Assembly: GCF_041248615.1 (NCBI RefSeq)
Contig: NZ_CP158426.1
Strand: one strand, 5' to 3'
DNA: 64,000 nt
DNA from: Escherichia coli
GTDB lineage: Bacteria > Pseudomonadota > Gammaproteobacteria > Enterobacterales > Enterobacteriaceae
In this document: piece by piece, positions 1 through 64,000 of the stretch
Layout of the letters: the number at the start of each line of letters is the position of its first letter
Numbering within the stretch: position 1 is the first letter of the stretch
Notes under the pieces: generated by a model
Databases searched by the model: none
The model's input: the letters and a program-made list of their open reading frames with translations, nothing else
What the model was told of the DNA's origin: nothing
Translations under genes and position numbers: made by a program

Positions 1-11903: not shown

Positions 11904-11961
11904 ATGTCTGCACCTGCACTGCCTGATGTCAGAACAGTATTTTGATGAATTGCCAGGGTTA

Positions 11962-12138
11962 CAATGGCACAAATACGGCACAGGAGGAAAATGTGGTGTA
12001 ATTGAATGTGAGGTAACTACTTCACCTTTCAGCCGGGCATCTCACCGAGCACGCGAGCAAAATCGATGCGATTATAAGTCGCAATGGCACAAATACGGCA
12101 CAAGAGGAGAACGTGGTTTACTTAAATGTGAGGTAACT
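11962..12138. repeat. Two 57-bp direct repeats (~89% identical) with 120-bp period next to thrW
   Basis: Copy 1 at 11962-12018 and copy 2 at 12082-12138, both beginning caatggcacaaatacggcaca and ending aatgtgaggtaact. Confidence 0.7.
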
Positions 12139-12150
12139 TATTGATTTAAA

Positions 12151-12226
12151 TGGTGCCGATAATAGGAGTCGAACCTACGACCTTCGCATTACGAATGCGC
12201 TGCTCTACCAACTGAGCTATATCGGC
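12151..12226 (-). tRNA. thrW: tRNA-Thr (anticodon CGT)
   Basis: 76-nt reverse-strand sequence GCCGATATAGCTCAGTTGGTAGAGCAGCGCATTCGTAATGCGAAGGTCGTAGGTTCGACTCCTATTATCGGCACCA with cloverleaf features. Confidence 0.9.
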
Positions 12227-12340
12227 CCTGAAAGGACATGTTCACGAACGTGAATCACGGTGGACAAGGTTAAAACTAACCGGGCGATGCGTCAATGGCC
12301 TTGTGAATCAAATGGCTACTTTTGCATCACCCGGTTTTAT

Positions 12341-13594
12341 TTACGCACGAATGGTGTAATCACCAATGCCGATCCACTTGTAAGTGGTCAGTGCTTCCAG
12401 CCCCATCGGGCCACGCGCGTGAAGTTTTTGTGTGCTTACCGCGACTTCCGCTCCCAGACCAAACTGGCCGCCGTCGGTAAAACGCGTAGAGGCGTTAACG
12501 TAAACAGCGGACGAATCCACTTCGTTAACAAAACGCTGGGCGTTGCGCATATCACGGGTCAGGATCGCATCGGAGTGTTGTGTGCCGTGTTCACGAATAT
12601 GGGCGATGGCATCGTCAAGATCGCTGACGATTTTGACGTTCAAATCTAATGACAGAAACTCATCGTCATACTCTTCGGCTTTAACAGCCACCACCTTCGC
12701 GGGGCCTGCCTGCAACTGCGCCAGCGCAGCTACATCTGCGTGTAATGTCACGCCGCTTTCCGCCATTTGCTTGCTTAATGCGGGCAGGAAGCTATCGGCG
12801 ATGTTTTTATTTACCAGCAACGTTTCTACCGTATTACATGTGCTCGGACGCTGAGTTTTTGCGTTAACGATTACTTTCATGGCTTCAGCGATCTCTGCAC
12901 TTTCATCAACGTAAATATGGCATACGCCTATACCGCCTGTGATCACCGGGATTGTCGACTGTTCGCGGCACAGCTTATGCAGGCCAGCGCCACCACGCGG
13001 GATCAGCATGTCGATGTATTTATCCATACGCAGCATTTCACTTACCAGCGCACGGTCAGGATTATCAATCGCCTGCACGGCACCCGCCGGTAAGCTGCAG
13101 GATTTCAGGGCGTCCTGAATCACCGCCACCGTTGCAGCGTTAGTGCGACAGGTTTCTTTGCCACCACGCAGGATCACTGCGTTACCGGTTTTCAGGCACA
13201 GGGAAGCAACATCAACCGTCACGTTCGGGCGCGCTTCATAAATCACGCCAATAACCCCCAGCGGTACGCGACGACGCTCAAGACGCAGGCCGCTGTCCAG
13301 TACGCCACCATCAATCACCTGCCCCACCGGATCGGCGAGGTTGCACACCTGGCGCACATCATCGGCAATGCCTTTCAGCCGTGCGGGCGTCAGTGCCAGA
13401 CGGTCAAGCATCGCTTCGCTAAGGCCATTGGCACGCGCGTCAGCAACATCCTGGGCGTTAGCGTTGAGGATGATTTCGCTTTGTGCTTCCAGTTCATCGG
13501 CGATTTTTTCCAGCACGCGATTTTTTTCGCGGCTGGAGAGTTGCGCTAATTTATACGAGGCTTGCTTTGCGGCAATGCCCATTTGTTCCAGCAT
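12341..13594 (-). CDS. proA: Gamma-glutamyl phosphate reductase
   Basis: 417 aa, unmistakable ProA sequence. Confidence 0.95.
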
Positions 13595-13605
13595 CGGCCA
13601 GCTCC

Positions 13606-14709
13606 TTAACGGGTAATCATGTCATCACGGTGAACGGCAACCGGGCCATATTCATATCCCAGTATTGCATCAATTTCTTGCGAGTGGTGTCCGGCAATGC
13701 GGCGTAATGCATCGCTGTTGTAACGACTGACGCCGTGGGCGATATCGCGACCTTCGAGGTTGCAAATGCGGATGACTTCACCACGCGAGAAATTGCCAGT
13801 CACGCTTTTAATGCCTTTCGGCAACAGGGAGCTGCCGCGTTCAAGAATGGCGGCAGTTGCGCCTTCATCTACCGTGATTTCACCCGCCGGCGGCGCACCG
13901 AAAATCCAGCGTTTGCGGTTTTCAAGCGGAGTCGCCTGGGCATGGAACAACGTACCGACGGAGATGCCTTCCATCACATCACCAATAACGCCCGGCTTGC
14001 TGCCCGCGGCAATAATGGTGTCGATACCCGCACGGCAAGCCACGTCTGCGGCCTGCAATTTGGTACTCATGCCGCCAGTTCCGAGGCCTGAAACGCTGTC
14101 ACCGGCAATCGCGCGCAGTGCGTCATCAATGCCGTAAACATCTTTAATCAGTTCTGCCTGCGGATTGCTGCGCGGGTCAGCGGTGTACAAACCTTTTTGA
14201 TCGGTCAGCAGCAACAGTTTATCGGCACCCGCCAGAATCGCCGCCAGCGCAGAAAGGTTATCGTTATCGCCGACCTTAATCTCTGCAGTAGCGACAGCAT
14301 CGTTCTCATTGATTACCGGAACGATATTGTTATCGAGCAACGCACGCAGGGTGTCGCGGGCGTTCAGGAAGCGTTCACGGTCTTCCATATCAGCACGGGT
14401 CAGCAGCATTTGCCCGACGTGAATGCCATAAATCGAAAACAGCTGTTCCCACAGTTGAATCAGTCGACTCTGCCCTACCGCCGCCAGCAATTGTTTCGAG
14501 GCGATAGTCGCTGGTAGTTCTGGGTAACCCAGGTGCTCACGTCCGGCGGCGATCGCGCCCGACGTCACAATAACAATCCGATGCCCGGCGGCATGTAACT
14601 GCGCACACTGGCGAACAAGTTCAACGATATGGGCACGGTTCAGACGGCGCGATCCGCCTGTTAGCACACTGGTGCCGAGTTTTACCACCAGCGTCTGGCT
14701 GTCACTCAT
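13606..14709 (-). CDS. proB: Glutamate 5-kinase
   Basis: Start taken at [16 protein letters not shown] (367 aa); ORF-track N-terminal extension rejected. Confidence 0.9.
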
Positions 14710-14897
14710 GATTCTCTGCCATTCAATTTTAGAAAAAATGATATCAAACGAACGTTTTAGCAGGACTGTCGTCGGTTGCCAACCATCTGCGAGCAAAGCA
14801 TGGTGTTTTGTTGCGCGGGATCAGCAAGCGTAGCGGCAGTTGTTTACGCTTTTATTACAGATTTAATAAATTACCACATTTTAAGAATATTATTAAT

Positions 14898-14916
14898 CTG
14901 TAATATATCTTTAACA
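14898..14916 (+). promoter_or_regulatory. Pho box (PhoB binding site) upstream of phoE
   Basis: CTGTAAT-ATAT-CTTTAAC direct 7-bp repeats with 4-bp spacer about 80 bp upstream of phoE start. Confidence 0.6.
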
Positions 14917-14996
14917 ATCTCAGGTTAAAAACTTTCCTGTTTTCAACGGGACTCTCCCGCTGAATATTCGCGCGTTAATTAAAATCAGGAATGAAA

Positions 14997-16052
14997 ATGA
15001 AAAAGAGCACTCTGGCATTAGTGGTGATGGGCATTGTGGCATCTGCATCCGTACAGGCCGCAGAAATATATAACAAAGACGGTAATAAACTGGATGTCTA
15101 TGGCAAAGTTAAAGCCATGCATTATATGAGTGATAATGACAGTAAAGATGGCGACCAGAGTTATATCCGTTTTGGTTTTAAAGGCGAAACACAAATTAAC
15201 GATCAACTGACGGGTTATGGTCGTTGGGAAGCGGAGTTCGCCGGTAATAAAGCGGAGAGTGATACTGCACAGCAAAAAACGCGTCTCGCTTTTGCCGGGT
15301 TGAAATATAAAGATTTGGGTTCTTTCGATTATGGTCGTAACCTGGGCGCGTTGTATGACGTGGAAGCCTGGACCGATATGTTTCCGGAATTTGGTGGCGA
15401 CTCCTCGGCGCAGACCGACAACTTTATGACCAAACGCGCCAGCGGTCTGGCGACGTATCGGAACACCGACTTCTTCGGCGTTATCGATGGCCTGAACTTA
15501 ACCCTGCAATATCAAGGGAAAAACGAAAACCGCGACGTTAAAAAGCAAAACGGCGATGGCTTCGGTACGTCATTGACATATGACTTTGGTGGCAGCGATT
15601 TCGCCATCAGTGGGGCCTATACCAACTCCGATCGCACTAACGAGCAGAACCTGCAAAGCCGTGGCACAGGCAAGCGTGCAGAAGCATGGGCAACAGGTCT
15701 GAAATACGATGCCAATAATATTTATCTGGCAACTTTCTATTCTGAAACTCGCAAAATGACGCCAATAACTGGCGGCTTTGCCAATAAGACACAGAACTTT
15801 GAAGCGGTCGCTCAATACCAGTTTGACTTTGGTCTGCGTCCGTCGCTGGGTTATGTCTTATCGAAAGGGAAAGATATTGAAGGCATCGGTGATGAAGATC
15901 TGGTCAATTATATCGATGTTGGTGCTACGTATTATTTCAACAAAAATATGTCGGCATTTGTTGATTATAAAATAAACCAACTGGATAGCGATAATAAGCT
16001 GAACATCAATAATGATGATATTGTCGCGGTTGGCATGACCTATCAGTTTTAA
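14997..16052 (+). CDS. phoE: Phosphate-starvation outer-membrane porin PhoE
   Basis: 351 aa starting [10 protein letters not shown] with signal peptide, ending in C-terminal Phe (porin signature); alternative ATG at 14991. Confidence 0.9.
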
Positions 16053-16059
16053 TGGATAT

Positions 16060-16081
16060 TGCCGGATGTGATGCATCCGGC
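16060..16081. terminator. Bidirectional hairpin between convergent phoE and crl
   Basis: tgccggatg-tgatg-catccggca. Confidence 0.5.
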
Positions 16082-16090
16082 ACATTTCAC

Positions 16091-16549
<459 letters not shown>

Positions 16550-17794
16550 TTAACACAATCGTTTTTCAATCCAGTCTGTGATTTCCTGAAGGCCTTTGTC
16601 AAAATTCCGATACACCGGGTTAAATGGGATCTCTAATAATTTACCGTCAGCAGATGATGAGGTGATTAAGCGTGAGTCCTCTTCCGGGCTGAACGGATCG
16701 TTCTTCCAGTAGCCTGATAACATTGGCGTTGGGCAACGACGTCCCAGCAATCCTTGCACTTTTAATGAATAGCGATTCAACTCCACGCGTAACGCTTCGT
16801 CGGAAGCATCATGCATACCCAAACGACTCGCCAGAACGTCAAGATACATTTCCGGCACCTGTTGCTGGCACTTAAAATCACTCAACAGGGTATGAACTAC
16901 CGGACCAAGACAGGCAACCGCTTTCAGACGCGGCGATTCAAGGTATGCCAGACGTACGGCAACGTTAGCGCCGAAACGGAAACCAAAGGCCGCGACGCGA
17001 GTGTGATCTACCCACGGTACGTTAGGCAGCGCCTTTAAGACGTGCTGATGCAACAGGCTGGAGTCCTGGGTGAGCTTCCATTTTGAAGAAAAGCCCACCG
17101 ACGGCATATCAATAGTCAGCATCGCAATGCCGCGCGGCGCAAAATAACGTTCATACAGGCTGTAATAGTCCGTCTGCATCGCATCCAGACCACCACACAT
17201 TAATACTGTCGGGAACGGGCCATCCCCTTTCGGCATATGCAAAAAGCCGGTGCTGGGCGCACCGCCGGGTACGGTAAACTCCATCTGCCGCATGGTGCCC
17301 GGCAGACGCTGGGCGGCCTCTTCATAGGCGCGGTTTGACAAAGCCTGCGCTTGCTCGGCCAGGTCATCTCCTTTTAGATGAGGATAGGCGGCAATGTTGT
17401 ACAACGTAGCCGCATGCAGCCAGTGACGACCACTGAGTTGCGGATCTTCTTCTGCACAGGCTTTTTGTTGCCACACCATCGCCTGGGTGGCCCACTCATA
17501 AATCCAGTTGCCACCACGGTAGCCAATCACCGTATCGTATAAATCATCGTCGGTACGTTCGGCATCGCTCATCACAATACGTGCCTGGACGTCGAGGATT
17601 TCACGTGGGTCAATGCCGCGCCAGATCCACATCAGACGGTTAATCATGCGATACCAGTGAGGGATGGTTTTACCATCAAGGGCCGACTGCACAGGCGGTT
17701 GTGCGCCGTGATTAAAGCGGCGGACTAGCGTCGAGGTTTCAGGATGTTTAAAGCGGGGTTTGAACAGGGTTTCGCTCAGGTTTGCCTGTGTCAT
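16550..17794 (-). CDS. frsA: Fermentation/respiration switch esterase FrsA
   Basis: 414 aa alpha/beta hydrolase in conserved position between crl and gpt. Confidence 0.9.
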
Positions 17795-17885
17795 GGATGC
17801 AGCCTCCAGAATACTTACTGGAAACTATTGTAACCTGCCTGAAGTTAAAAAGAACAACGCCCGGCAGTGCCAGGCGTTGAAAAGA

Positions 17886-18344
17886 TTAGCGACCGGAGAT
17901 TGGCGGGACGAATACGACGCCCATATCCCACGGCTGTTCGATCCAGGTATCTTGCGGGATATCAACAACATAATCATCAACCAGCGGGCGACCAGCCGGT
18001 TTTGCGAAGATGGTGACAAAGTGCGCTTTTGGATACATTTCACGAATCGCAACCGCAGTACCACCGGTATCCACCAGGTCATCAATAACGATGAAGCCTT
18101 CGCCATCGCCTTCTGCGCGTTTCAGCACTTTAAGCTCGCGCTGGTTGTCGTGATCGTAGCTGGAAATACAAACGGTATCGACATGACGAATACCCAGTTC
18201 ACGCGCCAGTAACGCACCCGGTACCAGACCGCCACGGCTTACGGCAATAATGCCTTTCCATTGTTCAGAAGGCATCAGTCGGCTTGCGAGTTTACGTGCA
18301 TGGATCTGCAACATGTCCCAGGTGACGATGTATTTTTCGCTCAT
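17886..18344 (-). CDS. gpt: Xanthine-guanine phosphoribosyltransferase
   Basis: 152 aa, PRTase motif [11 protein letters not shown]. Confidence 0.95.
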
Positions 18345-18604
18345 GTGAAGTGTCCCAGCCTGTTTATCTACGGCTTAAAAAGTGTTCGAGGGGAAAATAG
18401 GTTGCGCGAGATTATAGAGATCTGGCGCACTAAAAACCAGTATTTCACATGAGTCCGCGTCTTTTTACGCACTGCCTCTCCCTGACGCGGGATAAAGTGG
18501 TATTCTCAAACATATCTCGCAAGCCTGTCTTGTGTTGACAACATTTTCTGCTAACCCTGTGACCTGCAATACTGTTTTGCGGGTGATCGACAAGGAGACT
18601 TAAC

Positions 18605-20062
18605 GTGTCTGAACTGTCTCAATTATCTCCACAGCCGCTGTGGGATATTTTTGCCAAAATCTGTTCTATTCCTCACCCGTCCTATCATGAAGAGCAACTC
18701 GCTGAATACATTGTTGGTTGGGCAAAAGAGAAAGGTTTCCATGTCGAACGCGATCAGGTAGGTAATATCCTGATTCGTAAACCTGCTACCGCAGGTATGG
18801 AAAATCGTAAACCGGTCGTCTTGCAGGCCCACCTCGATATGGTGCCACAGAAAAATAACGACACCGTGCATGACTTCACTAAAGATCCTATCCAGCCTTA
18901 TATTGATGGCGAATGGGTTAAAGCGCGCGGCACCACGCTGGGTGCGGATAACGGCATTGGTATGGCGTCTGCGCTGGCGGTTCTGGCTGACGAAAACGTG
19001 GTTCACGGCCCGCTGGAAGTGCTGCTGACCATGACCGAAGAAGCCGGTATGGATGGTGCTTTTGGCTTACAGAGCAACTGGTTGCAGGCTGATATTCTGA
19101 TTAACACCGACTCCGAAGAGGAAGGTGAAATCTACATGGGTTGCGCGGGGGGTATCGACTTCACCTCCAACCTGCATTTAGATCGTGAAGCGGTTCCAGC
19201 TGGTTTTGAAACCTTCAAGTTAACCTTAAAAGGCCTGAAAGGCGGTCACTCCGGCGGTGAAATCCACGTTGGCCTGGGTAATGCCAACAAACTGCTGGTG
19301 CGCTTCCTGGCGGGTCATGCAGAAGAGCTGGACCTGCGCCTTATCGATTTCAACGGTGGCACACTGCGTAACGCCATCCCGCGTGAAGCCTTTGCGACCA
19401 TTGCTGTCGCAGCTGATAAAGTCGACGCCCTGAAATCTCTGGTGAATACCTATCAGGAGATCCTGAAAAACGAGCTGGCAGAGAAAGAGAAAAATCTGGC
19501 ATTGCTGCTGGACTCTGTTGCGAACGATAAAGCTGCCCTGATTGCGAAATCTCGCGATACCTTTATTCGTCTGCTGAACGCCACCCCGAACGGTGTGATC
19601 CGCAATTCCGATGTGGCAAAAGGTGTGGTGGAAACCTCCCTGAACGTCGGTGTGGTGACCATGACTGACAATAACGTAGAAATTCACTGCCTGATCCGTT
19701 CTCTGATCGACAGCGGTAAAGACTACGTGGTGAGCATGCTGGATTCGCTGGGTAAACTGGCTGGCGCGAAAACCGAAGCGAAAGGCGCATATCCTGGCTG
19801 GCAGCCGGACGCTAATTCTCCGGTGATGCATCTGGTACGTGAAACTTATCAGCGTCTGTTCAACAAGACGCCGAACATCCAGATTATCCACGCGGGCCTG
19901 GAATGTGGTCTGTTCAAAAAACCGTATCCGGAAATGGACATGGTTTCTATCGGGCCAACAATCACCGGTCCACACTCTCCGGATGAGCAAGTTCACATCG
20001 AAAGCGTAGGTCATTACTGGACACTGCTGACTGAGCTGCTGAAAGAAATTCCGGCGAAGTAA
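18605..20062 (+). CDS. pepD: Cytosol non-specific dipeptidase (aminoacyl-histidine dipeptidase), GTG start
   Basis: 485 aa, M20-family peptidase matching PepD. Confidence 0.95.
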   Translation: MSELSQLSPQPLWDIFAKICSIPHPSYHEEQLAEYIVGWAKEKGFHVERDQVGNILIRKPATAGMENRKPVVLQAHLDMVPQKNNDTVHDFTKDPIQPYIDGEWVKARGTTLGADNGIGMASALAVLADENVVHGPLEVLLTMTEEAGMDGAFGLQSNWLQADILINTDSEEEGEIYMGCAGGIDFTSNLHLDREAVPAGFETFKLTLKGLKGGHSGGEIHVGLGNANKLLVRFLAGHAEELDLRLIDFNGGTLRNAIPREAFATIAVAADKVDALKSLVNTYQEILKNELAEKEKNLALLLDSVANDKAALIAKSRDTFIRLLNATPNGVIRNSDVAKGVVETSLNVGVVTMTDNNVEIHCLIRSLIDSGKDYVVSMLDSLGKLAGAKTEAKGAYPGWQPDANSPVMHLVRETYQRLFNKTPNIQIIHAGLECGLFKKPYPEMDMVSIGPTITGPHSPDEQVHIESVGHYWTLLTELLKEIPAK

Positions 20063-20074
20063 TTATTTGATTTG

Positions 20075-20106
20075 CTGCCGGATGGCGTTTAATCGCCTTC
20101 CGGCAG
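20075..20106 (+). terminator. Hairpin terminator after pepD
   Basis: ctgccggatggcg...cgccttccggcag followed by T-rich tract. Confidence 0.5.
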
Positions 20107-20118
20107 TTTCATCCTTCA

Positions 20119-20673
20119 TTATCCTTCGATAAAAGCCATCCCTGTAAATGTCCGTCTCGGGTTGCCACGTTCAATCTGGTGATGGAACATTCGCCGCCGC
20201 GATTTCAGCACCGCGCTATTTTCCTGTTGCTGTTGTTCCAGCGTCCAGGCAATCAGCAATCGCGCCAGCCGCTTGTTAGCATGCCCAGAAACAAGTTTTT
20301 GCGCCCATGATGAGGCCGATACGGACTCGGACAAATCCACTGAATAGTGCCGCACCAACTTTCGCTTAATGCCCATGCGTTATCGCCATCCAGAGAAATC
20401 AGCGCCGAACGCAGCGTGTCAGAGTAGCGGCCCGTTTCTGTTTCCAGCACCGTTACCGCGACGTCTTGCCGGGTAAAAACGACCAACAGAGAATAACGCT
20501 GCGCCAATCGGGTAGCCGCGTCCGGGGTGTAAATCTGGCATCCCTACTACGCGCTGCATGTTGGGTAAATTTGCCGTGGTGTGTAATTGTTGAATCGCTA
20601 AACTCTCGATCCACAGGTCATCAGATGCGATGGTAAATACCGCATCGGATAAGGGACGAATATATTTGCCCAT
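20119..20673 (-). pseudogene. prfH: Decayed prfH (release-factor homologue) and upstream rtcB-like fragment (ykfJ-like)
   Basis: Three overlapping ORFs in different frames; the 5' piece has an RtcB N-terminal motif ([14 protein letters not shown]), the 3' pieces are release-factor-like. Confidence 0.55.
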
Positions 20674-20917
20674 GTATCATTCCATTTATACTCGTCATAC
20701 TTCAAGTTGCATGTACTGCGACTCGAATTATTTAGAGTATATAAATATAAAAATCAGGAAATGGCAGACGAATCCAGGGCAAGAAAAAAGAATTAATCCT
20801 GGAAAGGTCTGCAAAGAGTCATTGATAAAGGATTTGTCATGATTTACCTCCTTGCAGTTTGTGGAATAAGAAAACGCGCACATACCAGGCGGGCGTTATT
20901 TTCATTGCAAGCTGGAT

Positions 20918-21370
20918 TTAATGTTGCGGTTTATATCGCATAGAAAAATTAGTAAACCACGCTCCCCTGCATTCAACGCGCTGCTGCTTAACTGTCTGAA
21001 AACCATAACGTTCAAAAAAGGGTTTTGCGGTTATGCTGGCGTCCACTGTAAGTTCGGATTCAGACTTAATCAAAGGTTTTAACAAAGCGCTGGCAACCCC
21101 ACGGCGGGTGTATTCAGGGTCAACAAATAACATATCGATATAGTGTTCAACGCAGGTAATAAAGCCGACCAGTTTTGCATTAATGACTGCAACCCGCACT
21201 TGTGATTTCGCGAGTTTCTCCTTCCAGCGAGATTCGTCAATCTGCGCCCAGGCGGCAATTTGTTGTGGTGAATAATGCTGACTGGCGGTCATCGTAACCG
21301 CTCTAATGAAAATAGCGCATAGTTGCTGAAAATCGCCAGGCTGATAATCTCTTATTTGTATGTTATTCAT
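20918..21370 (-). CDS. yafP: GNAT-family acetyltransferase YafP
   Basis: 150 aa, last gene of dinB-yafNOP operon. Confidence 0.8.
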   Translation of the reverse strand: MNNIQIRDYQPGDFQQLCAIFIRAVTMTASQHYSPQQIAAWAQIDESRWKEKLAKSQVRVAVINAKLVGFITCVEHYIDMLFVDPEYTRRGVASALLKPLIKSESELTVDASITAKPFFERYGFQTVKQQRVECRGAWFTNFSMRYKPQH

Positions 21371-21379
21371 AATATAAAT

Positions 21380-21778
21380 TCAAAAACGCATGCGAAACGC
21401 TTCTGCCATTTTTCCAATTTTATGCATTTGGTTGTTATCTCGAGCCAGTTTATGAGGTTCAGGCTTCAGAATGGCAATGAGCAACCATGCTTGCTCATCA
21501 AACGCCCCCTGACAATATACCAAATGCGCTTCGTCATTCGTTCTGCTGAATTGGCGCAACTGTGGCGGAAATGGATTATTCACATTTGCCAGATGAATAT
21601 GAGCAACTCGCTCAAATTTGATTAATGGCCAGGTAAACGAGTCGTCGTAGAGTGCATCGCGACCAAATATATCTGGCAAAATACCGTCACGCTTATAGGA
21701 AATAAAATCCGCCGTTAACGCATCAAGTTCCTCTGCTGTAAGTTGCAGGCGAATAAGTTTTGTTTTGAATACCCGCAT
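21380..21778 (-). CDS. yafO: YafO ribosome-dependent mRNA interferase toxin
   Basis: 132 aa, immediately downstream of yafN. Confidence 0.8.
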   Translation of the reverse strand: MRVFKTKLIRLQLTAEELDALTADFISYKRDGILPDIFGRDALYDDSFTWPLIKFERVAHIHLANVNNPFPPQLRQFSRTNDEAHLVYCQGAFDEQAWLLIAILKPEPHKLARDNNQMHKIGKMAEAFRMRF

Positions 21779-21780
21779 CC

Positions 21781-22074
21781 TTATTCCTTAAAGTCATTGA
21801 AATCATCATCCGTCATATCATTAAGATATTGTTCAGCGCGGCGTGTAATTTCCTCTAATCTTGCAGCACTCGGACGGAAGCGCGCCTTTATGGGCTTTTT
21901 CTCCTCTTGTTCAGCAAGCATGTCCATTAACGCTTCGAATGCGCTGGCACTTAAGAGATATCCTGCGGGGCGATTATTAGAAAGAACCGCAACCGGTTGA
22001 TCAATAAAGTATTTAGCTGGGTTTTTACGTAACTCAGTGATATTGACCGATTTTTCAGCGAGAATTCGATGCAT
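21781..22074 (-). CDS. yafN: YafN antitoxin (Phd/YefM-like)
   Basis: 97 aa, acidic C-terminus, upstream of yafO. Confidence 0.8.
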   Translation of the reverse strand: MHRILAEKSVNITELRKNPAKYFIDQPVAVLSNNRPAGYLLSASAFEALMDMLAEQEEKKPIKARFRPSAARLEEITRRAEQYLNDMTDDDFNDFKE

Positions 22075-22125
22075 ACAGTGATCCCCTCATAATAATGCAC
22101 ACCAGAATAGACATAATAGTATACA

Positions 22126-23181
22126 TCATAATCCCAGCACCAGTTGTCTTTCCATTTGAGGGTCAAGCAACGTCACATGCAGCCCCACCAGTCGCACACC
22201 GCGCCCGCCGCGGCGTTCATCCCAGGTTTTACGCGCGGTGGCGATTAGATCAGCTTTATTCAGCCGCGGCCAGACGTGCTCCTGAGTAGTTTGCTGAAAA
22301 TCGTCGAACTTTAATTTCACCCCCTGGCGAGCAATCAGTAAATCAGGTTTTACTTTTGCCAGACGACGTTCAAGTTCCGGATACAGCCGCTCGATAATCG
22401 CTTCACATTCAGACCAGTGATGAATATCTTCCGCCATCGTGCGTTCCACGCCGACAGATTTTCGCAACCGTTCGCTGTTAACGTCGCGCTCGTCAATCCC
22501 CTGACTACGCTCCCACAAAATGCGGCCAAATTTGCCAAAACGTTTGAGCAGAGTCACCAGATCACACTTTTGCACATCACCGCAGGTCCGCAGCCCCATC
22601 GCTTCCAGTTTTGCCGCCGAGACTTTGCCGACGCCGGGGATTTTTGCCAGCGGTAAGGTTTGTAAAAATGTCGGAACTTCTGCCGGCGTAATCACAAACT
22701 GGCCGTTGGGTTTATTCATGTCGGAGGCGATTTTGGCGAGAAACTTTACTGGTGCCACGCCCGCAGACGCCGTCAGTTGCAGCTCGTTGAAGATTGTCTG
22801 GCGGATTTCCTGGGCGATGAGGGTCGCAGAACCGTGGCAATGGACGCTATCAGTGACATCGAGATAGGCTTCATCCAGTGACAACGGTTCAATACGCGAG
22901 GTGTAGCGCGAGAAGATTTCACGGATATGATTTGAGGCTTCTTTGTAGGCGTCAAAGCGCCCCGGAAGCAAGGTGAGATGTGGGCATAATTTGAGCGCCA
23001 TCCCTGTCGGCATAGCGCTACGTACGCCAAATTTACGCGCGGGATAATTGGCGGTGCTGATCACCCCCCGACGTTCGCGGCTGCCGCCAATAGCAATAGG
23101 GATATCGCGCAGGGCGGGATTGTCGCGCATCTCCACTGCGGCGAAAAAGCAGTCCATATCCACATGAATGATTTTACGCAT
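22126..23181 (-). CDS. dinB: DNA polymerase IV (Y-family translesion polymerase)
   Basis: 351 aa, begins [22 protein letters not shown]. Confidence 0.95.
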
Positions 23182-23195
23182 TGCTCACCTCTCAA

Positions 23196-23215
23196 CACTG
23201 GTAAAGTATACAGTG
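23196..23215 (-). promoter_or_regulatory. LexA box (SOS operator) of dinB
   Basis: Reverse strand reads CACTGTATACTTTACCAGTG (CTGT-N8-ACAG) 15 bp upstream of dinB start. Confidence 0.8.
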
Positions 23216-23251
23216 ATTTCAGGGTTTGAGAAATGCGTAAAGATTCAGCAT

Positions 23252-24175
23252 CTAGCGCGTTCGCTGCGAAAGCACCTGCTGCTTATCCAGCTTTTGCACC
23301 AGCGGCTGCACCACTTTATCCCCATGCTGACCAAAGTATTGATACAGCGTATCGGACGCACTTTTGGTCAGCACCATAATCTCAATGCGTCGGTTGCCCG
23401 CGCTTTGCGGATTTTTGGCATCCAGCAGCATCTGGTCCGCCATTGCGCTTACCTGCATCACTTTATCTTCCGGCATTCCAGCCTCTTCCAGCACCCGACG
23501 GGCCGAAAGCGCGCGATCGCCCGAAAGGTTCCAGTTGTTGTAGATATTGTTTTTGTAGGCCATCGCATCGGTATGCCCGGTGATGATGATCTTATTGTCG
23601 AGCGAATCAAAAACCGGCGCTAACTCCACCAGCAAAGTTTTAAAGAACGGCATAATCTGCGCGCTGCCGCGTTCAAACATATTGCGGTTCTGGTCATCTT
23701 TAATCAGCACGCGCAGTCCCTGGGGAACAATCTCCATCTCCAGATTCGCTTCCATATGCGCATCACGGGCGATGGTGTTGATACTGGTTGCCAGCTCACC
23801 AAGCTCAGTAGCGGATTTCTTCTTCAGCAGCGCCGTTTTCTCATTGACGTCACGCGCTTTTTTCTCCGTCTCTTCCGGCACCGCCACGGTGGCAGGTTTT
23901 GGCGGATGAGACGGGCTGATTTTATTTAACGGCGACAACCCGCCGCCATTGAAAATCGACTGCCCGTGCAGCGCGGCGATAATGCTTTCACGCTCGGATT
24001 TACTGACGCTGTTGACAATCCACAGCGTCATAAACAGCGCCATCATTGCCAAAGTAAAGTCGGCGAACGCCACCTTCCACGCCCCGCCGTGGTGCCCGGC
24101 ATGATTCTTTTTGATCTGCCGCCGGACGATGGTGGTTTTTGCCCCACGCTCGCGGCGGTTGCCCGTCTTTCTCAT
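23252..24175 (-). CDS. lafU: Lateral-flagellar stator protein MotB homologue (OmpA-like C-terminus)
   Basis: TM helix then peptidoglycan-binding domain; start at MRKTG two nt after lafT stop; appears full length (K-12 mbhA is the truncated counterpart). Confidence 0.8.
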   Translation of the reverse strand: MRKTGNRRERGAKTTIVRRQIKKNHAGHHGGAWKVAFADFTLAMMALFMTLWIVNSVSKSERESIIAALHGQSIFNGGGLSPLNKISPSHPPKPATVAVPEETEKKARDVNEKTALLKKKSATELGELATSINTIARDAHMEANLEMEIVPQGLRVLIKDDQNRNMFERGSAQIMPFFKTLLVELAPVFDSLDNKIIITGHTDAMAYKNNIYNNWNLSGDRALSARRVLEEAGMPEDKVMQVSAMADQMLLDAKNPQSAGNRRIEIMVLTKSASDTLYQYFGQHGDKVVQPLVQKLDKQQVLSQRTR

Positions 24176-24177
24176 GC

Positions 24178-25041
24178 TTATTCTTGCTCCAGCATCGCAT
24201 TCACCCACGCGTCGAGGTTGGCGAAGGTCGGTTTGGACGCCAGATGCAGCAGCTTACGCCCGGCGTCCACTGCCAGCAGCGTCGGTTTGCCGCCTGCCTG
24301 CGCCACCAGCACGGTGCGCACGCATTCCAGCAAAGAATGTTCTGCCCGCGCCTGTTGTTCCATGGCGTTGGCGAGCGGGTCCATCAGGCAGTAGCAGATA
24401 AAGACGCCTAAAAACGTCCCCACCAGCGCTGCCGCCACTTTCAGGCCAATCAGTGCGATAGAGCCGTCAATCGACTGCATGGTGATGATGATGCCCAACA
24501 CCGCCGCACAAATGCCAAACCCCGGCATCGCTTCGGCGGTACGTTGCAGCGAGCGCGACGGCGTTAGCAGCGACTCTTCCGCGGTGTCCAGTTCCTGATC
24601 GAGAATGCCTTCCAGTTCATGGGCGTCGATTTTACCCATCGCCATCAGGCGAAAGTTATCGGCAATAAAGGTCACCAGCCGCTTCTGGGTTAACACCAGC
24701 GGGTATTTCTGGAAAATGGTGCTCTCTTCCGGTTGCTCGATATGCTGATCCAGCATGCGCAGGCCGCCGTTTTGCACCATTTCGAGCAACTCATACAGGC
24801 ACATTAATAGCTGACGCTGAAACTCCGGCCCGAGCTGTTTTTTACTGATCACGCCTTTAATTTGATGAGCAATCTCTTTCAGCACATGTTTCGGATTACC
24901 AATAATCATCGCCCCGAAGCCCGCGCCTAAAATAATGATCATTTCCGCCGGTTGCCAGATAGCCACTAATTGCCCGCCCGCTTCAAAATAACCGCCAAAT
25001 ACGCAGCCGAGCACCACCAGTAAACCTAATATTTTTTGCAT
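24178..25041 (-). CDS. lafT: Lateral-flagellar stator protein MotA homologue
   Basis: 287 aa four-TM MotA/TolQ/ExbB family. Confidence 0.85.
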   Translation of the reverse strand: MQKILGLLVVLGCVFGGYFEAGGQLVAIWQPAEMIIILGAGFGAMIIGNPKHVLKEIAHQIKGVISKKQLGPEFQRQLLMCLYELLEMVQNGGLRMLDQHIEQPEESTIFQKYPLVLTQKRLVTFIADNFRLMAMGKIDAHELEGILDQELDTAEESLLTPSRSLQRTAEAMPGFGICAAVLGIIITMQSIDGSIALIGLKVAAALVGTFLGVFICYCLMDPLANAMEQQARAEHSLLECVRTVLVAQAGGKPTLLAVDAGRKLLHLASKPTFANLDAWVNAMLEQE

Positions 25042-25053
25042 GATTTCTTCACT

Positions 25054-25773
25054 TTAATTCGGATAGACAAAATCACGAATTTTCTGCGCGATCTGTTTAT
25101 TCAGTTGACAAATACGGGCTTCGGTTAGCCCTAATACCAGCGCAATCTCTTTGAGATTCATCTCATGCTGGTAATACATGGAGAGGATCAGTTGCTCTTT
25201 TTCGCTTAATAGTGAAAGTGCGTGTTGCAGCATTTGCTGGGTGACAAACTGATCTTCCAGTTCCCTGCCAGCAAGTGGAATGCCTTGCCCTTCGCCGTTC
25301 AGCAGTTCGTCAAGGCTGGCGAGCGTTTCCGCCCCTTCCAGTTGCTGATATTCGAGATAATCTTCATGCGAGATCCCTTCCACGGCCAGTTCTGACCACT
25401 CAGGCTCGTGCCCCAGTTTTTTACGCGTTTCGCGAATCAGGTCTTTCATCTGATGATATTTCTGTCGCAGCTGGCGCGGTCGCCAGTCGAGAGCGCGCAG
25501 CTCATCCAGGATCGCGCCGCGAATACGGTGCACGGCATAGCCCGCAAAACCTTCGTCCGGCAGTCCGTAGCGGCGAATGGCATTAAGCAGCCCCATTAAC
25601 GCCGTTTGTTCCATATCCTGACGATCAATAATGCAATTACACTGCGGGGCAAGTTGCCGCACAACTTTACGCACCAGTGGTAAATAGGCCTGCAAGTAGT
25701 GGCTCTCCTGCTGCGGGGTTAATACCGGCGCGGCAGCAAATTCTTCTGACTCGAATAATACGTCCTGTAGCAT
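25054..25773 (-). CDS. lafS: Flagellar sigma-28 (FliA-like) factor
   Basis: 239 aa with sigma-70 regions 2 and 4. Confidence 0.85.
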   Translation of the reverse strand: MLQDVLFESEEFAAAPVLTPQQESHYLQAYLPLVRKVVRQLAPQCNCIIDRQDMEQTALMGLLNAIRRYGLPDEGFAGYAVHRIRGAILDELRALDWRPRQLRQKYHQMKDLIRETRKKLGHEPEWSELAVEGISHEDYLEYQQLEGAETLASLDELLNGEGQGIPLAGRELEDQFVTQQMLQHALSLLSEKEQLILSMYYQHEMNLKEIALVLGLTEARICQLNKQIAQKIRDFVYPN

Positions 25774-25792
25774 GTTTATATCCGCCTGGTGA

Positions 25793-26260
25793 TTACTGGA
25801 AGACCACTTTTTTCACCAGCAAATCCTTATATGGTGCGCTCATTTTGCGACGTTGAAGGTCTTTCTTTAACGCATCCGAAATCAGTTTGCGGATGGCAGA
25901 TATTTTCATGCCGCGCAAATCTTCAAATTTCATTTCCGTCAGGCATTCAACCGCAATACTTTGATACAGCGGCTCCTGATGTTTTATTTTTTCCGCTTCT
26001 TTGTCACTGGCGACCACCATCACTAATTCCGCCGACAAATAATGGTCCGCGCCGTTGTTGTCATGCAGCGTGACAATGGTTTCCGGCAACGTCACAAATA
26101 CGCTTTTGCTTTCATCCAGGGTTTCCACCGTTTCCGTCTGCGCGGCGGCAGTCGGTTTTCCTTTTCCGGCATAATGATGCCAGACACCCCATCCAGCTCC
26201 GGCCCCCACCACCAACGCCAGAACGGCGCTGACCACGCCCGCCACCACGATTTTCTTCAT
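25793..26260 (-). CDS. lafF: FliL-like basal-body-associated protein
   Basis: 155 aa, single N-terminal TM segment. Confidence 0.6.
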   Translation of the reverse strand: MKKIVVAGVVSAVLALVVGAGAGWGVWHHYAGKGKPTAAAQTETVETLDESKSVFVTLPETIVTLHDNNGADHYLSAELVMVVASDKEAEKIKHQEPLYQSIAVECLTEMKFEDLRGMKISAIRKLISDALKKDLQRRKMSAPYKDLLVKKVVFQ

Positions 26261-26267
26261 ATTGCCT

Positions 26268-27329
26268 TTACACTTTGATCAAAACGGATTCGTTCTGTTG
26301 AAATTGAGGCGCATCATCAAGCTGTAAGGCGGCACTCACCTCTTCCTGCTGATGGCCCGACTGTTGTTGTTGCTGCGACTGCCCTTCGGAGGAAACCTGT
26401 ACGTTCACCTCCATAAAATTTTGCGCCGTCAGATGCTGGCGGAGATCGTCGCTAAACTGTTGTAACGCGCGGCAAACTTCACTTTGGTTCGCGCCGATGT
26501 GCACCATCAGTTTGCCGTTATCGAGTTGTACGACGATCTCGAGCTTGCCAAGCGACGGTGGATCGAGACGGATGGTGGAGATCTGCTGTTGTTTGTTGAG
26601 CTGAAAGTGGATCTGATCTTTCAACAGCGTCGTCAGTTTTTCGCCCAGTTCGTCCATTGAAAGCGTGGCTGGTTTGGCGACAATCTCCTGATGCTGGCTG
26701 ACCAGCTCCGGCGTCTTAACCTGCAACACCGCACGCGCAATAACCGGTTCGCTGTCCGGCACTTTTTCCGTTTTACGCTCGACCTGTGGGCGCGCGGTCA
26801 CACGGGTTAGTTCAGGTTTCGGGCGAGCGGGCTGTGTTGAGACGCGCGGCTGCGTCGGCGCAATGGCATGTAAATCTTCACTGGCGTAAGTCGCCAGCCT
26901 GGCCTGCTGTTCGGGTTTCGCCTGCGGCAACTGACCGATCAGCTCCTGCAACTGCGGCGGCAACGGCGTGAGTTCCTGCTGTTGCGTCGGGCGTTGCGGC
27001 GCTTTTTGCACCACCGCTTTCGTCACTTGCTGGATAACCGGCGATGTTGCGACGTTTCGCGGCTGCGGCGTGTCCTGATGCGGCGCGGTAGGTTGCGGAA
27101 GTAACAGCGCCATTAGCGCCTGCATCGCCACCGGATCGTTCTCCTGCGGGCGCGTCGCCTGTTGCTGACTGGTTTTAGCGCTATGAACGCGCTCCGCCAC
27201 CGCCGCGACCGCCATTTTCGGCAGGGTAAACGCGGGCGCGTTTTCACCGCTCACCGGCGGTAAAATACCCGTTTTCAGCGACGCCGTTTCCACAAGCGTT
27301 CCGAGCGTGGCAAGCAATGCCGGATTCAT
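26268..27329 (-). CDS. lafE: Hook-length control protein (FliK-like)
   Basis: 353 aa, Pro/Gln-rich central region, conserved C-terminal domain. Confidence 0.6.
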   Translation of the reverse strand: MNPALLATLGTLVETASLKTGILPPVSGENAPAFTLPKMAVAAVAERVHSAKTSQQQATRPQENDPVAMQALMALLLPQPTAPHQDTPQPRNVATSPVIQQVTKAVVQKAPQRPTQQQELTPLPPQLQELIGQLPQAKPEQQARLATYASEDLHAIAPTQPRVSTQPARPKPELTRVTARPQVERKTEKVPDSEPVIARAVLQVKTPELVSQHQEIVAKPATLSMDELGEKLTTLLKDQIHFQLNKQQQISTIRLDPPSLGKLEIVVQLDNGKLMVHIGANQSEVCRALQQFSDDLRQHLTAQNFMEVNVQVSSEGQSQQQQQSGHQQEEVSAALQLDDAPQFQQNESVLIKV

Positions 27330-27637
27330 GACTTCTCCGAAAGTAAATTAACAATTGAGTAGGCCAGTACGCCTTCCTGATGCCGCTGATGCTGTTCCAT
27401 ACGCGCCTTCAACACTTCTGCACGCTGCTCGCGCCGTTTAATCAGGGCATTAAACGCGCCGTACAGCTGCGCCTTCACCGCACACAACTGCGCCGCGTCG
27501 GTTTCCGCCGCCACGTAATCGTGAAACTGGCGCATCAACTGCTGATGCAGTGCCGGAAGCCGTCGCCAGCGTTGCTTGTCGAGGGCTTCGTTCATCGCCT
27601 CAACCAGTGCGAAAAGTTGCCTGCGTTGTTTTTCCAT
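27326..27637 (-). CDS. lafD: Small flagellar export chaperone/regulator (FliT-like)
   Basis: 103 aa helical protein downstream of fliS homologue. Confidence 0.45.
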   Translation of the reverse strand: MEKQRRQLFALVEAMNEALDKQRWRRLPALHQQLMRQFHDYVAAETDAAQLCAVKAQLYGAFNALIKRREQRAEVLKARMEQHQRHQEGVLAYSIVNLLSEKS

Positions 27638-27641
27638 CGTC

Positions 27642-28034
27642 TTAACCCAGCTTGCCCGAAAGCCCTTCCCAGCCTTCGCGCAGGTTACTTAAGATCAGCA
27701 TCACTTCATCGATTTTCTCTGCCGACAGTTCGCCGCTGGCTTCATACAATCGGTAAACGCAGTGGTCATAGAGGCGCGAAAGGTTGACCACCAGCTCGCC
27801 GCCGGTTTCAAACTCCAGCGAACTGGTGAGCGCATTGAGAATGTCGATGCATTTATTGATGCTCTGGGCTTTCTTCTCGAAACGCCGCCCTTCAATATGG
27901 CTTTTGGCGCGTTCCAGCTCGTCCATCAGGCCAGAAAACAGCACCAGCACCAGTTCCAGAGGCGATGCCGCCGCGGTACGCGCCGCGAGATCGATCTCTT
28001 TATATTGCGAATAGCCGTCCTGTACATGGTACAT
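27642..28034 (-). CDS. lafC: Flagellin-specific chaperone FliS homologue
   Basis: 130 aa with FliS-like core. Confidence 0.75.
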   Translation of the reverse strand: MYHVQDGYSQYKEIDLAARTAAASPLELVLVLFSGLMDELERAKSHIEGRRFEKKAQSINKCIDILNALTSSLEFETGGELVVNLSRLYDHCVYRLYEASGELSAEKIDEVMLILSNLREGWEGLSGKLG

Positions 28035-28056
28035 CTTTAGGGATATTCCTTCTGAG

Positions 28057-29373
28057 TTACGCGAATGCCGCCATGCTGGCTTTCATGGTGTACACCTCGA
28101 CCAGCGTGTTGGTGTACTCCTCGAGATAACGGTCGTAGTTGGCGTTATAGGTATCAGTAAGCTGATCGCCTTCGTCCTGAATTTTGCTCATCTGATCGTC
28201 AATGTTCTGCTGGCGCAGGGTGATGATGCCGTTGCTGGAGTCCGTGTAGGTGTTAATCAGGTCGTCCATCTGCGCTACCATGCTGTTGTCGCCAACGAAA
28301 ATAGAGGTCAGACCGTCAGGATTTTTCGCCATTTCGTCGTTGAACTGGTCGGAGTCAATCTGTAAGTGGCCGTGAGAATCGAGGGTGATGCCATAGTCAA
28401 CAATCGACACGCCGTTGTAGCTGGCATGGGCGATGTCATCGAGCTGGTTCGCCAGTGAACTGAGTCCGGCGTCGCCTGCAAATACCCCGGCGCTGGTACT
28501 GTCATCACCGTGAGTGGTTAGCGAATCAACCGTATCGATCAGGGTGTTATAGGCATCGACAAAGGTCTGCACTTTCTCCTGGCTGGCGCTGGAATCTTCG
28601 CTAATGTTAAAGGTAGTGAGGTCGCTGTCAGAATCGCTGACTTCGGTGAAAGTCATGGTGACGCCGGGGATCACATCATCAAACGTATTGCTGCTGTTGG
28701 TGATCGCCGGGCCCGTGGCGCTACCGAGATGAATAATCGCGTCCTGGGCTGAGGAAACAACCGTGGCAACGGGCGCGCTGGTGCTATCGTTGCTGGCATC
28801 ATGCCCCGTTACGCTCACCGAAAACGCGCTCTGCGCCCCGGTGCTATCGGAGGTGAGCATAATGGTGGTGGTGCCGTCGGTTTTCACCAACGCCGCTGAA
28901 ACGCCTGGATTATCATCGGAGTCGTTAATCGCGTTCACCAGTTCGCTGGCATCGATAAAACCGTCGCCGTCACCGTTCTGATCTGCCGCCGACAGATCGA
29001 TATCCATGGTGCTGTCGCCCATCGTCAGTTCAAAAGTACCGGTAGCGGAAAAGGCGTCGTCGCCCATACTGAACGTGGTTTGCTGCCCCTGCGCCAGTTG
29101 CTCAACGAAAAACGAGTAGCTTCCCGCCTGCGCCTGGGAATTGGCGGAAATGGTCGCCGAGTCATTATTGCTGGTGGCGGCAAAAGTCACCGGGCCGTCG
29201 GTATCGCTGTTCAGCGCGTCAACGGCGCTCTGGAAATCGCTTAACGCCGAGCTGAGCGAGTCCAGGCCGCTGCTTTCAGCGTCCAGCTCGGTCTGCTTCT
29301 CCTGCAAATTTGCCGCCTGGGTGGCGACATCCGCATAAGCAATTTCTTGCGCAATGGTTCTTGGGTTAATCAT
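28057..29373 (-). CDS. lafB: Filament cap protein (FliD/HAP2 homologue)
   Basis: 438 aa, conserved N- and C-terminal heptad regions, Ser/Thr/Asp-rich centre. Confidence 0.75.
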   Translation of the reverse strand: MINPRTIAQEIAYADVATQAANLQEKQTELDAESSGLDSLSSALSDFQSAVDALNSDTDGPVTFAATSNNDSATISANSQAQAGSYSFFVEQLAQGQQTTFSMGDDAFSATGTFELTMGDSTMDIDLSAADQNGDGDGFIDASELVNAINDSDDNPGVSAALVKTDGTTTIMLTSDSTGAQSAFSVSVTGHDASNDSTSAPVATVVSSAQDAIIHLGSATGPAITNSSNTFDDVIPGVTMTFTEVSDSDSDLTTFNISEDSSASQEKVQTFVDAYNTLIDTVDSLTTHGDDSTSAGVFAGDAGLSSLANQLDDIAHASYNGVSIVDYGITLDSHGHLQIDSDQFNDEMAKNPDGLTSIFVGDNSMVAQMDDLINTYTDSSNGIITLRQQNIDDQMSKIQDEGDQLTDTYNANYDRYLEEYTNTLVEVYTMKASMAAFA

Positions 29374-29404
29374 TGATGACTCCGGGTAACGATGTCAGGT
29401 TAAT

Positions 29405-29420
29405 GGCAAAAGGCGTGCCA
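29405..29420 (-). promoter_or_regulatory. Sigma-54 promoter (-24/-12) for lafB operon
   Basis: Reverse strand TGGCAC-GCCTT-TTGCC, perfect GG-N10-GC spacing, ~32 bp upstream of lafB start. Confidence 0.6.
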
Positions 29421-29506
29421 ATATTTTTTATGTGAAAAATCAATAGATTGAAAAACAGGCGGAAATGGTGTTTCCGGTCTGGCGGAAAAAAGCCTGCCGC
29501 TGAAAG

Positions 29507-29567
29507 CACAACACCGCCTGCAGGCGGTGTTGTTCGTGGCCGGATAAGGCGTTTACGCCGCATCGGC
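29507..29567. terminator. Perfect 13-bp-stem palindrome plus REP element downstream of lafA
   Basis: acaacaccgcctg/caggcggtgttgt followed by gccggataaggcgtttacgccgcatcggc. Confidence 0.55.
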
Positions 29568-29577
29568 AAGTCCGCCA

Positions 29578-30492
29578 TTACTGCAGCAGGCTGGAAACCA
29601 TGCTGGACATGCTGTTGGACTGTTTCAGCATGGTGATGCCGGTCTGCATCAGCACCTGCTGTTTGGTCATGTTGGACGCTTCCGTCGCGTAGTCGGTATC
29701 CATGATGTTACCGATAGCGACTTCGGTGTTGTCTTGCATACTGGTCAGGTTGTTGGCAGTGTCGTTCAGACGGTTGATAGAGGCACCCAGCTTGGACTGG
29801 ATCTGAGACACGTCATCCATCGCGGTAGAAATGCTGGTGATCATCTGGTTAGCCGAGCCAGACGCAGTCAGCTCAGTACCGCCAGAAACGCCTGCGGTGC
29901 CCGTGGTGTCAGCCTGATCCGCACTAAAGGAGTTGCTGATAGCAGAAAGATCAGTCACCAGGGTATTCAGCTGGCTTGAAATATTCACGGTCATGGTGTC
30001 GGAAGATTCCGCGCCCACCTGGAAAGTTACCGCGCTCTGGAACAGACCGTCAGTACCGGTGTTGCTGGTGCCGGAAACACCGAACAGGTTGGTGCCGCCG
30101 TAAGTGGTGTTTTGCAGCATGTCAGACATCTGCTGGCCCAGTTCGTCGTATTCGTCCTGCATCGCCTGCAGGTCGTCGTCGCTGTAGGTGCCGTTCGCTG
30201 CCTGAGTTGACAGGTCTTTCATACGACCCAGCACGTCAGACATTTCGTCGAACATGCTGTCGGCGGTTTGCAGCATCGCGGTGGCATCATTGATGTTGCT
30301 CAGCGCAACACCCATACCGCTGGACTGTGCTGTCAGACGGTTAGCAATTTGTTTGCCTGCGGCGTCATCGGCAGAAGAGTTAATCCGGTTACCTGTCGCC
30401 AGGCGTTCCATAGATGTAGACAGAGAAGAGCTGCTTTTGCTGATTGCATTAACGGCAGCCATTGAGGCGTTATTGGTGTTAATAGATAACAT
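29578..30492 (-). CDS. lafA: Lateral flagellin
   Basis: Start at MLSINTNNASM with RBS AAGGAG; conserved flagellin N and C termini; short (~305 aa). Confidence 0.9.
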   Translation of the reverse strand: MLSINTNNASMAAVNAISKSSSSLSTSMERLATGNRINSSADDAAGKQIANRLTAQSSGMGVALSNINDATAMLQTADSMFDEMSDVLGRMKDLSTQAANGTYSDDDLQAMQDEYDELGQQMSDMLQNTTYGGTNLFGVSGTSNTGTDGLFQSAVTFQVGAESSDTMTVNISSQLNTLVTDLSAISNSFSADQADTTGTAGVSGGTELTASGSANQMITSISTAMDDVSQIQSKLGASINRLNDTANNLTSMQDNTEVAIGNIMDTDYATEASNMTKQQVLMQTGITMLKQSNSMSSMVSSLLQ

Positions 30493-30926
30493 GATACTGC
30501 TCCTTGGGATTAATCGTTTTCGTTTCGATACCCTGTAAAAACGACACCTCAGGAGCAAACTTAAAATCGCCGTTAAAATTTTTTTGCCACGTATTATCCG
30601 ATGCCACTTTTAGCTAAAAAAAGCAGAGTTTAAATTCAGATAAAAAGATTATTAGCAATATCTGCCACATGGCCAGGTATCAAAATATGTCTTTATCAAA
30701 CGCTTGATATAGTTAAGATTGTCATCAATTATCGCGTTTTGTTCTCAATGTACTGATGCCAAAATTTACATTGCGTTGCAAATAGTACACATTTGGCTAT
30801 TGTACCTGTCCTGTCATTTCGTTACATTTCCACGCCATATAGTGATTAAGAATAATCCTATTACCGTAAAATATTAATTATCACGCAGAAAAATCATCTT
30901 CTCAGGGACGTATAAGACTGTGCTTT

Positions 30927-31820
30927 ATGCAAAGCACTATCAGGAAACATTTATCCCTTGCTAAGGTAAACTCAACTATGAGTATTATTATCAACAACTG
31001 GCGGATGGACCCGTCGCTTAATGCCTTAATACATTGCGAAACGGGTGAAACACGTCGTCTCGGCGAATACCATTTTATTTTGCTGGAAACATTAGCAAAA
31101 AATGCCGATGTGGTTTTATCGCGATCTTATTTATGTGCCGAAGTATGGAAGAACCGTATTGTCGGCGGAAATAGCCTGCCGACGGCGATCCATGCGTTGC
31201 GCGTTGCTATCGACGATGATGGCAAACAACAGAACATTATTAAAACAATTCCGAAGAAAGGTTACTTATGCAATAAAGAGTATGTATCTTTGCCGGAGTC
31301 ATCGCCTGCAGAAGCGCTGATTATTACCGACCAGATACAGGATACAGCCCCAGAAGAGATATCTTCGACTACACCGTATGTACCTGTTAGAAAAAAACAT
31401 AAAGGACTGATGGGGTTAGCGTTGGCCGCAGCTGTTATATTGGTTGGCTCAACCGTGGGGTATTCACACTTGAAAAGTACACCTGACGCTCCACAACTGG
31501 TAAAAGAGTCAATCAACAGTCCAAGAATAAAAATATTTCATCTTAGTTCTGGAAAAGAAAATAATTCCGCACCGTTACTGTCACAAACCCTCGCACCAGG
31601 AAAAGACAAACTCGATAATTTATTGTCAGCGCATAATATGACAATGACAACCTATTATAAATATGTTCGTAACCGACTGGAAAGTGATATTGTTCTGCAC
31701 AACCAGTGCAATGGTAGCTGGCAATTAACTTTTAATGTGGATAGCTGGCAGAATAGCGATATTAATAGCGCGATGTATCAGAATTTAGAGAAGTTGTTAA
31801 ATACTGTGCAGAAATGCTGA
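30927..31820 (+). CDS. Membrane-anchored winged-helix regulator (ToxR/CadC-like)
   Basis: N-terminal OmpR-type DNA-binding domain, single TM segment (LMGLALAAAVILVG), C-terminal periplasmic domain; AT-rich, low-GC gene. Confidence 0.6.
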   Translation: MQSTIRKHLSLAKVNSTMSIIINNWRMDPSLNALIHCETGETRRLGEYHFILLETLAKNADVVLSRSYLCAEVWKNRIVGGNSLPTAIHALRVAIDDDGKQQNIIKTIPKKGYLCNKEYVSLPESSPAEALIITDQIQDTAPEEISSTTPYVPVRKKHKGLMGLALAAAVILVGSTVGYSHLKSTPDAPQLVKESINSPRIKIFHLSSGKENNSAPLLSQTLAPGKDKLDNLLSAHNMTMTTYYKYVRNRLESDIVLHNQCNGSWQLTFNVDSWQNSDINSAMYQNLEKLLNTVQKC

Positions 31821-31835
31821 CGAGTGCCAATATAT

Positions 31836-31868
31836 GCCGGATGCGACGCTAAAGGCGTCTTATCCGGC
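31836..31868. repeat. REP-like palindromic element
   Basis: gccggatgcgacgctaaaggcgtcttatccggc. Confidence 0.55.
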
Positions 31869-31878
31869 ATACCGATAA

Positions 31879-32856
31879 TTACCCCAATAAACTCCTCACC
31901 GTCTGGCTGGAAATTCGCGCCTGACCGTTCACCGCCTGCAATAAAACCTGATAGTTATGATTGGCGCTATCCAGCACGCCGCCGAGATTTTCCGACGCCT
32001 GCACGGCGCTTTCCGTTTGCGGGAAGCGCGACATGCCGTCGATCAACTGCCGCGCCTTTTCCTGCTGTACCGCCATCTGCACACGCTGCTGATTAATGCT
32101 TTCTAACGTCTGAGAAATCCCCGCTCCGCCCTGTTGCAGGCTTTGCACTAAGCGGTCCGCCTGCGACGGTTCGGCAAAGGTTTTTAGTGGCATAAACGCT
32201 GATTTATCACCATCGGTGCGCACGCTTAGGGTGCTTTCAATGTTGGGCCACTGTTTTTCAGTGGTGGAGAAACTTATACCATCGGCGTTTTGATGCATCT
32301 GCACGCCCACGCGGCGCAGGGCGTTGGTCAGCCGCGTTTGATACTGCGCGGCGCTGTCATCCTCAGACAGCATCACCGCCGAAAGCTGAGTCTGCCGCCC
32401 GTCAGAGACGCTGAACATCCGCGTTCCCGGCGTGGGATTGTGTACCAGATTCGCCAGATCCGGCGAGTGAAAGCTCACCCGCGCTTCCCCCTGCAACACT
32501 GGCTGCAACTGGCGGTCCACCGCACCGCCGGAAAGCGCGGTGCGTTTGTCCAGCATCTGCATCAGCGCCGTACTCTGCGCCTGCCCGCCCTTACGCTGGC
32601 TGTGACGGTAATCGAGCAACTGCTGCTCCAGTTGCCCGAGATAATGATCCGCCTGCTGCAACGTGGTGAGCTGGTCGTTAAGCTGCACGCTGTAACGCTG
32701 CGGGCGAGTGGTAATCAGCGGCGAGGCCGGATATTCACTCGCCGTCGCCGGGAGTTTTTGCCGCACCGCCTGAGTGGGCGCAACGGTTGACGACGATACC
32801 GCAGCGCTATGCGCGCCGCCGGTGGTGAGTGACGAAGAAGTAAGTCCGACCTGCAT
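31879..32856 (-). CDS. Flag-2-associated protein of unknown function, co-oriented with flgL homologue
   Basis: 325 aa Gln/Ser-rich, no recognisable enzymatic motif; 16-bp gap to upstream gene. Confidence 0.45.
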   Translation of the reverse strand: MQVGLTSSSLTTGGAHSAAVSSSTVAPTQAVRQKLPATASEYPASPLITTRPQRYSVQLNDQLTTLQQADHYLGQLEQQLLDYRHSQRKGGQAQSTALMQMLDKRTALSGGAVDRQLQPVLQGEARVSFHSPDLANLVHNPTPGTRMFSVSDGRQTQLSAVMLSEDDSAAQYQTRLTNALRRVGVQMHQNADGISFSTTEKQWPNIESTLSVRTDGDKSAFMPLKTFAEPSQADRLVQSLQQGGAGISQTLESINQQRVQMAVQQEKARQLIDGMSRFPQTESAVQASENLGGVLDSANHNYQVLLQAVNGQARISSQTVRSLLG

Positions 32857-32872
32857 ACTGCTCCTGAAAGAG

Positions 32873-33802
32873 TTAGAGAACGCTGAATAAATTCAACTCA
32901 CTCACTTTCGAGTAAGTCTTGAGGGTAGCTTCCATTGCTACTTCCAGTCCGGTAAAGGTGATCGACGCCGGGCCGTAATCGAGATCCTGTAATGAACCAA
33001 TCAACTCATCATTAGAAGTAGAGATATCGGTCTGCGCATCGCTCAGCATCGACATGGTGTTCTGCGTCTCGCCGAGCGACGCAATCGAGGCGTTGAGGTC
33101 GTCCGAGGCGGTGTCCACCACGTTAACTGCGTTCTGAATATCGCTCTGCACCTGCGGATCGGCCGGGTCAACGTTTGGGTCTTGCAACTCCTGCGACAGG
33201 GTATTCAGTGTGTTGAGCACATCTAAATTGCTGCCGAAGAAATCGCTCGCCGCCACGTTGGTATCCACTTCCACGCCGTTCGACACCGTGGTCTGGCGGT
33301 GGTCGCTGTTGCCCTGATAGCTGTAGCTGTCGGTCACGCCATCGCCGTCATCGTCCACCGCCACAATCGGCGGCTGATCGTTGATGGTACCGCCAAACAC
33401 GTAATGCCCGTCTTCGTCCTGATAGTTCAGCGCCGCGACCATTGATTCGGTGAGCGACTCAATATCCTGCCCGAGACTTGCGAGCGAATCGGCGGTATTG
33501 GTACCATTCGCCGCTTCCAGCAGGTCGTCGCGCACCGCCAGCAGGCTGTTGTTGACGCCATCAAGAATTGATTCCTGCTGACTTAACCCCGCCGACGCGG
33601 AGTCGATATTGCTCTGATACTGCTCAATCGCCGACTGTTGGCGGTTCAACTGGGTGATGCGCGTGGCGGCGATCGGGTCATCCGACGGCTGCAAAATCTG
33701 CTTGCCGGTTGCCATCTGCTCGACCACATGCGCCAGATCGCCGGAGAGATTATTAAAACTTTGCGTCATCGAGACGTAGGTTTGTTGGGTGGTTACTCGC
33801 AT
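32873..33802 (-). CDS. lfgL: Hook-filament junction protein FlgL (HAP3) homologue
   Basis: Flagellin-like N-terminal domain (DPIAATRITQLNRQQ); start at MRVTTQ. Confidence 0.75.
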   Translation of the reverse strand: MRVTTQQTYVSMTQSFNNLSGDLAHVVEQMATGKQILQPSDDPIAATRITQLNRQQSAIEQYQSNIDSASAGLSQQESILDGVNNSLLAVRDDLLEAANGTNTADSLASLGQDIESLTESMVAALNYQDEDGHYVFGGTINDQPPIVAVDDDGDGVTDSYSYQGNSDHRQTTVSNGVEVDTNVAASDFFGSNLDVLNTLNTLSQELQDPNVDPADPQVQSDIQNAVNVVDTASDDLNASIASLGETQNTMSMLSDAQTDISTSNDELIGSLQDLDYGPASITFTGLEVAMEATLKTYSKVSELNLFSVL

Positions 33803-33816
33803 TTTCGCGCTCCCGC

Positions 33817-35193
33817 TTAGCTGCACATTTCCAGCACCGAATCGAAAATCTCGGCCCCGGCGGAAATGACTTTCAGATTGGCTTCATAAATTTGTTGATA
33901 GGTGATCAGGTTAACCGCCTCTTCGTCCATGCTGACGCCGCTGACGCTGCTCTGCTGGTTTTGCGCTGCGGAATAGACATTGGACGCGGCATCGACTTCC
34001 GTCTGGTTTTGCTGGCTGTAAATGCCGATATTGCTGATGATTGACGAGCACGCCTGCCCGACCGTCACGCTGCCGAGGTTGGCTATTTCCAGCGGTTCGG
34101 TGGAGATATTGATCAGCGCCTGGAGGTTGTCGCTGTTGCCGCTTTCGTCCGGCGAACTGGAGAACGCCAGCTCATCGGCGGTGATATCCGGGTTAACGGT
34201 CAGCGGGCCATCGGCGTTGCTGGCGTCATAAATAAACAGCGGCTCGCCGGGGTTACCGTTGAGATCGTAGCCCTGCGCCAGCTGGTTGTTAACCGCATCG
34301 GCGAACTGCGACGCCATACTGTTGATGGTGTCGGTCAGCGGCGTCAGCACGTCGTTTTGATAATCAAACAGTGCGCCTAATGAACCGCCGGTGTCGGTAG
34401 TCATCGTCGAGGTGGTGCCAGCGAAAGTCAGCGACATGGTCGGCGTGCCGTCGGCGTTGGTTTCCAGCGCGATGGTCGAGCTTTGCTGCCCGCTCACCAG
34501 CGGTTGACCGTTTTTCAGGGTAACGTTGTAGTTGCCCTGGTCGTCGATATTGACCTGCACATCCATCATCCCGCTGAGTTCTTCCACCATCTGGTCGCGG
34601 GCGTCGTACAGCGCGGAGGCGTTATCGCCGTTGGCTTCGGCCTGAGCGATTTGCTGGTTATAGCTGGCGATGCCGCTGGTGAGCGTGTTGATTTGCGACA
34701 CCATCGCCTGCTGCTGGCTGATGATTTCCGTGCTTTGCGAGTCGATGTAATCCAGCGTGTTGTCGATACGCAGCGACAGCGCCCCGGCTTCGCTGATCAC
34801 CTGCTCGCGCAGGGCGGAATCATCAGGGCTGGTGGTCGCTTCGTTAAGGGCGGCGAAGAAGTTATCGAACCCGCCGCTCAGGCTGCTGTTATCGTCGCTC
34901 AGTACCGCTTCCAGTTGCGTGAGATACCCCTGCTGGGTGCTGTAATAGCCGTAATCGCTGGCGGCATACCACACCTGATTCACCTGATACTGGTTAGAGA
35001 CGCGGCGAATGCTGTCGACCTGCACGCCGTTACCGGCGCTGTTTGGCGAACCGCCGCTGGCACCGATGGTGCTGATCTCCGCCACCTGACGGGTGTAGCC
35101 CGTGGTCATGGCGTTGGCGGTGTTTTGCGCCGTGACGTTCAGCTCCACCTGCGCGGTTGATGCCCCGCTGTAGCCGATGTTAATCATGTCCAT
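33817..35193 (-). CDS. lfgK: Hook-associated protein FlgK (HAP1) homologue
   Basis: 458 aa, conserved FlgK N-terminus (INIGYSGASTAQVELNVTAQNTANA) and C-terminus. Confidence 0.85.
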   Translation of the reverse strand: MDMINIGYSGASTAQVELNVTAQNTANAMTTGYTRQVAEISTIGASGGSPNSAGNGVQVDSIRRVSNQYQVNQVWYAASDYGYYSTQQGYLTQLEAVLSDDNSSLSGGFDNFFAALNEATTSPDDSALREQVISEAGALSLRIDNTLDYIDSQSTEIISQQQAMVSQINTLTSGIASYNQQIAQAEANGDNASALYDARDQMVEELSGMMDVQVNIDDQGNYNVTLKNGQPLVSGQQSSTIALETNADGTPTMSLTFAGTTSTMTTDTGGSLGALFDYQNDVLTPLTDTINSMASQFADAVNNQLAQGYDLNGNPGEPLFIYDASNADGPLTVNPDITADELAFSSSPDESGNSDNLQALINISTEPLEIANLGSVTVGQACSSIISNIGIYSQQNQTEVDAASNVYSAAQNQQSSVSGVSMDEEAVNLITYQQIYEANLKVISAGAEIFDSVLEMCS

Positions 35194-35269
35194 GTTGGAT
35201 CCTTACCGGTAAATCGTGCCGGTTAAAAGCGGCGTTAGGTTGGGGATTCTTAAGTTCCTTAAACCGGGT

Positions 35270-35351
35270 GCCGGATGCGGCGTGAACGCCTTATCCGGCC
35301 TACATATGGGCGACTCGTAGGCCTGATAAGACGCGCCAGCATCGCATCAGG
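35270..35351. repeat. BIME: two inverted REP elements between lfgJ and lfgK
   Basis: gccggatgcggcgtgaacgccttatccggcctaca and inverted gtaggcctgataagacgcgccagcatcgcatcaggc. Confidence 0.7.
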
Positions 35352-35368
35352 CACCGAACGTCGGAGCC

Positions 35369-35668
35369 TCATTTATGCTTCGGCGATAACTGCTTCACAA
35401 TCATCGCCGCGATCCCAATCCCGTGCTGCTGCGCTAGGGTGTTACACAACTCATCGTCATAAAACCCCTGCATCATGCGCACCGAATCGCTGTTAAATGG
35501 GTTATCTTTCGAATCAAACAACTCGTTGGTTTTACGCATCTCTTTGAGCATGTTGCGTAAAAAAATCGCCTCAAACTGTTCCGCGGCCTGCCTGATATCA
35601 TTGGCCTGAACCTTCGGCCCCATTAACGCATCGCTGCCGTCAATCCCGCCACTGGCATTCACTTTCAT
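35369..35668 (-). CDS. lfgJ: FlgJ-like rod-binding protein (N-terminal domain only)
   Basis: 99 aa with rod-binding motif (AAEQFEAIFLRNMLKEMR); no muramidase domain. Confidence 0.7.
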   Translation of the reverse strand: MKVNASGGIDGSDALMGPKVQANDIRQAAEQFEAIFLRNMLKEMRKTNELFDSKDNPFNSDSVRMMQGFYDDELCNTLAQQHGIGIAAMIVKQLSPKHK

Positions 35669-36783
35669 CAGATCACCTCCAGGTCGGCATCCAGCGCGCC
35701 CGCTTCATGCAGCGCCTGCAAAATCGACATAATGTCGTCCGGCGTCGCGCCTAAACTGTTCAGCGCATTGACCAGCGTTTTCAGGCTGCTCGACTCCGGC
35801 AAACTCACCACGCCAGGGCGCGCATGATTCACCGCGATATTACTCTGCGGCGTTACCGCCGTGCGCCCGCCCGCAAAGGCATTCGGCTGGCTGACGTTGC
35901 TGGTTTCGTTAATCGAAACGGTCAAACTACCGTGCGACACCGCCGCCGCGTGTAGCGCAACGCCATCGCCCATCACCACCGTGCCGGTACGCGAGTTAAA
36001 CACCACGCGAGCGCGGATTTTCTCCGCCTGCACCTGCACATCGTCCAGTTGCGACATAAACGCCACCCGCGCACCGGGGCTGGTAGGCGCGCGCACGGTG
36101 ACGTTGGTGGAACTCTGCGCCGTGGCAATGCCGCCAAACGAGGCGTTGATCGCCGCTGCAATATTATTGGCATCTTTAAACGACGGGCGTTTCAGATTGA
36201 GCGTGATGGTATCGCCCATCTGAAAATCGCTGGGGATCTCACGCTCCACCGTTGCGCCGTTGGGAATTAACCCGGCGGTCGGCGTGTTAACCGTCACGCT
36301 GGAACCGCTGGCCCCGGTGGCGTTCATCCCGCCCACCACCACGCTGCCCTGCGCGAGGGCATAAACTTCGCCATCCGCGCCGTGCAACTGCGTCAGCAAC
36401 AAAGTGCCGCCACGAATACTTTTCGCATCGCCAATCGACGAAACGGTGACATCAATGGTCTGCCCGCGCGAGTACATCGGCGGCAGCGTGGCGCTCACCG
36501 CCACCGCGGCGACGTTTTTCACCTTCGGGTCGATTTTATTCGGCAACTGCACGCCAAACTGGCGCAGCATATTGGTGATGGTCTGGTTAGTGAATTTGAC
36601 CTGGTTTTTATCGCCCGTACCGTCGAGGCCTACCACCAGGCTGTAGCCCACCAGTTGGTTTTCACGCACGCCCTGTACGTTGACCAACGACTCCAGCGAT
36701 TGCGCCAGCGCCACACCGGGCAGCGCCAGGCTTACGGCGATCGCTGCGGCCTTTATCCAGTTTTGCATTGCACTCTCCGGCAT
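35668..36783 (-). CDS. lfgI: P-ring protein FlgI homologue
   Basis: 371 aa, signal peptide, conserved [27 protein letters not shown]. Confidence 0.9.
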
Positions 36784-37448
36784 TAAATCGGGAACAGAGG
36801 ATGGTTAAACAGCCGCGTCAGCCAGCCTGCGGCGTTGGCGTCGCTTAACGCGCCGCGTCCGGCATAGGAGATACGGGCGTCGGCGATCCGCTGGGAGGAA
36901 ACCGAGTTGTCGTTCTGAATATCGTCGGCGCGTACCAGGCCGCTTAAGCGGATGTACTCATCGCCCTGGTTGAGGGTCAGCCATTTTTCGCCGCGAATTT
37001 CCAGGATGCCGTTGGGCTGCACCGCATGGACGGAAACGGTGATCTCCCCGCGCAGGCTGTTCTGCTGCTGGGAAGTGGCGCTGCCGTCAAAGTCGCGGTT
37101 GGCATCGATGGAGCCGGAAAGCTTATCTTTGGTGTGACCAAAAATGGTCGGTGCGCCGATGTCGACGGTGTTGTTTTTACCGAAGTTGGTTTTCGCCTGT
37201 TTGCTCGACTGGGTGGATTCTTCGAGGATCACCGTCAGGATATCGCCCACGCGGTAAGCCCGCCGATCGGCGGTGAGCGACCAGTTGTAGCCGGTTTCAA
37301 ACACGCCCCCGGCACGCCCGTCTGCCGGAGGCGGTGCTTCGGTTTTCGGTGGCGCAAAGTATGCGTCGTCTTTTTTGACCAGAATGGCCTGCGATTCACA
37401 CCCGCTAAGCAGGGGAAGCAGCGCCACCAGCCAGAGATAATTTTTCAC
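36783..37448 (-). CDS. lfgH: L-ring lipoprotein FlgH homologue (start reassigned to GTG at 37448)
   Basis: Lipobox LLSGC; the first 25 codons of the ORF-track call are encoded by a REP element and are likely not translated. Confidence 0.8.
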
Positions 37449-37485
37449 GTTCTGCCTGTTTAAATACAGTGAGTTATGCGCTTTT

Positions 37486-37523
37486 GTAGGTCGGATAAGA
37501 CGCGTCAGCGTCGCATCCGACAT
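37486..37523. repeat. REP element between lfgG and lfgH
   Basis: gtaggtcggataagacgcgtcagcgtcgcatccgacat. Confidence 0.6.
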
Positions 37524-37530
37524 TTCGGCC

Positions 37531-38316
37531 TTACAGCGTCTGGCTGATGTACTGCAACATATCGTCCGCCGCCGACACCATTTTGGCGTTCATCTCGTAA
37601 GCGCGTTGCACCGTAATCATCGCCACCATTTCGTTGACGATATCCACGTTCGAGCCTTCCAGCGCATTGTCCTGCAAGGTGCCAAGCCCATCTTCGCCCG
37701 GTACGCCTTCGGTCGGCTGACCGCTGGCAGCGGTTTCCAGATAGAGGTTGTCGCCTTCAGCGGAAAGCCCCGCCGGGTTGGCGAAGTTCACCAGCGTCAG
37801 TTGCCCTAACTCAGTCACGTCGCTGTCGCCGGGTAAGATCGCTGTCACCGTGCCGTCCTCACCAAACGCAACATTCGTCGCCCCCGCCGGAACGTCGATT
37901 TCCGGCTGTAACGGCAAGCCTTGCGAGTTGGTCAGCACGCCGTCGGCGTTCACCTGCAAGTTGCCGTCGCGGGTATAGGCGATATCGCCGTTGGCCTTTT
38001 GCACCTGCAAAAACCCCTGCCCCATAATGGCGACATTCATCGCGTTGTCGGTGGTTTCGACGTTGCCTTCGGTGAAGGTTTTCTGAGTGCCAACAATGCG
38101 CACGCCGCTACCGAATTGCAGCCCGGTCGGCATGATGTTGTTCTGGTCGAGCATCGCGCCCGGCGCTTCCTGGGTCTGGTAGAACAGATCCTGAAACATC
38201 ACCCGGTCGCGCTTGAAGCCGGTGGTGTTAACGTTGGCGATGTTGTTGGCAATCGCGCTCATTTCAGCATCCTGCGCCGAGAGGCCGGTTTTGCTGATCC
38301 ATAATGCTGCGTTCAT
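37531..38316 (-). CDS. lfgG: Distal rod protein FlgG homologue
   Basis: 261 aa, conserved rod N-terminus (SKTGLSAQDAEMSAIANNIANVNTTGFKRD) and C-terminus. Confidence 0.9.
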   Translation of the reverse strand: MNAALWISKTGLSAQDAEMSAIANNIANVNTTGFKRDRVMFQDLFYQTQEAPGAMLDQNNIMPTGLQFGSGVRIVGTQKTFTEGNVETTDNAMNVAIMGQGFLQVQKANGDIAYTRDGNLQVNADGVLTNSQGLPLQPEIDVPAGATNVAFGEDGTVTAILPGDSDVTELGQLTLVNFANPAGLSAEGDNLYLETAASGQPTEGVPGEDGLGTLQDNALEGSNVDIVNEMVAMITVQRAYEMNAKMVSAADDMLQYISQTL

Positions 38317-38342
38317 GGTGGTTTATTCCCTGGTGTCTGTTA

Positions 38343-39080
38343 TCACGAGCCGCGCAATAAGCGGTTGCCCGCGTCGCTGATATCTTCGGCGGTTTTCATC
38401 ATCTTGATCTGCGCTTCAAACTGGCGGTTCATGGCGATGGACGACATCATCTCGCTCACCGCCGAGACGTTACTGCCCTCCAGAAAACCGCCGCTAACTT
38501 TGATGTTTTCATCACGCTGGGCCGGAACGCCGTCGGCAGTTATCAGCATCCCTTCAGGATTTTTCGCCAGGTTAGCGACAGGAATATCCACCAGCTTCAG
38601 GCGGTCGATATCCATGGTTGCAGTCACGTCGCCGTCATCGGGCGTCACCGACAGCGTGCCGTCGCTGCCAAACGAAGCAATGGCGTTCGGCGGCAGAATG
38701 ATCGGGCCGTTATCCCCCAGCACCAGATTGCCGTCGATGGTCAGTTGCCCCTGGTCGTCCTGCTGAATGTTGCCGTTGCGGGTATACACTTCGTTGCCGT
38801 TTTTATCCTGCACCGCAATGTAACCCGCGCCCTGAATCGCCACGTCCAGCGGGCGTTCGGTTTTCTCCGCTACACCCGTGCTGTCGTTCACGCCGCTGGC
38901 CCCTTCCTGCGCCATATAGCGCGTGTCGAAGCCGCCGCCTTTCACCTTGTCGTTGGTCGCCATCGCCATGTCGGCGCGAAAACCGTTGGTGTTGACGTTC
39001 GCCAGGTTGTTGGCGCTAATCTGCTGCTCGTACAGGGTCTGAGAAGCACCGCTCAGGGCGGTATAAATCAGGCGGTCCAT
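38343..39080 (-). CDS. lfgF: Proximal rod protein FlgF homologue
   Basis: 245 aa rod family. Confidence 0.85.
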   Translation of the reverse strand: MDRLIYTALSGASQTLYEQQISANNLANVNTNGFRADMAMATNDKVKGGGFDTRYMAQEGASGVNDSTGVAEKTERPLDVAIQGAGYIAVQDKNGNEVYTRNGNIQQDDQGQLTIDGNLVLGDNGPIILPPNAIASFGSDGTLSVTPDDGDVTATMDIDRLKLVDIPVANLAKNPEGMLITADGVPAQRDENIKVSGGFLEGSNVSAVSEMMSSIAMNRQFEAQIKMMKTAEDISDAGNRLLRGS

Positions 39081-40282
39081 TACATTGCCTGGAACAGCGC
39101 GTCATCGAGCTGCGTGCTGGTGGCGATAACTTTGGTGTTGGCCTGATAGTTACGCTGGGCGGTCATCAGGTTGACCAGTTCGCTGGTGATATCGACGTTA
39201 GAGCTTTCGAGCACGCCCGACGATAGCGTGCCGCAGGTGCCGGAGCCGGGAACGCCAATCAGCGGGGTGCCGGATTCCCCGGTTTGTACCCACGCGGTGC
39301 CGCTCACCGCTTCGAGTCCGTTTTCATTCGGGAAAGTCGCCAGCACCACCTGGCCCTGCAACATGCGCTCGCCGTTGCTGTAGGTGGCGTAAACTTTGCC
39401 ATCGTCATCGACCTGCACACCGTTTTGCGTTGCGGAGGCGTAGCCGTTGGCGGCGTTGGTGGTGACCGAAAATTCAGAGCCGTATTGCGTACAGGTGGAG
39501 TAATCGACGGTTAAGTCGATGGGTGCGGCGGCGTCGGTCTGAAACTCAATGGTCTGTGGCGTGGTTGGCGAGGTCAGCTTCCCGGTGTTCGGGTCGAAGG
39601 TTAATGTCGTCGCCGGAACGCCAGTCTGCTGCTGACCGTCGAAGGTGTACTGCACTTCCCAGGTGTTGTCGCTGGTTTTGGTGAAATACTGGCATACCGA
39701 GTGTTCGTTACCTAATGAGTCATATACCGTGGTGGTGTAGCTGTCGGTATACGAGCTGCTGTTGGTCGCGTCGAACGGTACGGTTGTACGGTCTATAGCC
39801 GCATCGCTGGCATCGAAGTTAGCGGTAAAGGTCAGGCTGCTGCTGGCCTGCGCCGGGATATTGCCGGTTTTGATCTGGATATCGGTGACCGTACCGGTTT
39901 GCAGAGTGCCCGTGTCATCGACCGGATAACCCTGTAAATAAGCGCCCGAGGCGTTGACAATATAGCCGTTTTTGTCGGTTTCAAACGATCCGGCGCGGGT
40001 ATAAGAAATGTTGCCCGCGCTGTCGCAGGTAACAAAAAAGCCGTCGTTGTTAATCGCCAGATCCAGCGCGTTACCGGTGGAGACCAGCGAACCGCCGCGC
40101 GAAATACTTTGCGCGGTGCCTGCCACGCTGACGCCCATCGCCTGACTTCCGGCATACATGGCTGAAAACTGGGTGGTCATCGACTTATAGCCTACCGTTC
40201 CGGCGTTGGCGATGTTGTTACTGATCCCGTCGAGCTGTTCGTTAACGGCATTCAGCCCCGTTGCGGCAATTTCATAACTCAT
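39080..40282 (-). CDS. lfgE: Hook protein FlgE homologue
   Basis: 400 aa, conserved hook termini. Confidence 0.85.
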   Translation of the reverse strand: MSYEIAATGLNAVNEQLDGISNNIANAGTVGYKSMTTQFSAMYAGSQAMGVSVAGTAQSISRGGSLVSTGNALDLAINNDGFFVTCDSAGNISYTRAGSFETDKNGYIVNASGAYLQGYPVDDTGTLQTGTVTDIQIKTGNIPAQASSSLTFTANFDASDAAIDRTTVPFDATNSSSYTDSYTTTVYDSLGNEHSVCQYFTKTSDNTWEVQYTFDGQQQTGVPATTLTFDPNTGKLTSPTTPQTIEFQTDAAAPIDLTVDYSTCTQYGSEFSVTTNAANGYASATQNGVQVDDDGKVYATYSNGERMLQGQVVLATFPNENGLEAVSGTAWVQTGESGTPLIGVPGSGTCGTLSSGVLESSNVDITSELVNLMTAQRNYQANTKVIATSTQLDDALFQAM

Positions 40283-40328
40283 TGTTTCTTCCTGTTAATT
40301 CAAATTTTGACAGCGTGCCCGTTGTTTT

Positions 40329-40409
40329 GCCGGATGCGGCGTGAACGCCTTATCCGGCCTACAAAACCATGCAGTTTCATGTAGGCCTGATAAGCGAAGC
40401 GCATCAGGC
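40329..40409. repeat. BIME: two inverted REP elements between lfgD and lfgE; first unit identical to the one at 35270
   Basis: gccggatgcggcgtgaacgccttatccggcctaca ... gtaggcctgataagcgaagcgcatcaggc. Confidence 0.7.
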
Positions 40410-40425
40410 AATTTGGCACCGGACA

Positions 40426-41139
40426 TCACGCCACATCACTGTCGGCATCGGGTACGCCAAACTGGCTAATCATGGTGAACGGCACTTCGCCCACGCCTGC
40501 AACATTGAGCACCGGAGAGCTGCCGTCGAGCGGGATGCGCACATCTTCCACTTCGCCGGAGACTTCAATCGGCACCTCTTCTTCCCCGGTGTTGGTGACC
40601 ACCGAGACGTCGTAATCGCCCGGCGGGATACCGTAATCCGCCGGATTAATCGAGAAATCGACCTGGCCTGGCCCGACGGACGAACTGCCTTCCGGGATCA
40701 GCGACACCGTATAGTCATCGCCTGCGGCATCGGTAAAGTGGAGATCGGCGGTGGTACAGGCGTCGTCAAGCGTGGCGCGACCATTAATGGTCTGGTCGCT
40801 CACCTGCAAGGCGGTGGTCTGCACCATAATGTCGTCACCCACCAGGTTGCCGAGCGCCATCACCTGAATGTTGCTCATCAGCACCGCGTTGGTGTTGGCC
40901 TGCACACTCATCTCTTCCATCATCGCCACCTGCGCCATCGAAGAAAGCTGGTCGATATATTCGGTGGCGTCAGTCGGGTCGGTCGGGTCCTGGTTTTGGA
41001 TCTCAGCGACAAACAGCGTCAGGAAAGTATCAACGGGCGAGCTATCGCTGCTACTTTGCGTGTCGCTGGCCGCCACGTTGTTGCTTTCCGCCGTGGCGGT
41101 CGGCTGCGGCGATTGCGCATTCAGCGCCAGGGTATTCAT
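40426..41139 (-). CDS. lfgD: Hook capping/scaffold protein FlgD homologue
   Basis: 237 aa, conserved TFLTLFVAEIQNQDPTDP. Confidence 0.8.
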   Translation of the reverse strand: MNTLALNAQSPQPTATAESNNVAASDTQSSSDSSPVDTFLTLFVAEIQNQDPTDPTDATEYIDQLSSMAQVAMMEEMSVQANTNAVLMSNIQVMALGNLVGDDIMVQTTALQVSDQTINGRATLDDACTTADLHFTDAAGDDYTVSLIPEGSSSVGPGQVDFSINPADYGIPPGDYDVSVVTNTGEEEVPIEVSGEVEDVRIPLDGSSPVLNVAGVGEVPFTMISQFGVPDADSDVA

Positions 41140-41570
41140 CAGGCTTCTCCCAGTTTCAGCAGGCTTTGCTGCATACTTTTCACGTTGTTGAGCACATCGA
41201 CATTGGTTTCAAAATCGCGCGAGGCCGACATCATGTCCGCCATCTGTTCCACCACGTTGACGTCGGGATACCAGACATCCCCGTTAGCATCGGCGAGCGG
41301 CGAATGCGGTTCATAGCGTTTCACCGCCCCGCCGGTTTGCAGCACGTCCTGCACCTGCACGCTGGCACCATCAATGGCATGGCGATGCGTTCCCGCCAGC
41401 AAGCTGTGGTGATACACCGCCGCAAACACCGGGCTGCGCGCTTTATACGCCTGCGCCTCGCTGCCGGCAGGTGCATTGGCATTCGCCAGGTTACTGGCAA
41501 CGGTATTCAGACGTAGCGTTTGCGCCGTCATCGCCGAGCCGGAAATCTGATAGATATCAGTAAATGACAT
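41139..41570 (-). CDS. lfgC: Proximal rod protein FlgC homologue (intact)
   Basis: 143 aa, conserved rod termini. Confidence 0.85.
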   Translation of the reverse strand: MSFTDIYQISGSAMTAQTLRLNTVASNLANANAPAGSEAQAYKARSPVFAAVYHHSLLAGTHRHAIDGASVQVQDVLQTGGAVKRYEPHSPLADANGDVWYPDVNVVEQMADMMSASRDFETNVDVLNNVKSMQQSLLKLGEA

Positions 41571-41572
41571 GC

Positions 41573-41908
41573 TTATTTCCCTTCAATGGCCTCTCTGATG
41601 CCGCTGATTTGCAGATTCAGAAAGGTCAGACTGCTTTGATAATCCATACTATTTTGTGAAAACCGCGCCTGTTCGCTGTTTAGTTCCACGGTGTTGCCAT
41701 CTTCCGACGGCTGCATCGGCACGCGGTACTGGACATCCACCGCCGCGTTATTTGCCCGTTGCATCTCCCTGGCAAAATCAATATCTTTAGCCTTGAAATT
41801 TGGCGTATCGACGTTCGCCAGATTCGCAGTCAGTAGCTCGGTCCTCTCAAGACGTAACTTCACTGCCTGCGGATGCACTCCCAATGCCTGTTGAAAACTG
41901 ATCCCCAT
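41573..41908 (-). CDS. lfgB: Proximal rod protein FlgB homologue (start at internal Met MGISFQQ)
   Basis: Rod N-terminal motif LTANLANVDTPNFKAKD; ORF-track start would place the start codon inside the sigma-54 promoter footprint. Confidence 0.8.
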   Translation of the reverse strand: MGISFQQALGVHPQAVKLRLERTELLTANLANVDTPNFKAKDIDFAREMQRANNAAVDVQYRVPMQPSEDGNTVELNSEQARFSQNSMDYQSSLTFLNLQISGIREAIEGK

Positions 41909-41945
41909 TTCCTGCGTCACTCCTGCTTCAATCCGCATACGCTAA

Positions 41946-41960
41946 GCAATCGCCGTGCCA
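41946..41960 (-). promoter_or_regulatory. Sigma-54 promoter for lfgB-L operon
   Basis: Reverse strand TGGCAC-GGCGA-TTGC, perfect consensus. Confidence 0.6.
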
Positions 41961-41989
41961 TTTTTTAAGTCACTGATGAGAAAGGGTTT

Positions 41990-42727
41990 ATGAGTTTTCA
42001 ATTTTGCAGGCGGAAGTTGTTCTTCCTCCTGGTGCTGGCCTTACCGGGCTACGCCGCCGTCCACCCCGTGCAACACAGCGCGCGGGAACAAGTCAACGCC
42101 CAGGTGCTGAATGCCGCGAGCCAGGAAATTGAATCGATGGCGCAGCAACGGCAGTGGCATGACTATCGCTACACCTTTAAGGTCTACATTCCCTCGCAGA
42201 TTGCGACCGCCGCCCCCTGTGCGACAACACCCGGCGTTACGCTCACTTCGCCTGCGGACATCGCCCTCAACCGGATGAACTTCACCGTCAGTTGCCCGCA
42301 AAGCTGGCAGATGAACGTGGCGGTGCGCCCGGATGTACTGGTGCCCGTGGTGATGACAAAGTCACTGGTTGCCCGCGATACGCCGCTCACGGCGAATGAT
42401 GTGGAGTTGAAGCCCTACAACTTCAGCGCCCAGCGGCGGGATGTGTTGATGGAGCTCGATGACGCAATTGGTTTAAGCAGTAAGCACGCGTTGCAACCGG
42501 GCAGGCCCATCACCAAAGAAGAGCTGGTTTCGCCAGTGCTGGTCGAACGCGATCAGCCGGTGATGATTGTTTACCAGAGCGCGGGGATCACCGCCTCGAT
42601 GCCCGGCGTGGCGCTGAAAAATGGCCGCAAAGGCGAGATGGTGAAAGTACGTAACGCAAGCAGCCAGCGGGTCATCAGCGCGATGGTGGCAGAAAGCGGC
42701 GTGGTGACGACGGTAAGCGCGGAGTAA
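41990..42727 (+). CDS. lfgA: P-ring assembly chaperone FlgA homologue
   Basis: 245 aa, signal peptide, divergent from lfgB. Confidence 0.7.
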   Translation: MSFQFCRRKLFFLLVLALPGYAAVHPVQHSAREQVNAQVLNAASQEIESMAQQRQWHDYRYTFKVYIPSQIATAAPCATTPGVTLTSPADIALNRMNFTVSCPQSWQMNVAVRPDVLVPVVMTKSLVARDTPLTANDVELKPYNFSAQRRDVLMELDDAIGLSSKHALQPGRPITKEELVSPVLVERDQPVMIVYQSAGITASMPGVALKNGRKGEMVKVRNASSQRVISAMVAESGVVTTVSAE

Positions 42728-42914
42728 TTTGCTGTAATACCGCGTAGCATATGTATGACTAGCTCCCAATATTCTGACTTTCTGACAAATTTCATTGTGT
42801 ATTTTGGATAATTATTGAGCACTCAATCACTACTGTTTAAATATCCAGATGATAACTATTTCATCTGGGTCAAATGAGTGATATTGTATCACCAATAAGA
42901 CCTACGGGGGTGCT

Positions 42915-44339
42915 ATGTCTGAATTTGAATTGCTCGTGAAAGATCTTCTTTTAAAATCAGAAGAAGACGAGAAAAAGCGACAAGAAAAAGATCGAGAATT
43001 AATTTCAAAGGTTCTTGAAATCTATGATCAAAAATATGTTGCAGAACTCCTACGAAAAGTAGGAAAAAATGAATGGAGCAGAGAAACACTTAACCGTTGG
43101 ATAAATGGTAAGTGTAACCCTAAACAATTAACTTCTGCTGAGGAAACTTTACTTCGAAAGATGCTCCCAGAACCTCCCGAACATCATCCTAACTATACAT
43201 TTCGTTTTATTGATTTATTCGCAGGGATTGGTGGTATTCGTAAAGGCTTCGAAAATATTGGTGGGCAGTGTGTTTTTACTAGCGAATGGAATAAAGAAGC
43301 GGTAAGAACCTACAAAGCTAATTGGTTTAATGATGAACTAAATCATAAATTTAATCTTGATATACGAGAAGTCACTTTAAGTGATAGAGATGATGTTTCC
43401 GAAATGGAAGCCTATAATCATATAGACAAAAATATTCCAGATCATGATGTCCTTCTGGCCGGTTTTCCATGTCAACCCTTTAGTCTGGCTGGGGTAAGCA
43501 AGAAAAATTCTCTGGGGCGTGCACATGGTTTTGAATGTGAGGCACAAGGAACACTATTTTTTGATGTCGCTCGAATTATTAAATCAAAAAAACCAGCTAT
43601 TTTTGTGCTTGAGAATGTGAAGAACCTTAAAAGTCATGATAAAGGTAAGACTTTTAAAGTCATCATGGAAACACTCAATGAATTAGGGTATGAAGTCGCC
43701 GATGCTGGTGTGACTGGCTCAGATGATCCTAAAATTATAGATGGAAAACATTTTTTACCCCAACATCGTGAGCGTATAGTGTTGGTAGGATTTCGTAGGG
43801 ATCTAAATATTCACAAGGATTTCACGTTACGAAATATTAACCGCTTTTACCCTCAAAACAGGCCAACATTTGGTGAATTATTAGATCATGATGTTGACGA
43901 CAAATATATTTTGACTCCAAGGTTATGGGAATATCTTTACAATTATGCAAAAAAACATGCAGCAAAAGGAAATGGATTTGGTTTTGGTTTAGTGGATCCT
44001 AAAAATCCAGATAGTATCGCACGAACGCTGTCTGCTCGTTACCATAAAGATGGCTCTGAAATACTGATCGATCGTGGCTGGGATAAGGCTGTCGGTGAAA
44101 TCGATTTTAGTAATCCAGCGAATCAAGAGAATCGACCAAGAAGACTGACACCTCATGAATGTGCCAGGTTAATGGGTTTTGAAAAACCAGGGGGAAGACC
44201 TTTTAGAATACCTGTATCAGATACTCAAGCTTATAGACAATTTGGGAACTCAGTTGTTGTGCCAGTATTTGAAGCTGTAGCAAGATTACTAGAACCGTAC
44301 ATACAAAAGGCTGTCAGCATGCAAGTTATTAACGATTAA
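42915..44339 (+). CDS. DNA cytosine-5 methyltransferase, M.EcoRII/Dcm family (predicted CCWGG specificity)
   Basis: Motif I FAGIGG, motif [10 protein letters not shown], motif VI ENV; near full-length match to recalled M.EcoRII/Dcm; AT-rich. Confidence 0.9.
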
Positions 44340-44363
44340 TAATAATTAACTTTCACTATTGTG

Positions 44364-44386
44364 AGGCCTTTTTTATTAAAGGCCTC
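44364..44386. terminator. Bidirectional hairpin between convergent methylase and endonuclease genes
   Basis: gaggcc-ttttttattaaa-ggcctc. Confidence 0.55.
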
Positions 44387-44426
44387 TAAATATATAATCA
44401 TAAGTTATTATAAGTATACTTTTATA

Positions 44427-45632
44427 TTATACAAAATCTTCATACAGCGTTATTAACTGTGTGATAAAACCCTCTAACGTTAATAATCCCTCCCTGATTT
44501 CCTCCGGATATTTTTTATGAAGAGGGGAAGGTACAACCAAGGTGACACCTTCAGCTCTCATTTCGTTAAATTGAGCAACTGAGACACCCTCTTGTAAGGT
44601 AAACAAATATATTTTGTTGATTTTATTTGCTTCATTGAGTGCCTGACGCCACCGATCCTTACATGTTGTTTTTACAGCAAGCATACGGAGTTTTTCTCTT
44701 GGAAAGTGATCATCATGGTAAGCTGCCGCTGATGGAAAAAGAAAATCGGGTTTCTTTTTTCCTTCAGTAATACATTGAGTAGCAAAATGATGCAGTCCAT
44801 GCTCAATAAAAATTTGCTCAAGATGTAGCTCCAGTGATTTCCCGGCTCGAGATTTTCTTCGATTACTAACAGAGTTAGCCATAGCTATAAAATCATCTAC
44901 AGAACCAAACCCTTGACGGATGATGTCCAGTACGTGAATTTCTTCAACCATTAGAAAGAGATCATATTCAATACGGCGGCGTTCTAAAAGTTGGTCATCT
45001 GGACTGGTTACGCCTGTTGGGTAATAACCCGCAGCATATTGAATAATCTCTAAGCCAGAAGGAAAGCTATGTTTCCAGCTTTCCGGAATAACATATTCCT
45101 TTTGAGAGATTTTTGGCCTTGATGCGAGTACACCAAGTATTTCACTGGCAGGCCCAAACATTAAAGTTCCAGGAATGATCTCCCCAATAGCTGATTCCAG
45201 TACATCCTCTTCTTCTGGGCTAACACAAACCCATACATCAACACTTTTGCTGTCTCTCCCTGGCTCATGTTCAAACGCAAGCACAGACAAAGCACCTGTA
45301 TTTTCCGGATCCTGTAGGGGACTGCCAGCCCCCCACCGAGTGATGCGTTTTTCATTTCTTGTTTGCCCGAAATACTTATTATTGTAGTAAATAGCGCGAA
45401 CCTCACTGTCTACACATTCATGAGAGGAATAAGTTGCGCGCAATAAAACCGAAGGATTTTTTTCTGACGTATGATCTATAGATGGGAAAAGTTCAGCGAC
45501 GATACCAGAAGGGATATATACCCCCACTTGATGCCCTCCTGTTGCACCAGTGTCGTTTGCTGAAAGACGTTTAATATAGAGATAGTTGTTACCACCGACC
45601 TTATCAAGCAGCCAATCTTGTAATCCTGACAT
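44427..45632 (-). CDS. Type IIE restriction endonuclease, EcoRII family
   Basis: 401 aa; N-terminus YIKRLSANDTGATGGHQVG and catalytic domain match recalled R.EcoRII closely. Confidence 0.9.
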   Translation of the reverse strand: MSGLQDWLLDKVGGNNYLYIKRLSANDTGATGGHQVGVYIPSGIVAELFPSIDHTSEKNPSVLLRATYSSHECVDSEVRAIYYNNKYFGQTRNEKRITRWGAGSPLQDPENTGALSVLAFEHEPGRDSKSVDVWVCVSPEEEDVLESAIGEIIPGTLMFGPASEILGVLASRPKISQKEYVIPESWKHSFPSGLEIIQYAAGYYPTGVTSPDDQLLERRRIEYDLFLMVEEIHVLDIIRQGFGSVDDFIAMANSVSNRRKSRAGKSLELHLEQIFIEHGLHHFATQCITEGKKKPDFLFPSAAAYHDDHFPREKLRMLAVKTTCKDRWRQALNEANKINKIYLFTLQEGVSVAQFNEMRAEGVTLVVPSPLHKKYPEEIREGLLTLEGFITQLITLYEDFV

Positions 45633-45728
45633 AAGACATCCTTATTTTTGCATAGTATCCGATTCAGATTTTTCCACATATCCATCAGAACGACCAGAAC
45701 CAACATATCTGAACAAAAAGTAAATATG

Positions 45729-45736
45729 CGATAACG
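45729..45736 (+). promoter_or_regulatory. Possible sigma-28 -35 element (TAAAGTTT) upstream of lfgM; -10 match weak
   Basis: Perfect -35 consensus, but downstream -10 (aaccgctt) matches GCCGATAA at only 4 of 8 positions. Confidence 0.25.
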
Positions 45737-45804
45737 ATTAAAGTTTTGCCGCCTGTTAACCGCTTTACCGGAGTAACCCACCTAAATACCGAGACGAGGT
45801 TGCG

Positions 45805-46080
45805 ATGAAAATCACCCCGACTATGCCAGGCAATCGCCCGACAGTCACAACGGCAGGCTCCAGCCAGCCGCGCAAAGGCACGGCGACCACCACGACGCTA
45901 AGCGCCGACGACATTACCCAGGCGGGATTGCAGTCTGCCCAGCAAACACTGAACGACCAGCAAGAGAGCGATATCGACAGCGATAAAGTGGCGCAAATGC
46001 AGGCGATGCTGGCCTCCGGCAGCCTGCAAGTGGACACCGAACAGTTAGCCAGCGACATGCTGAGTTTTTTCCAGAACTAA
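45805..46080 (+). CDS. lfgM: Anti-sigma-28 factor FlgM homologue
   Basis: 91 aa, conserved C-terminal sigma-28-binding region. Confidence 0.75.
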   Translation: MKITPTMPGNRPTVTTAGSSQPRKGTATTTTLSADDITQAGLQSAQQTLNDQQESDIDSDKVAQMQAMLASGSLQVDTEQLASDMLSFFQN

Positions 46081-46092
46081 GAGGCCGATGAA

Positions 46093-46521
46093 GTGAGTAT
46101 CCGGTTACAACAGGTGAAGGCGTTGTTGCAGGGAATTCGTGACGATGACGCGCTGTATGATTCCCTGCGCGAACTTCTCCAGCGTCAGCGGATCTGCATG
46201 ATTCGCCGCGCCAGCGAAGAGCTGCTGGCGGTAAACGAGGAGATAACCCATCACTATGAGCAGTTGCATGGGCATAGCCATCAGCGGCACAGCCTGCTGA
46301 AAATGCTTAATGTCAGTGTAAATCGTGACGGTCTGGCGCAGGTTTTTGCCTGGCTTCCGGCGGTACAAAAAGCGGCAGCACAACAGTTGTGGCAACGCCT
46401 TGAGCAAAAAGCGGAACGCTGCAAAGCCTACAACGACAAAAACGGCGAGCTGTTGATTCGCCAGTATGAATTTATTCAGTCTTTTTTAGGTAGCGAAGCA
46501 GATTTTCTCTATCAGGAATAA
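46093..46521 (+). CDS. lfgN: FlgN-like export chaperone (GTG start)
   Basis: 142 aa helical protein immediately after flgM homologue. Confidence 0.6.
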   Translation: MSIRLQQVKALLQGIRDDDALYDSLRELLQRQRICMIRRASEELLAVNEEITHHYEQLHGHSHQRHSLLKMLNVSVNRDGLAQVFAWLPAVQKAAAQQLWQRLEQKAERCKAYNDKNGELLIRQYEFIQSFLGSEADFLYQE

Positions 46522-46597
46522 CGCGAATACCTTCCCCATAGCGGAAATGGATTTTCCGCCTGATTCACAATCCTTTGTTTTTGATTATAAAAATTCC

Positions 46598-46613
46598 CGG
46601 CACGCTTATTGCA
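46598..46613 (+). promoter_or_regulatory. Sigma-54 promoter upstream of the unknown 311-aa gene and transferase gene
   Basis: CGGCAC-GCTTA-TTGCA with correct GG-N10-GC spacing; lies inside the ORF-track N-terminus, implying the real start is at 46648. Confidence 0.5.
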
Positions 46614-46647
46614 CATTCCGCAAAGTAATAAAGACTGGAAGCCACCT

Positions 46648-47580
46648 ATGAGTTTTATTGAATGTTACGAACCGGAATACGTGCGCAATTTTATGACGCA
46701 ATATCCCGATTCGCCTTTGTACATCCGCAAGGTGTGGAAAAACGAGATTCGCCAGAGCCTGATGCTGACAGAGCCAGAAAGCTGCGAAGCGGTGCTCAAC
46801 GATGCCAGGGCCTTTGATTTACAGCTCACCTACCGCCCGGCGGAAGATAATGCCGCAGAACTCTCCGCGCGCGATGCGATAGTAAACCAGGTCATTTTGA
46901 GCACCCTTACGCTCCCCGATTTACCCCCGGAGCTTTCACTGTACGCCGTCGGGATTTTGCTCTCCCGCGCCAGCAAAATGCCGGGCAGAGACGGAGATAT
47001 TCTTGCCCGCTTGACGACGCTGCCACAGGCGCTGGCCGATCATGCACAAAAAGGCACGCTACAGGCACAGTTCGCCCAGCTGCCGCCCGTGCCACAGCTG
47101 GCGCGCCAGTTGATGACGCTGCTCGGCAGTTGTGCGTTTGACTGGTCGATTCTGCCGGAAAGCCCGCGCAAAACTTCGCTGCCGTTGCAGATGCCTTTGC
47201 TGGCGCTACATGACGCCAACAGCGAAGCCCTGTTACAACAGCAGCTTCAGGCACAGTGGCAAACCACCTGGCAACAGCATTTTGCCACCGCGCCCTGGAT
47301 GATGCGTAACTGGCTGATTTACCGCGTTTACCATGAGGTGATTGGGCAGGCAGACGGAGCAGATTATTGCCCGCTGGTGTGCGATTTTTATCTTATCCGC
47401 ACGTTAATCAGTTTATGGACGCTGGATGGTTCTCCGCTGCGACAGGAGGATATTTTCGCCCTCTTTGCCATGTTTGAACGCTGGCGAGCCAGTGAAAATG
47501 CTGTGCTGATTCGCCAACAAATTCAGGCTGAACGTTCCGCAGATCCCCTGCTTTATGCGTTTTCACTGCTGTCTTGCTAA
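46648..47580 (+). CDS. Hypothetical protein (311 aa), no recognisable domain; start at MSFIECYEPE
   Basis: ORF with RBS ggaag 7 nt upstream; sits between flgN homologue and the large transferase gene. Confidence 0.5.
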   Translation: MSFIECYEPEYVRNFMTQYPDSPLYIRKVWKNEIRQSLMLTEPESCEAVLNDARAFDLQLTYRPAEDNAAELSARDAIVNQVILSTLTLPDLPPELSLYAVGILLSRASKMPGRDGDILARLTTLPQALADHAQKGTLQAQFAQLPPVPQLARQLMTLLGSCAFDWSILPESPRKTSLPLQMPLLALHDANSEALLQQQLQAQWQTTWQQHFATAPWMMRNWLIYRVYHEVIGQADGADYCPLVCDFYLIRTLISLWTLDGSPLRQEDIFALFAMFERWRASENAVLIRQQIQAERSADPLLYAFSLLSC

Positions 47581-47626
47581 CGCTTTTTGGCCGGTTTTCC
47601 CGGCCTTATCGACTTCGTAAACTATC

Positions 47627-50092
47627 ATGCAAACCCTCATCAAAACACTCGCCACCCAGCGCGAAAAACCGTTCGTCAGCGTCGTCACGCCCACATGGAA
47701 CCGTAGCGCATTCCTGCCGTACCTGCTCTATATGTACCGCTATCAGGACTACCCGGCAGACCGCCGCGAACTGGTCATCCTCGACGACTCGCCGCAAAGC
47801 CATCAGCACATCATCGACCGTTTGACCGATGGCACGCCGGAAGCCTTTAACATCCGCTACATCCATCATCAGGAAAGACTGCCGCTGGGCAAAAAACGCA
47901 ACATGCTCAATGAACTGGCAGTGGGGGAATATATCCTCTGCATGGATGACGACGACTACTACCCGGCAGATAAAATCTCTTACACCATCGCCATAATGCA
48001 AAAACACCGGGCGCTCATCTCCGGTTCCGACCAGATCCCCATCTGGTACAGCCACATCAATCGCATCTTCCAAAGCCGCAGCTTTGGCTCACATAACATC
48101 CTCAACGGCACCTTTTGCTATCACCGTAACTACCTGAAAAAGCACCGTTACGACGATGATTGTAATTTAGGCGAAGAGAAAAGTTTCACCAACAATTTCA
48201 GCGTTAACCCGCTACAACTGCCCGGCGAGCGCACGATTTTGTGTATCTCGCATAGCCACAACACCTTTGATAAAGACTTTATTCTCGGGGCCAGCACGCC
48301 AGTAAACGCGGCGCTTACGGATATCGTCCGCGATCCGCTGCTCCGCAACGCCTATCTGAGTCTGCATAACGCCACTCATCACCAGGCGATCAACCATCAG
48401 GCGATCGATCAGGTCGTACTGATCAATCTGGATAAACGCCCGGATCGCTTACAACAGATCCGTGAAGAACTGGCATTGCTGCATATTCCACCTGAGAAGA
48501 TCACCCGCCTTGCCGCCAGTGAAGATCAAAACGGCCAACGGGGACGACGCCAGTCGCACTTGCAGGCGCTGCGCCTGGCGCAACAGCACGGCTGGCAAAA
48601 CTACCTGCTGCTGGAAGATGACGCGGTTATTCTCAAGCAGGAAAAACATATTCAGGTACTGAACACGCTGCTGGCGAGCCTGGCGAAAATTCCCTGGCAG
48701 GTGATGATCCTTGGCGGCGAAATTTCGCAGGGAACGATGCTAAAAAGTTTGCCGGGGCTGGTGCACGCGCGGGACTGCCGCAAGGTGTGCGCTTATCTGG
48801 TGAACAGCCGCTACTACCCGCAACTGGCGCAGCAGATGAGCAACGATGAGCACTCGCTGGAAGAGTGCTGGCAGCCGCTGCTACACGCCGACAAATGGCT
48901 GGCCTGTTACCCGAGCCTTTGTTACCAGCGACCGGGCTTTAGTGATATCGAGAAAAAAACGACTGACAACATTGCTCACTATTTCAATAAGTTACCCGTA
49001 GCCACCAAGCCATCTACATTACCCATCGCCGATACCATCGGCTTTTTTATGGAAACCTCATTCCACTACGCGCTCTACCGCCCAATCATCACCGCTCTGC
49101 AGGCGCAGGGGCAGAGCTGTACGCTGGTGATCAATGACCGCGTATTTAAACCATTTCTGGATGAAATGCTGGCGACGCTAAAAAGCATTGACGATCCGCA
49201 GCTCAAAGGTATGCGCTTATCTGAAATGCAGGCGCACGGTCAGCGGGTAAAATGCCTGGTCAGCCCCTATCACACGCCCGCGCTCAGTGGCCTGGCAGCG
49301 GTGAACGTCCGCGCCATGTACGGCTTAGCCAAAGAGGCGTGGAACCACGCCGACTGGAATCGTTTTTACCAACGCATTTTGTGTTATAGCCACTACAGCC
49401 AGCAGACACTGGCGCATTTCGGTAGCGCAAAAGTGGTCGGCAATCCACGTTTCGACGCCTGGCATAACGGCACGTTTGCCCGCACTCTGCCGGAAAATAT
49501 TCAACCCGATTCCCGTAAACCTACGGTGCTCTACGCCCCCACGTTTGGCGCATTAAGCTCCCTGCCCCACTGGGCAGAAAAATTGGGGCGCTTAAGCGGT
49601 GATGTGAACCTGATTTGCAAACTGCACCACGGCACCTGCTCGCGCCCGGAAGAAGCTGCATCGCTGGCACTGGCGCGCAGGCATTTAAAACAGCGCACCG
49701 ACTCCGCCCGCCACACGCTGGCGCTACTGGCAAAGGCCGATTACGTGCTGACCGATAACAGCGGCTTTATTTTCGATGCTATCCACGTTGATAAGCGGGT
49801 GATCCTGCTCGACTTTCCGGGCATGAGTGAATTACTCGAAGGCGAGAAAAGCTACTCCACGCCGGAGAGCGCCGATCAGCAAATCCGCGAAATATTGCCG
49901 GTGGCTCATGATATGGCAGAGTTGCGTTACTTGTTGTCAGAGGCGTTTGACTGGGGGGCGGTGCAGGCGCGGCTTACGAAGATTCGTCATCACTATTGCG
50001 ATGCGTTTATGGATGGCAAGGCGGGAGAACGGGCGGCGATGGTGATTGTGGAGGCGCTGGCGGACAAGGAATCGTCAGGGATATGTCGATAA
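47627..50092 (+). CDS. Three-domain transferase: GT2 glycosyltransferase + GT25-like domain + TagF-like CDP-glycerol glycerophosphotransferase domain
   Basis: N-terminal DxD-containing GT2 (CMDDDDYY), central GT25-like (VVLINLDKRPDRL), C-terminal TagF/TagB-type motif (LYAPTFG). Confidence 0.75.
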   Translation: MQTLIKTLATQREKPFVSVVTPTWNRSAFLPYLLYMYRYQDYPADRRELVILDDSPQSHQHIIDRLTDGTPEAFNIRYIHHQERLPLGKKRNMLNELAVGEYILCMDDDDYYPADKISYTIAIMQKHRALISGSDQIPIWYSHINRIFQSRSFGSHNILNGTFCYHRNYLKKHRYDDDCNLGEEKSFTNNFSVNPLQLPGERTILCISHSHNTFDKDFILGASTPVNAALTDIVRDPLLRNAYLSLHNATHHQAINHQAIDQVVLINLDKRPDRLQQIREELALLHIPPEKITRLAASEDQNGQRGRRQSHLQALRLAQQHGWQNYLLLEDDAVILKQEKHIQVLNTLLASLAKIPWQVMILGGEISQGTMLKSLPGLVHARDCRKVCAYLVNSRYYPQLAQQMSNDEHSLEECWQPLLHADKWLACYPSLCYQRPGFSDIEKKTTDNIAHYFNKLPVATKPSTLPIADTIGFFMETSFHYALYRPIITALQAQGQSCTLVINDRVFKPFLDEMLATLKSIDDPQLKGMRLSEMQAHGQRVKCLVSPYHTPALSGLAAVNVRAMYGLAKEAWNHADWNRFYQRILCYSHYSQQTLAHFGSAKVVGNPRFDAWHNGTFARTLPENIQPDSRKPTVLYAPTFGALSSLPHWAEKLGRLSGDVNLICKLHHGTCSRPEEAASLALARRHLKQRTDSARHTLALLAKADYVLTDNSGFIFDAIHVDKRVILLDFPGMSELLEGEKSYSTPESADQQIREILPVAHDMAELRYLLSEAFDWGAVQARLTKIRHHYCDAFMDGKAGERAAMVIVEALADKESSGICR

Positions 50093-50106
50093 AATTCGAT
50101 TTTTTA

Positions 50107-50144
50107 AACATGTCGTTGGAATACGTTTATGCCATCGACATGTT
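50107..50144. terminator. Hairpin between convergent transferase gene and tagD-like gene
   Basis: aacatgtcg ... cgacatgtt 9-bp stem. Confidence 0.45.
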
Positions 50145-50236
50145 TTAGGGATATGTCGAAAAAACGCGATTATTTAAACATATTTAACATAGCCAAACGG
50201 CAGACGGCATCATCTTCTCTCACTACGGGAATTAAA

Positions 50237-50641
50237 TCAGTAGGTGGCTGATTTACCCCTAATCACCTCAATAATCCCCGTCGTCGATACCGACGGCGTA
50301 CGGGGAAAATAGACCACCTCACAGACACACGAGAAATCGTCAAACTTCCCTGCCCAGTCATCACCCATCACTAAAATATCCGCACCGTACCCCCGCAAAT
50401 ACTCCGCTTTCTGCTCCAGCGATTCCTCCAGAAATACGCCATCCACGCACGCCAGCCCGGCGATAATCGCCATGCGGTCATCCTGATGGTAAACCGGTGC
50501 CCTGCCCTTTTTGGCGATGTTCAGGGCGTCGGACGATACGCCGACCAGCAGCCGCTCGCCCAGCTTGCGGGCGCGTTGTAAAAGGCGCAGATGACCGACG
50601 TGAAACACATCGAAGGTGCCGAAGGTGATGACCGTTTTCAT
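50237..50641 (-). CDS. Glycerol-3-phosphate cytidylyltransferase (TagD-like), makes CDP-glycerol
   Basis: FGTFDVFHVGHLRLL (HxGH) and RTPSVSTTGI motifs; start at MKTVITFG two nt after lfiJ stop. Confidence 0.8.
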   Translation of the reverse strand: MKTVITFGTFDVFHVGHLRLLQRARKLGERLLVGVSSDALNIAKKGRAPVYHQDDRMAIIAGLACVDGVFLEESLEQKAEYLRGYGADILVMGDDWAGKFDDFSCVCEVVYFPRTPSVSTTGIIEVIRGKSATY

Positions 50642-50643
50642 CG

Positions 50644-51078
50644 CTACTCCGCTAATTTGTGCCGCAACCAGCACTGAACGGCGATGTCATCCACCGCTTT
50701 CTGCGCTTTCGCCGTGGCGCTTTCCTGCTGCTCGCGGCGTTTGTCGTCCAGCGTCAGGGCCACCACTTTCTCTTCGCACGCCGCCGCCGTCAGGTTTTTC
50801 TGCATTCGCGTGGCTTTGATGTTAGCCAGCGTTTTTTCCTGTTCCTGCCAGGCGATTACCTTGCGCAAAGTACCTTTGTAGCCGCTGACATTTTTCAGCG
50901 ATTCCACCGATGCCGCCGCGCCCGCAGACGTTTTCTCCACCAGGTAGCCTAATGCTTTGATATTGTTGTCATAGCCCGCACAAATCTGTTTTTGCTTTGC
51001 CAGCTCGACGGTTTTGTCTTTGACCGATTTATCCCGCAGGCGCTGCAACTGCGCCAGGGTGTCGATGATTTGTCGCAT
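50644..51078 (-). CDS. lfiJ: FliJ-like export-apparatus stalk protein
   Basis: 144 aa coiled-coil protein immediately downstream of fliI homologue. Confidence 0.6.
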   Translation of the reverse strand: MRQIIDTLAQLQRLRDKSVKDKTVELAKQKQICAGYDNNIKALGYLVEKTSAGAAASVESLKNVSGYKGTLRKVIAWQEQEKTLANIKATRMQKNLTAAACEEKVVALTLDDKRREQQESATAKAQKAVDDIAVQCWLRHKLAE

Positions 51079-51080
51079 AG

Positions 51081-52418
51081 TTACTGTTCTGCCTTTTTGG
51101 CACCAGGAAAGAGAATTTGCAGGCGGCTTTGCACCAGTTCCAGGGAGGCGGGTTCGCGCATCTCCTGGCGCAAAAACCGCTCGATAGCCGGGAACATTTT
51201 CACCGCTTTGTCGACGCTGGCGTCGGCACCTGCCACGTAGCCGCCGAGTGGGATCAGCGGTTTGATCTCCATATAGGCGACGTAGTTTTGCTTTAACGCG
51301 CGGGCAGATTGCTGATGTTCCAGGCTGGTCACCTGGTTCATGCAGCGGCTGATCGACTGGCCGATATCAATGGCCGGATAGAGCCCCGCTTCCGCCAGTT
51401 TGCGGGTTAATACGATATGCCCGTCCAGCACCGCACGGGCGCAGTCGACAATCGGATCTTGCTGGTCGTCGCCTTCCGCCAGCACGGTGTAGATAGCGGT
51501 CATCGATCCCGCGCTTTCGCTGTTGCCTGCGCTCTCGACCAGTTTGGGGATCATGCCGAATGCCGATGGCGGATAGCCTTTGGTGGCGGGTGGTTCGCCG
51601 AGCGAGAGGGCGATTTCCCGCTGCGCCATCGCGTAGCGGGTCAGGGAATCCACCAGCAGTAAAACGTGATGCCCGCGGTCGCGAAACCAGGCGGCGATGG
51701 AGTGGCACAGTTCGGTGGCTTTCAGGCGCATCAGCGGCGATTCATCGGCGGGGGCGACAACGACGATAGACTTCGCCAGCCCGTCCGCGCCCAGCGAGTG
51801 GTCGATAAACTCTTTCACTTCGCGCCCGCGTTCGCCAATCAGCCCAACCACCACGATATCGGCTTTGGTCTGGCGGGTGATCATCCCCAGCAGCACGCTT
51901 TTCCCGACGCCGCTGCCCGCCATCAGCCCGACGCGCTGGCCTTTGCCGATGGTCAGTAGGCCGTTGATCGCTTTCACGCCCACGTCCAGCGGTTCGTCCA
52001 CTGAACGGCGGGTTAAGGGATTGACCGACGGCGGCAGCGGCGGCAGAAGGTCGTTGCCGTTCAGGCGGCCTTTGCCATCCAGCGGTTCGCCGAGGCCATT
52101 CACCACGCGGCCTAACCAGCTTTCGCCAATCAGGATGTCGTGGGCTTTTTCTTCCGGGAAGACGCGCGCCCCCGCCATCAGGCCGACCGGCTGTTTAAAG
52201 GGCATTAAGTAGGTGATGTCGCGGTTAAAGCCCACGGCCTGCGCGTCGATAAGCGTGTGATTGGCGCTTTCGATGCGGCACAGCTGCCCGGTCATTAGCG
52301 GGCAGCCGACACTCTCCAGCAGGATGCCGTTTAGGCGCACCAGCCGCCCGGCGACGCGGGCCAGCGGGATCGACTCCAGCGAGCGCAGCGCGTTATCGAA
52401 AGCGGAAAAATCACTCAC
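51081..52418 (-). CDS. lfiI: Flagellum-specific type III secretion ATPase FliI homologue
   Basis: 445 aa, Walker A GSGVGKS, F1-ATPase beta-like. Confidence 0.9.
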   Translation of the reverse strand: MSDFSAFDNALRSLESIPLARVAGRLVRLNGILLESVGCPLMTGQLCRIESANHTLIDAQAVGFNRDITYLMPFKQPVGLMAGARVFPEEKAHDILIGESWLGRVVNGLGEPLDGKGRLNGNDLLPPLPPSVNPLTRRSVDEPLDVGVKAINGLLTIGKGQRVGLMAGSGVGKSVLLGMITRQTKADIVVVGLIGERGREVKEFIDHSLGADGLAKSIVVVAPADESPLMRLKATELCHSIAAWFRDRGHHVLLLVDSLTRYAMAQREIALSLGEPPATKGYPPSAFGMIPKLVESAGNSESAGSMTAIYTVLAEGDDQQDPIVDCARAVLDGHIVLTRKLAEAGLYPAIDIGQSISRCMNQVTSLEHQQSARALKQNYVAYMEIKPLIPLGGYVAGADASVDKAVKMFPAIERFLRQEMREPASLELVQSRLQILFPGAKKAEQ

Positions 52419-53121
52419 CCTGAGACTCCGGCGTGAGTGTTTCTTTCAGTGCGGTCATGCATTGTTCCAGGCGATGCTCGCAGCCGATATCCAGTTCAGA
52501 TTTGTCGGTGATCACCCGGCATTCGCCCGGCGGCAGATCCGGCGTAGGCGTCAGCCCCCATTCACTGACCTTTTCCGGTACCGCGTCGCGCAGGCGGTTA
52601 AACTCTTCTGTACTCAGCATCACTCGCAGGGTCTCCGGCATCGCCGGGAAGGCCGCCAGCGCCTCTTCCACCAGCGCCAGTAACTGCGTCGGTTGCAGCG
52701 CCAGTTCGCAGCGGATCACCTGGCGGGTGACTTTTTCCACCAGTTGCAGCAAATCTTCCCGCTGTTTACGTTCGATATGGGCGAGGAAATCGTTCACTTT
52801 ACCGGTGATGGCTTCCAGCGGCTGCGCCGCCTCAACAAACTGTTTGCGCCCTTCCTGCTGCCCGGCGAGGCTGCCTTCGGTGTAACCCTGGCGTCGCCCC
52901 TCGGCAAAACCTTGCTGATGACCTTCGCTAAAGCCCTGTTCCTGGCCTTCGGTCATTCCCTGAGCAAACCCTTTTTGCAGCCCTTCCTGAAAACCGTCCA
53001 TCAGCTGGCGCTGGTAATCGGCGGCGCTAATGCTGGCGGTGAGCGGTTCTCCGGTCACCGCACGCTGGCGCGGCGGAAAACGGTGCAGGCGATAGCGCCC
53101 GCGCAGTGTTTCAATGGTCAT
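52411..53121 (-). CDS. lfiH: FliH-like ATPase regulator
   Basis: 236 aa with repeated FxEG motifs, overlaps fliI homologue start. Confidence 0.7.
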   Translation of the reverse strand: MTIETLRGRYRLHRFPPRQRAVTGEPLTASISAADYQRQLMDGFQEGLQKGFAQGMTEGQEQGFSEGHQQGFAEGRRQGYTEGSLAGQQEGRKQFVEAAQPLEAITGKVNDFLAHIERKQREDLLQLVEKVTRQVIRCELALQPTQLLALVEEALAAFPAMPETLRVMLSTEEFNRLRDAVPEKVSEWGLTPTPDLPPGECRVITDKSELDIGCEHRLEQCMTALKETLTPESQGE

Positions 53122-53124
53122 GGG

Positions 53125-54135
53125 TTACTCCGCCGTCTGTTCCGCAAAGAGCTGTAGCTGAATTTCGCCCGCCTCTTCCAGTTCACGGGCGATGCCCATG
53201 ATTTCGCGGCGGATCTGTTCGATACGGCTGACCGGCACCGGCCCCAGGCGCGCGGTGATCGCTTCCAGTTGCTGCGCCTGACGTTTTGGCATTACCGCGT
53301 AAATCGAGCGGCGCAACAGGGCTTCGGTGCCTTTCAGCGCCACCGCCCAGTCTTCCATCGGCACTTCGTCGAGCAGACGTCGACGCACCTCTTCGTTCTG
53401 GCGGCTGAGGATAAAGAAGTCGTACATCTCATCCTGAAGCTGCTCCAGCACGTCCTCGTCGCGCTCGCGCATCTGGTCGAGGATCACCTGCTGGTTACCC
53501 TGGAAGCGGTTGACGATATCCGCCGCCTGTTTGATGCCTTTCACCTTCGAGCCGTGTTCAGAGAGCACCGACAGACCGCGTTCGATCAGCCTGTCCAGTT
53601 CATCCACCACGTCGCGGTTGACGTCGTTGAGTTTCGCCACCCGATAGAGAATTTCGTTTTGCACTGATTCGTTGAGATACGAGAGCACCGCCGCCGAGAT
53701 TTCCGGCGTCAGAAACGCGAGGAACACCGCCTGCAATTGCAGATGTTCTTCGGAGATCAGCATCGCCAGCTGGCGTGGTTCCACCCATTGCAGGCGCGCC
53801 ATCCGCGAGCGGATCTCATCGCCATAAATGCCGTTGATCACGCTGCTGGCGATCTCGGTGCCGAGGGCTTTGTTGAGAATGCCCTGCAACATGGATCGCG
53901 ACGCACCGTTGATCCCGCTCTGCTCCCTGAATTCATCAAAGAAGTTGTTGATCACTTTGCGCGCCATGCTGGTTTTAACGCCGGAAAGCCGCGCCATGTT
54001 TTCGCTCAGGCGCACCACTTCTTCGCGGCTGAGTTTTTGCATCACCGTCGCCGCCGCTTCTTCGCCAAGGCACAGCAGCAGGATCGCCGCCTGTTCCAGG
54101 TAGCTGTTGCTCTTATTTGTTGTCAATTCGCTCAT
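53125..54135 (-). CDS. lfiG: Rotor/switch protein FliG homologue
   Basis: 336 aa FliG family. Confidence 0.85.
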   Translation of the reverse strand: MSELTTNKSNSYLEQAAILLLCLGEEAAATVMQKLSREEVVRLSENMARLSGVKTSMARKVINNFFDEFREQSGINGASRSMLQGILNKALGTEIASSVINGIYGDEIRSRMARLQWVEPRQLAMLISEEHLQLQAVFLAFLTPEISAAVLSYLNESVQNEILYRVAKLNDVNRDVVDELDRLIERGLSVLSEHGSKVKGIKQAADIVNRFQGNQQVILDQMRERDEDVLEQLQDEMYDFFILSRQNEEVRRRLLDEVPMEDWAVALKGTEALLRRSIYAVMPKRQAQQLEAITARLGPVPVSRIEQIRREIMGIARELEEAGEIQLQLFAEQTAE

Positions 54136-55759
54136 TGCTGGTGATCCATTGTCTGAGAACTTCGGCTACGCGATCGGTGTCGCTCATGGCCAGTTTTTGC
54201 AGGAACTCGAGTTTTACTTCCAGGCCGGAACTCTGAGACGGCAGGCTGTCATCGCCGGGCAGCGACGGCAGATCGACGTTTTTGCGCTCCTCTTCCGGCA
54301 TGGCAATCCACGGTTCGCTGACGGCTTCCGGTTCTGGTGTGATAACCGGCGCACGCACCGCCATCAGGCGTTTCATTACCGGGCGCACCACAAAGAACAG
54401 CAACAACAGAGCCAGCAGGCCGCAACCAATCAGCCGCACCCAGGCCAGCACGCTGTCATCTTTCCACAGCGGGATCACCGGTTCGACCGGAGCCACCTGC
54501 GGCACAAAGTTCAGCAGCGATAAGGTGAGATTGTCTCCACGTTGCACGTCGATCCCGGCAGCATTGTTCAGCAATGCGGTAAGCTGCGTGGTCTGCTCCG
54601 GCTTCCAGTTTTTCAGCGCCGGAGCGTTTTGATTGAGCACCACCGCCACGTTAAGGCGTTTCACCGCAAATCCGGGATGCTGAATATGCTGGACGCTGCG
54701 GTCGTAAGAGTAATCGCGCTTGCTTTCGCTGTGTTTGGATAACGCTTCCGGCGAGCGATTTTCTTCCGTACCGTTGGTCATCTGATTCGCCGCAACGGGC
54801 GGACGGTTGCTGAGCGAGCCGGGTACGCCCATCGCCACCTGATTAGTGTCGCTGTCCAGCACGTTTTCTTCGCGGTTGATTTTCGGCGTGTCGCCGTAGT
54901 GTTCCTGGGTTTCGTCGATGGTGCTGAGATCGAGATCCGGCATCACGCTGACGCGGTAATTCCCGCTGCCGACCAGCGAATCCAGCACGTTCGCCACGCT
55001 GGCGCGGGTTTTGTCCTGGATGTCTTTGAGGATCTGATCGCGTTTACGGGTTGCGGCAGAAACCGCCTCGCCTGCGCCAATGCCGTCGGTCAGCAGATTT
55101 CCCGCCTGATCGACGACGCTAACTTTGCTGGCGTGCAGCCCCGGAATGCTGCCGGACACCAGATGCACAATGGCGTTCACCTGGTCCATATTCAGCTTCG
55201 CGCCGTAGTGCAGGCGCACCACCACCGAGGCGCTGTTTTGCGGCTCATCGCTGACCACAAACGAACTTTCTTCGTTAAGCGCCAGATGCACCCGCGCACT
55301 CTCCACCGCGTCCAGCGACATAATGCTCTGCGCCAGCTCCCCTTCGAGGCTGCGTTTGTAGCGCACGTTCTGCACGAACTGGCTGCTGCCGAGCACTTCG
55401 TCTTTGTCCATCAGCTCGTAGCCGCTGGGCAATATCGCCTGCACGCCTTTGGCGGCAAGGGTCATGCGCGTTTTCGACAGTTCATCTTCCGGCACCAGAA
55501 TTTGCCCGCTCTGCGGGTCAATGCGGTAGCTGAGCTTTTCACCGTCCAGCACGGTGACAATCTGCGACACGGGCAGATTTTCCTGGCGTCCGTAGAGCGA
55601 GACGTAGCCGCGATTACCGGTCCACAGCACACTAACGATAATCGCCGTCGCCGCAACGGCAAGCCCCACTCCCGCCATCAATGCCCAGCGTTTGTTATCT
55701 GCAAGACGCAGTCGAAACGCCGGAAACGCCTGGGTTAACTTCTTTATTTGTGCATTCAT
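54113..55759 (-). CDS. lfiF: MS-ring protein FliF homologue
   Basis: 548 aa with two TM segments. Confidence 0.85.
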   Translation of the reverse strand: MNAQIKKLTQAFPAFRLRLADNKRWALMAGVGLAVAATAIIVSVLWTGNRGYVSLYGRQENLPVSQIVTVLDGEKLSYRIDPQSGQILVPEDELSKTRMTLAAKGVQAILPSGYELMDKDEVLGSSQFVQNVRYKRSLEGELAQSIMSLDAVESARVHLALNEESSFVVSDEPQNSASVVVRLHYGAKLNMDQVNAIVHLVSGSIPGLHASKVSVVDQAGNLLTDGIGAGEAVSAATRKRDQILKDIQDKTRASVANVLDSLVGSGNYRVSVMPDLDLSTIDETQEHYGDTPKINREENVLDSDTNQVAMGVPGSLSNRPPVAANQMTNGTEENRSPEALSKHSESKRDYSYDRSVQHIQHPGFAVKRLNVAVVLNQNAPALKNWKPEQTTQLTALLNNAAGIDVQRGDNLTLSLLNFVPQVAPVEPVIPLWKDDSVLAWVRLIGCGLLALLLLFFVVRPVMKRLMAVRAPVITPEPEAVSEPWIAMPEEERKNVDLPSLPGDDSLPSQSSGLEVKLEFLQKLAMSDTDRVAEVLRQWITSNERIDNK

Positions 55760-55763
55760 AGGG

Positions 55764-56105
55764 TTAGATCGACATACTCATCAGATCGTTAAATCCGGTG
55801 GCGATTTTGTTGCGCACCTGCACCAGCGCGGAGAAAGAGAGCGACGCCTGCTGGCTGGCGATCATCGCACCTGCTAAATCATCACTTTTGCCCGTGTCGA
55901 TAGCTGTTTGCTGCTGCTCCGCCACCTGCTGGAACTGGTCAACGTGACCGAGCGCGCCGGACATAATGCGGTTAAACGAAACGTCCGGGTCGGTGGAACT
56001 GAAGGCCATGGCGGGCAGCACCGGTGCCTGGGCGTTGGCCTGCATCCGCTGCACGTCCTGCATGATTTGCGCCTGCATGGTGCTGTTGATTGTGGTAATG
56101 CTCAT
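55764..56105 (-). CDS. lfiE: Basal-body protein FliE homologue
   Basis: 113 aa, conserved C-terminus. Confidence 0.75.
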   Translation of the reverse strand: MSITTINSTMQAQIMQDVQRMQANAQAPVLPAMAFSSTDPDVSFNRIMSGALGHVDQFQQVAEQQQTAIDTGKSDDLAGAMIASQQASLSFSALVQVRNKIATGFNDLMSMSI

Positions 56106-56119
56106 TTTTAACTTCCGGG

Positions 56120-57106
56120 TCAGGAGAAAACTTCGATACCTTGCTTGCGCATGGAGGCCAGTCGATAGCGCAGTGCGCGCGGGGTAATGCCTAACAGGTC
56201 GGCAATTTTGCTGCGGTTGCCCTGATATTTACGCATCAGGTCGGCGATATATTGATACTGGGCGCTACGTCCGGCCTGGCCTAAATCGCTGGTTTCCGCA
56301 ACAGATACGGAGGGCTGAACAGGCCATTGCAGTTCACTGTGATCGGCAACGTCTATTTCCGGCAGGCCTAAGGCATCCGGGAAAATCACGCCGTCGCGAT
56401 TTAAAATCATTCCACGCTGAATGGCGTTCTCCAGCTGGCGCACGTTGCCGGGCCAGCGGTAATTGAGCAGCGCCCGGCGAGTAGATTCTGAAAGGGTGAT
56501 ATTTTTCACCAGCACTGTGGAGTATTTTTTAATAAATGACTCTGCCAGCGGGATAATATCGTTCAGGCGTTCACGCAGCGGCGGCATGGTAATAGGAATA
56601 ACCGCCAGACGATAATAGAGATCTTCACGAAAACGCCCGGCGGCGACTTCCTGCTCAAGGTTTTTATTGGTGCAGGCAATCAGGCGAAAATTGAGTTTAA
56701 TTTGTCGGTTACTGCCTAATCGCTCAACCTGCTGTTCCTGCAATACGCGTAATATTTTGGCCTGTAGCGCCAGCGGCATATCGCCAATTTCATCGAGCAA
56801 TAAGGTGCCGTTATTCGCCAGTTCCATTTTTCCTGGCACGCTGGCAATTGCGCCGGTAAATGCGCCTTTGTCGTAGCCAAATAAGGTAGATTCCAGCATG
56901 TTTTCCGGGATCGCCGCGCAGTTCACGCCGATATAGGGCGCGTTATCATTTTCACCAAAGGCTACGGTGTGAATATATTTCGCCACGCATTCTTTGCCCG
57001 CGCCGGTTTCGCCCTGAATGAGCACCGGCACGTTAAATGCGGCGACACGCTTTGCCAGAGTAAAAGCGTTAATGCTGGAAGCGGCAGTTGCAATAAGTTC
57101 AGACAT
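56120..57106 (-). CDS. lafK: Sigma-54-dependent transcriptional activator lacking an N-terminal receiver domain
   Basis: AAA+ domain with Walker A (GETGAGKE) and GAFTGA motif, C-terminal HTH; only 328 aa, in-frame stop upstream. Confidence 0.8.
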   Translation of the reverse strand: MSELIATAASSINAFTLAKRVAAFNVPVLIQGETGAGKECVAKYIHTVAFGENDNAPYIGVNCAAIPENMLESTLFGYDKGAFTGAIASVPGKMELANNGTLLLDEIGDMPLALQAKILRVLQEQQVERLGSNRQIKLNFRLIACTNKNLEQEVAAGRFREDLYYRLAVIPITMPPLRERLNDIIPLAESFIKKYSTVLVKNITLSESTRRALLNYRWPGNVRQLENAIQRGMILNRDGVIFPDALGLPEIDVADHSELQWPVQPSVSVAETSDLGQAGRSAQYQYIADLMRKYQGNRSKIADLLGITPRALRYRLASMRKQGIEVFS

Positions 57107-57260
57107 AGGGTGAACGATATAAGTAGCGACAGAAAACAGGATGTTCTGAAGCGTATCACCGGCGGGATTAACAAGTTCGAATTAAACGATAATAAAAATA
57201 TTATTTGATGGTAAACAATTAGTTAGATATTAATACTGTTAATTTGGACATCTGTGATGC

Positions 57261-57300
57261 CCCCTCACCCTAACCCTCTCCCCGGATGGGGCGAGGGGAC
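57261..57300. repeat. GC-rich palindromic repeat unit
   Basis: cccctcaccctaaccctctccccggatggggcgaggggac; inverted copy at 63737-63762. Confidence 0.6.
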
Positions 57301-57478
57301 AGACCGCAGACTGATTGGCGAAAATCACTCCCATTAAGCAATTAATCGATTAATTATTTTTTCATCCTATTAATAATTTGCCCCTTTCACTCCCCCTCTA
57401 TTTAATACCTCACCTTGTGTCACTGCCTGATTTGCGTGCACAAAATCGCCCATACCATTACAGCAGAGAAAGTAAGCC

Positions 57479-58330
57479 ATGCTGAAGTACAGTAAAACGC
57501 CAGGCATCTTTAAATTAGAAGGTAATCGGCTCGGACGCCCCTACCATCGCCTGCCGACCCTGTTCACGGGGAATTTTGACGTGATTGATTCGCATCTTGG
57601 CAGCTACTTTCTCAAAAAGCATCGCAGCAATATCACCTTAAAAAAGATTGGCTGCGAAATGGATATCATTAATAAAAACGCCGAGCTGATGGTTTCCCAG
57701 GTCGGGCATCTGGCGTTTGATATTGATCGCTCCTTGCTGTTAATGCTGCTGGGCAATTTTTATGGTCTGGAGTCGTCTCTTGAAGAGGCGAAAGACCATA
57801 ATGGCCTGCCGACCAAAACCGAAACGCGGTTAAAGAACCGCCTCGCGCTGGATATCTGTACGCTGATTTTTAATCTGCAAACCTCCGGTATTGCGCTGAA
57901 ATTAAAGCTGGATAGCAGCACGGTGATTACCCACTGGGCGTATCAATTAACCTTTACCCTCGCGGGTGATGAAGAGAGCAGTTTTCGTATTTTGCTCGAC
58001 GACGCCCATACCGATTTTATTTTAAATCTGATCCGCCACAGCGAGCACAGTAAACCGCAGCAGGTGGCGAAATCCGTTAATAAACCGGCCCTGATTAAAG
58101 AAATCATCCGCTCCCTGCCGTTGACTCTGAACGTCAAAATCGCCGAGCTGTCGCTGAATGTCGCGGATCTCACGCAGATAAAAGCCGGGGATATTTTACC
58201 CATCTCGCTGGGAGAAACGTTCCCGGTGGCGATTGGGCAATCTGAATTATTTAGCGCCCTGATTGTGGAAGACAAAGACAAACTGTTTTTGTCGGAGCTG
58301 GCGGGCAAAAATGAGAATAGCCATGAGTAA
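57479..58330 (+). CDS. lfiM: Switch protein FliM homologue
   Basis: 283 aa, C-terminal SpoA-like domain. Confidence 0.7.
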   Translation: MLKYSKTPGIFKLEGNRLGRPYHRLPTLFTGNFDVIDSHLGSYFLKKHRSNITLKKIGCEMDIINKNAELMVSQVGHLAFDIDRSLLLMLLGNFYGLESSLEEAKDHNGLPTKTETRLKNRLALDICTLIFNLQTSGIALKLKLDSSTVITHWAYQLTFTLAGDEESSFRILLDDAHTDFILNLIRHSEHSKPQQVAKSVNKPALIKEIIRSLPLTLNVKIAELSLNVADLTQIKAGDILPISLGETFPVAIGQSELFSALIVEDKDKLFLSELAGKNENSHE

Positions 58331-58694
58331 GCAAGAAGATATTTTAGCCGGGGATTTTGGCCTCACCGATGAAGTTGCGCCTGTCGCGAAATCCGCCGAC
58401 GCTGAAACGCTGGTCACCCGCCTGGAAGACCGCTTTTCCGACTCGATGACGCTGCTGAAACGCATTCCGGTGACCTTAACGCTGGAAGTGTCGTCGGTGG
58501 AAATTATGTTAGCCGACCTGCTTAACATCGACGACGACACGGTGATTGAGCTGGATAAGCTCGCCGGGGAGCCGCTGGATATCAAAGTGAACAATATCCT
58601 GCTGGGCAAAGCGGAAGTGGTGGTGGTCAACGAGAAGTACGGCCTGCGCGTGCTGGAGTTTAACACCCGCGATATCAACGACCTGGCACCATGA
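58323..58694 (+). CDS. lfiN: Switch protein FliN homologue
   Basis: Start at MSKQED overlapping fliM homologue stop; SpoA domain. Confidence 0.8.
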   Translation: MSKQEDILAGDFGLTDEVAPVAKSADAETLVTRLEDRFSDSMTLLKRIPVTLTLEVSSVEIMLADLLNIDDDTVIELDKLAGEPLDIKVNNILLGKAEVVVVNEKYGLRVLEFNTRDINDLAP

Positions 58695-59443
58695 AACGCC
58701 GCACTCAACTGACGCTGGGCCTTGGGCTGCTGGCGCTTGCGCCGCTGGCGTTGGCCCAGGGGGGCGATATTGCGCTGCTTAACGTGGTCACCCACGGCAA
58801 CACTCAGGAGTACAGCGTCAAAATCCAGGTTCTGATTCTGATGACCCTCGTCGGTTTGCTGCCGACGATGGTGCTGATGATGACCTGCTTTACGCGCTTT
58901 ATTATCGTGCTGTCGCTGCTGCGCCAGGCGCTGGGGCTGCAACAAACGCCGCCAAACCGTATTCTGATTGGCATTGCGCTCTCCCTCACCATGCTGGTGA
59001 TGCGCCCTATCTGGCTCAATATTTACGACCACGCGGTGGTGCCGTTCGAAAACGATCGGATTACGCTGACCGATGCGTTAAGCACCGCCGCGACGCCGCT
59101 GAAACGCTTTATGCTGGCGCAGACCGACAAAAAAGCGATGGCGCAAATCATGACCATCGGCGGCGCAAAGGGCAATGCCGCCGACCAGGATCTCTCGATT
59201 GTGGTGCCCGCCTATGTGTTGAGCGAGCTGAAAACGGCCTTCCAGATTGGCTTTATGATTTACATCCCGTTTCTGGTTATCGACCTGATTGTCGCCAGCG
59301 TATTGATGGCGATGGGGATGATGATGCTGTCGCCGCTGATTGTTTCGCTGCCCTTTAAACTGATGCTGTTTGTGCTGATCGACGGCTGGTCGCTGACAAT
59401 CGGTACGCTCACCACCAGCATTCGCGGGCTGGGGCTGGGCTGA
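58691..59443 (+). CDS. lfiP: Export-gate protein FliP homologue
   Basis: 250 aa, signal peptide, conserved FliP core. Confidence 0.9.
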   Translation: MKRRTQLTLGLGLLALAPLALAQGGDIALLNVVTHGNTQEYSVKIQVLILMTLVGLLPTMVLMMTCFTRFIIVLSLLRQALGLQQTPPNRILIGIALSLTMLVMRPIWLNIYDHAVVPFENDRITLTDALSTAATPLKRFMLAQTDKKAMAQIMTIGGAKGNAADQDLSIVVPAYVLSELKTAFQIGFMIYIPFLVIDLIVASVLMAMGMMMLSPLIVSLPFKLMLFVLIDGWSLTIGTLTTSIRGLGLG

Positions 59444-59445
59444 TT

Positions 59446-59718
59446 ATGTTGACCGTAGACGTAGCCGCCGACATTGTCGCCAGCGGCATTAAAGTGGTGA
59501 TTTTACTGGTTTCGGTACTGGTAGTGCCAAGCTTGCTGGTTGGCCTGCTGGTGAGCGTGTTCCAGGCGGTGACGCAGATTAACGAACAGACCCTGAGTTT
59601 TTTGCCGAGGCTGATTGTCACGCTGGTGGTGCTGGGCGTGTGCGGTAAATGGATGATTATCCAGTTGCATGATCTGTGCATTCATCTGTTTACCCAGGCC
59701 GCCCTGCTGGTGCATTAA
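59446..59718 (+). CDS. lfiQ: Export-gate protein FliQ homologue
   Basis: 90 aa, two TM segments. Confidence 0.85.
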   Translation: MLTVDVAADIVASGIKVVILLVSVLVVPSLLVGLLVSVFQAVTQINEQTLSFLPRLIVTLVVLGVCGKWMIIQLHDLCIHLFTQAALLVH

Positions 59719-59719
59719 G

Positions 59720-60502
59720 ATGCGCACAAGCGACGTTACGCAACTGATGGATCTGGCGCTGGGGCTGTGGTTTCCCTTCGTGCGCATTATGGCGTTTCTG
59801 CGCTATGTGCCGGTGCTGGATAACAGCGCCCTGACCGTGCGCGTGCGGATTATTTTGTCGCTGGCGCTGGCAATCATCATCACGCCGTTGATCCCCCATC
59901 CCATTCCCCACGATCTGCTTTCACTCAACAGCCTGATCCTGACGGTGGAGCAAATTTTATGGGGCATGTTGTTCGGGCTGATGTTTCAGTTTCTGTTTCT
60001 CGCGCTACAACTGGCCGGACAAATTCTCTCGTTCAATATGGGGATGAGCATGGCGGTGATGAACGACCCGAGCAGCGGCGCATCGACCACCGTGCTGGCG
60101 GAGTTAATCAACGTCTATGCGATCCTGCTGTTTTTTGCCATGGACGGGCATCTGCTGCTGGTAAGCGTGCTGTATAAGGGCTTCACCTACTGGCCGATTG
60201 GCAACGCGCTGCATCCGCAAACCCTGCGCACCATCGCGCTGGCCTTTAGCTGGGTGCTGGCGTCCGCATCACTGCTGGCGCTGCCGACCACCTTCATCAT
60301 GCTGATTGTGCAGGGCTGCTTTGGCCTGCTCAACCGCATCGCGCCGCCGCTGAACCTCTTTTCGCTCGGCTTTCCCATCAACATGCTGGCGGGGCTGGTT
60401 TGCTTTGCCACCCTGCTCTACAACCTGCCGGATCACTATCTGCATCTGGCGAATTTTGTGTTGCAGCAACTCGACGCGCTGAAAGGTCACTATGGCGGAT
60501 AG
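59720..60502 (+). CDS. lfiR: Export-gate protein FliR homologue
   Basis: Start at MRTSDVTQL right after fliQ homologue stop; polytopic membrane protein. Confidence 0.85.
   Translation: MRTSDVTQLMDLALGLWFPFVRIMAFLRYVPVLDNSALTVRVRIILSLALAIIITPLIPHPIPHDLLSLNSLILTVEQILWGMLFGLMFQFLFLALQLAGQILSFNMGMSMAVMNDPSSGASTTVLAELINVYAILLFFAMDGHLLLVSVLYKGFTYWPIGNALHPQTLRTIALAFSWVLASASLLALPTTFIMLIVQGCFGLLNRIAPPLNLFSLGFPINMLAGLVCFATLLYNLPDHYLHLANFVLQQLDALKGHYGG

Positions 60503-64000: not shown

Follow-up and report, generated by a model that had tools for sequence, protein, structure and literature searches.

What three non-structural genes are doing in the middle of a flagellar gene cluster is the question raised by the Flag-2 locus of Escherichia coli NRZ14408. 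Ren et al. are said to have given the first description of the Flag-2 locus, in 2005. In the window analysed here, a stretch of 64,000 nucleotides of the NRZ14408 chromosome, the three genes lie in variable region 1 (VR1) of Flag-2, between lfgMN and lfiJ, and both the open reading frames and the RefSeq annotation bear out the order and context that an earlier note on this DNA had claimed for them (three open reading frames between homologues of flgMN and fliJ). On the plus strand, lfgM (45805-46080), which encodes an anti-sigma factor, and lfgN (46093-46521), which encodes a chaperone, both as annotated by RefSeq in the identical record, precede lafV (46648-47580; 310 aa, open reading frame and RefSeq CDS) by a spacer of 126 nt; 46 nt further on begins the open reading frame of an 821-aa three-domain transferase (47627-50092), the GT2-1 protein of De Maayer et al. 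(2020). On the minus strand, a tagD-like gene for a glycerol-3-phosphate cytidylyltransferase (50237-50641; 134 aa) starts 2 nt past the stop codon of lfiJ (50644-51078, also minus strand), the last flagellar gene of the lfiEFGHIJ cluster in RefSeq. The limits previously drawn for the module have to be corrected at both ends: position 46598 falls in the lfgN/lafV spacer at no open reading frame boundary, the RefSeq start being the ATG at 46648 (310 aa, not 311), and position 50674 derives from a GTG-extended frame that overlaps lfiJ, TagD similarity and the RefSeq start both beginning at the ATG at 50641. The region occurs in 1280 of 5426 complete E. coli genomes. An EcoRII restriction-modification pair is found 1 kb from the module; the idea that its insertion severed lfgMN-lafV-transferase from their promoter was rejected, as about 70 nt of the original sequence upstream, with a TAAAGTTT box among them, are kept.

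By its position between lfiJ and lfgN and its content of LafV, a GT2-1-type transferase and TagD, this segment belongs to the Flag-2 VR1 island described by De Maayer, Pillay and Coutinho (2020; PMC6993521), whose account concerns the same locus, position and three gene families. These authors compared 592 loci, reported LafV, GT2-1 (828 aa, 222 strains) and TagD (133 aa, 235 strains) in VR1, and proposed teichoic-acid-type units in the flag-2 flagellin glycan, on the basis of genome comparison and no experiments (PMC6993521). Because the genes had thus been catalogued and the glycan and its role proposed, the finding is not new, and as a discovery it is modest. In that study GT2-1 was entered as pfam00535 only and TagB-like proteins were counted apart, in 65 strains (PMC6993521); it mentions neither a TagF-like domain in GT2-1 nor a missing Fe-S motif in LafV, which it takes for a methylase orthologue. 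New here are the TagF-like fusion in GT2-1, the LafV protein devoid of the Fe-S motif, the apparent lack of the canonical WHG histidine in the TagF-like domain, and a Burkholderia module beside a flagellin gene.

The TagD assignment is clear. Pfam PF01467 matches the protein (E 3.5e-20), and TIGR01518 is the top family with 115.1 bits, 39 bits ahead of the next one and below the NCBI curated equivalog cutoff of 165.4. Residues 1-129 align with the solved B. subtilis TagD (1coz) at 49% identity (E 5.7e-33), and a second solved structure, 2b7l, is matched at E 6.6e-28, while the next family, ethanolamine-phosphate cytidylyltransferase, reaches just 1.8e-16. The cytidylyltransferase encoded in the CFT073 locus for the glycerol-phosphate K2 capsule is 58% identical to it. 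In the alignment to 1coz, the HxGH motif appears as F-H-V-G-H and RTxGISTT as R-T-P-S-V-S-T-T; the position of TagD K46 is occupied by Gly, with K-K-x-R instead, a pattern that the K2-capsule enzyme has as well. The TagD-like assignment made earlier is supported by Pfam, by the best TIGR family and by a solved TagD.

A cytidylyltransferase that makes CDP-glycerol calls for an enzyme that uses it, and this is where the 821-aa protein comes in. Its AlphaFold2 (AF2) model (pLDDT 85.6) consists of three domains, and in the protein a GT2+GT25-like part is fused to a TagB/TagF-like one. In other genera the two parts are encoded unfused, by separate adjacent genes for proteins of about 470 aa and about 355 aa, which indicates that both serve one pathway. 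Domain 1 (47660-48376, plus strand; aa ~12-250) is a GT2-family domain with a GT-A fold in the model; PF00535 matches aa 18-132 (E 7.8e-16), the PDB sequence matches are GT2 enzymes, and the motifs LDDS (D53, D54) and DDDD (D107-D110) are nearly invariant in the alignment. Domain 2 (48404-48991, plus strand; aa ~260-455), likewise of GT-A fold, is GT25-like by fold match and by its E330-D331-D332 motif, in which D331 is nearly invariant. The top Foldseek match of domains 1 and 2 together is human COLGALT1/GLT25D1 (E 1e-18), a tandem GT-A enzyme of the GT25 family that differs in acting on hydroxylysine and shares only 12-13% sequence identity with the 821-aa protein; it may come out on top simply because no other GT25 enzyme has a solved structure. 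The GT25 profile PF01755 does not match the 821-aa protein even at E<=10, and it matches two of 36 orthologues (best E 5.4e-6) and, weakly, a Plesiomonas homologue. Of the GT2, GT25-like and TagF-like combination read earlier from the letters, the GT2 part thus holds on the protein itself, and the GT25 part fails as a Pfam match on the protein and stands by fold and by the two orthologues.

The third domain (49034-50071, plus strand; aa ~470-815) has a GT-B fold and is assigned to the TagF-like polyol-phosphate transferases by profile matches, hhalign and PF04464 in orthologues. Its fold is nearest to TagF/TarL, the closest folds being those of TagF, TarL and Bcs3; a profile search with the domain matches Cps3D and TarL, and hhalign aligns it with the E. 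coli K2 capsule polymerase at E 2e-5. These matches require the domain-only profile, since the whole-protein profile finds only GT2 enzymes in the PDB, and phmmer of the C-terminal domain alone against the PDB returns nothing meaningful. PF04464 is marginal on the 821-aa protein (E 0.012), reaches E<=1e-3 in 13 of 36 orthologues (best 1.7e-8) and is carried by the stand-alone orthologues. Four donor-side motifs, GNPRFD, LYAPTFG, KLH667H668 and TDNSGFIFD, are invariant in 24 family members and correspond to GxPRxD, YAPTxR, H[PH] and TDYSSxxFD of the TagF-like family; H667, the second catalytic histidine, aligns with TarL H433 and with the HH of the K2 polymerase. The 821-aa fusion carries, in its C-terminal TagF-like domain, the putative acceptor enzyme of TagD.

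The acceptor side of this domain may be less orthodox. Profile-profile alignments of its N-terminal half to the K2 polymerase (local, low-mact and global) have zero confidence and MAFFT is equally unreliable, so that the fate of the first catalytic histidine is read from secondary-structure order only. By strand order in the AF2 model, an invariant R-x-x-Y565-G-L-A-K-x-x-W-x-H574 occupies the site of the canonical WHG, and the WHG histidine (H444 of TagF, H300 of TarL) appears to be replaced by Y565 in the predicted topology. A flagellar homologue from Burkholderia likewise has YG at this position. H574 or H480 might substitute for the WHG histidine, and the activity or mechanism of the TagF-like domain may differ from that of the canonical enzymes if this motif is indeed missing.

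LafV, previously thought to contain no recognisable domain, is a homologue of the C-terminal region of the flagellin methylase FliB. No Pfam family of the library version scanned matches LafV itself; FliB_C (PF27117) is found on all its homologues, NCBIfam NF038110 matches it at E 6.5e-12 (45.7 bits, below the cutoff of 85, and over profile positions 105-364 only), and a profile search from the LafV family reaches bona fide FliBs of 400 aa. The AF2 model is of high confidence (pLDDT 93); Foldseek against the PDB gives no match at E<=0.001, and the fold therefore yields no functional clue. LafV is a hypothetical protein in the RefSeq record of this strain, and many family members are lysine-N-methylases according to PGAP. 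Like Salmonella FliB (PMC8598068), LafV is encoded in a flagellar locus; it is homologous to FliB residues ~105-370 and shares the very N-terminal segment Y-x-P-E-[FY]-V. Unlike FliB, it scores under the curated family threshold and lacks about 87 internal columns of the alignment with full-length FliBs, and with them the CX4CX3CC motif and the other conserved cysteines; two to three Cys are left in its N-terminal region, none in such a motif. CX4CX3CC binds the [4Fe-4S] cluster that FliB requires for methyl transfer (PMC8598068), and LafV is therefore probably not a methylase, as judged from its sequence.

The opposite view, assumed by the annotation and by De Maayer et al., is that LafV is still an active lysine N-methylase that works through another chemistry, so that the island both methylates and glycosylates the lateral flagellin LafA. 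This would explain why the length and sequence of the LafV family are conserved across genera, which implies selection, and it agrees with the PGAP calls and with a homology to FliB that is clear over the C-terminal three quarters of the latter. Nevertheless, the essential motif is entirely deleted in the Escherichia/Citrobacter type and reduced to CxCxxC in the Enterobacter/Erwinia type, and the score of LafV is below the curated family cutoff. FliB acts on surface lysines of the flagellin domains D2/D3 (PMC8598068), whereas LafA (29578-30492, minus strand; 304 aa) has almost no exposed lysines: of only six, five fall within the conserved segments at its ends and the sixth, K234, lies at the margin of the centre, with none within the exposed centre. 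We thus consider an active methylase unlikely.

The composition of LafA is compatible with a different modification, as its centre (aa 141-235) consists of Ser and Thr to 34%. LafA is the putative target, and the reading that we prefer, with a probability of about 0.6, is that VR1 is a flagellin-modification island that puts a sugar and glycerol-phosphate on LafA, most likely in the cytoplasm and prior to export. In this pathway TagD would produce CDP-glycerol from CTP and sn-glycerol-3-phosphate, as suggested by its strong homology to TagD of solved structure and to the enzyme of the K2 capsule locus. Both GT-A domains of the 821-aa transferase contain an acidic nucleotide-sugar motif, and they would add one or two sugars to Ser/Thr residues in the exposed Ser/Thr-rich centre of LafA. 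The TagF-like domain would then move glycerol-phosphate from CDP-glycerol onto this glycan with release of CMP, giving a phosphodiester-linked cap or a short teichoic-acid-like unit; this step is suggested by the fold of the domain, by its donor-side motifs and by the strict association of TagD with it in the loci. More speculatively, LafV, a FliB descendant, may hold the flagellin or present it to the glycosyltransferase, because it is adjacent to a glycosyltransferase in almost every locus. Expression with the flagellar regulon would follow from gene position, tagD being at the end of the lfiEFGHIJ cluster and lafV and the transferase following lfgMN. A more far-reaching version of this reading holds that LafV is a catalytically dead FliB descendant acting as flagellin-recognition partner, that the trifunctional enzyme and TagD add a sugar-glycerol-phosphate through a TagF-like domain with a non-canonical base (Tyr/His for WHG), and that all this is common to the flagella of many Enterobacterales and to the Fla2-type flagella of Burkholderia; taken as a whole, we regard it as tentative, with the odds against it.

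The distribution of the genes fits the logic of donor synthesis coupled to transfer that had been proposed for the cluster. Among 48 species-level flag-2 loci, which were collected through similarity searches with the transferase and are related by descent, so that the counts are not independent samples, TagD and the TagF-like domain occur together in 27, both are absent from 18, the TagF-like domain occurs without TagD in three, and TagD never occurs without it (Fisher p 2e-10, uncorrected for phylogeny). LafV adjoins the glycosyltransferase in 45 of the 48. An analogous module lies directly beside a flagellin gene in the beta-proteobacterium Burkholderia, the block of B. oklahomensis being GT2 - FliB_C - methyltransferase - HAD - IspD-like cytidylyltransferase - Glyphos_transf - flagellin - MotAB.

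Teichoic-acid-type chemistry had been called unusual for a Gram-negative flagellar setting, a judgement overtaken by the proposal of De Maayer et al. and by the TagF-like/TagD pairs well known from Gram-negative capsules (PMC5974469). The group 2 capsule polymerases Cps1B, Cps3D, Cps7D and that of E. coli K2 (PMC5974469) are also glycosyltransferase-TagF-like fusions with a cognate cytidylyltransferase, and they have in common with the module the cytoplasmic CDP-glycerol chemistry (predicted for the latter), the donor-side motifs and the second histidine. In contrast, the module lacks a TPR domain, kps export genes and a lipid anchor pathway, is situated in a flagellar locus with an acceptor that is presumably a protein-linked glycan, and has no recognisable WHG motif for the first catalytic histidine. 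Unlike in the CFT073 K2 locus, no kps, ABC-transporter or TPR genes were found in the E. coli region.

Flagellin passes unfolded through the narrow flagellar export channel, and this matters for a variant in which the 821-aa enzyme is a true polymerase that builds a chain of (sugar-glycerol-phosphate)n repeats on flagellin or on some other protein of the flagellum. Its domain logic is that of the TagF-like capsule polymerases, and TagF, TarL and Bcs3, the nearest folds, are all polymerases. However, TagB-type primases, which perform a single addition, have the same fold, the protein is without the TPR or extra N-terminal domain usual in polymerases (PMC10901376), its AF2 model shows no membrane-binding helices, and a long polyanionic chain would be hard to reconcile with the export of an unfolded protein. 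Synthesis of such a chain is accordingly quite improbable. Modification of flagellin with a smaller unit has parallels: the type A flagellin glycan of C. difficile is reported to be GlcNAc-phospho-N-methylthreonine and the b-type of P. aeruginosa deoxyhexose-phosphate-X. Both combine, like the product proposed here, a sugar with a phosphate-linked small group and are made by a GT2 enzyme and a phosphotransferase whose genes lie beside those for flagellin; both differ in phosphotransferase family and substituent. Glycerol-phosphate on any flagellin was not reported in the literature searched.

The genes could also have come in by horizontal transfer, as cargo that acts on an acceptor outside the flagellum, for example the LPS core, a different surface glycan or some other protein. 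VR1 is known as an insertion hotspot rich in unrelated cargo (PMC6993521), the EcoRII pair is close by, the GC content of the module is slightly below that of the flanking flagellar genes, and stand-alone GT25-like relatives (30-37% identical) are found at loci without detected flagellar markers (L063-L078). Against this, a glycosyltransferase is paired with a protein derived from a flagellin methylase at precisely this place among the flagellar genes in 45 of the 48 species, the pair recurs beside a beta-proteobacterial flagellin gene, and tagD is separated from lfiJ by just 2 nt; moreover, the RefSeq annotation of the region reveals no transporter, flippase, ABC exporter, lipid-carrier or undecaprenyl-phosphate priming gene. 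A non-flagellar acceptor is thus very unlikely. Equally hard to sustain is a module decaying or inactive in E. coli, with a cryptic Flag-2 in which a TagF-like domain devoid of the WHG histidine and a LafV devoid of the Fe-S motif are relics. Flag-2 loci do vary by deletion and insertion, the function of E. coli Flag-2 is putative, and catalytic motifs appear to be absent; but all Flag-2 genes of this strain are intact with zero pseudogene flags in the RefSeq record, the three genes are full length in >1200 genomes, and across genera whose proteins are 40-55% identical overall, Y565, H574 and the LafV core do not vary, which argues for purifying selection on a variant mechanism and not for decay.

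In all, flagellin modification by a sugar and glycerol-phosphate accounts best for VR1. The value of the analysis resides in the assignment of the partner enzyme of TagD to the C-terminal domain of the 821-aa protein and in the naming of residues for mutagenesis (D107/D109, D331/D332, Y565, H574 and H667); in addition, it cautions that LafV, widely annotated as 'lysine-N-methylase', probably does not deserve that name. Glycerol-phosphate chemistry has so far been described in the walls of Gram-positive bacteria and in some capsules but is not known from flagellin. If the preferred reading is true, a negatively charged glycerol-phosphate glycan would be borne by the lateral flagella of E. coli and of relatives such as Citrobacter and Enterobacter, and it could alter the surface charge of the filament, swarming, recognition by phages and antibodies, and innate immune sensing.

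In Escherichia coli NRZ14408, the Flag-2 lateral-flagellar locus is apparently intact in the window from lafU through lfhA, according to the annotation of an identical record. The inter-cluster gap known in the literature as variable region 1 (VR1) is bounded by lfgM and lfgN (45805-46080 and 46093-46521, both plus strand) and by lfiJ (50644-51078, minus strand), and holds three genes: the 310-aa lafV (46648-47580, plus strand), the gene of an 821-aa three-domain transferase (47627-50092, plus strand) and a 134-aa tagD-like gene (50237-50641, minus strand). The 5.1-kb stretch of this region is 100% identical to the NRZ14408 chromosome, and 1280 of 5426 complete genomes of E. coli carry it with at least 90% identity. 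The earlier note had read this gene set correctly, and its span (46598-50674) is roughly right with both ends slightly off, as 46598 is an intergenic position and 50674 is part of a GTG-extended ORF in which the TagD similarity begins at the ATG at 50641.

Short GC-rich hairpins without a clear T-run are present in the spacers between lfgN and lafV (46522-46647; GCGGAAATGGATTTTCCGC) and between lafV and the transferase gene (47581-47626; GGCCGGTTTTCCCGGCC), where they might modulate read-through. The convergent transferase/tagD spacer region, whose length differs in other E. coli strains, carries two copies of a 35-nt direct repeat (50077-50111 and 50147-50181; 89% identical, 70 nt apart), the first of which overlaps the final codons of the transferase gene, with an 18-nt inverted repeat between them (50106-50123/50128-50145); the 35-nt repeat has no further occurrence within the window. 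An EcoRII-type restriction-modification pair (cytosine methyltransferase and endonuclease; genes at 42915-44339, plus strand, and 44427-45632, minus strand) lies at 42734-45734 and has a low GC content of 36-38%. This insertion begins directly after the lfgA stop codon and stops some 70 nt upstream of lfgM, and a TAAAGTTT box (sigma-28-like -35) is still present downstream of it, at about 45737-45744. EcoRII-type cargo has been described in 21 Escherichia strains (De Maayer et al., PMC6993521). Between pepD and yafP (20119-20673), the annotated remnants are a frameshifted, truncated prfH and an rtcB-family fragment.

The prediction that the TagD-like protein synthesizes CDP-glycerol is well supported by its sequence. 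This assignment, already made in the earlier note, agrees with a Pfam CTP_transf_like match (E 3.5e-20) and with the best NCBIfam model, the glycerol-3-phosphate cytidylyltransferase TIGR01518, whose score of 115 bits falls short of the strict cutoff (165) yet is 39 bits above the next family. Bacillus subtilis TagD (1coz) matches over the whole length (E 5.7e-33, 49% identity), and the HxGH and R-T-x-x-x-S-T-T motifs are both there. The protein is also 58% identical to the small cytidylyltransferase from region 2 of the capsule locus of CFT073, which we take to be a K2 strain; the gene of that enzyme is located two genes from one for a 1266-aa CDP-glycerol glycerophosphotransferase-family polymerase, with a TPR gene between. 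In E. coli the K2 capsule polymer is composed of galactosyl-glycerol-phosphate, and a TagF-like polymerase assembles it (PMC5974469).

Pfam recognizes in the 821-aa transferase a GT2 domain (aa 18-132, E 7.8e-16) and, marginally, Glyphos_transf (aa 603-726, E 0.012), with no GT25 match. An AlphaFold2 model built with 36 homologues (pLDDT 85.6) consists of two GT-A domains (aa ~12-250 and ~260-455) followed by a GT-B domain (aa ~470-815). When the first two domains were compared together with the PDB by Foldseek, the top match was COLGALT1 (E 1e-18), the human collagen galactosyltransferase, a GT25-family enzyme with two GT-A domains in tandem. PF01755 was detected in two orthologues and weakly in a Plesiomonas homologue, and acidic motifs are kept in both GT-A domains (D53/D54 and D107-D110 in domain 1, E330-D331-D332 in domain 2). 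A profile built from the third domain alone matches Cps3D, a capsule polymerase of TagF-like type (E 4.9e-5), and TarL (E 7.7e-4), hhalign relates this domain to the K2 polymerase (E 2e-5), and PF04464 is found in 13 of the 36 orthologues. Its motifs GNPRFD, LYAPT, KLHH and TDNSGFIFD are invariant across the family, and H667 is aligned with the TarL histidine H433, by which the leaving group is protonated. The fold, profile and motif evidence thus bears out the three-domain reading (GT2, GT25-like and TagF-like) proposed in the earlier note.

Two catalytic histidines, spaced by about 130-140 residues, are the defining feature of the TagF-like family; the first belongs to a W-H-G motif at a strand end (K2 polymerase H604). 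For the acceptor-side half of the Flag-2 domain, no mode tried gave a confident alignment, and by predicted strand order the W-H-G-equivalent position in this half is Y565. The motif around this residue, R-x-x-Y-G-L-A-K-x-x-W-x-H, is invariant, H574 follows nine residues on, and a Burkholderia flagellar homologue also has Y-G at the corresponding position. The domain may use either a different residue as base or a different chemistry.

LafV, which had been described as a 311-aa protein with no recognisable domain, is related to the flagellin lysine N-methylase FliB by NCBIfam and PF27117. The Pfam release used gave no match, the NCBIfam FliB model aligns below cutoff and over profile positions 105-364 only (E 6.5e-12), and the newer Pfam family PF27117 (FliB_C) is found on every LafV homologue. 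A profile search across 1.8 billion representatives places relatives in two length classes, one of ~310 aa matching end to end and one of ~400 aa scoring 158-293 bits on the FliB model. LafV retains the first ~15 FliB residues (Y-E-P-E-Y-V-R-N-F), after which ~87 aligned positions are gone, including CX4CX3CC and other conserved cysteines. CX4CX3CC binds the [4Fe-4S] cluster essential for methyl transfer in FliB (Wang et al., PMC8598068). Two short types occur across loci, an Escherichia/Citrobacter type without the cysteine motif and an Enterobacter/Erwinia/Pantoea type with CxCxxC only. The lateral flagellin LafA contains six lysines, of which K234 lies at the border of the centre (aa 141-235; 34% Ser/Thr) and the other five fall within the conserved segments at the termini. 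Because CX4CX3CC is missing and lysines are near-absent from the LafA centre, the name lysine-N-methylase is probably wrong for LafV. Its predicted structure (pLDDT 93) has no fold relative in the PDB. The window also encodes the cysteine-cluster protein YkgJ (1175-1504), 45 kb from LafV, of the CxxCxxCC family that has been compared with the FliB N-terminal motif (PMC8598068); their presence in one window is probably coincidence.

A scan of one genome per species yielded 76 loci, mapped with nine marker proteins and eleven tblastn queries in all. VR1 was counted as complete in 48, since lfiJ and lfgN were both found there. LafV adjoins the GT2+GT25 gene in 45 of these 48 loci. TagD and the TagF-like domain are both there in 27, counting L018 with tagD just beyond lfiJ, and both missing in 18; three have the TagF-like domain without TagD and none the reverse (Fisher p 2e-10, with no correction for phylogeny). 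In ~21 loci the transferase carries the TagF-like part as a fusion, and in ~10 this part is a separate ~355-aa gene. The three exceptions, Leminorella grimontii (L022), a Citrobacter freundii strain (L024) and an Enterobacteriaceae MAG (L021), have a fused TagF-like domain and no tagD in VR1, the domain being 40-41% identical in the first two. In two homologues (P0078 and P0079) the same GT2+GT25 N-terminus is fused to PF05159 (KpsC/KpsS-like Kdo transferase) in place of the TagF-like domain, which suggests modular swapping of the third activity. Outside Enterobacterales, chromosome 2 of B. oklahomensis (L081 8001-14617) has an analogous module beside a flagellin gene. This block, ordered GT2 (490 aa), FliB_C (309 aa, CxCxxC type), SAM methyltransferase, HAD hydrolase, IspD-like cytidylyltransferase and Glyphos_transf (377 aa), is directly upstream of the 300-aa flagellin gene and motAB. 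A Plesiomonas sp. locus (L083 8001-15618) encodes near motAB an 841-aa homologue (38% identity, GT2 and weak GT25), with an NTP_transferase, a glutamine amidotransferase and a 1011-aa PEP-utilising enzyme as neighbours; there is no TagD at this locus, which points to a different activated donor. The adjacency, the co-occurrence and the Burkholderia block therefore point to a conserved core of transferase and LafV with polyol-phosphate as an optional add-on, the whole module being tied to flagellin.

Alongside the observed homologies, architecture, synteny and co-occurrence, we infer what the substrate and sugars are, in which order the steps run and what LafV does: TagD would make CDP-glycerol, the GT-A domains would add sugars to LafA, the TagF-like domain would add glycerol-phosphate and LafV may be a non-catalytic partner. 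De Maayer et al. (2020; PMC6993521), who analysed 592 flag-2 loci and defined VR1, reported as its cargo LafV1-10, GT2-1 (828 aa, 222 strains, annotated only as pfam00535), GT2-3 (474 aa), TagB1-8 and TagD (235 strains), and proposed that teichoic-acid-type polymers are probably part of the flag-2 flagellin glycan. The gene set and the flagellin-glycan reading have thus been predicted before. The glycosyltransferase and lysine-N-methylase annotation recurs in a 2024 paper on E. albertii, and no experimental report of glycerol-phosphate on flagellin was found in the literature searched. The flagellar modification put forward in the earlier note is plausible and previously published, and one annotation in the gene set needs correcting. 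Added here are the assignment of TagD's partner at the domain level, the absence of the Fe-S motif from LafV, a possible non-canonical base within the TagF-like domain and a parallel in Burkholderia, with which several residue-level hypotheses are now testable.

What the first reader, a model, noticed from the sequence alone, without database searches (positions are those of the whole stretch)
46598..47580. Unknown 311-aa protein placed directly behind a sigma-54 promoter
A near-consensus sigma-54 promoter (CGGCAC-N5-TTGCA) lies about 35 bp upstream of an ATG with a good RBS, forcing reassignment of the ORF start from 46609 to 46648. The encoded protein has no motif I can recognise and is followed by the large transferase gene. 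It is a candidate novel flagellar modification or assembly factor co-regulated with class-2 flagellar genes.
Basis: partly seen in the sequence, partly recalled or inferred. Interest (0 to 1): 0.45.

Follow-up and report, generated by a model that had tools for sequence, protein, structure and literature searches.

The report
LafV: FliB relative lacking iron-sulfur domain
The "unknown" protein is LafV, a known gene of the second (lateral, Flag-2) flagellar locus of E. coli; it is related to the Salmonella flagellin methylase FliB but lacks the whole iron-sulfur domain that FliB needs to work, so its database label "lysine-N-methylase" is doubtful.

Summary
The sequence observation holds. CGGCAC-N5-TTGCA lies at 46598-46613, GGAAG at 46637-46641 and ATG at 46648. 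The ORF runs 46648-47580 and encodes 310 aa, not 311.

The gene is not new. The window is the E. coli Flag-2 locus, and this is lafV, present in 1278 of 5426 complete E. coli genomes and catalogued in the literature as a predicted FliB-like methylase.

The sigma-54 core (GGCAY-N5-TTGCW) recurs upstream of lafV in 7 of 8 independent loci from different species and genera, while the flanking sequence has diverged. The locus also encodes the sigma-54 activator LafK.

LafV aligns only with FliB residues 112-401 (hhalign probability 100). It has none of FliB's 8 invariant cysteines, including the CX4CX3CC motif that binds the essential [4Fe-4S] cluster, and it scores below NCBI's FliB cut-off.

LafV-type genes sit beside an orthologous GT2 glycosyltransferase in 10 of 11 loci. 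The cognate flagellin LafA has no lysine between residues 93 and 233 and is rich in Ser/Thr.

My best reading, which is an inference, is that LafV is a non-catalytic partner in lateral-flagellin glycosylation rather than a methylase. The gene is already known; interest is modest.

The parts
46598..46613 (+). Sigma-54 (-24/-12) promoter candidate CGGCACGCTTATTGCA. The predicted transcription start is about 46624, giving a 5' UTR of about 24 nt.
   Evidence: The core GGCA[CT]-N5-TTGC[AT] is conserved at the same place in L003, L004, L006, L007, L008, L014 and L016.
46637..46641 (+). Shine-Dalgarno-like GGAAG, 6 nt before the ATG.
   Evidence: A GGGA/GGAA block is aligned at this place in the orthologous loci.
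46648..47580 (+). lafV coding sequence, 310 aa. It is a FliB_C-only protein with no Fe-S cysteine motif.
46541..46559 (+). Stem-loop GCGGAAA-tggat-TTTCCGC, 20 nt after the lfgN stop codon and upstream of the promoter. It may mark the end of the lfgMN transcript.
   Evidence: The stem sequence differs between loci but pairing is kept. There is no T-run, and the fold z-score of the surrounding region is 0, so this is weak evidence.
47589..47605 (+). GC-rich stem-loop GGCCGG-ttttc-CCGGCC between lafV and the glycosyltransferase gene. It is a possible partial terminator or mRNA stabiliser.
   Evidence: The stem is present with compensatory changes in 6 loci. A T-run follows in the Citrobacter rodentium and Phytobacter loci but not in E. 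coli.
47627..50092 (+). 821-aa multidomain glycosyltransferase. The GT2 domain covers residues 18-132, and the C-terminal third gives a weak match to the TagF-like glycerophosphotransferase family. It is the conserved neighbour of lafV.
50237..50641 (-). 134-aa cytidylyltransferase-like protein (PF01467), part of the same modification island.
46093..46521 (+). lfgN, the FlgN export chaperone and upstream neighbour of lafV.
56120..57106 (-). lafK, a sigma-54 enhancer-binding protein with AAA+ Sigma54_activat and HTH_8 domains and no receiver domain. It is the presumed activator of the lafV promoter.
   Evidence: The link to this particular promoter is an inference.
29578..30492 (-). lafA, the lateral flagellin of 304 aa and the presumed target of the modification island. 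It has 6 Lys, none between residues 93 and 233; a central 96-residue stretch (residues 130-225) contains 33 Ser/Thr.

Best explanation
SHOWN. The ORF is lafV of the E. coli Flag-2 (lateral flagella) locus. Its product is homologous to residues 112-401 of the flagellin lysine methyltransferase FliB (the FliB_C domain) and to FliB's first N-terminal strand. The roughly 90 residues in between, a YkgJ-like cysteine-cluster domain, are absent, and none of the 8 cysteines invariant in FliB is present. A conserved -24/-12 element lies 34 nt upstream of the start codon. The locus encodes the sigma-54 activator LafK.

INFERRED. lafV is transcribed from its own LafK/sigma-54-dependent promoter, like the hook-basal-body operon lfgB-L. 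The downstream GT2 glycosyltransferase is reached by read-through past a weak hairpin.

INFERRED, the mechanism I commit to. LafV is no longer a [4Fe-4S] methylase. It keeps the helical FliB_C body, which I propose to be the part of FliB that engages flagellin, although no experiment has mapped flagellin binding to it. It works as a non-catalytic partner of the adjacent GT2 enzyme, presenting the Ser/Thr-rich, lysine-poor lateral flagellin LafA for O-glycosylation in the cytoplasm before export.
For: Identity. The region is 100% identical to E. coli chromosomes, with full Flag-2 synteny. LafV is described in PMC6993521.

Homology. NCBIfam FliB gives E=5.7e-12 over profile positions 105-364 only. 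hhalign of LafV against FliB gives probability 100 and E=3.9e-40, aligning LafV 29-309 with FliB 112-401. The N-terminal strand YEPEYVRxF is shared, and P9 is invariant in all 34 sequences.

Loss of the catalytic cofactor site. The FliB invariants C17, C22, C26, C27, C79, C88, C103 and C125 are all absent from LafV. The C17A/C22A/C26A/C27A mutant of FliB loses its [4Fe-4S] cluster and all methylation activity (PMC8598068). All 55 long relatives carry CX4CX3CC and none of the 38 short ones does. Five long forms tested pass the FliB cut-off with 157-286 bits against 85; five short forms score 52-81 bits, below it, and a sixth has no match. LafV itself scores 45.8 bits.

Functional gene. pN is far below pS against six other loci, and omega is 0.22 within E. 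coli. The AlphaFold2 model is confident, with pLDDT 89 and pTM 0.90.

Coupling to GT2. An orthologous GT2 (38-94% identity) lies directly next to the short FliB_C gene in 10 of 11 loci, and in two of these the gene order is reversed. By contrast, in flag-1 loci full-length fliB and glycosylation islands are mutually exclusive in all but 2 strains (PMC4875605).

Substrate. LafA has no lysine in residues 93-233 and 33 Ser/Thr in its central 96 residues. A set of 100 LafA homologues has a median of 7 Lys in total and 0-4 in the central region. FliB methylates up to 16-18 exposed D2/D3 lysines (PMC7181671).

Promoter. LafK has a Sigma54_activat domain with E=2e-64.
Against: No experiment bears on LafV. 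Nothing shown here demonstrates binding to LafA or to the glycosyltransferase.

The most conserved FliB_C motif (N-Y-L-x-Y-R-x-Y-H) is kept in LafV. That would also fit a retained catalytic or SAM-binding site.

The role of the FliB cluster is not fully understood. The quadruple Cys mutant might simply be misfolded, so a cluster-free methylase is not excluded.

LafV does not co-vary with LafA. LafA is identical in two strains whose LafV proteins differ by 13%. LafA is 86-92% conserved between genera in which LafV is only 55-57% identical. That is not what a tight substrate-recognition module would predict.

A terminator-like hairpin separates lafV from the GT gene, so strict co-expression is not assured.

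Some LafA homologues do have 1-4 central lysines.
Confidence: 0.45

Rival explanations
1. LafV is what RefSeq and the literature call it: a flagellin lysine-N-methylase acting on LafA, using SAM bound in the FliB_C domain and needing no iron-sulfur cluster.
For: There is clear homology to FliB over 280 residues. The strongest FliB_C motif, NYLxYRxYH, is retained. Purifying selection is evident. FliB produces SAH as an ordinary methyl transfer would (PMC8598068). LafV is annotated this way in PMC6993521.
Against: LafV has 0 of the 8 invariant FliB cysteines. The CX4CX3CC cluster is essential for FliB activity. LafV scores 45.8 bits against the equivalog cut-off of 85. LafA offers no lysine in its central, presumably exposed segment. 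LafV is always paired with a GT2, whereas true fliB and glycosylation islands exclude each other. The model shows no Rossmann or SET methyltransferase fold and has no PDB fold match.
Confidence: 0.2
2. LafV is an enzyme of the glycan pathway rather than an adaptor, for example one that modifies the sugar or its glycerol-phosphate decoration, or it acts on another flagellar protein by chemistry unrelated to that of FliB.
For: It is a conserved neighbour of GT2, TagF-like and cytidylyltransferase genes. Polar residues are invariant within the LafV subfamily. It evolves faster than the flagellin, as glycan-pathway genes in variable islands tend to do.
Against: No catalytic family, fold or cofactor motif is detectable. 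The only homology is to the non-cluster part of a protein-modifying enzyme.
Confidence: 0.15
3. The sigma-54 motif is not the working promoter, and lafV is mainly transcribed by read-through from the lfgMN promoter or promoters.
For: No strong intrinsic terminator follows lfgN. In locus L005 the lfgN-lafV gap is only 20 nt and the motif is absent. Motif counts in the window are only weakly above chance.
Against: The core motif is conserved in 7 of 8 independent loci, including a perfect TGGCAC-N5-TTGCA in the most distant one, while the flanks are diverged. It is one of only two top-scoring intergenic sites in the locus, the other being the lfgB promoter. A structurally conserved hairpin sits between lfgN and the motif.
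Confidence: 0.15
4. LafV is a decaying remnant of fliB with no present function.
For: It has lost a whole domain. It is the fastest-evolving gene of the locus, at 89.3% nucleotide identity against 93-98% for the others, and has the highest omega in the locus at 0.22. Many E. coli Flag-2 loci carry defects; for example, the GT gene is a pseudogene in strain YSP8-1.
Against: The reading frame is intact at a constant length of about 310 aa across many genera down to 40% identity, with 62 invariant positions. pN is far below pS. The fold is confidently predicted. The gene has its own conserved promoter and RBS.
Confidence: 0.05

Closest known systems
FliB, flagellin lysine-N-methyltransferase of Salmonella enterica (NCBIfam NF038110; [4Fe-4S]/SAM enzyme, PMC8598068)
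   Same: The roughly 280-residue C-terminal helical domain (FliB_C, PF27117) and the first N-terminal strand are homologous. Both genes lie in flagellar loci and are linked to flagellin modification.
   Different: LafV lacks FliB residues ~17-111 (the YkgJ/PF03692-like domain) and all 8 invariant cysteines, so it has no site for the essential [4Fe-4S] cluster. It falls below the family cut-off. It is paired with a glycosyltransferase, whereas fliB stands alone. Its cognate flagellin is lysine-poor.
LafV1-LafV10 of enterobacterial flag-2 loci (De Maayer et al. 2020, PMC6993521; I recall the gene being named by Ren et al. 2005, a paper I could not read here)
   Same: This ORF is a member: about 311 aa, in variable region 1 between lfiJ and lfgN, next to 'GT2-1' (828 aa). 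The supplement lists LafV6 (311 aa, 219 strains) and GT2-1 (222 strains) with nearly equal counts. Which numbered LafV group this protein belongs to was not tested.
   Different: There is no difference in the gene. The published functional label, N-lysine methylase, predates the FliB iron-sulfur work. In the text I could search it does not mention the missing cysteine domain.
Short FliB_C proteins with a CxCxxC motif (24 of 98 full-size relatives; e.g. P0103, P0116, P0129)
   Same: They have the same length class, the same deletion relative to FliB, and the same placement next to the orthologous GT2 in flag-2-type loci.
   Different: They keep three clustered cysteines plus the equivalent of C125, so a 4-Cys metal site is possible. 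The E. coli-type LafV keeps none of these.
Flagellin glycosyltransferases that carry their own helical substrate-binding module, such as FlmG of Caulobacter and GmaR of Listeria, each a TPR domain plus a GT domain (from my own knowledge, not checked here)
   Same: They offer a functional analogy for the proposed mechanism: a helical, non-catalytic module recognises flagellin and a GT domain modifies Ser/Thr.
   Different: No sequence or fold relationship has been shown. In those proteins the module is fused to the enzyme, whereas LafV is a separate polypeptide. This is a lead only.

Membership tests
FliB flagellin lysine-N-methylase (NF038110 equivalog) | Whole-protein score at or above the curated cut-off of 85 bits | tested here: not met
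   LafV scores 45.8 bits and matches only profile positions 105-364 of 373. Five full-length relatives score 157-286 bits. Five short relatives score 52-81 bits, and a sixth has no match.
FliB flagellin lysine-N-methylase (NF038110 equivalog) | N-terminal CX4CX3CC motif (C17, C22, C26, C27) that binds the [4Fe-4S] cluster required for activity | tested here: not met
   The motif is absent. LafV cysteines are at positions 6, 46, 162, 241, 245 and 310. The alignment shows the segment is deleted. The requirement for the motif comes from PMC8598068.
FliB flagellin lysine-N-methylase (NF038110 equivalog) | Four further invariant cysteines (C79, C88, C103, C125) | tested here: not met
   These are invariant in 20 FliB sequences. 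None is present in LafV.
FliB flagellin lysine-N-methylase (NF038110 equivalog) | FliB_C helical domain | tested here: met
   hhalign gives probability 100 and E=3.9e-40, aligning LafV 29-309 with FliB 112-401. Homologues carry a precomputed PF27117 FliB_C hit.
FliB flagellin lysine-N-methylase (NF038110 equivalog) | A cognate flagellin with many surface-exposed lysines | tested here: not met
   LafA has 6 Lys, none in residues 93-233. Its homologues have 0-4 central Lys. FliC and FljB carry up to 16-18 methylated sites.
FliB flagellin lysine-N-methylase (NF038110 equivalog) | SAM-dependent methylation of flagellin lysines | not testable with these tools
   This needs biochemistry or mass spectrometry.
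LafV (FliB_C-only proteins of flag-2 variable region 1) | About 300-318 aa, with FliB-like sequence and no other domain | tested here: met
   LafV is 310 aa. The family is defined in PMC6993521 supplement table.
LafV (FliB_C-only proteins of flag-2 variable region 1) | Location between lfgN and lfiJ in a Flag-2 locus | tested here: met
   The order is lfgN, lafV, GT, cytidylyltransferase, lfiJ.
LafV (FliB_C-only proteins of flag-2 variable region 1) | An adjacent orthologous GT2 glycosyltransferase (an association found here, not part of the published definition) | tested here: met
   Seen in 10 of 11 loci. GT2 identity is 38-94%.
Sigma-54 (RpoN) dependent promoter | GG at -24 and GC at -12 with the exact spacing and a near-consensus context | tested here: met
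   CGGCACG-CTTA-TTGCA matches 11 of 12 positions.
Sigma-54 (RpoN) dependent promoter | Intergenic position, correct strand, short distance to a start codon | tested here: met
   The element ends 34 nt before ATG 46648. It is one of two such intergenic sites in the 41-kb locus.
Sigma-54 (RpoN) dependent promoter | Conservation in orthologous loci beyond the background level | tested here: met
   Seen in 7 of 8 independent loci, from E. coli to a 34%-identical LafV locus.
Sigma-54 (RpoN) dependent promoter | A cognate enhancer-binding protein is available | tested here: met
   LafK has Sigma54_activat (E=2e-64) and HTH_8 domains. Its binding site is unknown.
Sigma-54 (RpoN) dependent promoter | A transcription start that depends on RpoN and on the activator | not testable with these tools
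   This needs 5' RACE or RNA-seq in rpoN and lafK mutants.

The most novel reading that the evidence does not exclude
LafV is a pseudoenzyme. It descends from the radical-type methylase FliB, shed its iron-sulfur catalytic domain, and was re-used as a stand-alone flagellin-recognition or chaperone-like subunit for a GT2 O-glycosyltransferase. On this reading, the 'methylase' gene in about 58% of enterobacterial Flag-2 loci marks glycosylation rather than methylation. The three architectures found here would form an evolutionary series of this loss: 8-Cys FliB, then 4-Cys CxCxxC forms, then Cys-free LafV.
Probability: 0.35. Interest if true: 0.55.

Novelty: already known. Interest (0 to 1): 0.3.

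Why it matters
The gene, its family and its flagellar context are already published, so the finding as it was written is not a discovery.

What may be useful is the correction. The label 'lysine-N-methylase' is being propagated to over a thousand E. coli genomes and to about 58% of enterobacterial Flag-2 loci, for a protein that lacks the cofactor site shown in 2021 to be indispensable for FliB.

If LafV proves to be a glycosylation partner, statements that lateral flagellins are commonly methylated would need revising. LafV would also be a natural separation-of-function variant, showing what the structurally uncharacterised FliB_C domain does on its own.

The conserved sigma-54 element adds lafV to the predicted LafK regulon.

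Tried and rejected
1. Co-evolution of LafV with the flagellin. Rejected: LafA is identical in two E. coli strains whose LafV differs by 13%. LafA is 86-92% conserved across genera in which LafV is only 55-57% identical.

2. An Fe-S domain supplied in trans from within the locus. A six-frame regex scan for C-x(2-5)-C-x(2-4)-CC found no real ORF in the Flag-2 region. The only genuine hit is ykgJ at 1055-1384, a core E. coli gene 45 kb away, so this was not pursued.

4. The local Pfam copy gave no hit for LafV.

5. Sigma-70 promoter and terminator scans of 45600-47800 found no promoter-like site and nothing relevant in the two intergenic regions.

6. Rfam at E<=1 over 45600-47800 gave only two sub-threshold chance matches.

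7. The thermodynamic signal of the post-lfgN hairpin region had a z-score of 0.0. Only the comparative evidence supports this hairpin.

8. Ren et al. 2005, the original Flag-2 paper as I recall it, could not be retrieved by DOI or by a guessed PMC id. I therefore cannot say whether that paper already reported this sigma-54 site.

Full report
OBSERVATION. CGGCACGCTTATTGCA occupies 46598-46613, GGAAG 46637-46641, ATG 46648-46650 and TAA 47578-47580. The mechanical ORF begins at TTG 46609, which is simply the TTG of the -12 element. The ATG start is confirmed by sixteen homologues that all begin MSxIECYEPEFVR and by the RefSeq CDS calls. The product is 310 aa, because 311 codons include the stop. 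An 821-aa glycosyltransferase follows at 47627-50092.

WHAT THE WINDOW IS. The 1.3 kb around the ORF is 100% identical to two E. coli chromosomes, and the gene is present in 1278 of 5426 complete E. coli genomes. The surrounding annotation is the complete Flag-2 (lateral flagella) locus, running lafU...lafA, lfgL-B, lfgAMN, this ORF, a glycosyltransferase, a cytidylyltransferase, lfiJ-E, lafK, lfiM-R, lfhBA. RefSeq calls the ORF 'lysine-N-methylase' in some strains and 'hypothetical protein' in most. The literature knows it as LafV. De Maayer et al. [quoted passage not shown] So the gene is not novel.

RELATION TO FliB. The local Pfam copy finds nothing. NCBIfam's FliB equivalog model matches at E=5.7e-12, but with only 45.8 bits against a cut-off of 85, and only over profile positions 105-364 of 373. 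Homologues carry a precomputed PF27117 'FliB_C' hit.

A profile search of 1.8 billion representatives returned 147 relatives in two size classes. Among the 98 hits of at least 270 aa, three groups stand out:
- 55 long proteins (380-450 aa) all carry CX4CX3CC near residue 17.
- 24 short proteins (about 300-325 aa) carry CxCxxC.
- 14 short proteins, including the E. coli type, have no cysteine motif.

Five long forms tested pass the FliB cut-off with 157-286 bits. Five short forms score 52-81 bits, below it, and a sixth has no match. Profile-profile comparison gives probability 100 and E=3.9e-40 for LafV 29-309 against FliB 112-401. The three-class alignment shows that LafV keeps FliB's first strand (YEPEYVRxF, with P9 invariant in all 34 sequences) and then skips about 90 residues. 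That skipped segment weakly matches PF03692 (CxxCxxCC, the YkgJ family) in FliB.

Twenty FliB sequences have exactly eight invariant cysteines: C17, C22, C26, C27, C79, C88, C103 and C125. LafV has none of them; its cysteines are at 6, 46, 162, 241, 245 and 310. Wang et al. 2021 showed that C17, C22, C26 and C27 bind an oxygen-sensitive [4Fe-4S] cluster, and that the quadruple mutant loses both cluster and methylation activity (PMC8598068). On the defining features of the FliB family, LafV therefore fails, although it is unquestionably a homologue of the C-terminal domain.

CONTEXT. In eleven loci that carry a short FliB_C gene, an orthologous GT2 glycosyltransferase (38-94% identical to the E. 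coli enzyme over its first ~460 residues) lies directly beside it in ten. In two of those ten the order is reversed, GT2 then FliB_C. In the eleventh a GT2 lies 1.7 kb away behind its own sigma-54 motif. Cytidylyltransferase and TagF-like glycerophosphotransferase genes or domains recur nearby.

In flag-1 loci, by contrast, full-length fliB and glycosylation islands are mutually exclusive apart from two strains (PMC4875605). The published counts of LafV6 (219 strains) and GT2-1 (222 strains) are almost equal.

SUBSTRATE. The lateral flagellin LafA (304 aa) has six lysines, at positions 19, 47, 92, 234, 277 and 290. All lie near the termini and none lies in residues 93-233. A central 96-residue stretch (residues 130-225) contains 33 Ser/Thr. 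One hundred LafA homologues have a median of 7 lysines, with 0-4 in the central region. FliB methylates up to 16-18 exposed lysines of the D2/D3 domains of Salmonella flagellins (PMC7181671). LafA looks like an O-glycosylation substrate, not a poly-lysine-methylation substrate.

EVOLUTION. lafV is under purifying selection. pN is 0.23-0.41 against pS of 0.68-0.72 versus six other loci, and omega is 0.22 within E. coli. It is nonetheless the fastest-evolving gene of the locus, at 89.3% nucleotide identity against 93-98% for every other gene. Between E. coli and E. fergusonii the flanks are 92-99% identical, while lafV and its promoter region drop to 53-75%. This forms a sharp divergence island with saturated dS, which implies allelic replacement. 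LafA does not follow this pattern: it is identical in strains whose LafV differs by 13%.

PROMOTER. Motif counts in the window are only weakly above chance, but the context is persuasive. Across the 41-kb locus the three best matches to TGGCACG-N4-TTGCW are these:
- 41945-41960(-), upstream of lfgB, 12 of 12 positions.
- 46598-46613(+), upstream of lafV, 11 of 12 positions.
- 29405-29420(-), ending 31 nt upstream of lafB, 11 of 12 positions.

GGCA[CT]-N5-TTGC[AT] is found at the equivalent place upstream of lafV in a second E. coli allele, E. fergusonii, C. rodentium, a C. braakii-like strain, Phytobacter and two unnamed enterobacterial contigs. One of those has a perfect TGGCACAGCGATTGCA and a LafV only 34% identical to this one. 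The surrounding intergenic sequence is largely diverged. The one exception, L005, has only 20 nt between lfgN and lafV.

LafK in the window is an enhancer-binding protein without a receiver domain; its Sigma54_activat hit has E=2e-64 and it also has HTH_8. A stem-loop with compensatory changes follows lfgN at 46541-46559. Another separates lafV from the GT gene at 47589-47605, and in Citrobacter and Phytobacter it carries a T-run like an intrinsic terminator. I therefore infer that lafV has its own LafK/sigma-54 promoter, and that the GT gene is expressed by partial read-through. None of this is shown experimentally.

MECHANISM AND RIVALS. My best-supported reading (confidence about 0.45) is that LafV is a FliB derivative that lost catalysis and now serves the neighbouring GT2 enzyme in O-glycosylation of LafA, plausibly by binding the flagellin. 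The main rival (0.2) is that it is still a lysine methylase that works without a cluster. The retained NYLxYRxYH motif and the uncertain role of the FliB cluster keep this possibility alive. Other rivals are an enzymatic role in glycan tailoring (0.15) and a decaying relic (0.05). The lack of LafV-LafA co-variation is a real weakness of the adaptor idea.

VERDICT. The one point worth carrying forward is that the current functional label conflicts with the 2021 FliB biochemistry.

LIMITS. The original 2005 Flag-2 paper was not retrievable. The AlphaFold database fold library was unavailable. Protein-protein interfaces could not be evaluated with these tools.

Noticed in passing
[not shown]
   Followed up: partly
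window 29405-29420 (-): A sigma-54-like site, TGGCACGCCTTTTGCC (11 of 12), ends 31 nt upstream of the lafB (fliD-like) start. It lies inside a 65-aa 'hypothetical' ORF (29366-29563). It may be the promoter of the lafB...lafS...lafU operon, in which case the small ORF call is doubtful.
   Followed up: no
window 41945-41960 (-): A perfect sigma-54 consensus, TGGCACGGCGATTGCT, lies in the 81-nt lfgB-lfgA intergenic region upstream of lfgB. It is conserved in every related locus fetched that contains this region.
   Followed up: partly
window ~46550-47680 compared with L004 (E. fergusonii): There is a sharp divergence island. lafV and its promoter are 53-75% identical in nucleotides, while lfgM/N and the glycosyltransferase on either side are 92-99% identical. 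dS for lafV is saturated (about 2) against 0.15-0.20 for the neighbours. This points to allelic replacement of lafV alone.
   Followed up: partly
window 47627-50092 (+) and 50237-50641 (-): The 821-aa transferase appears to have three modules: GT2 at residues 18-132, a faint GT25-like stretch near residue 260, and a weak match to CDP-glycerol glycerophosphotransferase at residues ~600-730. A TagD-like cytidylyltransferase is its neighbour. Together these suggest a glycan carrying glycerol phosphate on the lateral flagellin.
   Followed up: partly
window 47589-47605; L003, L007, L008, L006, L004 equivalents: The hairpin between lafV and the GT gene keeps its pairing through compensatory changes. 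It is followed by T7-T9 runs in C. rodentium and Phytobacter but not in E. coli, so it may be a partial terminator that sets the LafV:GT ratio.
   Followed up: partly
L014 20931-21108 (E. coli YSP8-1): In this strain the lafV-GT spacer is about 178 nt, against 46 nt in the window, and contains G/C-rich inverted repeats (CCCTCTCCC...GGGAGAGGG). The GT gene is annotated as a pseudogene with an internal stop.
   Followed up: no
window 1055-1384 (+): This is ykgJ, a stand-alone 109-aa CxxCxxCC (PF03692-type) cysteine-cluster protein. It belongs to the same domain family that FliB has at its N-terminus and LafV lacks. It is 45 kb away and a core E. coli gene, so this is probably a coincidence.
   Followed up: no
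window 25270-25284 (-): The third exact GGCAY-N5-TTGCW match in the window lies inside lafS (the lateral sigma-28 gene), about 230 nt upstream of the motA-like gene. It could be chance or an internal promoter.
   Followed up: no
L011 6001-7218: The full-length (405 aa, CX4CX3CC) FliB relative closest to LafV, P0114, is not in a flagellar locus. It sits between an epmB-like radical-SAM gene with efp on one side and a groES-like (Cpn10) gene on the other. FliB-type enzymes may therefore have non-flagellin targets.
   Followed up: no
P0096-P0186 (24 proteins); L012 6001-6975, L013 1045-1947: A second short FliB_C class carries CxCxxC plus the equivalent of FliB C125, four cysteines that could form a minimal metal site. 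It is intermediate between FliB and the Cys-free LafV and also lies next to the orthologous GT2.
   Followed up: partly

Follow-up and report, generated by a model that had tools for sequence, protein, structure and literature searches.

A direct repeat in the Flag-2 locus of Escherichia coli as the probable remains of a SoFic control region

An imperfect direct repeat of 37 bp lies across the end of an 821-aa transferase gene in the Flag-2 locus of an E. coli genome (contig NZ_CP158426.1). The original prediction offered two readings: a duplication left by the insertion of modification genes, or a paired regulatory or terminator structure. Here the question is pursued in a stretch of 64,000 nt (the window), which is 100% identical to the Flag-2 locus of E. 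coli NRZ14408. The repeat site is in the cargo region VR1, between lfiJ and lfgN, and VR1 has been described as a cargo hotspot of Flag-2 (PMC6993521). A restriction-modification pair is also found near this site.

The repeat and the genes that flank it

A repeat search of the window returned a direct repeat of 35 nt (50077-50111 and 50147-50181) with 89% identity (31/35) and a start-to-start spacing of 70 nt, agreeing in sequence and position with the repeat first noticed. It follows a GT2 glycosyltransferase gene of VR1 (47627..50092, + strand; identified from the ORF list, Pfam Glycos_transf_2 and the RefSeq annotation), whose TAA stop codon at 50090-50092 falls within the first copy, as had been claimed. 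A convergent, TagD-like cytidylyltransferase gene (50237..50641, - strand; Pfam CTP_transf_like and annotation) lies beyond the second copy. Local GC content is 31%, which would favour a chance match in AT-rich intergenic DNA. However, when the local AT-rich sequence (121 nt) was shuffled 5000 times with its dinucleotides preserved, the best pair of 35-mers matched at 24/35 positions, none of these composition-matched shuffles reaching even 25/35 against the 31/35 observed, and the best pair in 40 shuffles of the whole window matched at 25/35. Both copies are moreover conserved in related loci, including those of other genera, and coincidence can be set aside with near certainty.

The copies contain two 31-nt boxes of a type described below. 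Box 1, ATATGTCGATAAAATTCGATTTTTTAAACAT (50081..50111, + strand), was delimited by repeat search, pattern match and box consensus; it holds a ATGTCGAT half-site together with the final five codons of the glycosyltransferase (GICR and TAA). Box 2, ATATGTCGAAAAAACGCGATTATTTAAACAT (50151..50181, + strand), was found by repeat search and pattern match. Between them is an inter-box segment (50112..50150, + strand) of the non-promoter (distal) type, as judged from the repeat search and the unit consensus, with the half-site ATCGACAT at 50134-50141, a position that is conserved in the unit consensus. A degenerate box pattern found only two sites in the 64 kb window, namely both copies with 0 mismatches, and matched in 0/100 shuffles.

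A sofic gene lost in two deletions

Alignment to a P. faecalis locus (L012) reveals what once stood beside the boxes. Positions 49900-50184 of the window align to it by blastn without a gap over 285 nt at 85% identity, after which 1011 bp of the P. faecalis sequence are skipped, 36 nt align, a further 75 bp are skipped and 179 nt align. The order of blocks is the same against E. coli strain 4FM. Box 1 is in register with box 1 of both L012 and a second locus, L007, and box 2 with box 2 of L012 (ACATGTCGAAAAAACGCATTTTTTTAAACAT) and of L007. The first junction (50184..50185), placed by blastn block boundaries and junction sequences, corresponds to the absence of L012 2934-3944, that is, of the second inter-box segment with a GTGACA-N17-TATGAT promoter, box 3 and codons 1-314 of a fic gene, sofic; the predicted promoter of the intact locus falls within this deleted part. 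A first remnant of sofic follows (50185..50220, + strand; by alignment), encoding residues 315-327, part of the winged-helix domain, with 89-97% identity to L012 3945-3980 and L007 7128-7164. At the second junction (50221..50222; by alignment) about 75 bp are gone, equivalent to L012 3981-4055 and SoFic residues 328-351. The second remnant (50222..50243, + strand) comprises the last seven codons (residues 352-358) and a TAG stop at 50241-50243, is collinear with L012 4056-4077 and L007 7239-7259, and overlaps the 3′ end of the convergent cytidylyltransferase gene. No intact sofic abutting the last box is present in the window, these two fragments and the stop being what remains, and no promoter equivalent to that of the promoter-proximal unit, GTGACA-N17-TAT(T/G)AT, was called in it.

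A model of three deletions, built on strain 4FM, was dropped when the P. faecalis locus showed a collinear junction between glycosyltransferase and array, which leaves two. An intact junction of the L012 type was not found within E. coli. In the window lineage, two deletions removed the promoter unit and 338/358 sofic codons. They spared the first two boxes, the inter-box segment that separates them and a pair of short pieces from the 3′ end of sofic. The homologous P. faecalis glycosyltransferase ORF ends five codons sooner, at a TAA where the window has TCA; this difference extends the window ORF by five codons, to the TAA within box 1.

Intact cassettes occupy the same site elsewhere. The order glycosyltransferase, array, fic, cytidylyltransferase was found, with sofic intact, at the VR1 site of strain 4FM and five other E. 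coli genomes, and likewise in Escherichia sp. E1V33 and two Pseudocitrobacter genomes. All six intact E. coli cassettes carry a REP pair and a leader between glycosyltransferase and array. The C-terminal codons of the window cytidylyltransferase (…GKSATY*) are, by comparison of alleles, those of the cassette type rather than the REP type (…GLL*). In the common E. coli allele a REP/BIME pair follows the glycosyltransferase stop, in the same intergenic position as the repeat; REP/BIME units are, however, GC-rich, unrelated in sequence and absent from the window allele. The relic is 95-100% conserved in 107 genomes, its flanking genes equally so.

Taken together, these data make it very probable that the repeat derives from the 5′ control region, now decayed, of a SoFic (Fic-wHTH) cassette for anti-phage defence formerly housed in Flag-2 VR1. 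The original idea of a footprint holds to that extent, but what is marked is the loss of a defence gene and not the gain of a transferase gene.

The array family and candidate SoFic operators

The wider family was defined from 110 boxes in 38 Enterobacterales loci, a period of 70 nt (69-71) being the criterion for array membership; 65/72 intervals were of exactly 70 nt. Both window copies match the 31-nt box consensus, ATATGTCGATAAAA-N5-TTTTTTAAACAT, and the inverted half-site between boxes, ATCGACA(T/C), is also present in the window. Across the 38 loci the final box ends at the sofic ATG. Arrays contain 1-11 boxes, with 3, about 7 and about 9 among E. coli strains, and are found in unrelated contexts, such as a tRNA-Leu island in O104:H4 and loci in Pantoea, Proteus, Atlantibacter and others. 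A promoter scan of intact arrays called the proximal unit only (10/12 matches), with a near-consensus sigma-70 promoter, GTGACA-N17-TATTAT. Half-sites lie in its spacer, between -35 and -10, and across the predicted start of transcription. The consensus of array unit 2 retains ATCGACA but not the -35/-10 elements. A sigma-28 promoter, suggested by eye from the resemblance of GTCGATAA to the GCCGATAA -10 element, was rejected, since the upstream sequence does not match at -35 and the motif is part of a cassette that is not flagellar.

The sofic product was called as SoFic by PADLOC (E = 4e-121), contains the Pfam domains Fic_N, Fic and SoFic-like_C, and matches PDB 9vjc (E = 7.5e-212) as well as S. 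oneidensis SoFic (3eqx). Other PDB matches were weak (E about 1e-7 to 1e-12), and no named CccR entry was among them. The sofic-type fic is an AMPylase of anti-phage defence with a C-terminal winged helix. Its product is essentially EcSofic (PDB 9vjc), which is dimeric and toxic when expressed (PMC12249575). That study described a downstream antitoxin of 47 aa, AS1, and made no mention of upstream repeats. The intact Flag-2 cassette leaves no room for AS1, since 7 nt are shared by sofic and the convergent cytidylyltransferase gene.

Judging from motif sharing and analogy, SoFic most likely uses the boxes and the ATCGACAT/ATGTCGAT half-sites as operators of its own gene. The case for these candidate operators draws on motifs in a bound S. 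oneidensis fragment, on covariation of motif and helix, and on the autoregulation of CccR. In S. oneidensis, dimers of SoFic (mloA), of the same protein family as the Flag-2 protein, bind specifically to the start-proximal 100 bp of a 300-bp promoter DNA (bioRxiv 10.64898/2026.07.09.737422). Binding to the promoter fragment F1 was dimer-dependent and sequence-specific, and that study defined no binding motif. Inspection of F1 revealed, just upstream of the ATG, a ATGTCGAT-N3-ATCGACAT palindrome and a box, ATGTCGATAAAA-N5-TTTTTTTAAAC, shared with the Enterobacterales arrays; the promoter DNA ends ...ACATGTCGATTGAATCGACAT...TTATGTCGATAAAAGAAGGTTTTTTTAAAC followed by ATG. The arrangement differs, with two boxes about 79 nt apart in Shewanella as opposed to the strict 70-nt array of 1-11 boxes in Enterobacterales. 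The Shewanella gene is intact, whereas the window copy has lost gene and promoter unit alike.

More distant proteins bear on the same point. Homologues from other phyla, at 51-58% identity, have 3-4 TGTCGA/TCGACA sites around the promoter, and still more distant clades have different repeated motifs in the same position. The predicted recognition helix reads (K/Q/R)RQTAS in 14/14 proteins of the TGTCGA clade and is different in each of the other motif clades. The correlation is imperfect: one protein with KRQTAA (L062) has no obvious TGTCGA sites, and another with KRETAA (L059) has TCGACA sites.

CccR of Yersinia pseudotuberculosis, another Fic-wHTH toxin, acts as a repressor of its own promoter by binding inverted repeats close to the -35/-10 elements (PMC9755527), the same logic of dimer autorepression as proposed here for SoFic. 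Its operator is unlike the sofic array, being a single palindrome of unrelated sequence (AGATAATCAT-N26-ATGATAATCT). By this logic, a SoFic dimer would contact the half-sites through its C-terminal winged helix and repress its own toxic gene, and the extra upstream units would serve as auxiliary operators; we infer both the binding to the boxes and the repression that would result. The toxicity of EcSofic would be a reason for such tight repression.

Fixed-length, head-to-tail units carrying inverted-repeat sites for a dimeric HTH protein are also a feature of tandem iteron and centromere arrays such as sopC of the F plasmid. The sofic array differs from these in that no partition or replication genes are linked to it, and in its association with the promoter and start codon of a toxin-like gene.

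A sequence search of the NRZ14408 genome matched one place and so revealed no further array; the two window boxes are therefore most likely orphan operators and an inert scar, with a function limited to providing the glycosyltransferase stop codon and 3′ flank. A more speculative and improbable reading is that the array is an operator platform of variable copy number, which would determine both the amount of toxic SoFic dimer retained on DNA and the tightness of repression, and so tune the threshold that triggers abortive infection; orphan arrays might then persist as decoy binding sites, or as homology anchors by which the Flag-2 hotspot recaptures sofic cassettes.

Hairpin, duplication and mobile-repeat readings

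The original prediction placed a hairpin with a 9-bp stem between the copies. An inverted repeat is indeed present (50106-50123 and 50128-50145; 18-nt arms, 89% complementary), but it is not wholly between them, since its 5′ arm begins 6 nt before the end of copy 1; its 3′ arm is in the inter-box segment. The repeat and hairpin might have taken on the role of a bidirectional terminator or an mRNA-stabilising 3′ structure, functionally replacing the REP/BIME pair. Folding energies below those of shuffles are consistent with this: a stretch of 60 nt has a folding energy of -18 kcal/mol (z about -3.5 relative to mononucleotide shuffles), and a wider fold of 181 nt gives z = -2.0. The REP pair at the equivalent position of the common allele suggests that some 3′ structure may be useful there, and the relic has been kept in 107 genomes. 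However, a simple scan of both strands of 49900-50400 called no terminator-like site; the stem is rich in A and T, and the run of T residues has a length of only 4 nt and is partly inside the stem. Moreover, the pairing is that of inverted operator half-sites, which all array units share, irrespective of genomic context. This particular stem is weakly conserved, its pairs holding in <50% of 69 homologous segments at several positions, where the variants do not pair and lack compensatory changes. Rfam searches at permissive thresholds, covering the window region and two arrays upstream of fic, gave chance-level miRNA/sRNA matches only. Co-option of this kind is thus improbable, and of the predicted paired structure the regulatory origin survives while the terminator does not. 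Inter-box segments in general are more stably folded than their shuffled versions (mean z about -2.8), and they may have a structural role as RNA or single-stranded DNA.

A target-site duplication or recombination scar from the insertion of flagellin-modification genes into Flag-2 would account for a repeat that borders a variable cargo region, in which the allele-variable segment starts at the last codons of the glycosyltransferase. It is very unlikely all the same. Both boxes, with their 70-nt spacing, precede sofic in dozens of unrelated genomic contexts and in 1-11 copies; the copies flank no insert, only a regular inter-box segment; and in about 575 E. coli genomes glycosyltransferase and cytidylyltransferase occur together but the repeat is missing. 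Just as unlikely is the insertion of a MITE-, RSA- or BoxC-like element, a small mobile repeat of the dispersed kind, downstream of the glycosyltransferase, for which up to 7-9 blastn 'places' per genome in other E. coli strains might be cited. These places are shifted registers within one tandem array upstream of a single fic gene (a 9-box array, L006 8510-9106, yields 7 of them), and there are no terminal inverted repeats, target-site duplications, Rfam match or copies beyond sofic 5′ regions.

With the repeat read as what is left of a sofic control region, it tells nothing of the arrival of the flagellin-modification genes, nor is it a terminator. Instead, Flag-2 VR1 behaves as a small defence island, in which a gene for SoFic abortive infection was gained and later lost. 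Earlier work on EcSofic did not look at the upstream DNA, and that in S. oneidensis narrowed binding to 100 bp; the arrays add a candidate operator for SoFic-type defence proteins, consisting of ATGTCGAT half-sites with a 31-nt box, in units repeated in tandem at a strict interval of 70 nt. Candidate sites defined in this way make the autoregulation of a widespread defence toxin directly testable by mutation.

The repeat and the gene lost beside it

The repeat search confirmed a direct repeat of 35 nt at 50077-50111 and 50147-50181 (31/35 identical, 70-nt period), and the sequences and coordinates of the original prediction were correct. It also found an inverted repeat with arms at 50106-50123 and 50128-50145. 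As had been claimed, the first copy holds a stop codon, the TAA at which the 821-aa glycosyltransferase ORF (47627-50092) terminates, and the gene that follows lies on the opposite strand. Against the 31/35 observed, the best 35-mer pair was 24/35 when the local segment (31% GC) was shuffled 5000 times, and 25/35 when the whole window was shuffled 40 times. A degenerate pattern of the box, the 31-nt element of the array upstream of sofic, matched nowhere in the window but at these two sites, and not once in 100 shuffles. A second strong direct repeat, of ~57 nt with copies 120 nt apart (11958-12137; caatggcacaaatacggcaca(g/a)gagga...aatgtgaggtaact), directly adjoins tRNA-Thr(CGU) (12151-12226, minus strand) and may reflect either duplication of an att site or a scar from island integration.

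Alignment with the Pseudocitrobacter locus L012 (P. faecalis) gave three collinear blocks, in the same order as against E. coli 4FM. The first (49900-50184) is a single ungapped 285-nt alignment of 85% identity running from the glycosyltransferase directly into the array. The second (50185-50220) corresponds to L012 3945-3980, SoFic residues 315-327, past a 1011-bp gap in the window, and the third (50222-50400) to L012 4056-4234, past a further 75-bp gap, and contains the final 7 sofic codons, their TAG (50241-50243) and the cytidylyltransferase. Lost in the first deletion are inter-box 2, box 3 and sofic codons 1-314. Parsimony favours deletion as the direction of change, since a coding sequence could hardly be present as ordered fragments before the gene itself existed. 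The glycosyltransferase stop TAA of L012 is TCA in the window, so that the window ORF reads on, adding GICR, and stops at the TAA of GTCGATAA in box 1.

The L012 translation has HPFPDGNGR and an N-terminal SxxxEN, the catalytic and inhibitory motifs of Fic classes, respectively. The deleted gene encoded Fic_N, Fic and a SoFic-like C-terminal winged helix; its product matched the PADLOC SoFic model (E = 4e-121) and is almost the same protein as the E. coli Sofic of crystal structure 9vjc (E = 7.5e-212), with S. oneidensis SoFic (3eqx) as a homologue. EcSofic is toxic and acts in anti-phage defence (PMC12249575).

Box 1, one distal-type inter-box segment and box 2 are left of the array, without its promoter unit or the gene. 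E. coli NRZ14408 matches the window at 100% identity, and its record contains only one place matching the array. With that single place, and two boxes only in the window, the boxes are most likely orphan operators. Co-option of the relic for a role at the 3′ end is unlikely, and no terminator-like site was found there. The proposed terminator pair is rejected, and so is the footprint of inserted modification genes: the repeat is genuine and can be explained as the scar that a SoFic defence cassette left when it was lost. As such, the relic is unremarkable.

Alleles and cargo at the flag-2 site

Genes at the site run flgM, flgN, a 323-aa hypothetical and the GT2 glycosyltransferase, followed on the opposite strand by the cytidylyltransferase, fliJ, fliI, fliH and onward. 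This part of the flag-2 locus, VR1, is a variable region flanked by lfiJ and lfgN. De Maayer et al. (PMC6993521), whose account of Flag-2 cargo does not include Fic, present it as a cargo hotspot with GT2 and TagD-type genes. Four alleles were found. In ~575 E. coli genomes the glycosyltransferase end (...GCGCTGGGGTAA) is followed by a REP/BIME pair, whilst in 107/5426 E. coli genomes (95-100% identity) the glycosyltransferase continues into two boxes with fragments of sofic, as in the window. A third allele has different hypothetical genes past a common left boundary (...ctttatgaatt). Six E. coli genomes, e.g. 4FM and EC1515, carry full fic between glycosyltransferase and cytidylyltransferase, with the repeat immediately upstream, and fic also occupies this site in Escherichia sp. 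E1V33 and two Pseudocitrobacter genomes.

A common ~100-bp leader ending ...gctgtctttatg(a/g)att precedes VR1 cargo 3′ of the glycosyltransferase (L007 5900-5999; L008 2760-2845; L009 2740-2830), past which lie sofic or unrelated hypothetical genes, depending on strain; this arrangement looks like a defined cassette-exchange boundary. Four alternative VR1 cargo proteins gave 0/4 matches to PADLOC. In E1V33 the sofic array is preceded by a partial second cytidylyltransferase copy (L010 2490-2802; residues ~30-135, 80-88% identical), which suggests that the cassette moved by recombination inside that gene. In E. coli W (L005 1730-2150) Flag-2 is interrupted and a transposase-domain gene is annotated near the REP pair 3′ of the glycosyltransferase; the sequence right after the pair (TGTATTGATTCACTTGAAGTACGAAAAAAA...) resembles a phage Mu-type left end.

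Within Flag-2, a DNA cytosine methyltransferase (to ~44339, plus strand) and a type II restriction endonuclease (44427-45632, minus strand; both coordinates converted from the L001 annotation) adjoin flgM, and comparable cargo has been noted (PMC6993521). With the lost SoFic cassette, the region looks like a small defence island. The 323-aa protein (46609-47580, plus strand), upstream of the glycosyltransferase, had no Pfam match; its 4FM counterpart is annotated lysine-N-methylase, and it is possibly a FliB-like flagellin methylase.

The array upstream of intact sofic genes

In 38 Enterobacterales sofic loci from ~20 genera, 110 boxes were counted, 1-11 per locus and typically 3, the last ending exactly at the ATG. 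Spacing was 70 nt in 65/72 intervals; the others measured 69 or 71 nt. The proximal unit (consensus GTGACATGTttATggcATCGACATAttATGgc.ATATGTCGATaAAAacGG.TTTTtTAAACAT) was the only one in which the promoter scan called GTGACA-17-TAT(T/G)AT (10/12 matches); upstream units have lost the -35/-10 hexamers and kept ATCGACA and the box. Copy number varies between E. coli strains (blast registers of 5, 7 or 8), and long arrays of 9-11 boxes (E. coli O104:H4, L006 8510-9106; Citrobacter sp., L013) have a higher-order period of 140 bp with 96% match, which indicates recent amplification. The array thus behaves like a VNTR. Moreover, it accompanies sofic alone in unrelated contexts (Flag-2, an O104:H4 tRNA-Leu island that carries an integrase and a MobH relaxase, and varied sites in other genera), as expected of a self-contained cis/trans module.

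The inter-box segments gave more stable predicted folds than shuffles did (mean z ~ -2.8), and the repeat and array had no match in Rfam. Among 69 homologous segments, the pairs of the predicted hairpin hold in 9-93%, and variants break pairs without compensation. The conserved part is the 8-mers themselves, which favours protein-binding half-sites over structure.

SoFic as candidate binder

Four independent lines point to SoFic itself as the putative binder. SoFic dimers specifically bind the start-proximal 100 bp of a 300-bp S. oneidensis promoter fragment, and this fragment has the same palindrome and box as the array (bioRxiv 10.64898/2026.07.09.737422). A second Fic-wHTH toxin, CccR, offers a precedent: inverted repeats near -35/-10 mediate repression of its promoter by CccR itself (PMC9755527). 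Homologues from other phyla at 51-58% identity are without the 70-nt array, yet 3-4 sites of the TGTCGA/TCGACA kind surround their TTGAC-type -35, and more distant clades carry other repeated motifs at the equivalent upstream position. The predicted recognition helix begins (K/Q/R)RQTAS in 14/14 TGTCGA-clade proteins and differs in every other motif clade, the match of helix to motif being imperfect in two cases (L059, L062). The 70-nt array is without mention in PMC12249575, PMC6993521, PMC9755527 and the S. oneidensis preprint. The conserved operator/promoter array, from which the relic derives, would give Fic-wHTH autoregulation an architecture of a new type, one that is directly testable.

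Distant SoFic-like clades were compared (L056/L058, L064/L073, L065-L067, L068/L074/L076, L080, L083), and each has a repeated motif of its own in the 200 nt upstream of the fic homologue; examples are aatacctttatt/aataaaggtatt, aacgagggc, ttacc(c/t)at and ttgacag/ctgtcaa. Such motifs, taken with the differing predicted recognition helices, could provide a naturally occurring table of binding specificities across the winged-helix family.

Follow-up and report, generated by a model that had tools for sequence, protein, structure and literature searches.

A TagD protein (cd02171) encoded in Flag-2 flagellar loci has already been described: De Maayer et al. (2020; PMC6993521) reported it in variable region 1 (VR1), between lfiJ and lfgN (235 strains, ten genera), where it co-occurs with TagB-like and GT2-1 glycosyltransferases, and a teichoic-acid-like flagellin glycan was proposed. 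VR1 is an integration hot spot, and that work treats TagD as VR1 cargo; it is silent on operon structure, on the lfiJ-tagD junction and on a GT2-TagF fusion (PMC6993521). The locus analysed here, in a 64,000-nt stretch of Escherichia coli DNA (the window), is that very case, since the tagD-like gene lies between lfiJ and lfgN in the company of glycosyltransferase and methylase genes. Both the gene and its position had been reported before, along with the idea that TagD serves flagellin modification (PMC6993521), and the copy of E. coli 042 already bears the name G3P cytidylyltransferase. What we add is an ordinary refinement, modest in extent, of the operon structure, and a caution on the substrate assignment.

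Several characterized systems resemble parts of this locus. TagD of B. subtilis and TarD of S. aureus (PDB 1COZ, 1N1D, 2B7L) are likewise paired with a TagF-family enzyme, but they belong to wall teichoic acid loci and the Flag-2 enzyme to a Gram-negative flagellar locus. Gram-negative capsule loci (A. pleuropneumoniae Cps3B/Cps7B) also pair a TagD-family with a TagF-like enzyme and yield glycosyl-glycerol-phosphate products (PMC8262930); these glycerol-3-phosphate cytidylyltransferases (GCTs) are ~70% identical to TagD, retain all motifs and serve capsule polymers, whereas the Flag-2 enzyme falls in another subfamily. The Type A system of C. difficile (ftaABCD, cd0241-cd0244, with the glycosyltransferase cd0240) provides a precedent on a flagellum, in which the glycosyltransferase sets a sugar on flagellin, a nucleotidyltransferase supplies the CDP-activated donor, and FtaB and the TagF-like phosphotransferase FtaD attach a CDP-activated phospho-moiety to the O-GlcNAc of flagellin; the modification genes of that system, too, are encoded with flagellar genes. 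It differs in its donor, CDP-N-methylthreonine, and in its nucleotidyltransferase, which is of a non-TagD family and modelled on GDP-mannose pyrophosphorylase; its enzymes are separate and form their own operon, while the Flag-2 locus has a TagD fold, a fused GT2-TagF protein and two convergent flagellar units. Finally, the lateral lafK-fliEFGHIJ(L) operons of Vibrio parahaemolyticus and Aeromonas hydrophila are arranged in the same gene order and likewise head the flagellar hierarchy (PMC4481668, PMC5013049).

In the window, whose region 46000-52500 is 100% identical to NZ_LT599825, the corresponding genes form a compact string on the minus strand. The string is headed by lafK (56120-57106; PGAP CDS), encoding a sigma-54-dependent activator (Pfam Sigma54_activat, 216.7 bits, plus HTH_8), with a 372-nt divergent intergenic region upstream. 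It continues with the homologues of FliE (lfiE, 55764-56105; Pfam FliE, TIGR00205; 14 nt from the lafK stop), the MS-ring protein FliF (lfiF, 54113-55759; Pfam YscJ_FliF, TIGR00206; 4-nt gap), FliG (lfiG, 53125-54135; Pfam FliG_N, FliG_M and FliG_C; 23-nt overlap with lfiF), FliH (lfiH, 52411-53121; NF009925, 315.7 bits; 3-nt gap) and the export ATPase FliI (lfiI, 51081-52418; NF005535, 765 bits, above cutoff; 8-nt overlap with lfiH). The 144-aa FliJ homologue (lfiJ, 50644-51078; TIGR02473, 58.3 bits against a cutoff of 50.45, and Pfam FliJ) follows after 2 nt, and the 134-aa TagD-like cytidylyltransferase gene (50237-50641, stop codon at 50239-50237) comes last. All seven junctions from lafK to the tagD-like gene range from -23 to +14 nt; by contrast, gaps of 126 nt precede the lafV-like gene and 204 nt separate lafA from lafB. 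A consensus scan found no sigma-54-type site upstream of lafK, which fits the class I model of Aeromonas. The lateral operons of V. parahaemolyticus and A. hydrophila are not known to extend past fliJ(L) or to carry an appended cytidylyltransferase gene.

The junction itself was read directly from the sequence as GGAG-TAG-CG-ATG (50639-50650, minus strand). The lfiJ stop codon TAG lies at 50646-50644, the spacer CG at 50643-50642 and the tagD-like ATG at 50641-50639, so that the gap is exactly 2 nt, the same as between lfiI and lfiJ. A Shine-Dalgarno sequence (GGAG, 50650-50647) sits inside the 3' end of lfiJ, 5 nt ahead of the ATG. PGAP annotates both genes with identical boundaries, and on this evidence lfiJ and the tagD-like gene are two confidently identified genes and no chance pattern. 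The sequence-only reading had already placed the tagD-like start 2 nt past the stop of the fliJ homologue, and this reading was correct; its coordinates, 50237-51078, span lfiJ as well as the tagD-like gene. A GTG start at 50674 would give a 145-aa frame overlapping lfiJ, and it was rejected: all 81 homologues start at the ATG-encoded MK(T)VITFGTFD. Scans of the minus strand from lfiJ to the tagD-like ATG found no sigma-70-, sigma-54- or terminator-like site, and a sigma-28 consensus scan gave only noisy matches with 4-5 mismatches, none usable.

This tight arrangement extends beyond E. coli. Where the tagD-like gene adjoins lfiJ in other species (12 loci from other Escherichia, Pseudocitrobacter, Citrobacter and Enterobacter, four genera), the junction measures -4 to +2 nt in all 12 and takes the form +2 (TAGCC-ATG), -4 (ATGA) or -1 (TAATG), with protein identity down to 71-76%. 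The ATGA and TAATG overlaps, found in Citrobacter and Enterobacter, indicate that the tagD-like gene is probably coupled to lfiJ. Because the genes share a strand and a 2-nt gap, the ribosome-binding site lies in lfiJ, no promoter or terminator consensus intervenes and the junction is tight in 12/12 loci, there is a strong case that the tagD-like gene is co-transcribed with lafK-lfiEFGHIJ, as had been proposed earlier. In the E. coli locus it very probably closes the Flag-2 lafK operon, and the earlier claim that it is terminal there holds in this strain because the next gene is convergent.

The convergent intergenic spacer (50093-50236, 144 nt) is AT-rich and contains two repeats, one inverted and 18 nt long (50106-50145), the other direct and 35 nt long (fold z = -3.8). 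No canonical intrinsic terminator was found downstream of the tagD-like gene in 50093-50236, and an Rfam search of 49900-50700 returned zero matches. In another Flag-2 locus (L002) the same position holds an intact fic gene and a duplicated 3' fragment of tagD, and the spacer appears to be the scar of such a fic cassette. Gap sizes suggest that the cassette is also present in loci L003-L004.

The placement of the gene varies in other genera. In Enterobacter CC120223-11 and RIT418 it lies behind lfgMN on the other strand, and in Cedecea, Rahnella, Buttiauxella and Enterobacter R1 the order is lfiJ-GT-lafV-tagD, in which a GT2 gene and a lafV-like gene intervene. Several Citrobacter loci have, close behind tagD, an ATG that is served by a plausible ribosome-binding site, and further genes are probably present downstream of tagD there. 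Two Enterobacter loci have an additional gene, orf255, ahead of tagD; it is missing from the window, and a Pfam search with it gave no match. A TagF-like partner is present in 16 of the 18 Flag-2-linked loci. At least eight genera carry the module within Flag-2, in varied arrangements and always appended to flagellar operons. Judged from these gene orders, attachment of the tagD-like gene to the early operon is lineage-specific.

We compared the TagD-like protein with characterized cytidylyltransferases. It falls in the fold family of TagD and TarD, Pfam PF01467 (CTP_transf_like; 73.8 bits, cutoff 21), with residues 5-125 covering profile positions 1-132 of 133, and like those two it is a ~130-aa protein, collinear with them end to end. 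Its full-length PDB match to TagD (1COZ) has an E value of 4.5e-33, TarD (2B7L) also matches, and the next family follows at 2.4e-16. Its identity is 46% to TagD of B. subtilis and 40% to TarD, whereas those two share 69.5% with each other; characterized GCTs are reported as about 60-70% identical (PMC8262930). TIGR01518, the equivalog model of the G3P enzyme, is the best-scoring NCBIfam model, yet the score of 115.5 bits is below the cutoff of 165.4. The PGAP name is at family level only ('adenylyltransferase/cytidyltransferase family protein'), and database names are inconsistent and include 'choline-phosphate cytidylyltransferase'. The phosphoglycerate cytidylyltransferase CpgD, tried as an alternative model, was rejected as a member of the unrelated family COG1213.

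The catalytic motifs are partly retained. HxGH, whose His14 and His17 are essential for GCT catalysis (PMC8262930), is present as HVGH (residues 14-17), with H14 and H17 invariant in 81/81 subfamily members. K44, the arginine at position 55/56 (R56 here) and MGDDW are also shared with TagD and TarD. At the position of RTxGISTT, in which Arg113 is essential in GCTs, the Flag-2 enzyme reads RTPSVSTT (RTEGISTT in TagD/TarD); R, T and STT are invariant in the subfamily, x is an invariant P and G is replaced by S or A. Lys44 and Lys46 of GCTs touch the phosphates of CDP-glycerol; in the Flag-2 enzyme position 46 is an invariant G within K44-K45-G-R47-x-P49, which carries a one-residue insertion (KKGRxP for KQKK), and K45 or R47 may stand in for Lys46. 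Trp74 is replaced by Leu. The dimer-interface motif RYVDEVI reads ACVDGVF, in which only V-D-x-V is retained (subfamily consensus [K/R/A]-C-V-D-x-V-F). Members that share the signature of KKGRxP, Leu for Trp74 and RTP[SA][IV]STT are 65-75% identical and range from Actinobacteria to Gammaproteobacteria. By these sequence criteria the protein belongs to a distinct, uncharacterized and highly conserved subfamily with changed motifs. A CTP:glycerol-3-phosphate cytidylyltransferase forming CDP-glycerol is the probable assignment and our best guess. The label 'CDP-glycerol-forming' given earlier survives in that form, with TIGR01518 as best model in its favour, and is weakened by the sub-cutoff score, the changes at K46 and W74 and two altered motifs. 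The GC content of the gene (~0.56-0.60) is similar to that of its neighbours, and no compositional anomaly relative to them was found.

The enzyme presumed to use the CDP donor is encoded next to the tagD-like gene. Here the Flag-2 genes run lfgM-lfgN, the lafV-like gene and GT2-TagF, then the convergent tagD-lfiJ. The fusion (GT821; 47627-50092, plus strand) is a predicted bifunctional protein of 821 aa, with an N-terminal GT2 domain at aa 18-132 (Pfam GT2, 60.6 bits) and a TagF-like CDP-alcohol phosphotransferase domain at about aa 460-821 (49004-50089). PF04464 is weak in this copy (16.6 bits, E 0.004, cutoff 22.1) and is matched by 21 of 25 GT821 orthologues (best E 5e-10). A profile of the orthologues searched against PDB sequences retrieved GT2 structures only and did not find TagF; the kinship came to light through the orthologue Pfam matches and a fold search. 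An AF2 model of the TagF-like domain (pLDDT 89.2, pTM 0.88) gave Foldseek ranks 1-9 to TagF 3L7I-M (E 7e-11, TM 0.64) and then TarL 8VA1, and on the predicted structure the C-terminal domain has a TagF-type GT-B fold. The family alignment of this 362-aa domain has invariant histidines at H115, H154, H208 and H209, candidate counterparts of the catalytic TagF residues His444 and His584.

Upstream of the fusion lies the lafV-like gene (46648-47580, plus strand), encoding a FliB-like putative flagellin lysine-N-methylase (NF038110 gives 45.7 bits and would need 85), whose orthologues PGAP labels 'lysine-N-methylase'. A sigma-54-type -24/-12 element, CGGCAC-N5-TTGCA (46598-46613, plus strand), with one mismatch to consensus, is located ~35 nt ahead of its start and is conserved in the Escherichia and Pseudocitrobacter loci. 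The other two one-mismatch matches in the window lie upstream of lfgB and of lafB/fliD. Sigma-54 matches with up to two mismatches number no more than expected by chance in the window, and the position of the three one-mismatch matches is the sole informative aspect of the scan. The site ahead of the lafV-like gene suggests that the lafV-GT half of the module is likewise under Flag-2 control.

The following model best accounts for these data. In E. coli-type Flag-2 loci the tagD-like gene would close the lafK-lfiEFGHIJ transcription unit as its eighth cistron, reached by read-through from lfiJ, to which it is probably also coupled in translation. The encoded enzyme would most likely convert CTP and sn-glycerol-3-phosphate to CDP-glycerol. 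The GT2 domain of GT821 would place a sugar on LafA, the lateral flagellin, or on some other component of Flag-2, and the TagF-like domain would use CDP-glycerol to add a phosphodiester-linked glycerophosphate to that sugar. Co-transcription, the glycerol-3-phosphate substrate and the flagellin acceptor are the steps that we infer. The sub-cutoff equivalog score, the low identity to TagD and TarD and the subfamily changes count against the model, as do the differing position of tagD among genera, the failure to find a canonical terminator downstream and the undetectable Flag-2 expression in E. coli EC958 under laboratory conditions (PMC4637896). Taken as a whole we regard the model as probable, with real room for doubt.

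A rival reading concerns the promoter. The tagD-like gene could instead have its own promoter within the lfiI or lfiJ coding sequence and be largely independent of the operon, the tight junction being the product of a compact cargo insertion. VR1 is a hot spot for such events (PMC6993521), the gene is able to function in other transcriptional contexts, as its different upstream genes in other genera imply, and weak or non-canonical promoters escape consensus scans. However, the minus strand within lfiJ held no sigma-70-, sigma-54- or sigma-28-like site in our scans, read-through from lfiJ would occur regardless as no terminator intervenes, and the overlapping start and stop codons in Citrobacter and Enterobacter point to coupling; we consider this explanation very unlikely. 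The earlier statement that there is no room for a promoter is right for the space between the genes, which has no promoter-like site, and too strong for lfiI/lfiJ, where one may lie. A separate doubt concerns the target. The tagD-like, GT2-TagF and lafV-like genes might be hitch-hiking cargo that acts on LPS, ECA or capsule, or the whole Flag-2 locus might be silent in E. coli and the arrangement have no regulatory meaning. The same locus does carry unrelated cargo (a restriction-modification system and the fic scar), LafA was undetected in E. coli EC958, with no detectable Flag-2 expression under laboratory conditions (PMC4637896), and polysaccharide loci elsewhere make use of close TagD-like homologues. 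Against this stand the constant attachment to flagellar operons across genera, the accompanying FliB-like methylase and sigma-54-type promoter, strong purifying selection on the tagD-like gene (dN/dS 0.06-0.12) and its intact state in over 1000 genomes of E. coli, and we give this explanation equally little credence.

The substrate assignment is more exposed. The TagD-fold enzyme may activate something other than G3P (a phospho-alcohol, a phosphonate or a phospho-amino acid), with the TagF-like domain transferring that moiety. This would fit the sub-cutoff equivalog score and family-level name, the invariant differences of the subfamily at K46, W74, RTxGISTT and RYVDEVI, and the varied database names; the other PDB relatives include enzymes that act on phosphoethanolamine and a chain annotated as PEP phosphomutase, with a link to phosphonate biosynthesis, and the TagF-like FtaD takes CDP-N-methylthreonine. 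On the other hand, TagD and TarD are the best full-length matches by a wide margin, NCBIfam also ranks the G3P enzyme first, and the E. coli module has no gene for making an unusual phospho-substrate. A TagF-like gene also adjoins the subfamily members outside flagellar loci in Kangiella, Thalassotalea and Parasulfuritortus (PF04464, 170 bits), placing the subfamily beside canonical PF04464 enzymes in polysaccharide loci. We therefore regard a different substrate as unlikely, if worth keeping in mind. It is somewhat less likely again that the subfamily makes a CDP donor other than CDP-sn-glycerol-3-phosphate and, with GT2-TagF, creates a new phosphodiester post-glycosylation modification on a Gram-negative flagellin, its donor synthesis hard-wired to the master-regulator operon.

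For glycerophosphate modification as modelled, the tie to early flagellar expression that was drawn earlier applies to E. coli, in which the gene very probably sits at the tail of the lafK operon, and not as a conserved design, given the other arrangements in Enterobacter, Cedecea, Rahnella and Buttiauxella. If the model is true, the lateral-flagella programme of E. coli would turn on synthesis of an activated glycerophosphate donor at the same time as its master regulator and export apparatus, while the transferase genes are apparently under a separate sigma-54-type promoter. It would also provide a simple handle on whether Flag-2 flagellin bears a teichoic-acid-like phospho-glycan.

The window is E. 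coli chromosomal DNA, and its lateral-type Flag-2 flagellar locus spans lafU (about 23250) to lfhA (about 63700). Positions 46000-52500 are 100% identical to isolate NRZ14408 (NZ_LT599825); among 5426 complete E. coli genomes, 1253 contain most of this interval. Pfam, NCBIfam and PGAP place eight genes in succession on the minus strand: lafK (57106-56120), lfiE (56105-55764), lfiF (55759-54113), lfiG (54135-53125), lfiH (53121-52411), lfiI (52418-51081), lfiJ (51078-50644) and a 134-aa cytidylyltransferase-fold gene, tagD-like (50641-50237). Identity to NZ_LT599825 does not hold throughout the window: genes upstream of a 57-nt direct repeat (11962-12138; 89% identical, 120-nt spacing, adjoining tRNA-Thr(CGT) at 12151-12226) have coordinates offset by 120 nt, so the window seems to hold 120 extra bases there. 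A type II restriction-modification pair inside Flag-2 (42915-45632), made up of a plus-strand DNA cytosine methyltransferase gene and a minus-strand restriction endonuclease gene, lies between lfgA and lfgM, parting lfgA from lfgMN, and occurs in only 28 of about 1276 complete E. coli genomes with Flag-2.

Read directly from the sequence, the lfiJ stop codon (TAG, 50646-50644) is followed by CG and then by the tagD-like ATG at 50641, exactly the 2-nt gap claimed by the sequence-only reading. A GGAG (50650-50647) sits within lfiJ, 5 nt upstream of this ATG. From lafK to the tagD-like gene, the successive junctions measure +14, +4, -23, +3, -8, +2 and +2 nt. Because junctions in this string span only -23 to +14 nt, the lfiJ/tagD-like junction looks like an operon-internal one and not like the recognised unit boundaries of the locus, where 126 nt precede the lafV-like gene and lafA and lafB are 204 nt apart. 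Downstream, the convergent gene for an 821-aa glycosyltransferase, GT821 (47627-50092, plus strand), is 144 nt away.

On the minus strand between lfiJ and the tagD-like ATG, consensus scans, which are weak evidence, detected no sigma-70-, sigma-54- or sigma-28-like site and no hairpin resembling a terminator; a promoter within lfiI or lfiJ may nevertheless serve the gene. Stronger support for co-transcription comes from comparative conservation of the junction. When one genome per species was scanned, 80 loci with close homologues of the tagD-like gene emerged, 18 of them Flag-2-linked. Wherever the gene comes directly after lfiJ, which is the case in 12 loci, the junction is tight: it measures +2 nt in Escherichia sp. 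E1V33 and the two Pseudocitrobacter loci (one a MAG), -4 nt, with an ATGA overlap, in seven Citrobacter loci and Escherichia sp. MOD1-EC7003, and -1 nt, as TAATG, in Enterobacter sp. kpr-6. Stop/start overlaps are a classic signature of co-transcription with translational coupling. Since the tight junction persists, with such overlaps, while the protein has diverged to 71-76% identity across these loci, we infer that the tagD-like gene is very probably co-transcribed with the lafK-lfiEFGHIJ string. Co-transcription, which had been called almost certain, thus stands as very likely rather than proven. In E. coli EC958, Flag-2 expression was undetectable under laboratory conditions (PMC4637896).

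The sequence-only reading called the product CDP-glycerol-forming. The TagD-like protein is end-to-end collinear with Bacillus subtilis TagD (1COZ/1N1D, E 4.5e-33) and Staphylococcus aureus TarD (2B7L), and the next family, ethanolamine-phosphate cytidylyltransferase, is far weaker (2.4e-16). However, it is only 46% identical to TagD and 40% to TarD, which share 69.5% with each other; characterised CTP:glycerol-3-phosphate cytidylyltransferases, Gram-negative ones included, are about 60-70% identical (PMC8262930). Its TIGR01518 score (115.5) falls under the equivalog cutoff (165.4), and PGAP names it at family level only. An 81-member subfamily alignment retains HxGH and has a distinct invariant signature: K44-K45-G46-R47-x-P49 invariantly replaces KQKK, placing Gly at the position of TagD Lys46, and S74-L75 replaces N-W74, RTP[SA][IV]STT replaces RTEGISTT and [K/R/A]CVDxVF replaces RYVDEVI. 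The subfamily extends, at 65-75% identity, to Nocardioides, Terrabacter, Halieaceae, Kangiella, Thalassotalea and others, with its members often adjoining PF04464 glycerophosphotransferase-family or glycosyltransferase genes, and dN/dS values of 0.06-0.12 indicate strong purifying selection on the tagD-like gene. With the best full-length matches on one side and the altered motifs and low score on the other, the enzyme probably forms CDP-glycerol, and another CDP-activated product is possible.

GT821, the presumed consumer, begins with a GT2 domain at its N-terminus. PF04464 matches the C-terminal domain only weakly in the window copy (E 0.004) but clearly in 21 of 25 orthologues, and NCBI names stand-alone versions CDP-glycerol glycerophosphotransferase family proteins. 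With residues about 460-821 modelled by AlphaFold2 (pLDDT 89), the best match among solved structures is TagF (3L7I-M; E 7e-11, TM 0.64), then TarL. Of the 18 Flag-2-linked loci, 16 have a TagF-like ORF; one exception is cut by a contig end and the other has none within 3.6 kb. The closest characterised analogue is Clostridioides difficile Type A flagellin modification, where a glycosyltransferase adds O-GlcNAc, a nucleotidyltransferase makes the CDP-activated donor and the TagF-like FtaD transfers the phospho-moiety, although that nucleotidyltransferase belongs to a family other than TagD. The gap between the lafV-like and glycosyltransferase genes is 46 nt in the window (47580-47627) versus 178 nt in comparison locus L082 (1779-1958); in most E. 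coli Flag-2 loci this gap exceeds that of the window by about 135 bases.

The 144-nt spacer (50093-50236) between the tagD-like and glycosyltransferase genes resembles the scar of a fic cassette. At this position the E1V33 locus (L002, 7399-8985) carries an intact Fic/DOC gene, which converges on tagD and overlaps the tagD stop, together with ATGTCGA...AAACAT repeats shared with the window and a duplicated, frameshifted tagD 3' fragment. Gap size suggests fic at the same position in Pseudocitrobacter loci L003 and L004, and E. coli O104:H4 has copies of the repeat region, about 75% identical, beside a fic gene at another genomic site.

The best three sigma-54-type -24/-12 matches in the 64 kb, each with one mismatch, lie just upstream of lafB/fliD (29405-29420), lfgB (41945-41960) and the lafV-like gene/GT821 (46598-46613); such matches are no more numerous than chance, and all three are at operon starts in the correct orientation. 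The last is also kept in other Escherichia and Pseudocitrobacter. The scan found no sigma-54-type site in the lafK/lfiM divergent region, which fits the Aeromonas lateral-flagella model where the lafK and fliM(L) units count as class I, independent of LafK (summarised in PMC5013049, PMC4481668). If the Aeromonas model applies, this site distribution would put the tagD-like gene in class I and lafV-GT821 in class II. The 372-nt lafK-lfiM divergent promoter region is AT-rich apart from a GC-rich palindromic repeat-like element, CCCCTCGCCCCATCCGGGGAGAGGGTTAGGGTGAGGGGG (57270-57320); Enterobacter kpr-6 has a similar element after tagD.

The tagD-like gene of Flag-2 was already known. De Maayer et al. 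2020 (PMC6993521) reported TagD (cd02171) in variable region 1 (VR1, lfiJ-lfgN) of 235 strains from ten genera, co-occurring with TagB-like enzymes and a GT2-1 glycosyltransferase, and proposed teichoic-acid-like polymers within the Flag-2 flagellin glycan; operon structure was not discussed. UniRef already names the E. coli 042 copy (CBG33092.1) glycerol-3-phosphate cytidylyltransferase. The finding is therefore a correct, small refinement of what was known.

The proposed tie between donor synthesis and early flagellar expression suits the E. coli-type arrangement but not every lineage, since some place tagD elsewhere. In Cedecea davisae, Rahnella laticis, Buttiauxella and Enterobacter sp. 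R1, lfiJ, GT2, lafV-like and tagD share one strand and the entire module is attached to the lfi string. Enterobacter sp. CC120223-11 and RIT418 have lfiJ followed by a GT-TagF gene, with tagD on the opposite strand after lfgM-lfgN (plus orf255 or a stand-alone tagF). Several Citrobacter loci have an ATG, preceded by a plausible ribosome-binding site, close behind tagD and probably carry more genes there. The conserved 255-aa orf255, absent from the window and without a Pfam match, has a GASKGG (GxSxG-like) motif and lies directly upstream of tagD in one Enterobacter Flag-2 locus (L016, 6210-6977) and of lfiJ-tagD in another (L014, kpr-6, 5475-6242). L014 (1183-7393) is unusual in reading lfgM, lfgN, lafV-like, GT2-TagF, orf255, lfiJ, tagD, its stored sequence stopping just past tagD; because all genes share a strand and no lfiI lies upstream of lfiJ, this order suggests either joint movement of lfiJ and tagD or an inversion. 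Membership of donor synthesis in the early operon is thus lineage-specific; what is conserved is that the module is attached, at their 3' ends, to the two convergent flagellar units on either side of VR1.

Follow-up and report, generated by a model that had tools for sequence, protein, structure and literature searches.

LafK of the Escherichia coli Flag-2 locus: a sigma-54 activator without an N-terminal domain and a candidate enhancer at its putative target promoters

Introduction

LafK of Vibrio parahaemolyticus is reportedly the lateral flagellar sigma-54 activator, as described by Stewart and McCarter in 2003 and by Kim and McCarter in 2004, and LafK of the Flag-2 system of E. coli 042 is said to have been treated by Ren et al. 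in 2005. To our knowledge, the conditions switching on Flag-2 in E. coli have been found by no one, though the system is widespread in Enterobacterales.

Francke et al. (2011) grouped LafK with PspF and HrpR/S as type Ic activators with no signal domain (PMC3162934); the missing signal domain of LafK is thus already on record. RpoN sites have been reported at flgB2 and lafB in V. parahaemolyticus (PMC9817140). The Flag-2 genes of E. coli EC958 are intact yet silent in laboratory culture (PMC4637896), and reports that such a system is expressed or used are confined to Yersinia enterocolitica and Plesiomonas (PMC11420993).

The lafK gene and its product

The window, i.e., the whole stretch of E. 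coli DNA analysed here, comprises 64,000 nucleotides. The strand of lafK was absent from the initial annotation; the gene lies on the minus strand. Its features are as follows.

56120..57106, minus strand: lafK coding sequence, sigma-54 enhancer-binding protein without an N-terminal domain, 328 aa (open reading frame list, Pfam)
56591..57091, minus strand: Sigma54_activat (AAA+) domain PF00158, aa 6-172 (Pfam, E=2e-64)
56369..56575, minus strand: AAA_lid_14 domain PF25601, aa 178-246 (Pfam, E=1e-19)
56156..56257, minus strand: Fis-type HTH_8 domain PF02954, aa 284-317 (Pfam)
56990-57013, minus strand: Walker A motif GETGAGKE, aa 32-39 (translation)
56849-56866, minus strand: GAFTGA, the sigma-54-contacting loop, aa 81-86 (translation)

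The start codon is ATG (open reading frame list), and the product corresponds to WP_001589739.1 in the annotation of NZ_LT599825.1, with a 100% match to that E. coli sequence. LafK is a bacterial enhancer-binding protein, consisting of an AAA+ domain with Walker A and B motifs and an arginine finger, the GAFTGA loop and a C-terminal HTH. According to the initial annotation, the frame opens directly at the AAA+ domain; Sigma54_activat indeed begins at aa 6 of 328, and aa 6-172 cover positions 3-167 of the 168 in the PF00158 profile. The central domain with GAFTGA and the C-terminal HTH, also proposed there, are recovered alike by Pfam and by the translated motifs. Walker B (LLLDE, aa 102-106) and the R-finger (REDLYYRL, aa 160-167) are intact in the translation, and the HTH segment GITPRALRYRLA is nearly invariant in the alignment of orthologues. 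From these intact motifs, LafK is predicted to be a catalytically competent, domain-minimal activator.

The Flag-2 locus and the region upstream of lafK

In the annotation of the matching E. coli genome, the gene order is lfhAB-lfiRQPNM / lafK-lfiEFGHIJ. The following features surround lafK or belong to the same locus.

55764..56105, minus strand: lfiE, FliE-like, beginning 14 nt past the lafK stop
57107..57478, no strand: divergent intergenic region between lafK and lfiM, 372 bp
57182..57184, minus strand: TAA stop in frame with lafK, 26 codons before the ATG
57479..58330, plus strand: lfiM, FliM-like, heading the divergent lfiMNPQR-lfhBA operon
30978..31820, plus strand: lafZ, 280 aa, with Trans_reg_C at aa 25-97 (Pfam) followed by a hydrophobic stretch (translation)

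Since lfiE begins only 14 nt past the lafK stop, lafK probably heads the lafK-lfiEFGHIJ operon. No Flag-2 feature of this strain is flagged as a pseudogene in the annotation, and a restriction-modification insertion lies within the locus, which is apparently intact on this chromosome. Most of the region is contained in 1268 E. coli genomes, and lafK of Flag-2 is found in about one quarter of complete E. coli genomes.

The in-frame stop reported upstream of lafK is present as the TAA listed above. The 25 sense codons between it and the lafK ATG include no ATG, GTG or TTG, so an earlier start is impossible. The intergenic region has a G+C content of 41%, against 52% in lafK, and contains stop codons in all three frames. 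It had been suggested that a receiver remnant could persist in another frame of the roughly 370 bp upstream of the gene. No receiver similarity was found in 57107-57478: six receiver-type N-termini used as tblastn queries on 56900-57700 (800 bp around the lafK start) returned noise only. The same six queries gave nothing at E<=1 against the whole window, which holds no receiver-like open reading frame, and only noise was obtained by tblastn from the corresponding intergenic regions of Citrobacter, Atlantibacter, Hafnia and Budvicia.

These results also bear on the idea that a sequencing error, a frameshift or a wrongly assigned start conceals a receiver domain, an error that the initial annotation had named as capable of overturning its reading. 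The length gap to Vibrio LafK is the one observation that speaks for such an artefact. The stops in three frames, the tblastn noise here and in four other genera, the presence of most of the region in so many E. coli genomes and the chimeric or frameshift-fused nature of the long database matches reduce its probability almost to nothing, and sequencing error as an explanation of the short LafK is ruled out.

The sigma-70 consensus has no match within the intergenic stretch, and neither a sigma-54 site nor the CGGAAR-N5-YTTCCG palindrome described below was found 5' of lafK or lfiM. The intergenic sequences of five genera are too diverged to footprint in alignment; an A+T-rich block 60-140 nt 5' of lafK is common to E. 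coli and Citrobacter only. An Rfam scan of 55600-57700 yielded nothing except a sub-threshold chance match to a eukaryotic antizyme frameshift element, located on a G+C-rich hairpin.

Short LafK in Enterobacterales

Orthologues of 324-348 aa with 60-99% identity occur in Citrobacter, Leminorella, Atlantibacter, Hafnia, Budvicia, Pantoea, Regiella and others, and within E. coli LafK is about 96-99% identical and of equal length. In E. coli, Citrobacter, Atlantibacter, Hafnia and Budvicia, lafK is flanked by fliE(L) on one side and by the fliM(L) operon on the other; the same order extends beyond Enterobacterales to Pseudomonas fragi, Thaumasiovibrio and V. parahaemolyticus.

Homologues of equal length had been named in the initial annotation as grounds against its reading, and the closest homologues, in all Enterobacterales examined, do share this length. 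Judging by these lengths, the short form is ancestral in enterobacteria and the usual, conserved one, and no oddity of the present gene. The earlier interpretation is thus supported in part: the LafK identity, the missing domain and the PspF-like build stand. The architecture of lafK by itself therefore matters little, this being an ordinary annotated Flag-2 gene.

Among apparently longer relatives, three sequences that are 68-71% identical and include a receiver or an ACT domain (P0058, P0071, P0078) were rejected as chimeric metagenome assemblies joined at REDLYYRL, and two more (P0009, P0011) as frameshift fusions to FliE or FliG.

The dN/dS ratio of lafK is 0.04-0.11 in the three computable pairs, whose dS of 2-5 is at or near saturation; seven further pairs are saturated. 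On these values lafK looks to be under purifying selection. The opposite view, that lafK is a truncated remnant of an eroding, non-functional cluster, could draw on the frequent statement that E. coli Flag-2 is deleted or does not function (PMC4481668; PMC6993521) and on its undetected expression in EC958 (PMC4637896). It is nevertheless very improbable, given the constant length and architecture of LafK across the whole order, the low dN/dS in the computable pairs, the intact catalytic motifs and HTH, the lack of pseudogene flags in Flag-2 and the conservation of the promoter-palindrome modules. Flag-2 as a whole may be conserved and yet unexpressed in this strain.

Long relatives and the pseudo-receiver

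Syntenic long LafK proteins carry 110-144 additional N-terminal residues in V. parahaemolyticus (443 aa), other Vibrionaceae (family range 441-461 aa; Thaumasiovibrio, 445 aa), Shewanella (431-439 aa) and P. fragi (468 aa). E. coli LafK 1-328 pairs with residues 122-437 of V. parahaemolyticus LafK (49% identity, E=2e-109), leaving 0 residues N-terminal of the alignment in E. coli versus 121 in V. parahaemolyticus, and LafK 5-245 pairs with FleQ 149-387 (E=1e-64). Both alignments bear out the earlier statement that the N-terminal domain of these proteins is absent here. Being missing from LafK of all Enterobacterales examined, a receiver-like domain is no defining trait of the enterobacterial subfamily.

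A profile of the N-terminal domain of long LafK matches the FleR receiver (E=5.5e-12) and CheY (E=3e-11) in the PDB. The AlphaFold model of the Vibrio domain has a pLDDT of 87 and (beta-alpha)5 topology, and Foldseek places it at TM 0.8 to the receivers of LuxO, NtrC1 and NtrC4. This domain has Ser in place of the phospho-acceptor Asp and also lacks the acidic pair, the Thr and the Lys. As modelled, the Vibrio domain is a CheY-fold pseudo-receiver and no working phospho-receiver, so its loss in enterobacteria need not have cost a signal input. In a neighbour-joining tree built without support values, LafK groups with the syntenic lateral activators, and the short proteins form one monophyletic clade nested within the long ones. 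Judged from this nesting and the alignments, the domain-less state of enterobacterial LafK arose through receiver loss.

Candidate target promoters of LafK

Sigma-54 sites with at most one mismatch lie 32-37 nt 5' of three operon starts (lafB, lfgB and a 310-aa open reading frame designated hyp310), and each is preceded by a palindrome of the form CGGAAR-N5-YTTCCG.

41945..41960, minus strand: sigma-54 promoter-like TGGCACGGCGATTGCT, 37 nt 5' of lfgB, perfect pattern match
42011..42027, no strand: palindrome CGGAAGTTGTTCTTCCT, 51 nt 5' of GGCAC of the lfgB promoter, centre at about -85, candidate LafK enhancer
29405..29420, minus strand: sigma-54 promoter-like TGGCACGCCTTTTGCC, 32 nt 5' of lafB (fliD-like)
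29460..29476, no strand: palindrome CGGAAATGGTGTTTCCG, 40 nt 5' of GGCAC of the lafB promoter, centre at about -74, candidate LafK enhancer
46598..46613, plus strand: sigma-54 promoter-like CGGCACGCTTATTGCA, 35 nt 5' of hyp310, which is followed by a glycosyltransferase gene
46542..46558, no strand: palindrome CGGAAATGGATTTTCCG, 40 nt 5' of GGCAC of the hyp310 promoter, centre at about -74, candidate LafK enhancer

Sigma-54 sites were judged by their position relative to gene starts, the sole informative criterion, since their number over the whole window (41, with about 45 expected by chance) is uninformative. A loose sigma-28 pattern gave too many matches to be of use. Exact copies of the palindrome number two in the window against about 0.015 expected by our own calculation, and both are at these promoters. 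The 10-kb flanks of lafK in Hafnia, Citrobacter and Budvicia stop short of lfgB; conservation of the promoter module was for this reason measured by scanning a genome collection. The palindrome and sigma-54 arrangement has 72 matches in 100,044 species genomes. Twenty-eight of them lie directly 5' of lafB, lfgB or hyp310 homologues in Enterobacterales and Vibrionaceae, and the arrangement precedes lateral-flagellar operons in roughly 24 species. At these 28 lateral sites the gaps fall into two groups, of 40-43 and of 51-55 nt, which differ by one helical turn, whereas in the remaining 44 matches they spread evenly over 35-56. A perfect sigma-54 site, with GGAAACTAAATTTCT at equal offset, also precedes fliD of P. 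fragi. No description of this palindrome was found in the literature searched.

Position relative to sigma-54 promoters is a correlative link between the palindrome and LafK; it is a candidate site, and another factor could bind it. We lean slightly towards the palindrome being the LafK enhancer, kept in phase on the helix at 40-43 or 51-55 nt before GGCAC. The same reading holds that this element is common to lateral systems with short LafK (Enterobacterales) and with long LafK (Vibrionaceae), that the pseudo-receiver was shed with DNA specificity and promoter architecture kept, and that Flag-2 is a pure LafK-dosage switch. If this is true, the LafK regulon, including the flagellin-modification operon, is predictable from sequence alone.

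The palindrome may instead be owned by another regulator (e.g., LafZ or a nucleoid protein), with LafK acting elsewhere on the DNA or from solution. Helicobacter FlgR is a flagellar activator working without an enhancer (cited in PMC3162934), and only one clear palindrome is present per promoter, though such activators act as hexamers. We regard this as unlikely, as the palindrome keeps helical phase with the sigma-54 promoter and recurs at lateral-system sigma-54 promoters in both long- and short-LafK lineages, and LafK keeps its DNA-binding domain, with a nearly invariant HTH.

A proposed model of Flag-2 regulation

The gene is probably a standard enterobacterial lafK encoding a functional, domain-minimal sigma-54 activator, the first gene of lafK-lfiEFGHIJ in an apparently intact Flag-2 locus. 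The conserved HTH of LafK would dock on CGGAAR-N5-YTTCCG about 74 or 85 nt before the sigma-54 start sites, and the GAFTGA loop with ATP hydrolysis would remodel the sigma-54 holoenzyme there. The putative targets are lfgB, leading the rod and hook genes; lafB, leading a stretch that runs from the filament cap gene to the sigma-28 gene lafS and the stator genes; and the operon of the 310-aa open reading frame and the glycosyltransferase.

By analogy with PspF, HrpR/S and receiver-deleted NtrC1/DctD, short LafK would be constitutively active. NtrC is among the activators that require their receiver to assemble. Because lafK lacks a sensory domain and its own sigma-54 promoter or palindrome, output is most likely set by the amount of LafK made from the A+T-rich lafK/lfiM divergent region, and the choice to build Flag-2 should fall there. 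Candidate inputs to this region are ToxR-like LafZ, nucleoid silencing and temperature; LafZ, with its N-terminal OmpR/ToxR-type winged helix, is proposed as an upstream regulator from its domain content. Gating at lafK transcription, suggested in the initial annotation, fits the absence of a sigma-54 promoter or palindrome 5' of lafK and the silence of EC958.

Control could alternatively be post-translational, with a partner protein or a ligand (e.g., c-di-GMP on the AAA+ domain), and not expression level, holding short LafK inactive. Precedents exist in other domain-less or pseudo-receiver activators (PspA-PspF, HrpV-HrpS and FleN-FleQ). The degenerate EAL protein LafV acts with LafK in V. 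parahaemolyticus (PMC9303241), and intact but silent Flag-2 genes in EC958 (PMC4637896) would suit such a block. However, no PspA-, HrpV- or FleN/FlhG-like gene is found among the annotated Flag-2 genes, and the window has no receiver-like open reading frame. As for c-di-GMP, the FleQ segment just upstream of the AAA+ domain contributes to its binding; LafK begins approximately where the FleQ AAA+ alignment starts, so this segment appears to be absent. Post-translational control is a possible but doubtful account, compatible with the preferred explanation of LafK as a functional, domain-minimal activator.

If control lies in LafK dosage, forced expression of lafK alone should suffice to activate the operons for rod and hook, for cap and sigma-28, and for modification. 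The conserved palindrome offers a concrete mutable site and a route to LafK regulons across genera.

Comparison with known systems

PspF and HrpR/S, like LafK, consist of AAA+ and a C-terminal HTH with no N-terminal domain, and LafK aa 4-235 pair with PspF 8-239. These proteins are not orthologous to LafK, which is matched best in the PDB and NCBIfam by FlrC, NifA and FlbD, ahead of PspF; PspF and HrpS also differ in having a partner of the PspA/HrpV type, while none is annotated at the Flag-2 locus. FleQ and FlrA are flagellar sigma-54 activators with an unphosphorylated degenerate receiver, like long LafK; FleQ keeps about 144 aa N-terminal of the aligned part, whereas E. coli LafK has 0.

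LafK of V. parahaemolyticus resembles that of E. coli in where its gene lies, ahead of fliE(L)FGHIJ and transcribed away from the fliM(L) operon, in the same AAA+ motifs and in an HTH that hardly differs. Both systems have sigma-54 promoters at flgB(L) and fliD(L), and the palindrome-promoter module is also present in Vibrionaceae. The 121-residue N-terminal pseudo-receiver and the motY(L) gene preceding lafK are found in V. parahaemolyticus only, and E. coli has neither. LafK of E. coli 042 and other enterobacterial Flag-2 systems (De Maayer et al. 2020, PMC6993521) is the same gene, with the same locus architecture and the same length.

The lafK gene and its product

The Flag-2 locus is annotated from lafU (23252) to lfhA (63708), and none of its genes, lfgC included, is flagged as a pseudogene, so that expression tests could reasonably be run in this strain; in E. 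coli 042 lfgC is reported to be disrupted (PMC4637896). The E. coli NRZ14408 chromosome (NZ_LT599825.1) carries the region at 100% identity. Of 5426 complete E. coli genomes, 1408 have a match, and in 1268 most of the region is present. At lafK, lfhAB-lfiRQPNM diverges from lafK-lfiEFGHIJ, an arrangement known from E. coli 042 and from Enterobacterales generally (PMC6993521). LafK here is the Flag-2 LafK orthologue, the same gene as in E. coli 042, and probably heads the lafK-lfiEFGHIJ operon, since lfiE starts 14 nt past the lafK stop.

Features of lafK and its product
56120-57106, minus strand: lafK ORF, 328 codons, ATG start (ORF list)
Residues 6-172: sigma-54 interaction domain (Pfam, profile positions 3-167 of 168, E=2e-64)
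Residues 178-246: AAA+ lid (Pfam)
Residues 284-317: Fis-type HTH (Pfam)
Residues 32-39: Walker A, GETGAGKE, intact
Residues 81-86: GAFTGA, intact
Residues 102-106: Walker B, LLLDE, intact
Residues 160-167: arginine-finger motif, REDLYYRL, intact

Judged by its sequence, LafK belongs to the sigma-54 enhancer-binding proteins and would work like them. The named NCBIfam equivalogs (NifA, FlbD and PspF among them) match it only below threshold, and each of these matches enters the model at its central domain. In frame 5' of the ATG there are 25 sense codons, none of them ATG, GTG or TTG, preceded by TAA (57182-57184); a longer product is impossible because of this stop and the lack of a start codon after it. 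The Pfam layout, the stop and the missing alternative start confirm the initial annotation of a short LafK without an N-terminal domain, of which the position and length stand; the one correction is the strand, which is minus and had not been given.

Between lfgA and lfgM the Flag-2 locus also holds the two genes below; restriction-modification cargo is already on record for Flag-2 variable regions (PMC6993521).
42915-44339, plus strand: DNA cytosine methyltransferase gene
44427-45632, minus strand: type II restriction endonuclease gene

Short and long forms of LafK

The short length is no peculiarity of this gene. Homologues of equal length had been named as a refuting result for the initial annotation, and the closest homologues do have equal length. 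The best 120 database relatives (60-99% identity) are 324-348 aa long with the same three domains, and come from Citrobacter, Leminorella, Atlantibacter, Scandinavium, Pseudescherichia, Budvicia, Pantoea, Hafnia, Pragia, Regiella and others. The same gene order and a short lafK, preceded by an A+T-rich gap of 434-641 bp, are found in Citrobacter, Atlantibacter, Hafnia and Budvicia. The dN/dS of lafK was 0.04 for E. coli and Citrobacter, 0.11 for E. coli and Atlantibacter and 0.06 for Atlantibacter and Hafnia, ratios that are rough because dS is at or beyond saturation in every pair (2-5 in these three computable pairs, full saturation in the other seven).

The few longer database entries are artefacts. 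P0058, P0071 and P0078, which look like LafK joined to a receiver or ACT domain, are chimeras of metagenome assembly: an NtrC- or TyrR-like N-terminus gives way to LafK sequence at the conserved REDLYYRL, and surveys of domain architecture could be misled by such entries. In P0009 and P0011 a frameshift has fused LafK to FliE or FliG.

Among representatives of 50%-identity clusters, the matches to LafK are mostly proteins of 440-480 aa (45-52% identity), in which the match begins near residue 125-150. True lateral-flagellar orthologues were picked by genomic context:
Thaumasiovibrio: LafK of 445 aa, motY-lafK-fliEFGHIJ
Pseudomonas fragi: LafK of 468 aa, fliM operon divergent from lafK-fliEFGHIJ
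Vibrio parahaemolyticus: LafK of 443 aa, motY-lafK-fliEFGHI

Further search gave lengths of 441-461 aa in Vibrionaceae and 431-439 aa in Shewanella. E. coli LafK 1-328 aligns with residues 122-437 of V. parahaemolyticus LafK (49% identity), and FleQ has ~144 residues N-terminal of the block aligned with LafK. In a neighbour-joining tree of the shared region (no support values), the short enterobacterial proteins form one clade that falls within the long forms, with the long P. fragi protein as its sister. Because of this nesting, loss of the N-terminal domain in the Flag-2 ancestor is the simplest reading.

Met1 of E. coli LafK aligns exactly with the Met of KPMANIVAE (residue 122 of V. parahaemolyticus LafK, P0408), a segment conserved in Vibrio at the boundary of the pseudo-receiver and AAA+ domains. 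A short Vibrio isoform made from an internal start is conceivable.

The missing pseudo-receiver

Profile search, structural modelling and Foldseek all assign a receiver fold to the N-terminal 121 residues of Vibrio LafK. The profile of 21 long-LafK N-termini matches the solved receivers of FleR (E=5.5e-12) and CheY (E=3e-11), and those of LuxO, NtrC1 and DctD as well. The AlphaFold model has (beta-alpha)5 topology with a mean pLDDT of 87, and Foldseek returns the LuxO, NtrC1 and NtrC4 receivers at TM ~0.8. The phospho-acceptor Asp is replaced by Ser, and the acidic pair, Thr and Lys are also replaced. The Pfam receiver model stays below threshold in Thaumasiovibrio LafK (26.8 vs 30.2 bits), and no Pfam receiver match is recorded for V. 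parahaemolyticus LafK. Since the phospho-site residues are lost and the Pfam score is below threshold, the missing part is a pseudo-receiver of the FleQ/FlrA kind and no working phospho-switch. Francke et al. (2011), citing Vibrio work, placed LafK in one class with PspF and HrpR/S, that of enhancer-binding proteins "lacking a separate signal recognition domain" (PMC3162934). The degenerate receiver probably explains this classification of Vibrio LafK.

In Foldseek the Vibrio pseudo-receiver is structurally closest to the "inactive state" receivers of NtrC1 and NtrC4. NtrC1 or DctD without the receiver is constitutively active; by analogy, receiver loss could have made enterobacterial LafK constitutively active.

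Remnants of a receiver in another frame, suggested earlier as a possibility, were not found. The 372-bp region 5' of lafK (41% G+C vs 52% in the gene) has stops in all frames, and tblastn with six receiver-type N-termini gave nothing above noise there, no match at E<=1 over the whole 64-kb window and no remnant in the equivalent regions of Citrobacter, Atlantibacter, Hafnia and Budvicia. These results rule out a sequencing error, a frameshifted remnant and a receiver encoded by a separate gene of the locus.

Sigma-54 promoters and a candidate LafK enhancer

The sigma-54 pattern TGGCAC-N5-TTGCW is no more frequent in the window than expected by chance; three of the best sites lie 32-37 nt 5' of start codons of co-oriented operons:
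41945-41960: lfgB, perfect pattern match
29405-29420: lafB (fliD-like)
46598-46613: 310-aa ORF (hyp310), followed by a glycosyltransferase gene

RpoN sites have been reported at flgB2 and lafB of V. parahaemolyticus (PMC9817140). All three promoters share CGGAAR-N5-YTTCCG, 51 nt (lfgB) or 40 nt (lafB and hyp310) upstream of GGCAC, with the centre near -85 or -74. Both exact copies in the window are at these promoters (~0.015 expected, own calculation); the lfgB copy has one mismatch.

One genome per species (100,044 species) was scanned for the palindrome followed, after 35-56 nt, by GGCAC-N5-TTGC. Of 72 matches, 28 (roughly 24 species) lie directly upstream of lafB, lfgB or hyp310 homologues. 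The module occurs in Enterobacterales (Pseudocitrobacter, Enterobacter, Pantoea, Budvicia, Pluralibacter, Rahnella, Citrobacter, Buttiauxella, Rosenbergiella, Izhakiella and Escherichia whittamii) and Vibrionaceae (Grimontia, V. rotiferianus and four Photobacterium), and P. fragi has the same arrangement 5' of fliD. Gaps at the 28 flagellar sites are 40-43 nt in 16 and 51-55 nt in 11, clusters one helical turn apart; those of the remaining 44 are evenly spread over the allowed range. The lineages that share the module have a nearly invariant LafK HTH. On the most economical reading the palindrome is the LafK enhancer, to which LafK is predicted to bind.

In variable region 1 the hyp310-glycosyltransferase operon (46542-50092) is preceded by a sigma-54 promoter of its own and by the palindrome seen at lfgB and lafB, and this module is kept in Pseudocitrobacter, Citrobacter and Escherichia whittamii. 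Presumed flagellin-modification genes would then be co-regulated with hook and basal-body genes.

Among the non-flagellar matches, those in a Desulfobacterales MAG (L064) and an Acidobacteria MAG (L082) have a gene for a LafK-like enhancer-binding protein (38-41% identity) <1.5 kb upstream. This co-occurrence could be due to chance or to an unrelated activator with a similar site.

Three elements lie in the lafA-lafB interval (29483-29570): the REP-like GCCGATGCGGCGTAAACGCCTTATCCGGCC, the hairpin CACCGCCTGCAGGCGGTG and, 23 nt upstream of the main palindrome, another, imperfect one, CGGAAAAAAGCCTGCCG. This imperfect palindrome is also present in Citrobacter, Pseudocitrobacter and E. whittamii and may serve as an additional activator site or belong to the lafA terminator.

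Control of LafK

LafK appears not to drive its own operon, because the lafK-lfiM intergenic region contains neither a sigma-54 site nor the palindrome. This agrees with the LafK-independent fliM(L) operon of V. parahaemolyticus (PMC3930126) and the sigma-70-dependent class I lateral genes of Aeromonas (PMC4481668). A sigma-70 scan of the same region gave no strong consensus match, and Flag-2 of E. coli EC958 is unexpressed under laboratory conditions (PMC4637896). Gating of Flag-2 had been proposed at lafK transcription or by an anti-activator. These observations, together with the missing sensory domain, favour transcriptional control; an anti-activator could hold LafK inactive, but no PspA-, HrpV- or FleN-like gene is present among the annotated genes of the locus.

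The inputs to lafK are a matter of speculation. One candidate is LafZ (30978-31820), whose N-terminal winged helix is of the OmpR/ToxR type and precedes a hydrophobic stretch; others are nucleoid silencing of the A+T-rich upstream region and low temperature, for which a Yersinia precedent is cited in PMC11420993.

A G+C-rich palindromic element, GTCCCCTCGCCCCATCCGGGGAGAGGGTTAGGGTGAGGGGGC, occupies 57255-57312 in the lafK/lfiM intergenic region, its only copy in the window. The equivalent regions of Citrobacter, Atlantibacter, Hafnia and Budvicia lack it, and in Rfam it has only a chance sub-threshold match. It resembles a small intergenic repeat that has inserted into the regulatory region.

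Comparison with known systems

The finding is already known, since the gene, its name and the domain-less class have been published. Two modest, testable additions may be new: the cryptic receiver fold of Vibrio LafK, cleanly lost in Enterobacterales, and the phase-locked palindrome-promoter module conserved in both lineages. The literature searched contained no description of a LafK site, and earlier remarks on the site or domain may exist. ATPase activity, palindrome binding and constitutive activity are predicted properties of E. coli LafK. PspF and HrpR/S have the same architecture but are not its orthologues. The Vibrio prototype carries an N-terminal pseudo-receiver, whereas E. coli and all enterobacterial LafK lack it, and this domain is the one defining feature in which E. 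coli LafK departs from the prototype.
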